Assembly: GCF_009914755.1 (NCBI RefSeq)
Contig: NC_060926.1
DNA length: 64,000 nt
Source of the DNA: the human T2T-CHM13v2.0 reference genome, Homo sapiens
Reading direction: 5' to 3' (one strand)
Shown: positions 1 through 64,000 of the stretch, in pieces
Layout of the letters: each line of letters starts with the position of its first letter
How positions within the stretch are numbered: position 1 is the first letter of the stretch
Position numbers and translations under genes: made by a program
Notes under the pieces: generated by a model
The model's input: only the letters and a program-made list of their open reading frames with translations
The model's database searches: none
What the model was told of the DNA's origin: nothing

Positions 1-2029
1 AAATGTTAGTTCCTTGTGAAACTCTCCCTCCTACTGGCATGAGAGAATTCATGTATTTCTGAAAGTAAACAATTTCCTTCTTTCTGCAGACACAGACAAA
101 TAGAACACAAATCTTCACTGCAGGATTAAATGCTATGACGAAATCTAGTTGGGTTTGGGACAAAGAACAGAAGGATTACTTAAATGGTAGAATCATTGTG
201 GTGGGCTCCTGGCAAAGATGGGAACAGGGACAGAAGTAGAGACATTGGTTTTAAGCAAATGACTAAGCATGGATAACAGAGGCAGAAGTCTTAGGGAAAA
301 ATAAGTATTTTTGTAGAGGACTTCTGTTATTAAAGCAAAGTGTTGACTTCAAAATTTGACATTGCCATCAGGCATGAGAAGCAGAAGACTTTTGCTGGGT
401 CGAATATTGTTGTTCTGTGTACGGCACAGCAAGGGAACTTCCTGGATGTTCTAGGGAAGGGATGGGCAATCTTTGACCCTAAAGAGCCAGGTGGTAAAGA
501 GCTTATGGGCTATATGGTCTGACTTTACATTATAGCATGAAAGCATTGATAGACAATATGTAAACAAATGAGTCTGAGACAGTTCCAAACTTTATTTATT
601 GGACACTGAAATCTGGGTTTCATATAGTTTCCACATGTCTTGATACATATTTTTTGTCAACCATTTAAAAATGTAATAACCATTCTTAGATTGAAAGTTG
701 TACCAGAACAGGCAGTGAGATATATGTGGCCCTTTCACAGTTTGCCAAGCCCCGTTATATAGAGTGCAGCTTCTGTTCCTACAAGGAAAGGAGCAAGCTT
801 TTATGTCTAGATATTCTTCTGCAAGCAGCAACAAGCAGGCAGAGTGGAGAGTTATATGGGGAAGAGAAGTTTCCTTGGGCAAAGCCGTGTGATCTCTGCA
901 GAATTCTCAGCTCCTGCTGGCCCAATAATCATGGGCCTGAGCTTGACTAAAAAATATTATTTTTTGCTTCATGAATCAACATTTAATGATAATGTTTCTA
1001 CTTGATGTTTCAGTGACAAAAGTGCAAATTGTGCGTGAAATTGATGTACATTATTCCATAATGAAGTAATCTGAATAGAAAAACACATTAGGTATTTATA
1101 TTGACAACAAGCCATTTAAAACTATTAGGACATTTTGAAAAGGAGAACCATATCCCTGAAAACATGAATGACTGGAAATTGGAGCTATTTAGTTGTGACC
1201 AGGGAGATGGAGCATTCTGTTCCAGCACTGCCCAGTTGCCTTTATGGTCATAGATTTTAAAATGATGAAAGACAGTTTGTATCTCTTGTTCTGTGACATC
1301 ATTTTCTCAATGATAATAAATAGTGCATTCCTCTATAACTTCATTTACAACCTTCACCACACTTTGGGGCTCTGGAAATATGCTGATAAACAAATGGTTA
1401 TGAATTTGAATGTGAATTTGTGAAATACTCTGTGGATTTAAGTATCTTATTATTCAGATCTTGTGGGTACTCCACAAATTATTAAGCTTAAGTTATGCCA
1501 TGTCAATTCTGAAGTATCTGCCTTCCACCTTCTTTTAAAACTTTGCATTTTATACTCACCGATTCCATATCAGTTTCCACAAAAGTACATCCTCTTGTCA
1601 ATAAGCTTTTGTAGGTTTAAGATTAAATGTCAATGTAAGTGGCACTACTCTGTACAGATAATAGATTTTTAGAGCTTAAGGTGGCCTCAGAGATGACCTA
1701 ACCCAACTTCCTGATTTTACACCTGAAGGAAATGACAGCGAAGTGACTTTGTGATTCATTAGTTTCACCATTGGCCATAGGTGGTTTCTATTTCACCCTA
1801 TACTGAAACTTGGCCCTCCACTATACAGTCTGAAATACTTGGTCAGCGGTTTGTAAGAGAGACAAATTATTCTCAGCGTCTCTTCTGTAGCCTCTATTTT
1901 TCTCATAAATATATCTGAAAGATCAGGAAATCACAAGCGGGTTGGATTAGGAACTTTCTTTTCACTTAGCCCATGGCTTTGGATCTTGATGCTAGAAACT
2001 ATTCCATTAATATTGTTACTTGTTAAAAA

Positions 2030-2112
2030 AAAATTAAATTCGATTTTTAGATTTGGAGGTACATGTATGTGTTTATTCCATAGGTATATTGCATACTGGT
2101 GGGGATTGGGAT
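2030..2112 (-). mobile_element. Short L1 3' end fragment (L1PB-like)
   Basis: ttagatttggaggtacatgtatgtgttt...ggtatattgcatactggtggggattggg resembles an antisense L1 3' UTR. Confidence 0.55.
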
Positions 2113-2138
2113 GTTACCTTTACTAAGAGAGTAAATTG

Positions 2139-2498
<360 letters not shown>

Positions 2499-5350
2499 TT
2501 AGTATAAAGGCATCTAGTTGGGGCAACTGTGTCACACAGAGAATGGTCAATATTTGTCTTTGGGCAGGCAGCAAAACTGTGCGAAACTGCAGAACTAATC
2601 CCTGGATTTGGGGCAGGATCCAACTTTTGGGAAGAACTCTAGCAAGACATATCCACATCCTCAGCTGGGGTTTAGAGGGCTAGGAATGAGAATTTTCTAG
2701 AACTCATTCTAGGGGAGAGGAACCTAGAGAGAAGCCCAGAAACCTTGTAATGGAAAAAAGGCAATGAGAAAGGGGAGGAAAAGAAGCTGAGTAATTAAAC
2801 ATTTAAGCTCATATTTCCTCTGTGTGGCCTTAGGGAGTGAGTTCTCAATGCAGTCACTCAAACAGATATGCAGAGGTAGCAAAGGCAGGGTTGAGGGCAG
2901 TGGCCTGGTCTGCCCCTGTCACTCCAATGTAGATTATCCTTAATCATTGTGTATGAGCCTTGTCTGTTTTTTGCATGGTCTGTTGAGTCTAGCAATGCTT
3001 ACTTTCTCTGCAGAGATTTTCAATTTGGAAAGTTTTGTGATTCTGTGAAAACCAATTCTTCATGAAATCTGGAGACAACATTTTTTAACTGCTTTTATTG
3101 CAGAGGAAAGAATAGACAATAGCATTCCATATCATAAATTCCTATTACTAATATGGTAGAGCTATAGAAAATGAAATGGCCTTTTATGTATTTAAGTTTG
3201 CACTCATAGGGTTATCAGAGTATCAGCCAATGGGTTTTGCTTCAGCAATTCTTGTGTCGGCATTTGATTATTAGCACTAGTGCTATGTATAAATACCTAA
3301 ATCATAAAAAGTATTTAAAAAATATAACGTTTCCTTAAAACTCATTGAAAAACCCAGTCTCGGAGGTGGAAGTGATCTGGTCCTTTCTTGACTCACCTTT
3401 GCTCCCAGTAGATGAGCCTGCTTACCAGAGTGCTTTCTTTTGCTTGGTCTCAGTTCTGCTTTTGGGCAATTCCACAAGATCATAAGCAGGATCTTGGGTC
3501 AGCTTCATGCCCATCTTGCTGCTCTTTTTCCTGTTAACCAGGATGCCCATATGTGGATCTGGGTGAAGCTTCACATGCCTAACAATGGCATATCCTTATC
3601 GGTGCAATGATTATATTTACATCCCCAAGGTGGGAACTCAATAATTCCACTCTATAGGATCTAAGCTGATCTAATTTCTGGGAGTGCTGCTTGCTGAGAT
3701 GTAGTTACTTTGGGTGGGTTTTTGAACCCTGACTCATGTATAACTCTGGGCCTTTCTGACCTGTCATCCGAGGTTCCTTTCTGAATACCTGAAACCTACA
3801 TTCTATGTTTTGATCTCTAGTGCTATGCAAATTATGGGTGTGAAGCTTGATCTGCACAACCTATTTTCTTCACCTGTTTTCTACTTCTTTGCATTCTGTC
3901 GTGAACGTTAAACTTCTCTTACTTGTTATAAGAGTAAGAAGCCTCTTCTAGGATCTGATTCAGTCTTAGCGTACTTACTGCTCCCAAATCATTTCCTAGC
4001 CTCTATACAGATGCCAGTGTCTTGATTCCTTCACCCCTCCTGCCTTTTCTCTGGTTCTCTGGGTCCCTTAACAATCTCATCTCAATTATCTTGCTAACCA
4101 ATACCTTTTCAATACCTCTTGAATATCTAAAACTATCCTCATTCTTTCCTATCTCAATCCAAGACTAAATGTCAATGCCAGAAGCCTTCTACATTAAAAT
4201 AAAAACAAGAACCAAACCAAACCGAACTATACATACTTAAGAAACATTTAGAAGCACCCTACCATCATTGGATTAGTGAAAAAACAGGGTCGTATACCTA
4301 GATAGCCTTATATGCATTTATGTCACAGCCTGACCAGGTTTATTTTGATAGATTGCTGTCTACCTTAAAAGGAAATACTTTCTGCAGAGCTCCATGTACA
4401 ACATGAAAAACTACCTTTAGTTGTATTCATAAATAATATTTGAAGTAGAAAACAGTTTGCCTTACCAGAACCCTTCTTTACTTTGAAATGACTGATAAAA
4501 TTTCCTTAAAATATTTCAATGATATGAAAAATATGTTAGGACATTTTATTATTTATTGCTTTCGATATAACATGAACACAATGCCTGCAACTGGTTTTCA
4601 GAGGATTTGAGTTTTGATCATTTATCTTTTGATTTATTGGTTGGAAACATTTCCCTCACTGAGAGGCTTCTTTCATAAATTGTGGGATATCACACAGTTT
4701 GTAAAATAACCTGGAAAAAGAAAAGAAAGTAATAATTTTAAAAATCCATTTGATAATTTTAGCTGGATTTTGTCTTCTGATGTAGGCTTTCTTAAGCCTG
4801 TTGAGAGAGGCTTCTTTCAAAACTATTTTCTTTTTAATAAGAAGGAAAATTAACATAAACTTTATTTTTTAAATAAATTTTTAATTTAAGGCCCAGCATA
4901 TGGACTGTCTTGGTTAATATGCCATCTGTGTTTTAAAAGAATGGTATGCTACTGTTGGGGTATTCTTTGAATGTCAAATTATGGTTATTTTTCTATATGA
5001 TTACTAATTTTCTATGTACTTGTTCTATCAATTACTGAGAAATAAGTTTTTGAAATCTTCAATTATAATTACAAATTTGTACTCCATAAAATCTGTAGTT
5101 TTTTATTTATTTTTAAGTTCTATTTTTAGGTGCGCTCACATTTAGGGTTTTTATGCCTTCTTTATGAACTCCTTTACCATTATGATTCTTTTATCTTTAT
5201 CCTTGTTAATATATCTTCATTTAAAGTCTACTTTATCTAGTATTAATGTAACCACATCAGCTTTATGATTAATATTTGCCTGGCACATATTTTTCCACAA
5301 ACTTACTTTCAACATGTCTATATATTTTTTAATATGTCTTTATATTTGTA

Positions 5351-5684
5351 GCCTGCCTGCCTTCTTCCCTTCTTTCTCACCTCCCCTTCCCTCCCCTCCC
5401 CTCCCTCCCTGCCTCCCTCAGTTCTGCTTTTGGGCAATTCCACAAGATCATGAGCAGGATCTTGGGTCAGCTTCATGCCCATCTTGCTGCTCTTTTGCCT
5501 GTTAACAAGGATGCCCTATGTGGATCTGGGTGAAGGTTGCATTTACAACCTTCACCACACTTTGGGGCTCTGGAAATATGCTGGAAATATCCCTCCCTCC
5601 CTCCCTCCCTCCCTCCCTCCCTTCCCTCCTTCCTTCCTTCCCTCCTTCCTTCCTTCCTTCCTTCCTTCCTTCCTTCCTTCCTTC
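5351..5684. repeat. (CCCT)n/(CCTT)n polypyrimidine microsatellite split by a 174-bp insertion
   Basis: Visible directly on both sides of 5417-5590. Confidence 0.95.
5417..5590 (+). repeat. Composite templated insertion (copy of 3449-3568 followed by copy of 1342-1385)
   Basis: 5417-5535 matches 3449-3568 (3 substitutions, 1 indel); 5540-5583 matches 1342-1385 at 44/44. Confidence 0.95.
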
Positions 5685-5965
5685 GGACAGTATATAGTTG
5701 GGTCTTATATTTTATACAGTCTGACATGTCTACCTTTTAATTGGAATGTTTGGACTATTTATATTTTAGGAAAACATTTATTTAAGATTGGAGGATTGTA
5801 GTTACTTCTTCCTGAAATGTTTGATGATATTTACCAGTGAATTTCAGTTTCATTGATTTTTCTCTTTTGTTTGTCCACTTTATATTTCATTGATTTCCAC
5901 ATTTATTTTTTTATTTTCTGCTTTCTACTTACTTTGGGTTTATTTTGCTCTTATTTTACTAGCTG

Positions 5966-6137
5966 CTTTTTTTAAATTTTATTATTATTATACTTTAAGT
6001 TTTTGGGTACATGTGCACAACATGCAGGTTTCTTACATATGTATACATGTGCCATATTGGTGTGCTGCACCCATTAACTTGTCATTTAGCATTAGCTATA
6101 TCTCCTAATGCTATCCCTCCCCGCTCTCCCCACCCCA
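5966..6137 (-). mobile_element. 5'-truncated young L1PA 3' end
   Basis: attatactttaagt...gggtacatgtgcacaacatgcagg...cctaatgctatccctcccc; TSD-like ttattttactag on both sides. Confidence 0.92.
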
Positions 6138-6289
6138 TTATTTTACTAGTTTCTTAAAATGAACCTGGATTATTAATTTTAACTTTGCTTTTTCTCTAAT
6201 GTAAGCATCTCAAGATATATATTTTCCTTTAAGGATTGCTTTAGTTGTAACACACAAAGTTTATTTTAAAAATTAATTTATATTTTATG

Positions 6290-7750
6290 ATATTTTTCTT
6301 TATATTAAAATTAACATATAATTGTACATATTTATAGGGTACATAGTGGTGTTTTGATATATATATATAATGTATAGCAATCAGATCAGGGTAATTGGCA
6401 TATTCATTATCTCAATTATTTATGGTTTCTTCATGTTGGGAATATGCAATATCTTCCTTCTAGCTATTTGAATTTATGAATTATTAACTTTGGTCATTCT
6501 ACAGTGCTATAGAACACTATAACTTATTCTTTCTATCTAGCTGTAATTTTGTATCCTCTAACAAATCTCTCCCTATAACCCCCTTATTTCTACTCTTCCC
6601 AGCCTCTGGTATCTTCTGTTCTACTTTTTACTTCTATGAGATGAACATTTTTTAGCTTTCACGTATGAGTGAGAATATGCGGTGTTTCACTTTCTGTTCC
6701 TGGCTCATTTCACTGAACATAATGTCCTCCAGTTTCAACCATGTTCCGTGAATGACAGGATTTATTTTTTTTTAATGTCCAAATAGTATTCCATTGTGTG
6801 TATATACCACATTTTAAAAACTCATTCATCTGTTGTTAGACACCTAAGTTGATTTCACATATTGGCTATTGTGAACAGTGCTGCAACAAACATGGGAATG
6901 CAGATGTGTCATCTAGATACTGATTTTCCTATTCTTTGGATAAATGGCCAGCAGTGGTACTGCTGGATCTTATGGAAGTTCTGTTGACAGTATTTTGATG
7001 AGCCTCTGTACTATTCTCCATTGTAACCATACTACTTTACATTCCTACCAAGAGTGTATGAGTTCCCTTTTCAGCATTTGTTATTTTTTGTCTTTTTGAT
7101 AATAGCCATCCTAACTGGGGTGAGATGATACCTTGTTGTGGTTTTGATTTGCATTTCCCTGGTGATTAATGATATTGAGCATTTTTTTCATATATTTGTT
7201 GGCTATTTGTATGTCTTTTTTTTGGAGAAATGTCTATTCATATTATTTACCCATTTAAAAATCAGATTGTTTTTTGCTGTTGAGATGTTTGAATTTCTTA
7301 TATATTCTGGATATTAATCACCTATTTGATGGAGAGTTTGCAAATATTTTCTCCCATTCTGTAGGTTGCCTCTTCACTCTGATTGTTTCTTTTGTTGTGC
7401 AAAAGCTTTTTAGTTTGATATAATCTCATTTGTTTGTTGTTACTTTTGTTGCCTGTGACTTTGTGGTCTTCTTTATAAAATCTTTTCTCAGACCAATGTC
7501 CTGAAGCATTTCCCCTATGTTTTCTTCTGGTAGTTTATAGTATGGGGTCTTAAGTTCAGGTCTTTGATCCATTTTGAGTTGATTTTTCTATAGGGAAAGA
7601 GGTGGGGGGTCTAGTTTCATTCTTTTGCATGTATATATTTAGTTTTTTCAGAACCATTTATTGAAGAGACTGTCCTTTCCCCATTGTGTGTTCTGGATTC
7701 TTTTGGCAAAAATCAGTTGGCTATAGTTATAGGGACTAATTTCTGGCCAC
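6290..7750 (-). mobile_element. L1MA-type 3' UTR and ORF2 end
   Basis: aattgtacatatttatagggtacat...ctaactggggtgagatgatacc...ttgaagagactgtcctttcccc. Confidence 0.9.
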
Positions 7751-8214
7751 CCACGAAGTTTAATTTGTTGTATTTTCATTATTCAGGTAAAAATATTTCT
7801 ATTTGCTTTGGTAATGTTTTCCTTTTACTCATGTTTTACTTAGAATTATGTTGTTTAATTTTCAAATATTTGGGGATATTACAGATATAATTTTGTTACT
7901 GATTTCTAATATAATTCTATTTTAGTTAGAAAATGTATTCTGTATGTTTTCAATCATTTGAAATTAAGGTATGTTTTCTGACCCAACATATGGTCTATCT
8001 TGTGCACATCAAAAGAATGCAATTGCTTTGAGTAGTGGTCTCTATAATTTCAATTAATTTCATTTAGTATTTTAAAATTGTTTAACAGTGCATTTCACAT
8101 CATCAAGATCCTTTGATTTTTTTAAAACATTGTGATATGCTCCTCTTTGTTTTTACTGTTATTCCTTTTCTTGAAGCACTTTTTGTCTAATTTTTAAATA
8201 TAATCAGTCTGTTT

Positions 8215-8384
8215 ATAAAAAGATGTCCATCTGCAAGTTAGAAAGAGAGCCCTCCCCAGAGACTGAGTTGGCCAGCACATTTTTCTTGGACTTTCCAGAC
8301 TCCAGAATTGTGAGAAATAAATGTCTGTTATCTTAGTTACCCAGTGTATGGTATCTATAATAGCAGCCTTAAGTGACTAAGACG
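8215..8384 (+). mobile_element. MLT1/MST MaLR LTR 3' part
   Basis: ccagaattgtgagaaataaatgtctg...tagcagcc...gactaagac. Confidence 0.75.
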
Positions 8385-8413
8385 TACCTCTTTGTGTACA
8401 ACGTAAAACTCTT

Positions 8414-8795
8414 TGATATGGTGTGCCTGTGTCTCCACCCAAATCTCTTCTGGAACTGTAGTTCCCATAATCCCACTGTGTTGTGAGAGCGACCCAGTGG
8501 GAGGTAATTGAATCATGGGTGGTTACATCCATGCTGTTCTTGTGATAGTGAGTGAGTTCTCATGAGACCTGATAGTTTTATAAGTGGTATCCCTCTATCC
8601 CCGGCCTTTGCTCTGCATTTCTCCTTGCTGCCACCATGTGAAGAAGGACATGTTTGCTTCCCCTTCTGCCATGATTGTGAGTTTCCTGAGGCCTCACCAG
8701 CCATGCTGAACTGTGAGTCAATTAAGCCTCTTTCCTTTATGAATTACACAGTCTCGGGTATGTCTTTATTAGCAGCATGAGAACAGACTAATACA
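8414..8795 (+). mobile_element. THE1 solo LTR (MaLR)
   Basis: TGATATGG...GACTAATACA termini; 5-bp TSD ctctt/ccctt. Confidence 0.93.
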
Positions 8796-9014
8796 CCCTT
8801 ACACTGCAGTGATTCCATTTACTTCTTTCCTATAATTGCTCCTGTAGTTGTCACATATTTACTTCTACGTATGTTTAAAACCCACAATTCACTGCCATTA
8901 TTTTTGCTTTAAACAGACTTTCAAACAAATTTTAAAAATGAGAAAAGATTTTTAAAATATTTTCTCATATATTCACCATTTTCAGTGCTCTTTATTCTAC
9001 CCACTTTTTTTTTT

Positions 9015-9335
9015 TTTAATACCAGTTAATAAGTATTTTAGGCTTTGCGGGCAATACAATCTGTGTCATAATGACTCATCTACGCTCATGTGAGTAAAAT
9101 AAGCCATAGATAATTTATAAACAATTGAGCATGGCTGAGTTCCAATAAAACTTTATTTGTAAATACCAAACTTTAAATTTCATATATTTTTACTAAACTT
9201 TGAAATTTACATAATTTTCAAAATATTATTCTTTTGATTTTTCTAATTATTTCAATATGTTAAAACTATCTTACCTTATGGACCACATAAAAGATGGCTG
9301 GATTTGGCTTATAGTTTATAATTTGCTAACTTCTG
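9015..9335. mobile_element. MER58B-like hAT-Charlie DNA transposon
   Basis: tattttaggctttgcgggc...gcatggctgagttccaataaaactttattt...ggctggatttggc. Confidence 0.75.
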
Positions 9336-10254
9336 CTATAGATCCATGTTTATTTGTGGTACTATTAAGCCTCAACTTAAAGGCTTAATAGTAATATTCT
9401 GCAATATTCTTTAGTAATCTGTAATATTCTTTAGTGCGGATTTACTAATGACACTTTTTTGGTTGTTATTTGTCTGAAAATCAACTTATTTCTCCCTCAA
9501 TTTTGAACAATATTTTCATGGGCTATAGGATTCTAGGTTGACAGGTTTTTGTTTTTCAGCACTTAAAAGATGTTGTTCTGTTGTTTCCTGGTTAGTCATA
9601 TCTCTATGCTCTGTTTCCTCTGCCACAAAGTGAAGTCTTTGGTTTCCACAGCTGCATCTTGGAAAGGTAGAATACTTTTTGCAAATGCAAAAATCACCTC
9701 CTATGTTTCTCTTCTCTTATGAGCAGCCTACATTGCCTATTTTCTAGTATCTAAAAACAGTTACTTTACATAGTTTGTTTAGTTATCTATTTATTTTTAC
9801 CATGAGAATACATCCTATACCTGTGATTTTTGTCATGGACAGATCCAGAAATCTTTTGTATATGTTTAAAATAGAAGTGGTGATTAGCTTACATTGTATT
9901 CATACAAAATCATATTTGAATCCCAAGAAATGTTTAATATTTAAATTTCACTTTGTCTTTTCAAAACCTTTAAAAATATAAGTCCTAGACCATTGGATTA
10001 TGAGGCTGTAGCAAAGGGTTACCTTAGGCCATGAAACTTGAGTGTTATAACATCAACCAATCAACATTTATTGAGCATCACCTATGTACCAGATGCTGGT
10101 GGATCTCAGAATTGTTGCTCTTGCAAGTTCAATATTATATAATAAATCTTGATATTCTAATACCACTTTTTGAAGAAAAGTTGAATAATGTCACAAAAAC
10201 AAACAAGATTCCATAATTCTAAAGCATTGGGAGCTGGGCTCTCTGCAAAAAATG

Positions 10255-10323
10255 AATTAAATAATTACTGAGAATTACTGAGAAAAAAATAATTACTGAG
10301 AATTAAATAATTACTGAGAATTT
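10255..10323. repeat. Short degenerate tandem repeat (aattactgag x4)
   Basis: Directly visible. Confidence 0.85.
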
Positions 10324-12561
10324 TAGTCCTAACTCTGTTGGAATGATACTACGAAGTTCACATAATCCTTTTAAGCCTTACTTTCCTTTTCCATAGCATG
10401 AAGCTGTTATGCTCAATGACCTTTAAAGTTCCCTTTCATATCTAAAATTTGTGATTTTCTGTATGTCCTTGTGTGACTTGTACTTTCTTCTGCCTTATTC
10501 AATTAGGACATAAATAGAAAAGCATAATATTTTTGAGATTCTGCATTCTGAAGGCGGTCTTGATTATTTAAAATAGGAAATGTTAGAGTGCATTTAAGTT
10601 GCAAAAAAAGATTTTCTAAACATAATAGCTAGTTACTTACATATATGCTTTTATGTGTCTTCTGAGTCATATCCACTCTCAATAGTTGCTGACAAAACAA
10701 GATTTTACTGCTGAAAGAGCAGCAGATCTAATATTGCTGCAAAAGAGCAGGCTGAATTTTATTTTGCCTTGGGTCATCGATAAAATTCTAGTCATTCTCT
10801 GATCCTACACTCTTTATTGTTCCCCATGACACATCATAGGTAAAAGAAAGCTTTGCTTTTGCAGGAATTGCAAAACTTTAAATGAAGAACTGGAAAACAC
10901 CTAAAATGTCCCATGTAAGTCTTAGAGAGCTTGGAAAACATTCTCCTGGACTTAGGGGCACATGCAAATGGGTGTGTCTTTGTTGGGTAATGCTGACAGC
11001 TGTAACATATAGACCTACATATAAAATGGCTTGCAGTAATAGGAATTTGTTTCTTGTGCTTGTAGCTCTCTCTGGCAGGTGAGCATGTCACCAGCGAGGT
11101 TTCCTTCTTGTGGTCATTCAGGAATGCCCATCGATGGAGGCTCTGCCATTATTCAGGGCCTTCAGCAGATCAGGACTGTGCCAATATAACATCTTGTTTC
11201 CATGGCTGCTGCAGATATATCCATCCCACTGAATTAGAAGGGGAAAAGAGCATGGATAAATTTTTGAGATATTTTTATGGGCCTGTCTTTAACCCTGTTG
11301 ACTTCATCTATCTGAAAGCAAAATGGAGACATCTTAGAACCAGGAAAAAAGCCAAGTCTGTATGACTCCAGAACTCATGTTCTTAGCTACTTTTTTTACC
11401 TTTTTTTGTGTGATCTTGAAGTATTTGTTCAACTCTGGAACTCTACAAAATAATCTCTTATTATAACTCAATCTTGAAATGAACTTGCACTGATGGAGAG
11501 CAATAAAATTTTATTTGTATGTTTCCTATAATTTTCCTGATTTTTCCACAGAGACCCCATTTCTGTCTTTCCACTCAGCTCTAGAAACTGGATGTGAGAG
11601 CAGAGTTCCTCATTTTGCTGACTTGGAGATCTATGCTTGCCCTGGGAAATGAAAGGAACATGGATGGGCACGCAATCCAATATCAGCAGCTGCTTCTTTC
11701 TTGGGGCCGCAAGTTTCATATATGTCAAGGAAGATGGGTTTTAAAACTCTCTAAGTTAATCCATAGCCCTTTTATATGAAAGGGGTCTTTCACCTCTTTT
11801 TCTTCTGGATCAAAGAGGCTGAAAAGATTTCTTTATTTGCAATAGTATTTACTAGCCAATAACCTTAAGTTTTATGTAAAAATTCACTTCGCACAGGTGT
11901 CTGCTTTAAGGTAAAAAAAATCTCAATAATTGTTAGTGTTCAATTTTTAAGTCCCCAGAAGTATTTCTGTATTCTTCAATGCATGCAACTCAATTTCCAG
12001 ATGTGCCCCTTGAGGCTCTTCTGCTTTTTGTTATTTTTCTGGGCAGCCATCTCATAAGTCTCATCAACAGAACACATAATTTCAACTGTCCAGAGACTAT
12101 ACTACATTTATATGGTATTGCTAAGATGAAAGACACTTTCCATCTGTCAAAAAATTGAGGCAGACTTGCCAAATGTCTTGCTTCTTTTAAAAACATATTC
12201 ATCTGATATTGTTTGGATATTTGTCCTCTCAAAATATCATGTTGAAATTTGATTCCCAATGTTGGAAGTTGGGGGTCTAATGGAAGGAGTTTGGGTTATG
12301 GGGGTGGATCCGTCATGAATGTCTTGGTGCCATCCTTGTGGTAATGAGTAAGTTCTTGCTATATTAGTTCCCTAGAAAAATGATTGTTAAAAAGGGTCTA
12401 GAACTACCCACCCCCTGCTTCTGCTGTCTCATCGTGTGACTTCTGAACATGCCAGCTCCCCTTTGCCTTCCACCAGGAATGGCAGCAGTCTGAAATCCTT
12501 CCCGGAAGCAGCTGCCGGTACTGTGCTTCTTGCACAGCCTGCAGAACTGTAAAGCAAATAA

Positions 12562-13003
<442 letters not shown>

Positions 13004-13072
13004 TAGATATTTCTTCATAGCAACACGAATGGACTAAGACAGAAAATTGGTCCTGAGGAGTAGAGTGCGGCT

Positions 13073-13378
13073 ATAATCCCAGCACTTTGGGAGGCCAAGG
13101 CAACTGAATTGCTTGAGCCCAGGAGTTCAAGACCAGCCTGGGCAACATGGTGAAACCCTGTCTCCACCAGAAAAACAAAAATTAGCTGGGCGTGGTGGTG
13201 CATGTGCCTGTAGTCCCATCTGCTCAGGAGGCTGAGGTGGGAGGATTGCTTGAGCCTAGGTCCGAAGGTCAAGGCTGTAGTAAGCCATGATTGCACCACT
13301 GCACTCCAGCCTGGGCAACAGAGTGAGACTCTGCTTCAAAACAAACAAACAAACAAAACAACAACAACAACAACAAAA
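13073..13378 (+). mobile_element. Alu (AluJ-like) lacking its first ~25 nt
   Basis: Starts at taatcccagcactttggg; gagcccaggagttcaag; (CAAA)/(CAA) tail. Confidence 0.93.
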
Positions 13379-13380
13379 AC

Positions 13381-13810
13381 TCATTAGTTTTGTTTGTGAT
13401 TAATCATATTTATTCATTTGTATATGTTGAATCAACCTTGTATTCCAGGGATAAAGCCTACTTGATTGTGATGGATAAGCTTTTTTTTTTTTTTTTTTTT
13501 TTTTGAGATGGAGTCTCACTCTGTCACCAGGCTGGAGTGTAGTGGCATGATCTCAGCTCACTGCAACCCCTGCCTCCCAGGTTGAAGCAATTTTCCTGTC
13601 TCAGCCTCCTAACTGGGACTACAGGTGCATGCCACCACACTCAGCTAATTTTTGTATTTTTAGTACAGACGGGGTTTCACCATGTTGGCCAGAATGGTCT
13701 CAATCTCTTTACCTTGTGATAAGCCTGCCTCAGCCTCCCAGAGTGTTAGGATTACAGGTGTGATCCACTGCACCTGGCCTAGATAAGCTTTTTGATGTGC
13801 TGCTGGATTT
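13381..13810 (-). mobile_element. L1 ORF2 fragment, antisense, split by an Alu
   Basis: ttgaatcaaccttgtattccagggataaagcctacttg...ggataagc / tttttgatgtgctgctggattt. Confidence 0.85.
13481..13780 (-). mobile_element. Alu (AluS-like)
   Basis: Full dimer; TSD gataagctt. Confidence 0.95.
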
Positions 13811-14362
13811 CCTTAAGACGGAAATACCGTTTGACCCAGCAATCCCATTATTGGGTATATATTCAAAGGAATAGAAATTGTTCCATTATGAAGACACACG
13901 CACTCATATATTCATTGCAGCACTATTCACACTAGCAAAGACATGGAATCAACCTAAGTGCCCATTTATGATAGACTGGATAAAGAAAATGTGGTACATA
14001 TACCCCATGGAATACTATGCAGCCATAAAAAAGAACTAGATCCTGTTCTTTGGAGGGACATGGATGGAGCGGGAAGCAAACTAATGCAGGAACAGAAAAC
14101 CAAATACCACATGTTCTCACTTATAACTGAGAGCTAAATGATGAGAACACATGGACACATAGAGGGGAACAGTAGACACTGGGGCCTGTCAGAGGGTGGA
14201 GGGTGGGAGAGAACAGAGAGGATCAGGAAAAATAACTAATGGGTACTAGGCTTAATACCTGGGTGATGAAATAATCTGTACAACAAATTCCCATGACACA
14301 AGTTTACCTCTGTAACAAATCTGCATATGTACCCCTGAACTTAAAATAAAAGTTAAAAAAAA
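13811..14362 (+). mobile_element. Older L1PA (about L1PA13-16) 3' end
   Basis: gaaataccgtttgacccagcaatccc...gaggatcaggaaaaataactaatgggtactagg...aataaaagttaaaaaaaa. Confidence 0.9.
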
Positions 14363-15139
14363 CACATCCTTTCTCCTGATTCTGCACACATATGCATACA
14401 AGTGCACACGTGTAAACACCCTATGCACACACACTTTGTAATTGAGCAAATATTTCTCTATAAGGCTTATCATTTATGATACCCACAGAGTTTCAGTAAA
14501 AGTTAATGCCTATGATAATAATCTCATGGAGATGAGCTCCATTTTACATCATTAGCATAGGAATATCAACAGAAAAATCCTGTCTTTGTACAGGTGTACT
14601 TGTTATCCAGCAGTGTGCTATGCCACAATTTATTCCTTCTGAGGACAATATATAAGGCTCAGGGAGTTGTATACAGCCACTAAATTTTACTTAGATGAAT
14701 CCAAGGGGCCCTGCTACTTAACATCTTTGTAAACCAGTGTGAGTTCCTAATGACTCTGAGCTTTAATTGCTACTTTACAAAATTGGGAGAATAGGATTAA
14801 ATAACATCTAGGTGCTTTTGCAGACTCTGAAATCTCTGATTTTAGGATCTGTAAAATCAGATCAGATTAGACCAACCATAGAGTTGGTCTGATTGTAAAC
14901 TCATGTCAATGCCCTTGAAATTAGGTAACAGATTACGTCCAAAACAACCCACTGCAAGAATAAATTAACAGAACTAGAAATAATTTCTAGCAATCTGAGT
15001 GAATTTTTAAAACTGCAATAAGAAGATGACTGTGATTGTATGAGATCTGAAAAAGTTTGTAGTCTTTCAAGGAAAAAATATATAAAAAGTGAAATGTCAT
15101 GCTTATTAGTGTATGATTAATACAAATAAGGTAGTGCTT

Positions 15140-15345
15140 AGAGCACCTCTGTCCAATAGAATATCTGCAATGGAAATAAGGAAATGTTGTATAACTGCAC
15201 CATCCAGTATGGCAGCAGTAGCCAGTATGTGGTCATTAAGAACTTGCAATGTGACTAGTGGGACAAAAGAACTGAGAGTTTTTAATGTTATTTGTTTACT
15301 AAAATAGCCACATGTGGGTGGTGGCTACCTTTCTAGAGAGCACAG
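15140..15345. mobile_element. MER3-like hAT-Charlie MITE
   Basis: ctgtccaatagaa...gtggtcattaagaacttgcaatgtgactagtg...atagcccacatgtgg...gtggctacc. Confidence 0.75.
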
Positions 15346-17086
15346 TTGTGGAGAATGTGGTATGTTCATTGAATTATAAGCTTCTTTAGGGCAGGAAATC
15401 TGTCTTATTTATCTTCGTATGCACTTAGGAAAATCAACAGAGGACATATAGTAGTAGCTCAAGAAATAATTGTTGTGACAATAAAGAACATTCCTTGAAA
15501 AAAATGATCCGTGCTCAAGTATATTTGGAAAACACTACCTCCTGTATCACTTTTTTGGAGATTCATAATGCATATTAACATATATGCTTTGAGATATCGT
15601 CTAACAAATAGAACTACTTTAAGTCTACATCTTTCAAGCTTATTTCATTACAAACTCCTTTGTGTATGTGTGTGTGTTTGTATAAAAGAGAGGAAGAGAG
15701 AAAAGAAGGAAGTGGGGAGACAGATAGGGAGACACAGGGAGAGAAAACATCCCATAGAATACAAGTCTGTAGAACACAGTATGGAAAACAGCTTATTTAT
15801 TGGGAGACTGGTTTGGTTGGTAGATGACATGACCACCTATTAGATGTATGAGCTCATCCCTGTCAGGAGCCTGCATTCTGCTCTCAAATTTAATACAGAT
15901 GAAAAATATTGATGGAATGAAGGGCTTTGGAGCAGAAACCAGAGGGTAAGCATCCAGGTAACTTGGATGTATGATACTTAAAGACTGAGAACCCTCTGTG
16001 GAATTGAGAAAGGAGGCTTGTAATCTGGGACTCCACATGAGGACTCTTCATGAGGTGAGTGATTCTCCATTGAGAAATACTCACTGTTTCTGGATATTGA
16101 ATGCAATGTTTGTCGATATTTTTAAAAGTCTTTTAGGGATCATTTATTTAGAAGTCCTCTGTGTTTCTTTTTGGAAGGACATCAACTTTGAATCTGAATT
16201 TGCTGTTTAAGGTACTAGGACATCCCCCATAAAGACTTTTGAAATTTACATTAAAACAAAATTTAAAAAAGCTTCAAGCCTTTACCCCTAGGTTATCCAT
16301 GATTGAAATTTTGGTTGGAGCTGAATAACGTTTAACGAGAAATTAGAAATGGTTAACGTCTAATTCAAGGAGCAAGAAGAAAAAGATCAACGCTTCTCAT
16401 TTATCTAGCTTTGTGTCTTCTTGCAAGTCAATGCATAGAAGTATGAGTGAGAAGTGGAGCTGTTGGAAACTACCTAGTATAACCCATTTTTTTTTTCCCA
16501 GAGAGTGAAAATACTCAGTTACCTCCTGGTTTATGAGGCAATGAAGTATTCCAGCACATAAATATTGACGCTGAGACCCATGGGATGTAGGAGTGCTGAG
16601 CACATTTGCAAGACATAAAGACCGAAGGTAAATGAAGTTACATCTCTTCCTATAAAATGCAATCTGTCCCTCAATGGATTTTACCATCCTGTTGTTTTTA
16701 TTTCCTCCGTCTTTATAATTGGAGACATTCTGCCGGCCTGTTGAAAACACCACTAGTATTTCTTTCTGAAAGTTAGCCAACCTACTAATTCTCCTTAAAA
16801 TTCTGATTAGGTGTTTGCAGCTAAAATGAACACATCAGAGAAATGACAGAATTTTTGAGCGAAAAACTGAGAACAAGAAAATGACTAAATAAAGGCATTT
16901 AAAAAATAATCTGTAGGAAGAGTATTCTGAAATGAAATACATTTTTTTAAAATGGAAAATATTGTGTTGCTTTTTACTTGCCTTGGAGCAGGAATAATCA
17001 TAATTTTGCATATTGAATACAGCTGCTCTAACATTTACTTAGTTTTTATTCAGATGGATTGGGGCGGGGGAGAGATATCATATTAA

Positions 17087-17402
<316 letters not shown>

Positions 17403-17559
17403 TTATAATTTTCTTTAGAAAGTTGCATAAAACAAGTTCTGGACACAGTGCATTGAATCTCTAGGATTCCTGGGGTAAACATGCATTTCCTGATTAGACC
17501 CTGCTTTTCAACACAAGAATTCCCTGGTGAGCTATGAAGCTTTAGAAATCTTATTTTAC

Positions 17560-17914
<355 letters not shown>

Positions 17915-17949
17915 TTAAGAAAAAAAATCATAATTAATATATTCAATTA

Positions 17950-18390
17950 AGAAACAATTATCTTTGTCCTGATCCATCCCAGGTGTTGTTCTAGGCATTG
18001 AATCCAGCAATGAACATTACAGTTGTAGTCTTTGCTCTGAGAGCTTACATTCTACTATTAGGGAAGAGACAGATAGTGAGCAAATGAAGGGCTGAGTATG
18101 TTTTAGATACTCATGAGTGCTAAAAATAAATGAAGAAGGTGATATGATAAGAACGAAGGTAGTCTAGGAAGGGGCTTCTGGGAATAGAACTTTAGAGCTG
18201 AGACCCAGGATTAGGAAAGATTCTGAGTCAGAGGAAGACAGATTGAAGTAAGAGAAATAATAAGCACAAAGGCCTTAGAGTGGGAGAGTGTGTGCTTTTG
18301 AGAACAGAAAGATGACCAGTCCAATGTGGCTGGAGTAGATAATCCACTCGGAGAGTTGATCCAGATCACTTAGGACCCCACAGACCAGGT
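17950..18390 (-). mobile_element. L2 fragment
   Basis: ttctaggcattg...gagcttacattcta...agcacaaaggcc...gtggctggagt. Confidence 0.6.
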
Positions 18391-18589
18391 AAACACTGCC
18401 ATGACCTCACCGACCTTGTTCTACTTGGCGAAACCACAACTCTGACTTAAATTCCAACTCTGTTTACTCAACCATACCAGCTGACCTCAAATCAAATTCA
18501 TGACATGGATCCTAAACTGGCTTTTAATGCTGCCTGGCAGTCATGGCAGTCATGCTACATTTCTTTAGTCCAATTATTCTCTCATTCCT

Positions 18590-18916
<327 letters not shown>

Positions 18917-19108
18917 TAGCACATCTTCATTCTGAGATTAAGACCTTGCTCTTACTGTACTGGGAAAATTGAACTGAAGCAATCAGAAGAGAACATCTCA
19001 CACTCCATAACTACATCTACTCATCTACCAGCATCTACATGGACATATACTAATTTCTGCATTGTTACTGTGAATGTAGTGTCCACACTCTTATAGAAAA
19101 CCACTCCT

Positions 19109-19449
<341 letters not shown>

Positions 19450-19575
19450 CTAGATGTCAGCTTCTCTCACCTTCTCACGGACTCGCCTATAATTCTTTTT
19501 CTTTCTTAATTTATAATTATTTCCTCTTTACAAGATCATTTCCAATAGTATACAAAAATGCAGATATTTTTCTCA

Positions 19576-19977
<402 letters not shown>

Positions 19978-20343
19978 CTAAAAGACTCATCTATCTGCCT
20001 TTGTTGACTCAATTCCTTTATTTGTAATCTAAAAACCTATACCAGTCAAGCTTTTGTGCTCACCACTCTACCAAACTACTCTTATGAAAGTTGCTAATGA
20101 CCTACGCTGCTAAATCCAATGGCTATTTGTCAGCCTTCATGTTAATCCACAACATCTGGCAGTAGATTACTCCCTTATCTTTATTCCACTTTCTTTTCTT
20201 GGCTTATAGTGTACAAGAATCTTGTTTTTTTCTCTCACCTTATTGATAACTCTTTTTAGTTTTGTTTGCTGAGCCATCCTTTTCTGATTTTTGTTTGTTT
20301 GTTTTCCTGAGGGATTACTTACATACAGCAGAGTGTATATATC

Positions 20344-20644
20344 TTTCTTTTCTGTTTTTTTTGAGACAGAGTCTCACTCTGTCGCCCAGGCTGGAGTGCA
20401 GTGGTGCAATCTCGGCTTACTGCAAGCTCCGCCTCCCGGGTTCATGCCATTCTCCTGCCTCAGCCTCCTGAGTAGCTGGGACTACAGGCGCCCGTCACCA
20501 CGCCGGGCTAATTTTTTTGTATTTTTAGTAGAGACGGGGTTTCACCGTGTTAGCCAGGATGGTCTCGATCTCCTGACCTCGTGATCCACCCGTCTCAGCC
20601 TTCCAAAGTGCTGGGATTACAGGCGTGAGCCACCGCGCCTGGCC
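20344..20644 (-). mobile_element. AluY
   Basis: CpG-rich with AluY diagnostics; TSD a(c/t)agcagagtgtatata. Confidence 0.97.
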
Positions 20645-20649
20645 ATAGC

Positions 20650-21300
20650 AGAGTGTATATAGCTTAAGTATTAAGATGCTACTTATGTAATCACCACCTA
20701 CATTAAGATGTAGAACATTTACAACATTCCGGGTGTCTCTCTCATGTTCCTTCCTAGGCAGTACAAAGTTTACCTGCTATTCTTACCACTGTCATTATGG
20801 CCTAATTTTGCCTGTTCTTGAACACAATACTAAGAGAACAATATAGTATGTGTTCTTCTTTGTCTGATTTCCTTCACTCAACATTATGTCTGTGAGATTT
20901 ATACTTGTTGTTTCATGCATCAATAGTTCTTCCTTGTTCATTGCTGGGTAGTATTCCATTGTTTGAATATATTGTGATTCACATATCCCTTCTACCTACT
21001 GTTGATAGATATTTGTGGATTTTTCTTTTCAATTTTTGGATAATGCAAATAAAAATGCTATAAACATTCTTATAGAAGTCTTTTGTTGAATACAGCATTT
21101 ATTAATGTTGGGTTTTTTTACCTAGGAGTGGAATAGTGGGGTCATAAATTAAATGTATATTCAGGTTTTATAGGTGCTGTCTAACATTTTTCCAAAGTGG
21201 CTGTACTAATGTGTTCTCCTATCAACAATTTAAGAGAGTTCCAATAGTTCCATATGCTCACAAATGTTTGATATTTCTATTCATTTAAATTATAGATATT
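20650..21300 (-). mobile_element. L1ME-type 3' end
   Basis: tcactcaacattatgtctgtgagattt...tacctaggagtggaat...ttccaaagtggctgtac. Confidence 0.75.
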
Positions 21301-21836
21301 TTGATTTTTAATTCCCAAGTACTCCTAGGCTCCTGTCCTATTCTCTATCTAAACTTACTGTTGTGATGATCTCATCTGCCTCATGACTTAAAAACTGTGC
21401 ATGAACATGTAGTTAACTCACAGATTAACATTAAAATCAGTCTGAACTCCAGATGACTGTCTACCTGACATCTCTGCTTGGATGTTAAATAAATGTCAAA
21501 CTTAACATACTCAAAACTCCTAATATTCCTTCCCACATGTGTTCCATCTTCAGCCTTCCCCATTTCAGTTGATTGCCACTCCATTCATCCACTTGCTTGA
21601 GCCAAAAGCTTTGGGAGTATTCTCAATGTTTGTCTTTGGTACGGTGCAAACAATTGCTTAGGAAATATGTTGGATTTACCTTCAAAATATATCCAGATTG
21701 TGTGTATTTCTCAATACCTGCACCTGCTACCACCCCAAACACATCAGCCAGAGTTATCCTCTTTATTCACAAGTCAGATCATATCATTCCTGTTCTCAAC
21801 ATTTTCCTCAAAGTAAAAGCCAAAGTTTTTACAGTG

Positions 21837-22012
21837 AGGTGGGTGTGGTGGCTAGTGCCTATAGTCCCAGCTTCTCAGGAGGCTCAGGCAGGAGGATCAC
21901 TGGAGCCCACGAGTTAGAAGCCGTAGTAAGCTATGATTGAGCATCACTGCACTTCAACCTGGGTGACAGAGCAAGACCCCATCTCCAAGTACCACCACCA
22001 CCAACAAAAAAC
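21837..22012 (+). mobile_element. Alu monomer (FLAM/AluJ-like)
   Basis: Single Alu arm. Confidence 0.85.
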
Positions 22013-22384
22013 AAAGTTGTTATGATGATTTGCCAGGTCCTACATCATCTATCTCTCATTCTCCTTCCCGATTACCTTTCTGCTCTCATGTCCTATGTTG
22101 TTCATGCTCACTCTCATGCCAATCAAGTGACCTTATTGTTTCTTGAACATGCCAAGTATATTCCTCATTAGAGGATTTGCCCTGCTTGGAATGCTTTTTC
22201 TGCATAGCTAACTCCCTCAGTTCCTTCAAATATCAACTTTCCAGTGAGGTTTACTCTAACCATCTTATTTAAAATTTTAACCCCCTCACACACCCACCCA
22301 GATTCCCAATCTCTCTCATTTTGCTTTATTTTTTTTTTTTTTTGCTCATAGAATTTATCGCCTTCTTATATAAATTATATTATA

Positions 22385-22603
22385 GGCTGGGCACGGTGGC
22401 TCACACCTGTAATCCCAGCACTTTGGGAGGCCGAGGTGAGTAGACCACGAGGTCAGTAGATGGAGACCATCCTGGCTAACACAGTGAAAACCCGTCTGTA
22501 TTAAAAATACAAAAAATTAGCCAGGCATGGTGGTGAGCACCTGTAGTCCCAGCTACTGGGAGGCTGAGGCAGGAGAATGGTGTGAACCCGGGAGGCAGAG
22601 CAA

Positions 22604-22606
<3 letters not shown>
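22385..22606 (+). mobile_element. Alu with right-arm internal deletion, followed by (TA)n
   Basis: ggaggcagag joined directly to caagac. Confidence 0.93.
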
Positions 22607-22638
<32 letters not shown>

Positions 22639-23354
22639 AAATATATATATTTATCTTGATTACTGAGTGTTTTGTTATCCCTTTATTCTTGGTCCTGGAA
22701 TCATATTATTTGTTTTATGGGTGAAGAACCTGAATTTTGGAGAGGGTGGATCACTAGCACAGGCTTACATCATTAATAAGATTAGAAACCCAGAGAATGG
22801 CTTAGTTCCAAAGGTTTTGTTCTTAGCCACTATGCTATATTACCTAGATTCTTGTTAACTTTTGTGTCTTGTTTAAGTTTCAACCTGACATTCAATCCAG
22901 AGCTCCTTTGATCTATACACTTAAGGAGCGCTTGTTAAATTTGCCTGAATTTTTATTCCAGATAACACTTCGTTATTCTCCTGGAGATATTGTTTAGCAT
23001 ATGAGAGATTTGCACCCATCATTCACACAACAACACGTTTCTGATTAGTCAGAAATATATGTCCATGATAACCATTATTTTGAACTATAATGGGATCACT
23101 CATTCTTATCTAACAGCTTTCTGATACCCACAGTCTACAGGTAATAGTCTTTTAAGATTATTTTTGAACTTTCCTGGTAAATCAATATTTGTCCCATCCT
23201 GACTTCCATTTTTCCAAAAGGAGTGAACAAGCTTTGGATAGCTGTTTCTAATCTGGCCATGTTCTACGTGGTTTTCATTTTCTTATCACATTTCCCACCC
23301 ACATCCAAATTCATAAGACATACTCCTTTTGCTTGGCTGAGGCTAGAAGGCCAG

Positions 23355-23723
23355 TGTATTAGTCTGTTTTCATGCTACTGATGAAGACATACCTGAGACT
23401 GGGTAATTTATAAAGAAAAAGAGATTTAATGGACTCACAGTTCCACATGGCTGGGGAGGCCTCACAGTCATGGCAGAGGACGAAAAGCACATCTTACATG
23501 GTGGCAGGCAAGAGAAAATGAGAGCCGAGAGAAAATGAGAGCCAAATGAAAAGGGAAACCCTTTATAAAACCATCAGACTTATTCACAAGCACGAGAACA
23601 GTATGGGGGAAGCCACCTCCATAATTCAATTATCTCCCACCAGGTCCCTCCCACAACACATGGTAATTATGGGAGCTACAGTTCAACATGAGATTTGGGT
23701 GGGGACACAGCCAAACTATATCA
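23355..23723 (-). mobile_element. THE1 solo LTR
   Basis: tgtattagtctg...ccaaactatatca; perfect 5-bp TSD gccag. Confidence 0.95.
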
Positions 23724-23876
23724 GCCAGGCTCCTTCAGTGGCATTGAAGTAGCTTGGCATTTGCGTCCAAGTGGATCCAGTGGCTTCATTGTGGCTGGTT
23801 AGTGCTAAGACCAAGCGTGACTAGCTGATGCATTACACTGTGACTTTAGACAATGTAGTGCTTATTTTAGTTTTAA

Positions 23877-24265
<389 letters not shown>

Positions 24266-24740
24266 TCATTTTATTTTATATGTAACTTACCTGATTCTTC
24301 ACAAGTCCATATGTGTAAGTCAGAAATTAAAAGAGAACTGATAATTTAATTTGGTAGTATGGTATATTTTTAATTTACTTCAGAAGTAGGTTGATTATAT
24401 TCTGTAATTCATGGTACATTTAAATGATTAGTTAGTATAGATCCTTATTTATTTTGTTATTATTATTTCTCCTTCTCACTCTCCAACGTATAGGCACTCT
24501 CTCCTGAATTTAAAGTATATACTCCCAGTCCAACTTCCACAATTTGTAATCTCTTAAAAATGTAGAGTAATGTTGGCAAAAGGCTCCTGGCCTCACTGTT
24601 CTATTGAGTTTATTTAATATCATTTCCACCAAGGGTCAAGGCCCAGGGAGAGAGGTCAAGGCACAGCTGCCTCCCTCCCCATCTCTTCCACCAGTCTCTC
24701 TTTTCTTCTTCCCACAGGCCATTGGTTCAGGAAAAGGTAG

Positions 24741-25166
<426 letters not shown>

Positions 25167-25214
25167 GGAGTTGGATTATTTTATTACGACATTTTCCCTC
25201 CCTTCATAAGCCCT

Positions 25215-25670
25215 CTTTTTCATGAGATTATTTGTGGTAAAGTATATGTGACATAAAGTTTAGTATTTCAAATGTTTTCTCATGTACACTTTGGTGGTAT
25301 TAAGTGCATTCACATTGTTGTGCAACCATTACCACTGTCCATCTTGAGAACCATTTCATCATCCCAAACTGAAATTGTGTATTGAAGAAAACACTAGCTC
25401 TCTATGGCCTTTTCCCCCAGCCCCTGATAACCACCATTCTACTTTCTAATTCTATGAATTTGACTATTCCAGGTACCTTGTACAAGTGGAATCATTACAA
25501 TATTTGTGCTTCTGTGTCTGGCTTAATAGCCGCATTTTTTCACAATAGCTGAAAGATATTCATCAACAGATGAATGGAGAAACAAAAATGTGGAATACGC
25601 ACACAATGGAATATTATTCAAAGGGAATTAATTCTGATACATGCTGCGCATGAATGAAACTAGAACACAA
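25215..25670. mobile_element. L1MB/L1M fragments (antisense then sense)
   Basis: cattcacattgttgtgcaaccatt...; catcaacagatgaatgg...acaatggaatattattca. Confidence 0.75.
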
Positions 25671-25907
25671 AGCCTCTACTTTCAAGACCATTGTCTCACC
25701 AAAGGGGTCAAGAAAACCAACTCTGAGACTCAAAGGAGATCAGTGGCCTCATTGTTTACTCTTTCTTTCACCGGGACAAATAAAACTTAATGACTTAAAT
25801 TCAGAGAGTGAAGAAAATCAATATGGTGCATTTTAATATTTATAAAATGTTATTTTTATTGCCTCAATTTAATTCATTAGATAAGCAGAGTTTTAAAATG
25901 GATGCTA

Positions 25908-26435
<528 letters not shown>

Positions 26436-26589
26436 TCATCTCTATTCTATAGTCCTGTAAGATTTCATACTCTATGAAAACAAACTGTGTACCAACTCTA
26501 GGCCCAAAGTAGAGCAGCTGGACCTGGCTGGAGAAAAACATACAACTGTTTGGATTGCTCTTATTTTAAATTCACATTTGTACATCTTA

Positions 26590-27095
26590 AGAGATTGGAA
26601 GCAACCTAAGTGCCTATCAACAGATATCCATTGATAAAGAAAATCTGGTACTTATATACATGATAAAGCACTATTCAGCCATGAAGAATGAGATTCAGTC
26701 ATTTGCAACAACATGGGTGGAACTGGAGGTCATTACGTTAAGTGAAATAAGCCAGGCACAGAACAACAAACATGGTATGTCCTCACTTATTTGTGGGATC
26801 TAAAAATCAAAACAATTGAACCCATGTACATAGAGAGAAGAAGGACGGTTATCAGAGAGATGGGAAAGGTAGTGGAAGGGAGCTGAGGATGGTTAATGGG
26901 TATAAAAAGTGGTTTGAATGAATGAATAAGGCCTAATATTTGATAGCACAACAGAATGACTATAGTCAATAATTTAACTGTATATTTAAAAATAGAAGAT
27001 TATAATTGGATAGTTTGTAACACAAAGGATAAATGCTTGAGGGGACGAATATCCACTTTTCCATGATGGAATTATTACAAAAATAAAAAAAAATA
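26590..27095 (+). mobile_element. L1MA 3' end
   Basis: gattggaagcaacctaagtg...tttgatagcacaacag...cacaaaggataaatgcttgagggg. Confidence 0.88.
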
Positions 27096-27099
27096 ATAA

Positions 27100-28340
27100 T
27101 CAAGGGAGCCCTCAGCAGTGCCTGGCAACCCTTCCTCATGAAAGTGCATCCACTCTCCTGCTCTTCAAGTTATTGTTTCGTACCTTCTCGCTCCTCAAAT
27201 TCCAATCCTCGTCTTCTGCTTATGTCAGCTGTTGCTGTCAGGTCTTTCCTCTGATGATACAATCAGAGGAAACAGAAAAGGACCTGCTCATGCTCTCGCC
27301 TTCTTCCCTTTGTCCGCTCCTGCCTTCCCTGCGGTTGTGGTGCCAGGACTTTTGTCAGTACTTATCTCAAGCAAGTCCATCTCTCTCACCTGCTGAAGGA
27401 TGTTCCTTCTCCAATCCCATCTATAGCATCATTTGTCTTTCTACTCTGCCCACTAGATTACTCCATTCAGGATATAAACATAATATTCATTTTTTTCTAT
27501 TAAAGTTCTTGGACCTTGTGCCCCTTTTTAGCTCCTGCTTTAATATCTGCTTCTTTTCTGGCAAAACTCCCCAAAATAATAATCTTGTTTGCTGTCTCCC
27601 TTTCCTCATATCTATTTCCCCTTTAGCCTACTCTGATTAAGCTCTTAGCTTACCACTTTACTCAAACTGGACTAAAATGACCACCACCTTGACAAATCTA
27701 ATGGTTAACCTTAATCTTCATATCTGATTTGACATGATCAGTCCCTTTTTCTTCTAGTACATTTTTTTTTTCTGATTGGCATGTAGGACATTAGCCTCTG
27801 ATTTTTCTCTTTCCTTGCCTTCTCTTTCCTCCCTGGAAATATTGAGCTGCCTTGGGATTCAGTCCTTGGCCTCTTTATCTACACTCTCACCCAGTACCTC
27901 AGCTTTTATTACAGATTTATGTCCTCTCTGCCACATATATCTGACCACAGCTTGATATTTCTACTTGTAATTCTAATGTGAATCTAGGAATTTACACAAC
28001 TAAAACACATATCTGGATTTTCCTCATCCCCAAATATCCAAACTTGCTTCTCCCCAACCCATCCCCATTTCAGTAAGGGCATCCTCATTCACCCAAGGGC
28101 TCAGGCTACAAATCAAGGTGCTGGCAGTGCCTCTGTGTTTCTTCACTTCTCATCTAATACCTCAATACATCTCATCAGTTCTACCTTGGCAACATATCCT
28201 AGATCAGGTCCTCCTTTATAGAATTCCAGTGCAAGCCATCATTACCCCTCAACTGGAAAACCGCAGTCACCTCCTGCTTCCATTGCTGCTCCCTGTTGCT
28301 TATTCTCTACACAACAACCATATCAATTATTTTAAGGTCA
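27100..28340 (+). mobile_element. L2 fragment
   Basis: Pyrimidine-rich, degenerate L2 ORF2/3' features. Confidence 0.55.
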
Positions 28341-28449
28341 CACATTTAGTTGTTGGAGGCATTCTTTCAGAAACCTCCAACCTCTTGCTGTTGTCTGGAC
28401 CAGTTCCTCCCTAAGCCTGTTGTACAAGTGTCACCTTAAGACTTCCTTA

Positions 28450-29385
28450 TACCATGATCCTTTGAATTCTTTTGATTCCTACATTTAATCCCACATTTTG
28501 GGATTCCATGTCTTTTCCTTATTTCTGTCCTCTATTTTTGCCAAAGCAATTCTTTAGTCACTAGCTGAGAAAAACAGCATGGAAGAGAAATCATGAGACC
28601 TTGCATGCCTGATTATGTCTATATTCTACCTTCTCATATAATTGATATTTGGTTTTATATAAATTCTAGGTTTCTCCCCTAATGTAGAAGGCATTCCTCT
28701 GTTGTCTTCTAGCTTCCAGTATTTTTTTATTGATAAATTTGATCATTCTAACCCCAGATTCTTTGAATGTATCTAGCTTTTTTCTCTTTGAAAACCTTTA
28801 GGATCTTTTCATAATTGTACTTCAGACTTCCACTATAATGTGCCTTATATGACGCTTCTTACATTCACAGTGCAGAGCACTCAGTGGAGTCTTTCAATTC
28901 GGAAAATTGCAACTTTATGCTCTAGAAAATTTTTTGAATGTTTTCTTCCTTAATTATATTTTTCTCCCATTTCTTTGTCCTTTTTTTTTTTTTTTTTTCT
29001 GAAAAGCCTTCTTAATGTGATATTCTACTTTCTGGGTTGAATTCCTAGATTCTGTATTCTTTCTCGCCTATTTTCTCTTTCTCTTTATATTTTCTGTAAG
29101 ATTTCCTCAATATTATCTTTCCATACTTCTATTGATATATTTGTTATCTTACTTTTAATATCCAAGGGCTCTTTCTCTTTCTCCAGTTGTTTTCTTAGGA
29201 TAGCAATTATCCTTGTCCTATTTCATGAATACAATAACTTTTCTTGTCATTTTGAGAATATTAATATTAATATTCTTTACATCATTTGTATTTTTTTATG
29301 TTTTCTTGCCAGAGCGGGACTTCTCATATTTGAGACTAATATACTAATGAAGCTTATTGGAAGCTCTGTGTTCATGGATGAAGTT
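28450..29385 (-). mobile_element. Old L1M fragment
   Basis: gagaccttgcatgcctga...; ttgtcttctagcttccagt; T-rich. Confidence 0.6.
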
Positions 29386-29388
29386 TGT

Positions 29389-30130
<742 letters not shown>

Positions 30131-30240
30131 TCAATTCTTTTATTCACATAGGACTCATATGTAAAAGGCTAGGAGTTGCAGTCTTTGTTGAGATCTTGTC
30201 TCCTACCATGTGGACATTATTTTCCTATATGCTAATGGAA

Positions 30241-30241
<1 letters not shown>

Positions 30242-30288
<47 letters not shown>

Positions 30289-30327
30289 CACTCTCACTTC
30301 TCTGGAGAACCCTGAACCCTGACTAAT
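30242..30327 (+). repeat. (CA)n followed by an MLT2-like terminus
   Basis: CA run, then tctggagaaccctga...ctgactaat. Confidence 0.8.
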
Positions 30328-30585
30328 CCAAAATCTGATGAGTGGAATGGGCAGGATTCAAATTAAGATTTGTTTGACTCCAAAGCCTCTCCTCTGTCCT
30401 TAGTCCTCCTACTGTAAGTAGTGAATCTTTATCAACAATATCCCAAAGAAGTTGACGTTTTCCAATAAGTATGTGTTATTGAGTACCCTAAAAGTGGGTC
30501 AGTTATGTAGTTCTACATTGAATGTTTCTATGCTTTAATTAGCTTAAACAATTAATTTTCTTTGTGTTTTTCTACATTCAGTGTT

Positions 30586-30605
30586 GAGAGAGAGAGAGAG
30601 AGAGT

Positions 30606-30640
<35 letters not shown>
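30586..30640. repeat. (GA)n(GT)n(GA)n microsatellite
   Basis: Directly visible. Confidence 0.95.
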
Positions 30641-30641
<1 letters not shown>

Positions 30642-30669
30642 AACAAAGAGAAGATTCAAACTCAATAAA

Positions 30670-31110
30670 TGGCATCTTGGGGCAAGTTCACTAGACACAA
30701 ACCTTGAGAGGATTCGTGTGCAGGCAATCTATTAAGGAAGTGTTCGCAAGAGTAACCAGTAAGGGAATGAGGAAAGTATGACAAAGGAGAAGCAGTGCTG
30801 CAAATGTGTGATTTCAGATGAAGCCCCAGCCTGCTGGAGCAGGAAGCTCTGAGGTGTAAATTATACTTTACAGTCTGTTCCAACTGGAGGCAAAGGAGCT
30901 AGGTTTTAATCAGTCATTGGCTAAGGGCCACTCCAGAGGGATGTAAATTTCCAGGCACTTCCAGTTGTGTGTGAGCTGTCAAAACGGCTCTCGTAACCAC
31001 AGAGCAATTCTTCGAGAGTCTGTGATACAAACCATTAGAAGAAAAAGACCACACACCTGGGAGAGGGCAATAGAAGGATTTGAGATGATTTGGGCAGAGC
31101 ACAAGCAAAT
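30670..31110 (-). mobile_element. ERVL LTR (LTR16/LTR33-like)
   Basis: gaggattcgtgtgcaggcaatctattaaggaagtg...agtcattggctaagggcc. Confidence 0.55.
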
Positions 31111-31389
31111 GATGAAAGGATCATGGGAATTATGGTCATAAAGCTAAAAAGCCCAAAGAATAGAGCTGTGAAATTCTTACTACAGGAATAAGAAAACGTT
31201 TATTACCATTGCAGATGGCTTGATTTTTAAGCATATGTTAGTTTACAAATGCTGTTTATCTGTCTGAGAACTTGAGAGTGCTACTATAAAAGACATATAA
31301 AATATGTGTGTTAAAATAGAAATAAAATTCAAACCATATAGCTATTTGGAAACACAAATTTAACAAAAGCCTAGGCTCCTATAGTTACT

Positions 31390-31473
31390 TTTTGTTGTCG
31401 TTGTTGTTTGTTTGAAACAACGTCTTACTCCTCCCAAAGTTCTGGGATTACAGGCATGAGCCACCGCACCCGG
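31390..31473 (-). mobile_element. Alu remnant retaining only both ends
   Basis: tttgaaacaacgtcttactc fused to ctcccaaagttctgggattacaggcatgagccaccgcacccgg. Confidence 0.85.
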
Positions 31474-33184
31474 TCATTATTGAATTTTTTAAAAATAAAT
31501 TTAGACTTGAGTTTTCTGAGAGTCATTGCAAAAAAGGGGGTGAAGAAGTAGAGGAGGAAGAAAAAAGAAGAGGAAGAAGCCACGGCTAAGTTTTCAGAGG
31601 AGATACATTTTTATAAATCCCAGTTTATTAATACTAGTTTTCCCATGGAGATTTATACTAGGAAAGGTGAACAATCAAATAGACAATATTATTTAATAGT
31701 CATCTATTGATAGAAACAGAAATGTTCATTACATGACCAGTCCTCATTTTGATCCTCCAATCATTAAAAGATAATCCATGAACACGTATTTCTTTGGAGG
31801 GGGTTAAAGTAATGCAGCTGAGAAACACAGCTTTCTGCTTTCAGCATTAATGAGGACAAGGGAGCTAAGTCTCATCCCTTCTTTCTGAGACGGTTTAATT
31901 CAGTCACAAAAAACATATTGAAAATGGCACCAAGGTCATCGATTGATCCAGACTGCCTGAGTGTTTGTGCTATCTGCTTTGTGTTACTGAACATAAGCAC
32001 ATTCTTCCCAGTCCTTTTCAAACTAATTCTCTAAAACAAACACTTTAAACATCTTAATTTGTGAATACAAAACATTAACAGGCAGCCTGGTTATGACTGG
32101 TTGACATATAAAGAAGTATAGGCAAATAAACTTCTAGGCAAGCCTGCCTGCTGCTACCAGTTTTGTTAAGAGCCTATGTTATCTTTTAAGTAGGGAAGGA
32201 ATATACAGCTCTCCTTAAGACACTGTTTTCATGTGGCATTTTACAACTGCATTATTACATCTCATTTCAGTGACACTGCAAATGGTGATAACCTGCAATT
32301 GGCAGGAGCGATGAAAAAAAGGGAAAAACAAGAGCGATTAAGGATTTTCTTCCCTCAGAATCCCTTCTCAAAATCCATCCCCATGTTTTGACCTCCTTAT
32401 CAAATTAGGAAATCCAAGTAGATATCTCATTCAGCACAAACTTATATCATCTGGTTCTGAAGCCCACTCATCAGTGGCTATCTGTCTCTGTATTATACAC
32501 AGTATAAGATATATAGTATATATATGTGTGTGTGTGTGCATGTGTGGGGATATATATGGCCTAGCCTGCAGACTTTGAAGTTGAACTTGCCATGTATGGG
32601 AAGACCCAGAGAAGAGTTGCAGTTTGAGTCCATAGGCAATTTGCCGGCAGAATTGCCTATTTTAAATATATAACCTATCCTGCAGATTTTAATCATGCTT
32701 AAGTTAGCTTCCTAGCAAATTTTAGATAGCTCTTATTCCACATATGGATTCAGTCATTTCTAAACAACAACAAAACTTTTAGCGCTTTTTATAATTTATT
32801 ACACGTATAAAGTCTTAAAAATATCAGTTTGATTAGCTATGTGTGGGCTGTGAGATCCTTCGCAGATCACTAGTCAATATCCTGTAGTCTGAAATAGGTA
32901 CATCAAGTAACCAGCAACTTACACGAACGTGATCTCAGCCAGGCCAACTTATGTCCGGACATGCCACTAGTTATAAAATAACTCTAAAAATGAGTGCTTA
33001 GGTCGATTTAGCTGTTTCAAACAATAGAACATTTATTGCTTTAAATCAGGTTGAAGAAAAGGTACTAAAATTTTTTTAAAATGTTGCCAAAGGAATCTGA
33101 AATGTCCAAGTTTTCTCATTTATTTACAAGTGGAGTGATTGTTGAAAAGGAGAATGGGAATTAGTTATAAAACTAAAAAGTCCA

Positions 33185-33594
<410 letters not shown>

Positions 33595-34404
33595 TCAATC
33601 AGGCTCTGGACATAGTTAGTAGGAAAGATATTGATACCCCACCCCCCTCCTAAGGGAAAGAGATGATTCTACAGGGAAGTTATACTTCTGGAAAAAAATA
33701 ATGGGAAGACATCATTTAAGATAGAGACTGGAGAAGGAGACCACGATCAAATTTCTGTCCCATCATTTCATTTAGTTCATGGGTTATAGCAACACCCTTT
33801 GACTGTGTGGTTGCTGTGAAATTTTAGAAAAGGCTTATGGTAATGTGTCCAGTCGGAAAGAATGGTCATTCATTTCTTCTTATACATTTTGTAAAAATTA
33901 ACAGATCAAATTGTATTTATGTGATTCAGTTCTTATAGTTAAAGAATAGCAAAGAGACAGCCTCTGCATATTTGTGTGGATTAAGCACCAGTTGTAGTTT
34001 GACTAAGCCAGCCAAGGATTGCACTCCTGCGTGATGCGATCATTCTATTGGGAGATGTTTTCTTGAATCTTTGCTAATTGCACTAAAAATTAATATAATA
34101 ACCACAGTTCCCTTTGGAACACGTTTATCCTAAGTTTTCTTTAAGGAGAAGGAAGAGAAAGATCATACCCAGAGTAGGAAAGAATAAAAATAATAATGAG
34201 TGATGGTTCAGTACACCTCATTTTTGAACTAATTATGACACCGAAAGTATCAAAGTATGTTTTGGAAATCACGCGTTAGAATGTCAACATGGACAACTAG
34301 GGGTAAATAGTTTAAAGTTGTCCTAGTTGAGAACAGATTCAGTTAAAGAAAGGGAAAGGTCTCTGGATCTCATTATTTCTGTAAGAAGGAACAGCATTTA
34401 CTTC

Positions 34405-34714
<310 letters not shown>

Positions 34715-36068
34715 TGAGCATTTACTTCTAATATACAATATGAGATTAGCCATCATGCATATAATTGTGGGTATCATATGAAATTAACTTTCTTTAATTA
34801 TGTGTATTTCAGTTCTCATTAAGAATAAGAATTCTATGCTTCTCCATGCAAATGTATTTATAATTTCATATCAGTTAATGTAAAAAGTGATCCCCTAGTT
34901 GGATTTCAGAATATTGGGTATTATTACTAGGGAAGTTGACCTGAGTTTGAATGAATATAAAGAAACTGCTTTTAAATTAAACATGTGAAAACTTTCAGTT
35001 TTTTGCTTTCCTTTTGGAAATGCTTATAGTGTGGAATGCAAACATTCACCTAGTTAGAGAGAAAGCATCCCTAATCCCCATAAATTCTGTTTTGAAGCAC
35101 ATCAGCTTATATTGTACATCCTTTCCAGAGTAAAACTATTAATATTGTACCACCGTGAACTCATGTGTGTGCTGAAATGGAGTTTCTGTAAGAGCTAGTA
35201 GTTTTGTAGTTGTACTGTAAAAAATATTGATTATGCCTTACAAAGAATCAGCAATAAAACAAACATATTCTGATTGAGATAAAAAGAGATTGAAATCCTT
35301 AATTTGACACTAGATTTGTGAGCACAAAGCAAATGGAAGTTGGGCCATATTTGGCATTTCTTCAATAAATAATGATCAATGTTTAATATCCTTGTGATGA
35401 AACTAATTCATCTTCTGGTTATTGACCTGTTCAGATTTTCTGTTCATATAGTATCTTCCAGGGTGAGACACTTCTTCACTTTAAACTGGCGCTTAAAAAA
35501 AATCAGGTGAAGGTTTCTCTGTGGACAGAGGCAGATCAGTGATTAAATTTTCTCAAGTCAGTAGAGAAATTACAAAAAATAAAGTCAATGTTGTAAGTTT
35601 TTCATAAGGGTAAACTCATTCCATTAAAAATGTCTTTATGATTGCCTTCTATTTACTTACCTGGTTTTAAATTTGTCTTTTATGAAATGATGGTAACAGA
35701 AGGCAGTACTTACATTTTTGCCTTTTTAAATATTCTCACTTGACAAAAGAAAAGTTGATACCATATATTGTAAAAAAAAAATCACTAATTAAAAAAAAAA
35801 TCACCCAGTTAAAAAAAATCACTAATTGGTATATTCTAGGACTTGTAAATGCTAAGCATCTACAGCTGTACTGGCCATGAAACTACTGAAATAAAGTTAT
35901 TATTAAATAACTATGCCTTAATTGCCTGCCTTCACACCCACTCTGGCCACCCAATCCCCTTTCTTGGGACCCTAGACCTCCTCAAAATTAAGTATCTACA
36001 GGGTTAGTCCCTGTCATAGCTGGGGTCACCAGGATACTTTCTGACTGCTCATACTTTACCAGCTGTTA

Positions 36069-36412
<344 letters not shown>

Positions 36413-36554
36413 TGTTAAATATTTTAAATAGGGTCCATGGTAAATTCCCAATGCTTGGGAACTACTGGTGTCATATGAGTGTTGTTATCTGTTTCTTTAA
36501 AAAAGTCAAAAACACTACAGGCTGTCAGGCCATGTAATTAAAATAAAAAATACG

Positions 36555-36715
36555 ATTAAGTTACTATTGACAATAGTCACCCTGTTGTACCATCAAATAG
36601 TAGGTCTTGTTCATTCTTTCTATTTTTTGTACCCATTAGCCATCCTCACCTCCCTCCAGCCCCCCACTACCCTTCCCAGCCTCTGCTAACCATCTTCTAC
36701 TTTCTATGTCCATAG
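36555..36715 (-). mobile_element. L1MA 3' fragment
   Basis: atagtcaccctgttgtaccatcaaatagtaggtc...cccttcccagcctctgctaaccatc. Confidence 0.8.
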
Positions 36716-36812
36716 GCCATGTAATCTTTTAAAAACCACATTCAAGGTAATTTGGCAACTCCTACTTTGATAAATGTAAGGATAGGGTTGTTTTCGTCCG
36801 TTCCTAGAGAAT

Positions 36813-37335
36813 TGATACTGTTAGGCTTTGTGTCCCCAGCTAAATCTCATCTTGAATTGTAATCCCCACAATCCCCATGTGTCAAGGGAGAGACCAGGTG
36901 GAGGTAATGGCCTAAATGCAGCCACCAATTAAGAAAGCATTTGAGTTCTTTAATTGAATCATGGAGGTGGTTTCCCCCATGCTGTTATCGTGATAGTGAG
37001 TTCATTCTTACGTTATTGCGGGATCTGATGGTTTTATAAAGGGCTCTTCCTCCTTTGCTTAGCACTTCTTCCTGTCGCTTTGCGAGGAATGTGTCTTGCT
37101 TTCCCCTTCACCTTCCACCATGATTGTAAGTTTCCTGGGTGCTCCCAACCACGCTGAACTGTGAGTCAACTAAATCTCTTTCTTTTATAAATTCCCCAGT
37201 CTGGGGCAGTTCTTTATAGCAGTATGAAAATGGACTAATACAGTAAATTGGTTCTACAGGGAGTGGTGTTCTTCTTTAAAGATACCCGAAAATGTGAAAG
37301 CAACTTTGGAACTTGGTAACAGGCAGAGGATGGAA
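36813..37335 (+). mobile_element. THE1/MST LTR (36813-37242) plus truncated internal sequence
   Basis: tgatactgttaggctttgtgtcccc...tggactaataca, then gtaaattgg...gcaactttggaacttggtaacaggcagagg. Confidence 0.92.
36909..36948 (+). pseudogene. MT-RNR2: Micro-NUMT: ~40-bp fragment of mitochondrial 16S rRNA gene
   Basis: ggcctaaatgcagccaccaattaagaaagcatttgagttc versus recalled human mt 16S ggcctaaaagcagccaccaattaagaaagcgttcaagctc (35/40); interrupts the LTR motif gaggtaat/tgaatcatg. Confidence 0.85.
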
Positions 37336-38994
37336 AAAGAATACAGTGTAAAATGTTCATAAATAAAAACACAGGGCTTTATGCTTCCTAGGAATAATAG
37401 TTCTATGATGAGAAAGAGTAAGTAGCAGGACAGAGATGGACATCCTGTGTCTTTTTCTCTCCTCAGAATTCGTCCTTCGGTGAGAGAAATTTGATCTGTA
37501 CAACTAGGAAGAAAAAAATATATTGCTAAAAAACCCTTGTAGATTTGACAGCACATTTTAGACCCCCCAAAAGAGGAAAAATACCTAAAAAGACTTTAAA
37601 ATACATTAAAGAGAGTAAAACAAGTTTAGAATCTTGTCTCAAATCTGTTAAAGCACATTAAAAAAATAGTTCGTATATACTTGTCTTCAAAGCAAAAGAT
37701 AGGAGGAGCAGAATGTGTGGTCAACTTGGCTTGACCTTTGAGCAGGTGCTGTATTAAACTTCAGAGAGAGCACATCCCATTGCTGCAATCAAGTGACTAC
37801 AGCTGGTACTGCCCCTGAGCATTTAAGGTGCAGAAATGCTTTAAAGAGGTAGCTAACCTCCTTTAGCATCTGAATCGCCAAAATGTATGACGCTCTCACG
37901 TGAATGATATTGCCATTTACAATGGCAATATTTGAAAAAAATAAAGGTAGTCACTTTGATTTCGCTTTAATTTCTTGAAGGTCTGATATTTCTGCAGAAG
38001 AGTTGTGTTGAAGGTTCTCTATTATAAGATACATAAAACATTTTGATGCCACATAGAGGTTTGAAAGTATTGAAAATATTATTTGGTTATGATTTAAGGT
38101 TTCACATTACTTGTCCTTAGAAGGAGTTTGGGATAGAAAGAGTTCATGGGTACACTAAAAATGAGCAGAGGTAATGTCTCCACAGGTTTGCTTTAATGGG
38201 GCTTTGATGGAAAGACGGGCATAAAAATGGGGAAATTTGTGAAAGAAGGTATTGAAATAGCTATTATAAAACAGGAGTCTGTGACAATGTAAAACTTTAA
38301 TTCTTAAAATTGTTTTGGCTTTTCTTGAGAATGCTGCTTTTCTTTTTTTGCTAGCTTCTTAATAATCTCAATTAGCTTCTTGTTATCTAGAGAGAACAGG
38401 ACAATTCGAGTAAAATTTTCAGAAAAAGAATTATTTAATCACACATAAGAAGCTACAGATTCCTCACATTCATTTCACAAACTTAAGTAAAATGAGTTAC
38501 TTATCTAGGTTTTCTTTATTTATAAAGACTTTATATATTAGGAAATTTACAACATATACATTAGTAGAAAGAACAGTATGATGAACTATTTATCCAGCCT
38601 CAACAATTATTAACTTCCCCTGCAACTTCCTGGCTTCTAACCCCCAGGTTATTTTGTAGCAAGTCCCAGAGATTCTATCAATATATATTGACTATTACTA
38701 ATATTACAATATAATCTAAATAACAAATATTCATTACAAACATACCTTCAACATTATCACAGCAAAGAAACCCCACATTATATTTATTGTGCCATAAATA
38801 ATATAACAATAAAATACCCAGTGTTCAAATTTTTGTCTCTGTTTATTTTTGGTTTATGTGACATAGGACATAAGTAATATCTATACATTGCAATTGGTTA
38901 ATGTGTCTCAGGTCTCTCTCTCAGGGGTGTGTGTGTCTGTCTGTCTTCTAGTGGGAACCTTACCTCCCTCTTTATTATTTTTTTAAAAATTGAT

Positions 38995-39268
38995 GGCCAG
39001 GCACTGTGGCTCACACCCATAATCCCAGCATTTTGGGAGGCCGAGGTGGGCGGATCGCCTGAGGTCAGGAGTTCAAGACCAGACTGGCCAACATGGTGAA
39101 ACCCTGGCTCTACTAAAAATACAAAAATTAGCAGGGCATGGTGGCGGGCGCCTGTAATCCTAGCTACTCGGGAGGCTGAAGCAGGAGAATGGCTTGAGCC
39201 CAGGAGGCAGAGTTTGCAGTGAGCCAGCCTGGGTGACTGAGCCGGACTCTGTCACAAAAAAAAAAGAA
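38995..39268 (+). mobile_element. Alu (AluS-like) with ~21-nt deletion
   Basis: gtgagcc joined to agcctggg. Confidence 0.94.
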
Positions 39269-39443
39269 ACAAAACTTCACAAAATTTGCACATATTTATG
39301 GTATACAACACGATGTTGTATACATCGTGCAATGTATGTACAATATATGTGTATTTTGCAATATATGTATGCATTGCACAATAGCTAAATAAAGCTAATT
39401 AGCATATGCTCAAGCCTGCTAAAGGATTCCTTTTACTATGTGA

Positions 39444-39773
<330 letters not shown>

Positions 39774-39969
39774 TTGCATTTATTTCTTTTTGGGTTGTTT
39801 TTGAAGCAACTGGGCAGTTTGTATATAGAGTGGGTTTTGTTGATTGCATCCCTAAGGTGGTGGTTACATGTTGCTCTGATTCCTGAATCTTTTGTAAATT
39901 GTTGGTTAGATCTAGAGACTTAATTAAATTTAGGTTTGATGTTTTTTAGTAACACTACTTCATAGGTGG

Positions 39970-40369
39970 TGTTTTAGTCTTTTATTGCTGCTGTAACAAA
40001 ATACCCAAGGTGGGGTAATTTATAAAGTACAGAAATTTAATGCTCATGGTTCTGGAGGTTAGAAGTCCAAGATCGAGGCTCTGTCAGGATTGGTGTTCAA
40101 TGGGAACCCAGCCTCCTCTTCCAAGATAGTACCTTGTTGCTGCAACCTCCAGTGGGGATAAATGTTGCATCTTCATATGGCAGAAGGGATTGAAGGGTGA
40201 GAAAGGTCTACTAGTTTTCTTTAGTCCTTTTATAGCATCACTAACCCCATTTATGCAGGCTCTGCCTTCTTGACTTAATCATCCCCTAAAGGCCCTGCCT
40301 CCTTTTACTATCACAATGGGATTTAAGTTCTAAAAAATGAGTTTGGGGGAACACATTCAGCCCATAGCA
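39970..40369 (-). mobile_element. MLT1A/MST-type MaLR LTR
   Basis: tgttttagtc...gctgtaacaaaatacc...acattcagcccatagca. Confidence 0.85.
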
Positions 40370-40988
40370 GGTACTGTTGTTTACTTTCTTCAGATGTACA
40401 AAATATGTCTTGTTACTTCTTTTTTTTATGTGTAGGATATTAGCAGCCATTGAAGATCTTTACCTAGATATTTTTCTGTCATTTCTTCTTATCAAATATT
40501 TGGCTACTCTGAAATACAGTCATCAAGTCAAGGCAGAATAATTGCTTGATTTCCTCTTTCTAGTTACCAGTGTTCCAAATAATGAACCAGTTCATAGCTT
40601 CCTCTAAAGAAGAAAAGTGATATTTTAAAGTTATATTTTTGTATCATTATAAACTCATTGATTTAAATATACTTGATCCATTTTGATCACAGGTAGTTTG
40701 TTTCCTTTTTTCCCGTGATTGGAAATGGAATCCTCCATTGTATCCTTCACCTATTTTTGAAAGTATAGACAGATACCATTGTTTGTAAATTAATTTAATT
40801 ACCTGCTACCTTATTAATTTTTAAAATTGTTTATTGTAGTTTTTGTTGATTCTGTAGGGTTTTCTAAATGTATACTATACTATCTGCACAGAAATAGTTT
40901 TACTATTTTAATTTTTATCTCAATATTTTTCTTGTCAATGTTCATTGGCTAATACTTGCAACGTAATACTAAATAGCAATGGAAATAT

Positions 40989-41679
40989 CAGTGCTCTTTG
41001 ACTTATGATGGGGTTACATCTCAGTAAACCCATTGTGAGTTGAGAATGCATTTAATCCATCTGCTCTACTGAATATCATAACTTAGTCTAGCCTACCTTA
41101 AGTGTGCTCACAACATTTACATTAGCCTACAGTTGGGCAAAATCACCAAACACAAAGCCTGTTTTATAATAAAGTGTTGAATATCTCTTGTAATTTATTG
41201 AATATCATACAGGCATACCTCAGAAATATTGTGGGTTCAGTTCTGGACCATTGCAATAAAGCGAATATCACAATAAAATGAGACTCACACAGTTTTTGAT
41301 TTCCCAGCACATATAAAAGTTATGTGTACATGGTACTGCAGTGTAGTAAGTGTACAATAACATGTCTAAAAAAAGTACATACCTTAATTCTGAAAGAGCA
41401 TGAAGCGAGCACCTGCTATTGGGGAAATGGCACTGATAGACTTGCTCAACTCAGGTTACCACAAACCTTGGATTTATAAAAACTTGCAACATCTGTAAGC
41501 ACAATACAGTGAGGCACAATAAACTAAGGCATGCCTATACTGTAGCCTATACTGGAAATGAGAAACAGAATGGATGTATGGGGACTCAAAGTACGGTTTC
41601 TACTGAGTGCATATCACTTTTGCATCATCAAAAAGTTGAAAAATGATAAGTGCAACCGTTGCAAGTTGAGGATTGTCTG
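40989..41679. mobile_element. MER47A (Tigger family) split by a Tigger1 derivative
   Basis: gacttatgatggggttacatc...cctacagttgggcaaaatc... / ...aagtacggtttctactgagtgc...aagttgaggattgtctg. Confidence 0.85.
41210..41537. mobile_element. Internally deleted Tigger1
   Basis: TIR caggcatacct ... aggcatgcct, flanked by TA. Confidence 0.85.
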
Positions 41680-42520
41680 TAGTGGGCTTTCTTTTCTTGT
41701 TTCTGGTTTTATTGTGAAAATCTCTAATGCTTCTCCATGAAGAAAAATCACTGGCTTTGAGCTAGGAATTATATATCCTATTTTATTGAGCATTCTTTTA
41801 ATATGGGTAAATGTTGAATTTTGTTAAATATCTAATTTTTGATATGTATGGAGATTTAATATGATTTTTCTCATTAGCTCTATTAATGTTATGAATCAGC
41901 AGTGTATTTCCTAATATAAACTGCCTTGCACTCTGGGACTAAATTATACTTCATGATGTATTAATTTTTAATATGCTCTTGGATTCTGCTGACCAATTTA
42001 AGATTTTTTTGCATGGATATTCACAAATGAAATTCTTCTGCAGTTGTATTTTGGGATGAATTTTTTTTCAGATTTGTGGATTGATGTTATATTTACTCTA
42101 TAAAGCCAATATTTTAAGTATTTTTTGAGTCCTGCTTTCATTTGCTTTACTTTTCTGGGTTTTCTTTCACTAGCTTTCTGAATTGATTATGCAATACATT
42201 TTCTTTCCATTTTTATTTTTTGTCAAATAGACATTTAATGCCAGAAAATTTCTTTCATTGCCTGTCTTAGTTGTTTTCATAATTTCTCACATGCATTGCT
42301 TTCATTGTTATTTTGAAGAAATTCTGCAATTTTATTTTGTATTTCTCCTGGGATCCGAGTTATGGTGTTTTTGTTTAGTTTTATTTTTTAACATCAGGTG
42401 GAAGGGCCTTTAAAAGTTTTTGTTATTTGCCTGCAGGTCCACTGCATTATGGACAGAGAATTTTATTTGTATTATTTCTGTTCTTTGTGACTTATTCTCT
42501 TGAGACTGTCTTTGTAGCCT
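41680..42520 (-). mobile_element. Old L1M fragment
   Basis: T-rich antisense ORF2-like sequence (ttgcatggatattcacaaatga...). Confidence 0.6.
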
Positions 42521-42964
42521 ATGTATAATAAGAAACTCTCTTAAAGATTTCGGGAGCGCTTGAAAACATATCAGGTCTACACAGACACTGGATTCAGGTG
42601 CTTTATTCAGGTATGACATAGATTGCATCCCAGAAGCTGAGGGAAAAGACAGACCTCTTATTGGGCAAAGCAAAATTATTTACTATACACTGTCATTTAA
42701 TAGCTAAAGGTAATCAGTGAGTTTCTTCTATTTTTCGTGTATTTTTTTCTCACTAATTTCTCATAGTATATGACATCCACACTTATGTCAGTTTTATATT
42801 CCAGAAATAAAATAGATAATGCAGTGTATATACTACTTTAGTTGCTTTCATGTACTTGCTATATCATCTGTGTATCTCTGTCTACATCCACACCTGTCTA
42901 TTTATATGTTTAAATTGGGCTTTATAATTTTGTTATACTCCTTTCCGTCTCTCGGGAGGAGATA

Positions 42965-43317
42965 GGTTATGGACTGAATATTTATGCGCCACCTGCCCCC
43001 TCCCCCCAAATTCATGTTGAAATCCTAACTCCCAATGTGATATTAGAAAGTGGGACCTTTCGGAGATGATTAGGACATGAGGGCAGAGCTCATTTAAAAG
43101 GGACTCCAGAGAGCTCACTCACCTCTTCCATCATGTAAGGACATAGTGAGAAGTTAGCTGTCTATGGACCAGAAAGGAGGCTCTTACCAGACACTAAGTC
43201 TGCTAGTGCCTTGATCTTGGAATTCCCAGTATCCAGAACTGTTAGAAACAAATGTTTGATGTTTAAGACATGCAATCCCTGGTATTTCTATTACAGCAGC
43301 CTGAACGGATTAAGACA
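42965..43317 (+). mobile_element. MLT1A-type MaLR LTR
   Basis: ggttatggactgaat...cccaaattcatgttgaaatcctaac...gattaagaca. Confidence 0.85.
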
Positions 43318-43449
43318 AAGCCTGTTGTCTTTTGGTTATATACTATACCATTTGGTTATATATATACCATATATATAGTATATACCATGTTTGTATATAC
43401 TATACAAAATATTGAAATTAGCTTGTCAGCTTGTTGTCCCATCATTCCT

Positions 43450-44231
43450 TGCATCCAACATTTCATATGCACTATTATCTTTTTTACTCCCTACCTAGAA
43501 TTGACCAAACTGCAAAGGATGAGGGCATGGTCTTCTAGAATGTCAAGTCTGCCAAAACTTCCGACACCAACTGCAAGGAGTTAGGGTCCAACTACAAATT
43601 TGGAGGAAAGACTCCATACAAGACAACCTTTACTTTTGATACCAAATGCAAGATTGAAGGGTTCTCCAAACCATGCTCAGCTTTGATAATTCACTAGAAA
43701 AGCTCACAGAACTCACTGAAAGCTGTTAGATTCACAGTTAGTTTATTATGGGAAAAGGATAAAAATAAGCCAAAGAAGGGGCATGTAAAGAAGGGTTTGC
43801 AAGGATTCCAGACACTAAGCTTTTATTGTCTTCAGGTTATGTTCTTCTTCTGACATTGACGTGTGACCGTGTGCATGGGGCATTGCCAACCAATGACACC
43901 CACCCAAGTCTTGGTGTTCACAGTTTTTATTGGAGCTCCATTACGTAGACATGATTAATTGACTGATTGCTGACATGGTCAGTTTCAAACTTCAGTATGA
44001 CTGATACTGTGTGAACCCCAAACCTCCATCCTAAATCCTACAATTTATTTTCCTGCCATAGCCAGTCTATACCCTAAGATTATCAGGTATGACCAACTCC
44101 ATCCTGGTGTGGTCAGCCCCCCAACCCTAAATAATAACAATGTTCCTATCAAGTATGAAATAGATTCACTTCCAGAGGCTAAGAGCAAAGCTAGACTTCT
44201 TGTTGGGCAAGGTCAAATTTTTTACTGTACA
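43450..44231 (-). mobile_element. MER21-type LTR
   Basis: ttcactagaaaagctcacagaactcactgaaagc...ttgggcaaggtcaaattttttactgtaca. Confidence 0.75.
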
Positions 44232-45064
44232 CCCTCATTTAATATCTAAATGCAATAAATGAGGTTCTGTTTCATATGTGTTTTTTTCTCATTCATTCCT
44301 CATTTTGATAGCAGTTCTAAGTATGTAGCCATTATATACTATTGTCAATATATGTAGCCATTATATACTATGCTATCTCCCTTAATGGTTTTTTTTTTTA
44401 GGTATATAGGTAAATATATGTTTTATGCACACTCCAAGTTTTTACAGTAAGTGATGTAAGGAAGAGATCACATCTTCATCCACTGGAGATGAAACTTCAG
44501 TGGCATAGATGGATTCTCCATATCAACTGTTAGGCATAATCAGTATGGATATCACCTACAGTGAGGAGACCAAAGGTCTGACTGCAGCAGAACGGGTTCC
44601 CCAGGTATAATGTATAGGAAGACTGAATACATGGGGAGAAATACTTATCACATATTAGTTTTCTTGTTTTGTTTTTTAAGATAGTTTAAAGCTATAAATT
44701 TCTATTAAATACCACTTCAGCTATAACCTTTAGGTGTTGTTATATATGGCACATTCATTAATGATCAGTTTAACGTATTTTATAAATTGTGTTATGATTT
44801 ATTGGACCTATGGCTTATTTAGCAGAGTGTTTTAGATTTCACAGTAAGAACTTTCAAAATTGCTTTCTGGTTACTGTTTGCTAACTTAAGTGCGTTATGG
44901 ACAAGAACTTAGTCTGTATAATACTGATTTTTGGTATTTTGGGAATATTTTTGTGGCCTGAAATGTGAATTTTTAGAAATGTTCCAAGAGTCTTTGGTAT
45001 GAGTGTGCATTATCTCATTGTTGGTTACAGGATTCTAAATATATTCAATAGACAGTTTATTGAA

Positions 45065-45610
45065 ATTTAGAGGAAAAGAGTTAATGCAAAGCTATAATTC
45101 TCTGACAAATTTGTGCAGTATTAAGTGAAGGGTTGGAAATAGGTGACAGTGTCTTGCTGGGGTTTCTGTGTTCCTTTTGATCCAAGGATGTATGTAAGTA
45201 TGCTTAGAATTATTTCCTATGTAATCTATAATTTATGACATTCTGCAGTCCTAAAAAAAAAAATCAGATCTAGCTATGATCTAGGTGATCATCTCCTATG
45301 AGCTAGCAGATTAGCACATGATTTAAGCAAGGGGTCCTGGCCTGAGGTTTCTGTGTTCTACTGTGATCTTCACTTATGTCAATTTCTTGTCATGTCTCCC
45401 AGTCAAAATTTTCCCTGTGCAGTAATGAGCTACATCAGAAGCTGAGTCTATACGTCTGAGACCTCGTCATGTTGCTGACGTGCTACTCATTTGTTCCCTG
45501 TCCTGCATCCTTTCTCTATGCTAATTAAACATGGTGAAGAATAAGCCAGTTGTGTTTTGTAAGTTATGCTGACATTTAAACCTGAAAACCACTCTGGGAT
45601 CTTGCAGTTA
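45065..45610 (+). mobile_element. Ancient ERVL-like LTR (family uncertain)
   Basis: Starts aggaaaagagttaat; attaaa signal near 45525; LTR-like composition. Confidence 0.4.
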
Positions 45611-45950
45611 GGACTGCTATTTGGCCTGTTTTTAAATTTCTCCTATACATTATGGAGAGATCTATGTTAAAATTTCCCCCTTGAATAACGGTTTGTCAGT
45701 ACCTTCTTGCAAACTTATCAATTTTTACTGTATATATTAAGCCATAGGTGAGAATTTCTATAACTTCCATCAGAATTTTTCTCTATAAAATTGATAAATA
45801 GTGTTAATTCACTACACAAATATTTATTGATTATTTAGTATGCATGAGGCTTTGTTTTGGGTGCTTGGGTTATATCACCTAACAAAACAAAGTCTCTGCT
45901 GTTATACTTGCATTTTTATTGGTGGAAAAAGATGAATGAATACTTGTATG

Positions 45951-46014
45951 CATCAGGTAATAACAGCAATGAAGAAAATGCACATCAGGTAATAACAGCA
46001 ATGAAGAAAATGCA
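45951..46014. repeat. Perfect 32-bp tandem duplication within an L2
   Basis: catcaggtaataacagcaatgaagaaaatgca x2. Confidence 0.95.
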
Positions 46015-46919
46015 CAAAGTAAGGGGATTAAGAGGGATGATGAAGTTACAGGTAAAGAGGGAACGTTTGATCAGAGACCTAAGTGGAGTGAGTGAGTGAG
46101 ACTGCTTGTAGCTGAGGAAGAGCTTCCAGAGAAAGGAAATGACAAGGGCTAGGATGATGGAGTGAAAACATTCTTGGCATGGTTGAAGAAAAGCAAGGAG
46201 GCCTGCAAGAATGAAGAGAGAATGGAATAACAAAACTGAGTAAGAGAGCAAAAACAAACAAGAGTGAGGTACCAAACTGAACATCCTTGCTTTACTAGAA
46301 ATCTGAGATCCATGACTCGGGCCTGAGCTTGGGAGAAAGAGGAGCAGATGTTAATAGGATGGAATTAAAATGTTAAATTTGGTTGGATTGGATTTTTAAA
46401 ATTCATTTTTATTAAATATTGAATATATTTAAAAGGTTACTCTATATATGTAAATTACCAACACCCTCCCCCCTCCACCAATATAATTACACCTGTGTAC
46501 TCAATTTCCACTTAAGAAGAGTATCTGAATTTTAGAAGCCCCTTAGATGCTTTTCCTGATCTTTCTCCCATTAGCCCCCAAACTAGAGGTGGAAAGATTT
46601 TTTATACTTTGACTTTTCTTTAAAGTTTTACTGCATTTTATTGCATTGTTGTGAGGGTTATTCAGACGTTATCTGGATGTGTCTGTGAGAATGTTTTGTA
46701 GATGAGATTAATATTTAAATTGATAGACTTTGAATAGAGCAAATTGTCCTCCAAAATTTGGTGAGGCTTATTCATAAGCTGAAAGCCTTAATGGAACAAA
46801 TACTAGCAAGAAGGAATTCTGCTAAAAGACAGCCTTCAGATTTGAACTGTAACACTGGCATTCCGTGGGCCTTTAGCCTACTGGCGTATCCTGTAGATTT
46901 TATACTTGACAGCTTTCAG

Positions 46920-46939
46920 CTTTCTTTTTCTTTTTATTT

Positions 46940-46970
<31 letters not shown>

Positions 46971-47251
46971 GAGACGGTGTTTTGCTCTTGTTGCTCAGGC
47001 TGGAGTGCAATGGCACAATCTTGGCTCACTGAAACCTCCACCTCCCGGGTTGAAGTGATACTCCTGCCTCAGCCTCCCGAGTAGCTGGGATTACAGGCAC
47101 GTGCCACCATGCCCAGCAAATTTTATATTTTTAGTAGAGACGGGGTTGCTCCGTGTTGGTCAGGCTGGTCTTGAATTCCCGACCTCAGGTGATCTGCCAT
47201 CCTTGGCCTCCCAAAGTGCTGGGATTACAGGCATGAGCCACCGTGCTGGCC
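46920..47251 (-). mobile_element. Alu (AluSp/Sq-like)
   Basis: TSD tatacttg(a/t)cagctttca. Confidence 0.95.
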
Positions 47252-47304
47252 TATACTTGTCAGCTTTCATAACTGCATGAACTAATTCCTTACAATAACT
47301 CTCT

Positions 47305-47570
47305 CTATATATAACTAGATATAGATATAGATCTATATATAACTAGATATAGATATAGATCTATATCTATTTAGATCTATATAGATATTTATACTATTGA
47401 CAATAGTACATATATAATATACAGTATATACACTATTGACAATAGTGTATATAGAGATATATCTCTATATTGATACATATGTAGAGATATATCTCTATAT
47501 TGATATATATGTACACACACAGGAGATATATACGTATGTATCAAAACATGTAATATACGTATACACACGT
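47305..47570. repeat. AT-rich palindromic and tandem repeat cluster
   Basis: 28-bp unit x2, 30-bp unit x2, several perfect palindromes. Confidence 0.92.
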
Positions 47571-47890
47571 CTTTTTTATTGTTTCTCTAGAGAACCCTGA
47601 CTTACACAATTGCTAAACAAAATTTATATTCAACAGATTTTTTTCTGAGTGTGTACCAGTGAGGTGTTTACATTCTACATCAGAAACCACTGCATTAGAG
47701 AATGCACAGTCAGCAACAAATTTTAAGTAAGGAAATGCTTTGATTCTACTGTATTAATAAATGTTGTAAGTTATAAAACTTATACAATGATCACATTAAA
47801 GTAGCATTAAATAAAACATACAAATAAACATTCAAATTTGTTAGTGTATCATCCTTGCAGACTCATCCAAATATGCATACCTTACTTTAG

Positions 47891-48211
<321 letters not shown>

Positions 48212-48239
48212 CAGAAATGATTTTTTAGCAAAGAAATGT

Positions 48240-49302
48240 TGTTGCGGGAAGTCAGGGACCCCCAACAGAGGGACCAGCTGAAGCCATGGCAGAACATAAA
48301 TTGTGAAGATTTCATGGACATTTATTAGTTCCCCAAATCGATACTTTTATAATTTCTTATGCCTGTCTTTACTGCAATCTCTGAACATAAATCGTGAAGA
48401 TTTCATGGACACTTATCACTTCCCAAATCAATACCTTGTGATTTCCTATGCCTGTCTTTACTTTAATCTCTTAATCCGTCATCTTCGTAAGCTGAGGATG
48501 AATGTCGCCTTAGGACCCTGTGATGATTGTGTTAACTGGACAAATTGTTTAAACAATATGAAATCTGGGCACCTTGAAAAAAGAATAGGATAACAGCAAT
48601 GTTCAGGGAACAAGGGAGATAACCTTAAAGTCTGGCTGCCTGTGGGCCGGGTGGAGCAGAGCCATATTTCTCTTCTTTCAAAAGCAAATAGGGGAAATAT
48701 CGCTGAATTCTTTTTCTCAGCAAGGAACATCCCTGAGAAAGAGAATGCATCCCTAAGGGGAAACCTCTGAAATGGCCGCTTTGGGGACATCTGTCTTTTA
48801 CGGCTGTAGATAAGGGATGAAATAAGCCCCGGTGTCCCGTAGTGCTCCCAGGCTTATTAGGACGAGGAAATTCCCGCCTAATAAATTTTGGTCAGATCAG
48901 TTGTCTGCTCTCAAACTCTGTCTCCTGATAAGATGTTATCAATGACAATGCATGGCTGAAACTTGATTGGCAATTTTAATTTCACCCCGGTCCTGTGGTC
49001 CTGTGATCTTGCTCTGCCTCCATTTGCCTTGTGATATTTTATTACCTTGTGAAGCACGTGATCTCTGTGACCCACACCCTATTCATACACTCCCTCCCCT
49101 TTTGAAAATCACTAATAAAAACTTGCTGGTTTTACGGCTCGGGGCATCATGGAACCTGCTGACATGTGCTGTCTCCCCTGGACACCCAGCTTTAAAATTT
49201 CTCTCTTTTGTACTCTTTCCCTTTATTTCTCAGACCAGCTGACACTTAGGGAAAATAGAAAAGAACCTACGTGAAATATTGGGGGCTGAATTTCCCCTGA
49301 TA
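48240..49302 (+). mobile_element. MER11 solo LTR (HERV-K11/HML-8)
   Basis: tgttgcgggaagtcagggaccc...; internal repeat gaacataaat(t/c)gtgaagatttcatggaca x2; aataaa; 6-bp TSD aaatgt/gaatgt. Confidence 0.93.
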
Positions 49303-49729
49303 GAATGTCATGATGAAATCAGTGCTTCAGTAAGATCATTCTGGGTGTGGCGAGAAGAGGTTGGATTACAGCAGCATTTCTCACCCTTAACTGCCCATTA
49401 AGATTAGGATTGCATTGAAAGCTTTAATAAAATGTTGATCCTGGAAAGATTTAATTTAATACTTAAAAAAAAAAATTCCAGGAGATCCTGTTGTCAAGAC
49501 AGTGTTCAGAACCACTTAGCCAAAGCAGTTTAAATGGGGGCAAATATTTACATTTAAGAGATAATTGCAAAATAGAATTGCATGACCTGATGGCCACAGC
49601 TGGACATGGGATAGTGAAAAATAAAAGACAACTCTGAGAATTATAACTTAGATGGCTGAACAAATGTATGATAGGCCAACAGTTGTGTCACTATGTATCA
49701 GGCTAAGTGGCAGCTATCTGGCAAATATC

Positions 49730-50155
49730 TGTTAATTTAATCTTACCTGTTCACCAAACTCATTTTCCTTTCCTCCTGTGCACAGAGGTAGGCTATATTT
49801 TCCAGCATGTTTTGCAATTAGGCCATGTGACCAATTTTTTTTTCCCCCGGAAGAAATGTTGGCTGAAGTAATATAAACTATTACCAGGTCTAGCCCATAA
49901 AAACAAGAGCTTTTAGGAAATCCTCTTTCTTTTAATTTTTTGTCTGACATTTGAGACTGATGCCTAGGATGTGTTATAGACAGCATATTTTTCTTCTTTC
50001 CTGAGTCCCTGAATAAATGGATAAAGAAGGGCAGAGCATTACAACATTTTTTCCCTCCTGCCATTGAAATTAAAGGGAGTGAGAGATAAATTCTTGTTTT
50101 GTGAAGTCACTGAGATTTTTGGGTTTATCTGTTATAGCAGCTAGTATTGCCTTAA
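49730..50155 (+). mobile_element. MLT1J-like MaLR LTR
   Basis: aggccatgtgacc...gagagataaattcttg...ctgagattttt...ctgttatagcagc. Confidence 0.65.
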
Positions 50156-50229
50156 TAATTCTACAAAATAAGTACAGTTATTAGCCTTCTTTTGAAGATT
50201 AATATAGCAGAGAAAATAGTTTTAGGTGG

Positions 50230-50780
50230 AAAGATATTAAGCTGCCTGTATTACTTTTAGGTAGAGGGACTTATAAATATAGGTCTGAAGCTCAGGATGA
50301 GGCCAGTGTGATAATCACCTTGTGAGTCATCAGTGTACAGGTGATTGTTGAAGTCATGGAAGTGAAAGTGATCCCTTGAGGAGACAAAGCAGGGAATAAA
50401 GGAAGTGGACTCATTATAGAATTTTAGTACAAGCAGTATTTCAAAAGAGGATACCATGTTGGAGACCAAGAAAAAAAGTCAGTGAGGTTAAAAAAAAAAA
50501 AAACCCAGGATGGAGGATTGTCAAGAAAAGCAAGAGAAGAGATACTTATAAAATGGAAGGCCTATCAGTAGTGCCAAAAGCGACAGAGTTATGTGAACTA
50601 AAGACCAAAGAAAAGGCCACTTATCCAATTAGGTGGTGAATGCTGACCTTTCAGAAAGCCCTTGCAGAAAGTTGGTAAGATTGCAAGCCAGGCTGAAGTG
50701 GTTTGACATGTGACTGAGACTGAAATGTGTGGGCAGTGCATGCAGAGCACCTTTTCAAAAGAATTGGCAGCAAGAAAAAA
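50230..50780 (-). mobile_element. L2 fragment
   Basis: ggtctgaagctcagg...gagtcatcagtgtacaggtg... Confidence 0.55.
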
Positions 50781-51833
50781 AGGTGTTCTATAAAATAAGC
50801 ACTGCGATCCCTCTATCAGCTGAACACTAGAATAAGTGAGATTTGGGACATTAGGGAATGTGTCAGACCATTTCCTATCCCTTGAAAAATGTCTGTGTTT
50901 ATGGGAAAATAAACGAATAGTAATTATGATTTACTTCATAATATTTCCAAGTTAATAGTTGATGTAAATGGGACTATGTTTGAAAAAGTTAGCACCTTGT
51001 AAGGCAGGATGGTGATTTAAAAGTTATTTTGTAAAGTTGGAGAGTTAGGCTGAAACAAAGTGACATTGTAAGCATCGAGTTTAGAAATTAAAAAAATAAG
51101 GACCATATTGTGTGATCAGAAAATGGAGAATAAGTATGTTCCAGGAAAACAGGAAAGAAATGATCCTGGAGATGGATTAGGCATCACGATGAGTTGCTAA
51201 TGTAGTACTAATATTGTACAAATGTTATTAATAGTTAATGGACAGGGAGGGAAATCCATGTTCCTTTTTGTATTTAACTCTTCTCAGGCAGGAACACTGT
51301 ATTCATATTGAAGTGTCACAAAGTAAGGATACTGCAGAGACACTGAAGAGGCTCATGAGGAATAATATACTTAGAGAATTGTTCATATATGGTATGGAAA
51401 GGGAATGGAGATATTTAACATAAGATCAAGTTATGATGAGTAATTTCAACTTTTCAGTAAAGTTTTGCAATTAGATGTGGCTTAAAAAAAGAAAACACAG
51501 GAGCACAATATTGGAAGTGGAATAGGATACAGGAAGATATTAGAGGGGCCAGTGTGATAACATGGTATCTGTATGCCAGATGGGACCAACGTGGGATCCA
51601 CTAACAGGAAAGCCATCATGAGACTGGGAGAGAGAAGCACAAATATCAAGGGGCACACGTAGCATGCTGAGTTATCACAAGACTAACTCGGAGGAGAACA
51701 AGGCACAGGCGAAAGCTAGGCAATTATTCTAGGTCCAGAAGGATGGAGTGTTGAGAGGTTAAGTAGACTGGACTCCATTGTACAGGGGGAGGTGGGTTAG
51801 TCACAGACTAAACAGTAAATGCAGTATCTGAGC

Positions 51834-52050
51834 CAGAGGAGAATTTGCCTTGAGCTGAAGGAAGCTGAACCTTCAGAGCATCTTCTCAAGCTCTGGGGTA
51901 GGGTGGGGGTGGGGTCCTAGCAATGTGTTCTTGTGATTGTATATTTCTGTAAAGTTTGCAAAAGTAAGATTGTCCTGAAATTTTTTTGGCAAAATCCCCA
52001 TTTCTTCCAAAATTATGTGTTGAGCCTCACTAAATCTGTGTTCGTCTTAG
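51834..52050. mobile_element. hAT-Tip100 (Arthur1/MER69-like) fragment containing a G4 motif
   Basis: cagaggagaatttgcc...ctagcaatgtgttc...gtaaagtttgcaaaagtaagat; ggggtagggtgggggtgggg at about 51895. Confidence 0.55.
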
Positions 52051-52620
52051 CATCAGTTCTGGGGCACAAATATCAAGAAAAAGAGTTGTCCCTTTGCTTC
52101 AGACTTGGGGCTTCCATGTTTCCTTCACTGACAAAATAATTGGAGATAAACTTAGCCAGATAATAATTGAAAGCAGCTGAAGGGAGCAGCTAAGAAGGTC
52201 AGTTTCTAGGAGCAGGCTGGAATTATGTGGTTAAGGAGAGATCAGGCCATGGCCATCTTTAAGTAGATGTGTCTGTCTTTCAGATTTAGTTTTTGTGAAA
52301 TTATGTATTGTTATTCTCTTTTTTTACTGAGTTATTTCTCTGTTTCTCTTAAAATATTTATATTTTCTGAATATGCTATTTGGTCCAACGGATATGAACT
52401 CAGTTTTGTACCTCCCTTCCTAGATTAGGAGCTCCTTCAGGGAAGGATTATTTCTTATTAGAATCTGGCTACCTTACTGAAGCCTAGTTGGTGCACAATA
52501 CATGAAATTCCTAGGCTTTCTAATTGTTCTTCACTGAATTGGGAATGGTGTAGGTAAGAAAATGTTTCCTGGAAAACTGAGGCACATGCGTGCAAAAATG
52601 TAAAATTTTAAATAATCTGA

Positions 52621-52992
<372 letters not shown>

Positions 52993-53179
52993 ATCGCTTA
53001 TATTTTAAACTCAGTTCTAAGCTTATTGAAATAATTCTGAATGTATTCTATTCTTACAGGATAATTGATCAAGAATAAAAAGAGACATCACCTAAATCAA
53101 TCTTCTTAAATTCCCATGATGTGGGAAAAATTGTTTGAAAATAAATATTTGATTTTAATATGTTGTTTGTAGGTCTCGT

Positions 53180-55010
<1,831 letters not shown>

Positions 55011-58000
55011 GGAGAGAACTAAGATGGCAGAAGGTAAACACAATAGAATATAATGCTGGGAAACCTTTTGGATGACTGTCCGTTGAAATCTCTTGTGTAA
55101 TCAATGGTTCAGAAGTTTATGCTGTTTAGGTAGGACTTGAATAATTTTGGTACTTAGAAATGTATAGTCATGGCTTGTATGATACATTGTTGGTAATAGC
55201 TATTATTTGTTTATGGAAATGTCTTTCCATTACAATATTTCTTTACCATGAAAATATATGATCTACTTAACAGTGAAGCCATTGACTTTATGAGACCATT
55301 TCAAGTAAACAGAGGGTGGTGAAAACCAGGGGCTATTCCTTCCTGTTTTCTTGCACTGTAATAAAATTTTGTGTACTGGAACTGGCTGGGTTTATACCCC
55401 ATGGAAATGGACAGTGCTGGAGCATGCACATATATAAGATAAATAAATATAAAATACCATAAAATACAGGGGGATGTCTGGCGAAGAATGCTCTATTATA
55501 GTTTTGTGCTTTGAGATGGTAGCTAAGATGTGGTAGAAGGGGAAATATTTTGAGAACTGCTTTATGGAAGTGCCTGTTTGTTGCAGAAATTCACCTTTTC
55601 TACTAGTTGCAAGATCCTAGGAAAAGTGGTCAATCACTTTTGGTCTGCTTTGTTATTTGCAAAATTGGTATTAAATGCAAAATGGTATTGCAAAAATAGT
55701 ATTAAAAATAGTAAATAATAGTACCTTCTTCATAAGGTAGTTGTGAGAATTAAGAGGTGATGGTTTTAATGTAGGAAGCACTGTTCAATGGTAATGATTA
55801 TTATGAGGGCTTTGAAATCTCTTTATCATCTAAAGCACTGCTTCTCAAATGAGTACAACTGGGATTAGGTGGAGGTGGCTGGAGAGGTTACTGGAAGTCA
55901 CAAGAGAAATGGATATCTCCCAGAAGTGTTGATTTTGTTGATATTTGCTACATTTTTATAGTTTTACATGGAATATTTTTAAAACGCTTTTTTAATTTTT
56001 TAGAGAAAGAGAAGGCTTCAGAGCAATATGCTGTTCTTGGAAGAGAGGGGGTGAAGGTTCAGACTACAGTTCTGGAGGCTGGGGATATGTATCCATTCAT
56101 TCCTCAGTGACAATGGCTAAGAATTACTGGTCAGAAGGCTGAGCTATTGTTGAAAGACATAGAAGTAAAGACACTTCCCCTTCTACCACTGATTTGGGCA
56201 GATTAAATGTCAAGAGGATTATATGGATTTGCTTGTGCAAATCCTAAAGTGATTTTCTGGATCTGGGAAAAATCTTGACATGTTTTAACTTAGCACTTTA
56301 ACTGAGAAATGTTCCCAGCATCTTGCTGTTTTAAGTAATTGAAAACACTGCCAACTCAGATTGCTTCCGAAAAAGGCAAACCAAGATGTTTTCAGAGACA
56401 CTGCATAATATGCCTTGCATTTATTTTGGTAAATATCTTGATTTCCTTATTTACTGTGTCTAAAAGAATTTGGCAAATTATCAATTCTGGAATACATAAT
56501 TCTTGGAGAACACACTGTTTTTTTTTTTTTCCAATTCGATAGATTTGCTAAATATATACTTCCTTATTAACATTTGGGTGTTATTTTTTTTAAGTCTACA
56601 TTTAATTAAAACATAGGCACAAGGACAAAATAGATACATACAAACAGCAGATTTTACGTCAGCTTTTTCACATGTGTAGCTTTTGTATTTGGAGTTTTGA
56701 GTTTAACTTTTTAATTATTTTGAGAGGAAATTTGGGGCTATAAGTGAAGAGGCTGGAAGAGGAGTTTGATTCTTGTTTTCTTAGGGAAAACATTCCTTTT
56801 TCTTATTTGGAAGGATGTCTTCCTTTATCTTCTAGGCTAATACAAAGCCCACTGTGGATATTGTTTCTCCTGTGAAGTCTATCAGATCGTCTTACCCATG
56901 AGAATTGATTATGTCTTCATCTGTGTAACTTTCTGTACTCACTAAAATATGGAGCAATTATTTTCTTGCATATCTGTATTTCCCATAATTTGAGCATCAT
57001 TGCTTATATTACAGGGACAGGTATTTAGTAAGTGCTTAATACCTGTCAATTAATTGGAGTTGACTCTAGTGGCAGGTGGAATTAAAAGTAGAGAGGAGGT
57101 TCACAGAGACCTTAAGGAGGTATCAAAAGAGCCACTCATTAACAGAGTGTCTCACGGAAGTACTCCTGAAGCAAAAACAGGCCTTCAGATGGTAGAAGAG
57201 TACAGACTTATACCAGAATATATTGGGTGTTTCTCAACAACTCAGTAAAGAAAGGATTGGTGTCTGGGAGTATAGGCAGGGCAACTTGGGAATGAATTCA
57301 GTCAACTTTCATTAACTTTCAAATTATGAATCTATGCTATGGAAAGTAATTACATATTTATTACTCAAGAAATTTGTTAATCAGGTAATTTATTAATCAA
57401 GTAACCTATAAGCCCTACAACCTTTGAAAATAATATGACAAGTAATTACATATTTATTAATCAAGTAATTTGCACCCAGCTTTGTGGTAGTTGCTCAGAG
57501 TAGATTGGGGATGCAGAAGCGTTGGAAAGCCTGTCCTCTGACATGAAGCAGCTTACATTCAGTGGGAAGCAAGCAAAGCTAGAGTTCATGGAATAAGAGG
57601 AGACGACAGAAACTCGTATAACAATGCAGAAGGGGAGGTATCCTGTTGGTAGGAATTGATCAGTTCTCAAAGCTGAGGATATCAGGTGATAAAGTGTGCT
57701 CAGGTTCTAAACGAGAACTGCTAAACAAATTTCCATAGATTTAAAAAGGTGCAGCCAAAGTGGACAATCAACTTTCTACTCCTGTCTCTCACTTGGGTCC
57801 ACAAGAGCAAGCTGACAGGAGATGCTTTGCAGAAATACCACAGTATTGGGAAGCTTTGTGACCCTTCACCAGATGTATAGAATCAACTCGGGGGAGATAA
57901 TTTAAAAAAAAAAAAGTCAGTGAGGTGCGGGAGAACACTTGGAAAGATTAAGGGGTATTTTCTAGAAGTGGAATGTGGCATACAAACATTGCCAGATGTT

Positions 58001-58613
58001 TGCTGAATTGCTGAAGTGCAATAAGGATTTTTTTTTTTTTTTGCAATAAAACTGACTGGGTTTATATCCTCCTGAAGTGGACAGTTTGGGGAAGGGACAC
58101 ATGGAAGAGAAATGACAAATGGAAGAGGCCCTGAAATGCAGGGAAATGTCTGAAGAAGGGAAAGTGATACATTTTTTTGTGGGAGAACTGGAGATTGACC
58201 CCTTTAGTTTGCAGGGAGATCAGCTGGTGCTGGACTCTGGCCTGAGGACATCTGAAGTCAGGAAATGGCTGGAGCTTCCTCTTTCTGCAGGCAAGAAGGA
58301 AGGGATGATTCCTGAGCCCATAAGCTATATTCAGAAAATACCCTGGACAAGAGTGGGTAAGTTTCCATAGGAGGAGTAGATGCTAAGGATAGTAGTTATG
58401 TTAGGTCCTGCCCAAAAGGCTGTCTGAAAAAGGGAGACCCAAGCAGAAAGAGAGTATGTAGGGAATACTACTGAAGGTTGCAGCTGAGTGGCTGCCAAGA
58501 AATGTTAGGCAGAGAGTACATAAGACATGTCAAGGTTCTTAGCAGAATTAGCTTCACAGAAGGCACAAAACTGTGCCCCTGAAGAAAGAATGAGCATTAC
58601 ACACCTGTATCAC

Positions 58614-61600
58614 TGTGTTAGACCATTCTTGCATTGTTGTAAATAAATGCTTGAGGCTGGGTAATTTATAAAGAAAAGAGATTTAATCGGCTCATGGTTC
58701 TGCAGGCTTTACAGGAAGTGTGGTGCCAGCATATGCTTCTCATGAGGCCTCAGGAAGCTTGTAATCGTGGTGTAAGGTGATGGGGAGCCAGCATGTCAAT
58801 TGATGACAGTGGGAGAAAGAGTGGGAGGTGTCACAACTTTCTAAACAACCAGATCTCATGAGGCTCAACTATCATGAGAACAGCATCAATACATTCATGA
58901 GGAATCCACTCCCATGACCCAAACACCTCCTATCAGGCCCCACCTCCATCAATGGGGATTACATTTCAATATGAGATTTTGTGGGGACAGACAATCAAAC
59001 TATATCATGCTGCCTCTGGCACCTCAAATTGAATGCCCTTCTCACCTTGCAAAATATAATTATCCTCTGCCAATAGTCCCCAAAATTCTTAACTCATTGT
59101 AGCCTCAAGTCCAAAGTCATAAGTCTCATCTGAGACTCATCTCCTTCCACCTATGAGCCTGTAAAATCAGGACAAGTTATTTATTCCCAAGATAAAATGG
59201 TAGTACAGGCATTGGGTAAACATTACTATTCGGAAAGGGAGAAATTGGCCAAAAGAAAAGGTCATTAGTCCCCACACAAGTCTGAAACTCAGCATGGCAG
59301 TCATTAAATCTTAAACCTCCAAAATAATCTCCTTCAACTCCATGTCCCACATCTAGGGGACACTGGTGCAAAGTGTGGGCTCCTAAGGCCTTGAGCAGCT
59401 CTGCCTCTGTGGCTTTGCTTGGTATTCTGATGGTCTAGAGTTGAGTGTCTGTTTTCCAGGTATAGGGTTCAAGCTGCTGATGAATCTACCATTCTGGGGT
59501 CTGGAGGGTGGCACTCACCTTCTTCAGCTCCATTAGGCAGTTCCCCAGTGGTGACTGTGTGGCAGCCCCAACACCATACTTCCTCTTGTCATTGCCCTAG
59601 TATAGATTATCTGTGAGGGCTCTATCTTTGCAGCAGGCTTCTACTTGGGCACCCAGGCTTTCTCATACAGCCTCTGAAATCTAGATGGAAGCCACCAAAC
59701 CTCCTTCACCCTCGCATTCTATGTGTTTTACACCATGTGGAAGCCACCAAGGCTTATGGCTTGTGCCTTCTGGAGGGTTGACCTGAGCTGTACCTGGGGC
59801 TCTTTAAGCCACAGCTGTAGCTAGAGCAGCCAGGTTGTGGGGAGCAATGTCCCAAGGCTGAGCAGGACAGGGGTTTCCTAGGCCTGTTCCCCAAAACCAT
59901 TCTTTCCTTCTAGCCTTCTGGGCCTGTGATGGGAGGGGCTGTCTCTAAGATCTCTGAAATGCTTTTGAGGGCTTTTTCCCATTGTTTTGGACATTAGCAC
60001 TTTGCTCCCTTTTTAGTAATGCTAATCTCTCTAGCAATTGGTAATTCTGCAGCCTGCTTGGATTCTGTCTGTGCCACATGGCCAGGCTGCAAATTTTCCA
60101 AATTTTTATGCTCTGCTTTGCCGTTAATTATAAGTTTCAAATTTCAGTCATTTCTTTGCTTCTCTGATTATATGCTGTTAGAAGTAGCCAAGCCACATCA
60201 TGAACGCTTTGCTGCTTAGGAATTTCTTCCATCAGATACCATAAGTGATTACCTTTAAGTTCAAACTTCTCTGATCCCTAGGGTGTGAACACAATGCAGC
60301 CAAGTTCTTTGCTAGAGCATAACATGAGTGACCCTTATTCCAGTTCTCAATGACGTCTTCATTTCTACCTGAGACCTGGTCAACCAGGCTTTTACTATCT
60401 GTATTTCTATCAGTATTTTGGTCACAATCATTTAACCAGTCTCTAAGAAGTTCCAAACTTTCCCTCATCTTCCTGTCTTCTTCTGAGCCCTCCAAACTCT
60501 TCCAACCTTTTACTCTTACCCATTTCCAAGGTCACTTCCACATTTTCAGGTATCTTTAGAGGAACACCCCACTCCTCAGTACCAATTTTCTGTATTAGAC
60601 CATTCTTGTATTGCTATGAAGAAATACCTAAGGCTGAATAATTTATAAAAGATGTTTAATTGGCATGGGCAAAGACTTCATGACTAAAACAACAAAAGCA
60701 ATGGCAACAGAAGCCAAAATAGACAAAAAGGGTCTAATTAAACGAAAGAGCTTCTGCACAGCAAAAAAAAACTATCATCAGAGTGAACAGGCAACCTACA
60801 GAATGGGAGAAAATCTTTGTAATCTACCCATCTGACAAAGGGCTAATATCCAGAATCTACAAAGAACTTAAATTTACAAGAAAACATGAAACAGTGTGCA
60901 AAGGATATGAACAGACACATCTCAAAAGAAGACATTTATGCAGTCAACAGATGTATGGAAAAAATGCTGATCATCAGTGGTCATTAGAGAAATGCAAATC
61001 AAAACTACAATGAGATACCATCTCACGCCAGTTAGAATGATGATCATTAAAAAGTCAGGAAACAACAGATCTTGGAGAGGATGTGCACAAATAGGAACGC
61101 TTTTACACTGTTGGTGGGGGTGTAAATTACTTCAAGCAAGGTGGAAGACAGTGTGGCAATTCCTCAGATCTAGAACTAGAAATACCATTTGACCCAGCAA
61201 TCCTATTACTGGGTATATACCCAAAGGATTATAAATCATGCTGCTATAAAGACACATGCACACGTTTATTGTGGCACTATTCACAATAGCAAAGACTTGG
61301 GACCAACCCAAATGTCCATCAGTGATAGACTGGATTAAGAAAATGTGGCACATATACACCATGGAATACTATGCAGCCATAAAAAAGGATGAGTTCGTGT
61401 CCTTTACAGGGACATGGATGAAACTAGAAACCATCATTCTAAGCAAACTGTCACAAGGACAGAAAACCAAACACCACATGTTCTCATTCATACGTAGGAG
61501 TTGAACGATGAGAACATGTGGACACAAGGTGGGGAACATCACACACCAAGGCCTGTTGGGGGCTGGGGGATGGATAGCATTAGGAGAAATACCTAATGTA

Positions 61601-62045
61601 AATGATGGGTTGATGGGTGCAGCAAACCACCATGGCACATGTATACCTATGTAACAAACCTGCATGTTGTGCACATGTACCCTAGAACTTAGGGTATAAT
61701 AATAATAAAGATGTTTAATTGGCTCATGGTTCTTCAGGCTGTGCAGGAAGCATGGTGCTGGTATCTGCTTCTGGTGAGGCATAGGAAGCTTACAATCATG
61801 GCAGAATATGATAGAGCACCAGTATGTCACATGAGATGAGCAGCAAGAGAGAGGGAGGAGGTGTCACACATTTTTAAACAACCAGATCTCATGAGAACAC
61901 ACTCGCTATCTTGAAGACAGAACCAAGATGTTCATGAGGGATCCACTCCATTACCCAAACACCTCCCACCAGGCTCCACTCTCAACATTGAGGATTACAT
62001 TTCAACATGAGATTTGGAGCTGACAAATACACCCAAACTGTAACA
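58614..62045 (-). mobile_element. Two-LTR MST (MaLR) provirus: LTR 58614-58987, internal 58988-60590, LTR 60591-62045 (L1-interrupted)
   Basis: Matching LTRs; internal starts gaaaattggtactgag on the minus strand; TSD atcac/accac. Confidence 0.92.
60665..61706 (+). mobile_element. 5'-truncated L1PA (about L1PA6-7): ORF2 C-terminus and 3' UTR
   Basis: ORF fragments [38 protein letters not shown]; 17-bp TSD aaagatgtttaattggc. Confidence 0.96.
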
Positions 62046-62654
62046 ACCACAGAGGACTCTAAAGAACAACAGTATTTATCAAAGAAGTGGTTGACTTAAT
62101 CATCTTCTTCCTGCCCCTGCCTCTGAGTGGTAAGAAACAGCAGAATAATTGAGGATGATGTGGGGCAATGTGGGGAAAAGGAAGAAACTCAGTGTTTGAA
62201 AGTGGCCTGGGGAGCTGTAGGATTTCCCAGGGTACTGTATAAGAGCATAGAAGGGACAGCCAGAAAAGAGTGTTAGAAATCAATGGTAGGAAAATAAAGT
62301 CTTTTCTTGATTTTATCATATTGAATTGAGCCCACTCAAAGAAGTGTTGTATACCTTTAATTAAATTGTGAGTAGTTTTGGAATGACTTAAGCATCATAG
62401 ATGAAATTCATCCCAGGTGAATGGCAGGGAAAGCCTCAGGGAGGGGCTGCATCTTTACCTAGCTCCTTAAGTGATGACTGAGAGGAGCAAGAAAAGCATT
62501 TTATTAATACTTTTTCCATATAAACATTTTTCCTACTTTTACACAAATAGCATATTGGATACACTGTTCTAGGTTTGCCTTTTTTTTTTTTTTTGCACAT
62601 AACAATGTATGTCAAAGTTTATTTCTTATCAGTATTTTAAAAAACTTTACCATT

Positions 62655-63275
<621 letters not shown>

Positions 63276-63696
63276 TGCTGCTATTCCTTTTTATGCTTAC
63301 ATCTTATTCTGTGGTAGGACTATATTAAAATTTATTTAACCAATAAACTTTGAGTGTTTAGGTTATTTCTTTTTTTTTTTTTCTGTCACTAACAGTGCTG
63401 CAAAGGATAACCTGTGCACGTGTATCAGTATAGAATAAATTATTTGACATGGAGTTGCTGCATTTTAAAAACAGATATTGCCAGATTACCCCATATGAAG
63501 AATGCATTGGATTTCCGCTTGTACCAGCAATGTGTGAGAGTCACTGTTCCCCTTTCCCTTAAAAGCATGGAGTGTTATCAAACATTTTAATCTTTATCAA
63601 TCCGATAGTTGCAAAATAGTATACCAGTACAGTTATCTTTAATTATAACTAAGATATATTGGTATTTCCTTTGCTGAGTATTGTCTATTCATATTC

Positions 63697-63988
63697 ATTT
63701 TTTTTTTTTTGAGATAGTCTCATTCCATCACCCAGGCTGGAATGCAGTGGCATGATCTTGGCTCATTGCAATCCCCGCCTGCCGGGTTCAAGTGATTCTT
63801 GTCCCTCAGTCTCCTGAGCAGCTGAAATTACAGGCGTACGTCACCACACCCAGCTAATCTTTGTATTTTTAATAGAGATGAGGTTTTGCCATGTTGACCA
63901 GGCTGGTTTCAAAGTTGATCTCAAGTAATCCACCTGCCTCAGCCTCCTGAAGTGCTGGGATTACAGGCGTGAGCAACCATGCCTGGCC
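63697..63988 (-). mobile_element. Alu
   Basis: Full antisense dimer. Confidence 0.93.
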
Positions 63989-64000
63989 TATCTGTTCATA

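What the first reader, a model, noticed from the sequence alone, without database searches (positions are those of the whole stretch)
36905..36954. 40-bp mitochondrial 16S rRNA micro-NUMT captured inside a THE1/MST LTR
Seen: the LTR motif gaggtaattgaatcatg (intact in the related LTR at ~8502-8518) is split here as gaggtaat-[42 nt]-taattgaatcatg, with taat on both sides. Established (recalled, not searched): the insert matches human mt 16S ggcctaaaagcagccaccaattaagaaagcgttcaagctc at 35/40. mtDNA fragments are captured at double-strand breaks by end joining. Inference: an old micro-NUMT that postdates the LTR, preserves an ancestral primate mt sequence, and is probably below NUMT catalogue thresholds and hidden by repeat masking.
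Basis: partly seen in the sequence, partly recalled or inferred. Interest (0 to 1): 0.75.

Follow-up and report, generated by a model that had tools for sequence, protein, structure and literature searches.

The report
Tiny mitochondrial 16S fragment in LTR
A 42-base piece of DNA, 40 bases of it copied from the mitochondrial 16S rRNA gene, was patched long ago into a broken retrotransposon LTR on human chromosome 2; it is a genuine but ordinary event, too small and too decayed for the two catalogues I could check.

Summary
Window 36909-36950 is a 42-nt insertion in a THE1-type MaLR LTR (family name recalled). All 39 other scored copies of the LTR family lack it. It is flanked by a 4-bp TAAT duplication of a target that is single in relatives.

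The first 40 nt match human mtDNA 2173-2212, inside 16S rRNA, at 35/40. The mtDNA reference line is printed in a supplement of PMC3228558. The E-value is 1.5e-10 against one mitogenome-sized space. The core 21-mer occurs 13 times in the 3.1-Gb genome: this insert, 10 in long 16S-like copies and 2 in other short 16S fragments. Three of the long copies were checked with Rfam and show the 12S-tRNA-16S order.

The anatomy (target duplication, 2 untemplated bases, no poly-A) is textbook NUMT capture at a staggered break by end joining (PMC2567098). It is absent from RHNumtS.2 and, as far as the held text shows, from a 2026 CHM13-coordinate map, although a 43-47-bp chr15 twin is listed.

A suspected donor hot spot did not survive controls. 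This is a new, small member of a well-known kind, of low interest.

The parts
36909..36948 (+). 40 nt homologous to mitochondrial 16S rRNA gene, mt 2173-2212, in rRNA-sense orientation on the + strand
   Evidence: 35/40 to J01415.2 / recent NUMT copies. 33-41-nt HSPs to seven panel NUMTs. Core 21-mer 36918-36938 is exact.
36949..36950 (+). TT, two bases that match neither the mt sequence (AA in 29 of the 33 compared copies, TT in none) nor the LTR. They are either untemplated filler or later mutation.
   Evidence: table; gap limits (query 95-136)
36905..36908 (+). Left copy of the 4-bp target duplication TAAT. The T at 36908 also matches the older mt form (..TTGGCC..), so 1 nt of microhomology is possible.
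36951..36954 (+). Right copy of the 4-bp target duplication TAAT
   Evidence: subject pieces overlap by 4 nt in relatives
36820..37243 (+). Host element: a MaLR LTR of THE1 type (name recalled, not tested), TG...CA ends, followed on the right by MaLR-internal-like sequence (recalled)
   Evidence: 6387 first-look relatives; 81-83% identity over q137-430 to the nearest copies; sequence read

Best explanation
A staggered double-strand break with 4-nt cohesive ends (TAAT) arose in an already resident THE1-type LTR on chromosome 2. Before the ends were rejoined, a roughly 40-nt fragment of mitochondrial DNA from the 16S rRNA gene (mt 2173-2212) was captured as filler by non-homologous end joining. 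Both overhangs were filled in, giving the TAAT duplication, and two extra bases (TT) were added at the right junction. The patch then decayed neutrally. It has 5 differences from modern human mtDNA: 4 transitions, one of them at the only CpG, and 1 transversion.

Shown:
- the insertion and its exact limits;
- the duplication;
- the mt 16S identity;
- that the insert is private to this LTR copy.

Inferred:
- the break geometry;
- end joining as the mechanism;
- DNA rather than RNA as donor;
- old age and fixation.

No function is expected. The site is intronic in lncRNA LINC01317 according to the hub's annotation.
For: - Insert limits and duplication: (39 of 39 other scored LTR copies lack it; 4-nt overlap of the subject pieces).
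- mt identity: the 21-mer has 13 exact genomic places and 0 for the reversed control. Ten are in long 16S-like copies and 2 in other short 16S fragments.
- Rfam on the three long copies tested (L004, L006, L009) finds a tRNA followed by LSU_rRNA_bacteria (E down to 6e-65) in all three. SSU_rRNA_bacteria (E 7e-72 and 1e-63) precedes them in L006 and L009, while in L004 the upstream stretch is Alu-like. The 21-mer lies inside the LSU hit.
- The J01415.2 line in PMC3228558 supplementary file 2 fixes the coordinates. With that offset the Rfam tRNA falls at mt 1602-1670, where I recall tRNA-Val to be.
- E-value 1.5e-10.
- Mechanism: PMC2567098 (passages read) reports target duplications of 1-11 nt in 17 of 71 primate numt integrations, attributes them to cohesive breaks filled in around the mt fragment, and reports untemplated additions.
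- None of the other 36 places that match the 21-mer with up to 2 mismatches (37 in all, the window's own included) sits in this LTR context, as judged from the flanks printed for 21 of them; the other 15 were placed by their alignment to long 16S copies or by coordinate.
Against: - The true mitochondrial genome is not held here: G000 has 24 contigs and no chrM. The mt identity therefore rests on NUMT proxies plus 50 nt of reference printed in a paper's supplement.
- The orthologous empty site was not seen.
- Two nuclear NUMT copies (L030 at chr2:212.25 Mb and L065 on chrX) match slightly better (37/42) than recent mt-like copies (35/42). A nuclear template is therefore not excluded.
- DNA and RNA donors cannot be told apart from the sequence.
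- The age rests on 5 substitutions only.
Confidence: 0.85

Rival explanations
1. The donor was not mtDNA but a fragment of 16S rRNA, or cDNA made from it, used in RNA-templated or RT-assisted break repair.
For: - 16S rRNA is a very abundant mitochondrial transcript (general knowledge).
- The insert is in rRNA-sense orientation and lies wholly inside the rRNA.
- At least four other short fragments (about 37-70 nt) from the same stretch exist elsewhere in the genome: L011, L013, L056, L057.
Against: - There is no poly-A, no L1-type target and no RT signature.
- A control block (mt about 2003-2062) collects a similar number of short fragments: 4, of 45-107 nt. The clustering therefore looks like better detectability of conserved blocks.
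- Sequence alone cannot tell RNA from DNA.
Confidence: 0.07
2. The 40 nt were copied from a pre-existing nuclear NUMT by templated insertion or ectopic conversion, not from the organelle.
For: - At least 33 long nuclear copies cover this stretch.
- The best matches are nuclear copies L030 (chr2:212.25 Mb) and L065, both at 37/42, against 35/42 for recent mt-like copies.
Against: - The 2-nt advantage is explained by states shared by many old copies (A at the decayed CpG, T at mt 2206), which are ancestral or parallel changes.
- L030 has C where the insert has T (mt 2177), and no copy shares the insert's private bases.
- The paper read on numt integration treats mtDNA itself as the filler captured at breaks (PMC2567098).
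Confidence: 0.06
3. The insert is chance similarity, or a segment native to an LTR subfamily.
For: None found.
Against: - E-value 1.5e-10.
- The reversed 21-mer control gives 0 hits.
- 39 of 39 other scored LTR copies lack the segment.
- No other genomic place with the 21-mer lies in this LTR.
Confidence: 0.01

Closest known systems
Fixed human NUMTs as catalogued in RHNumtS.2 (PMC3228558) and the 2026 pangenome NUMT map (PMC13179385). The nearest twin is HSA_NumtS_491 / numt_263, at chr15:64862773-64862818 in CHM13 coordinates.
   Same: Both are fragments of the same mt stretch. The twin is listed as mt 2173/4-2216/9 and the insert is mt 2173-2212. The twin is of the same size class (43-47 bp as listed) and also lies inside a repeat (an Alu).
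   Different: The chr15 copy is 91-95% identical to modern mtDNA and is listed. The window's copy is 87.5% identical and is not listed in either table as far as I could see. By my alignment to older NUMT forms the chr15 fragment runs about 20 nt further than listed, to about 67 nt.
Numt integration by NHEJ with target-sequence duplication (Hazkani-Covo and Covo 2008, PMC2567098)
   Same: The insert shows a short duplication of the chromosomal target on both sides of the mt fragment, no deletion of the target, and a few untemplated bases at one junction.
   Different: Their set was 90 recent human and chimpanzee numts with observable empty sites. Here the empty state is inferred from paralogous LTR copies, not from an orthologue.
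Short mtDNA-like segments of 28-70 bp discussed for T2T-CHM13 (Tao et al. 2023, PMC10671835)
   Same: The paper states that NUMTs of 28-70 bp are probably missed because of BLAST E-value limits. This insert is an instance.
   Different: I could not see their table, because the stored zip is cut. I cannot say whether they list this site.

Membership tests
NUMT (nuclear copy of mitochondrial DNA) | Significant sequence similarity to the species' or lineage's mtDNA | tested here: met
   35/40 to mt 2173-2212. E 1.5e-10 in a mitogenome-sized space. Paralogy to copies with 12S-tRNA-16S order.
NUMT (nuclear copy of mitochondrial DNA) | Embedded in nuclear chromosomal sequence, not an assembly contaminant | tested here: met
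   Both flanks continue one LTR without loss of a base. The assembly is T2T-CHM13 chr2 according to the hub.
NUMT (nuclear copy of mitochondrial DNA) | Pre-insertion (empty) site demonstrable | tested here: inconclusive
   The empty state is shown only in paralogous LTR copies (39 of 39 scored; two in the window). Orthologous primate loci cannot be reached with these tools.
NUMT (nuclear copy of mitochondrial DNA) | Donor is the organelle genome rather than another nuclear copy | tested here: inconclusive
   No nuclear copy is clearly better: 37/42 against 35/42. 40 nt cannot decide.
NHEJ filler-DNA capture | Junctions with 0-few nt of microhomology, optional target duplication of 1-11 nt or untemplated bases, no poly-A | tested here: met
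   4-bp TAAT duplication, at most 1 nt of microhomology at the left junction, TT at the right junction, no A-tail. Criteria taken from PMC2567098.
L1-mediated retrocopy | 3' poly-A, target duplication typically of 7-20 bp (recalled), TT/AAAA-like target | tested here: not met
   No A-run on either strand of 36909-36950, and the duplication is only 4 bp.
THE1-type MaLR LTR (host element) | Member of a high-copy LTR family with TG...CA ends | tested here: met
   6387 first-look candidates, 39 scored relatives at 73-83% identity. Ends read. The subfamily name THE1 is recalled from the motif, not tested against Dfam or RepeatMasker.

The most novel reading that the evidence does not exclude
The conserved 16S block around mt 2158-2243 may be a preferred donor of very short nuclear insertions. 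Besides this one, at least four independent fragments of about 37-70 nt centred on the same 21-mer sit at unrelated places: chr15:64.86 Mb, chr20:9.21 Mb, chr5:100.31 Mb and chr6:76.33 Mb, with two further borderline cases. They come from mt lineages of different age. This could reflect a stable 16S rRNA or DNA fragment that reaches the nucleus more often than others, and a large hidden population of micro-NUMTs that preserve dated snapshots of ancestral mt rRNA.
Probability: 0.1. Interest if true: 0.5.

Novelty: new member of a known kind. Interest (0 to 1): 0.2.

Why it matters
The practical value is small.
- It adds one uncatalogued 16S-like patch to the list of nuclear sequences that can confuse short-amplicon, cell-free or ancient mtDNA work.
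- It is a clean example of a naturally occurring 4-nt staggered chromosomal break preserved by filler capture.
- Together with its twins, it shows that E-value-limited catalogues miss decayed NUMTs of about 40 nt even when they list better-preserved ones of the same size.

It does not open a new question.

Tried and rejected
**1. Donor hot-spot idea.**
- I searched the 21-mer with up to 2 mismatches, which gave 37 places.
- I did the same with three control 21-mers from equally or better conserved 16S blocks: 43, 29 and 37 places.
- Places outside long NUMTs were fetched and aligned to a panel of 28 long copies.
- Solid short fragments (110 nt or less, containing the 21-mer) at the test site number 5, including the index case (41, about 67, 41, about 37 and about 50 nt), plus 2 borderline.
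- Controls gave 0 (plus 2 borderline), 3 (70, 85, 107 nt) and 0 (plus 2 borderline).
- Tile searches of 261 nt added a fourth short hit (45 nt) at the second control block and one 90-nt hit in the third tile.
- One control block therefore clusters as much as the test site, and the test site was chosen because of the index case. I do not claim a hot spot.
- The whole-16S query could not serve as a control, because only 40 of 140 candidates are scored.

**2. Other tools on the long copies.**
- ARAGORN found no tRNA in 5 long NUMT loci. Rfam's tRNA model did find one.
- ORF listing under code 2 found no ND1 piece in L004 or L009. The NUMT in L009 ends at about 16S position 1302.

**3. Apparent common left breakpoint at chr2:143.5 Mb (L002).** This is the same NUMT split by a later insertion of about 1.15 kb (RHNumtS.2 blocks).

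**4. Partner 3' LTR to date the element.** None was found in the window.

**5. Catalogue look-ups.**
- The Tao 2023 table is not readable because the zip is cut.
- For the 2026 map, only the held part of a cut file was searched.

**6. Unavailable resources.**
No multiple alignment of LTR copies was made, and the argument uses the coordinates of the BLAST table instead.

Full report
**What is in the sequence.**
- The window reads ggaggTAAT / ggcctaaatgcagccaccaattaagaaagcatttgagttctt / TAATtgaatcatgg across 36900-36963.
- The insert is 36909-36950 (42 nt), and TAAT stands on both sides (36905-08 and 36951-54).
- The same LTR motif is uninterrupted at 8501-8517, and with 2 mismatches at 23620-23636 on the minus strand.
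- The 41-mer of the insert occurs once in the window, even with 3 mismatches allowed.

**The 42 nt are an insertion private to this LTR copy.**
- A whole-genome search with window 36815-37245 gave 6387 first-look candidates. Forty were scored, one of them the query itself.
- In all 39 others, query positions 95-136 (window 36909-36950) have no counterpart.
- In the single-HSP rows the subject span is at least 41 nt shorter than the query span.
- In the split rows the alignment stops at q88-94 and resumes at q136-140.
- In two of the split pairs the two subject pieces overlap by exactly 4 nt (C4:104166954-104166957; C3:32060619-32060622). That is what a 4-bp duplication of the target predicts.
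- The window's own relative at 23584-23709 shows the same 4-nt overlap.
- Identity to the nearest relatives over q137-430 is 81-83%, so the LTR is old.
- The name THE1 is my recollection of that family's motif. It was not tested against a repeat library.
- No partner 3' LTR was found in the window.

**The insert is mitochondrial 16S rRNA sequence.**
- The genome held has 24 contigs and no chrM, so I used two routes.
- First route, nuclear copies:
  - The core 21-mer (36918-36938) has 13 exact places in 3.1 Gb and none for the reversed control.
  - Ten of the other 12 lie in long copies that align to one another over up to 2.3 kb.
  - On three of these long copies (L004, L006, L009) Rfam finds a tRNA and then LSU_rRNA_bacteria (E down to 6e-65), in that order on one strand.
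  - In L006 and L009 these are preceded by SSU_rRNA_bacteria (E 7e-72 and 1e-63). In L004 the upstream stretch gives Alu-type hits instead.
  - The 21-mer lies inside the LSU hit, about 512 nt into it. That is the vertebrate mitochondrial 12S-tRNA-16S arrangement.
- Second route, a printed reference:
  - Supplementary file 2 of Simone et al. 2011 (PMC3228558) prints the human mtDNA reference J01415.2 for positions 2161-2210 in an alignment.
  - Against it the insert starts at mt 2173 and differs at mt 2181 (A>T), 2203 (G>A, the G of the only CpG), 2206 (C>T), 2207 (A>G) and 2210 (C>T).
- Positions 2211-2212 agree with the recent NUMT copies.
  - With the same offset (mt = position in reversed L009 + 681), the Rfam tRNA falls at mt 1602-1670, where I recall tRNA-Val to be annotated.
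- Significance and window context:
  - BLAST gives E 1.5e-10 in a mitogenome-sized search space. A binomial bound gives 5e-12 to 3e-7.
  - Against a panel of seven 12S-16S copies of different age, nothing else in the 64-kb window matches at E < 0.1. Only 15-29-nt hits at E 0.12-0.43 appear.

**Junctions and mechanism.**
- Homology to mtDNA ends at 36948.
- The next two bases (TT) match neither mtDNA (AA in 29 of the 33 compared copies, TT in none) nor the LTR.
- At the left junction the T at 36908 also matches the older mt form, so at most 1 nt of microhomology is possible.
- There is no poly-A on either strand.
- Hazkani-Covo and Covo 2008 (PMC2567098; passages read) describe exactly this class:
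  - 17 of 71 primate numt integrations carry target duplications of 1-11 nt, explained as cohesive break ends filled in on either side of the captured fragment;
  - untemplated additions also occur.
- I therefore read the site as a staggered break with 4-nt TAAT overhangs, repaired by end joining with an mtDNA fragment as filler.
- The break geometry and the pathway are inferences from anatomy. What made the break is unknown; a topoisomerase-II-type 4-nt stagger is only a thought.

**Donor and age.**
- I compared the 42 nt with 33 long nuclear copies ordered by their identity to the youngest copy.
- Recent copies (96-100%) match at 35/42. The best old copies (L030 at chr2:212.25 Mb and L065) match at 37/42.
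- The two extra matches are states shared by many old copies (A at the decayed CpG, T at mt 2206). No copy shares the insert's private bases.
- There is no clearly better nuclear donor, but 40 nt cannot exclude one, nor separate DNA from RNA donors.
- Relative to the most favourable ancestral reading the insert carries about 4 changes in 40 nt. That is compatible with tens of millions of years, but with very wide error.
- The insert is younger than the LTR's integration. Nothing more precise can be said without primate orthologues.

**Catalogues.**
- RHNumtS.2 (PMC3228558, supplementary file 1):
  - It lists no NumtS between hg18 chr2:33,846,097 and 40,865,601.
  - The entry at 33,846,042 is a different 16S piece, mt 1763-1818.
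  - It does list a 43-bp fragment of the same mt stretch on chr15 (HSA_NumtS_491, mt 2174-2216). This is my locus L011.
- The 2026 pangenome map (PMC13179385):
  - It uses CHM13 coordinates and lists that chr15 fragment as numt_263, chrM:2173-2219.
  - No coordinate beginning 340128 or 340129 occurs in the held text. One of its files is cut in storage.
- Tao et al. 2023 (PMC10671835):
  - They used E < 1e-4 and a minimum above 28 bp.
  - They state that NUMTs of 28-70 bp are probably under-detected.
  - Their table is not readable here.
- My estimate for this insert in a 16.6 kb x 3.1 Gb search is E of about 0.01. That is above their cut-off.

**A side question: is this mt stretch a hot spot?**
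- The 21-mer with up to 2 mismatches has 37 places.
- Outside long NUMTs, and besides the window, four are solid short fragments:
  - chr15 L011, about 67 nt, inside an Alu;
  - chr20 L013, 41 nt, 100% identical to a recent copy;
  - chr5 L056, about 37 nt;
  - chr6 L057, about 50 nt.
- Two more are borderline (L061, L054) and two are 20-21-nt chance-level hits.
- Three control 21-mers from equally conserved 16S blocks gave 0, 3 and 0 solid short fragments.
- Tile searches added a fourth at the second control block and showed that short hits there also pile up on the conserved core.
- One control behaves like the test site, and the test site was picked because of its index case. Better detectability of old fragments in conserved blocks is therefore the simpler reading.
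- I keep a real donor preference only as the novel case, at about 10%.

**Verdict.** This is an old, very short NUMT captured in a THE1-type LTR, with a textbook end-joining signature, and it is missing from the catalogues I could check. It is a new member of a well-known kind and of low general interest.

Noticed in passing
L013 (G000:C20:9211886-9211926): Another micro-NUMT of the same 16S stretch, 41 nt and 100% identical to a recent NUMT copy (L016). It is followed directly by a second copy of an 11-nt piece of itself (ttcaagctcaa), which looks like a small templated duplication at the junction.
   Followed up: partly
L011 (G000:C15:64862773-~64862840): A 16S fragment lies inside an Alu, where it takes the place of the Alu's middle part. 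It is catalogued as 43-47 bp (HSA_NumtS_491 / numt_263). Aligned to older NUMT forms, it seems to run about 20 nt further, to about 67 nt.
   Followed up: partly
L056 (G000:C5:~100310200-100310240) and L057 (G000:C6:~76328515-76328565): Two more short fragments (about 37 and about 50 nt) of the same 16S block, both of the older mt sequence type. I did not check whether they are catalogued.
   Followed up: no
G000:C14:17627483-17627530, C5:119648182-237, C3:169009829-921, C11:133911665-709: Four short 16S fragments (45-107 nt) all overlap one other conserved block (about mt 2003-2062). Short NUMT-like hits therefore pile up on conserved rRNA cores, probably through detection bias.
   Followed up: partly
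L002/L042 (G000:C2:143537015-143539771): A long NUMT is split near mt 2156/2167 by a later insertion of about 1.15 kb. At first sight this mimicked a shared breakpoint with the window's insert.
   Followed up: yes
window 8420-8795 (+), 23355-23709 (-), 58612-58989 (-), 60590-60652 (-): Further diverged copies or pieces of the same LTR family lie in the window. None carries the insert.
   Followed up: partly
outside the window (hg18 chr2:33,846,042-33,846,097, RHNumtS.2 HSA_NumtS_050): The nearest catalogued NUMT is also a short 16S piece (mt 1763-1818, 56 bp, 98%). By my rough coordinate conversion it lies some 150-200 kb upstream of the window. This is probably coincidence.
   Followed up: no
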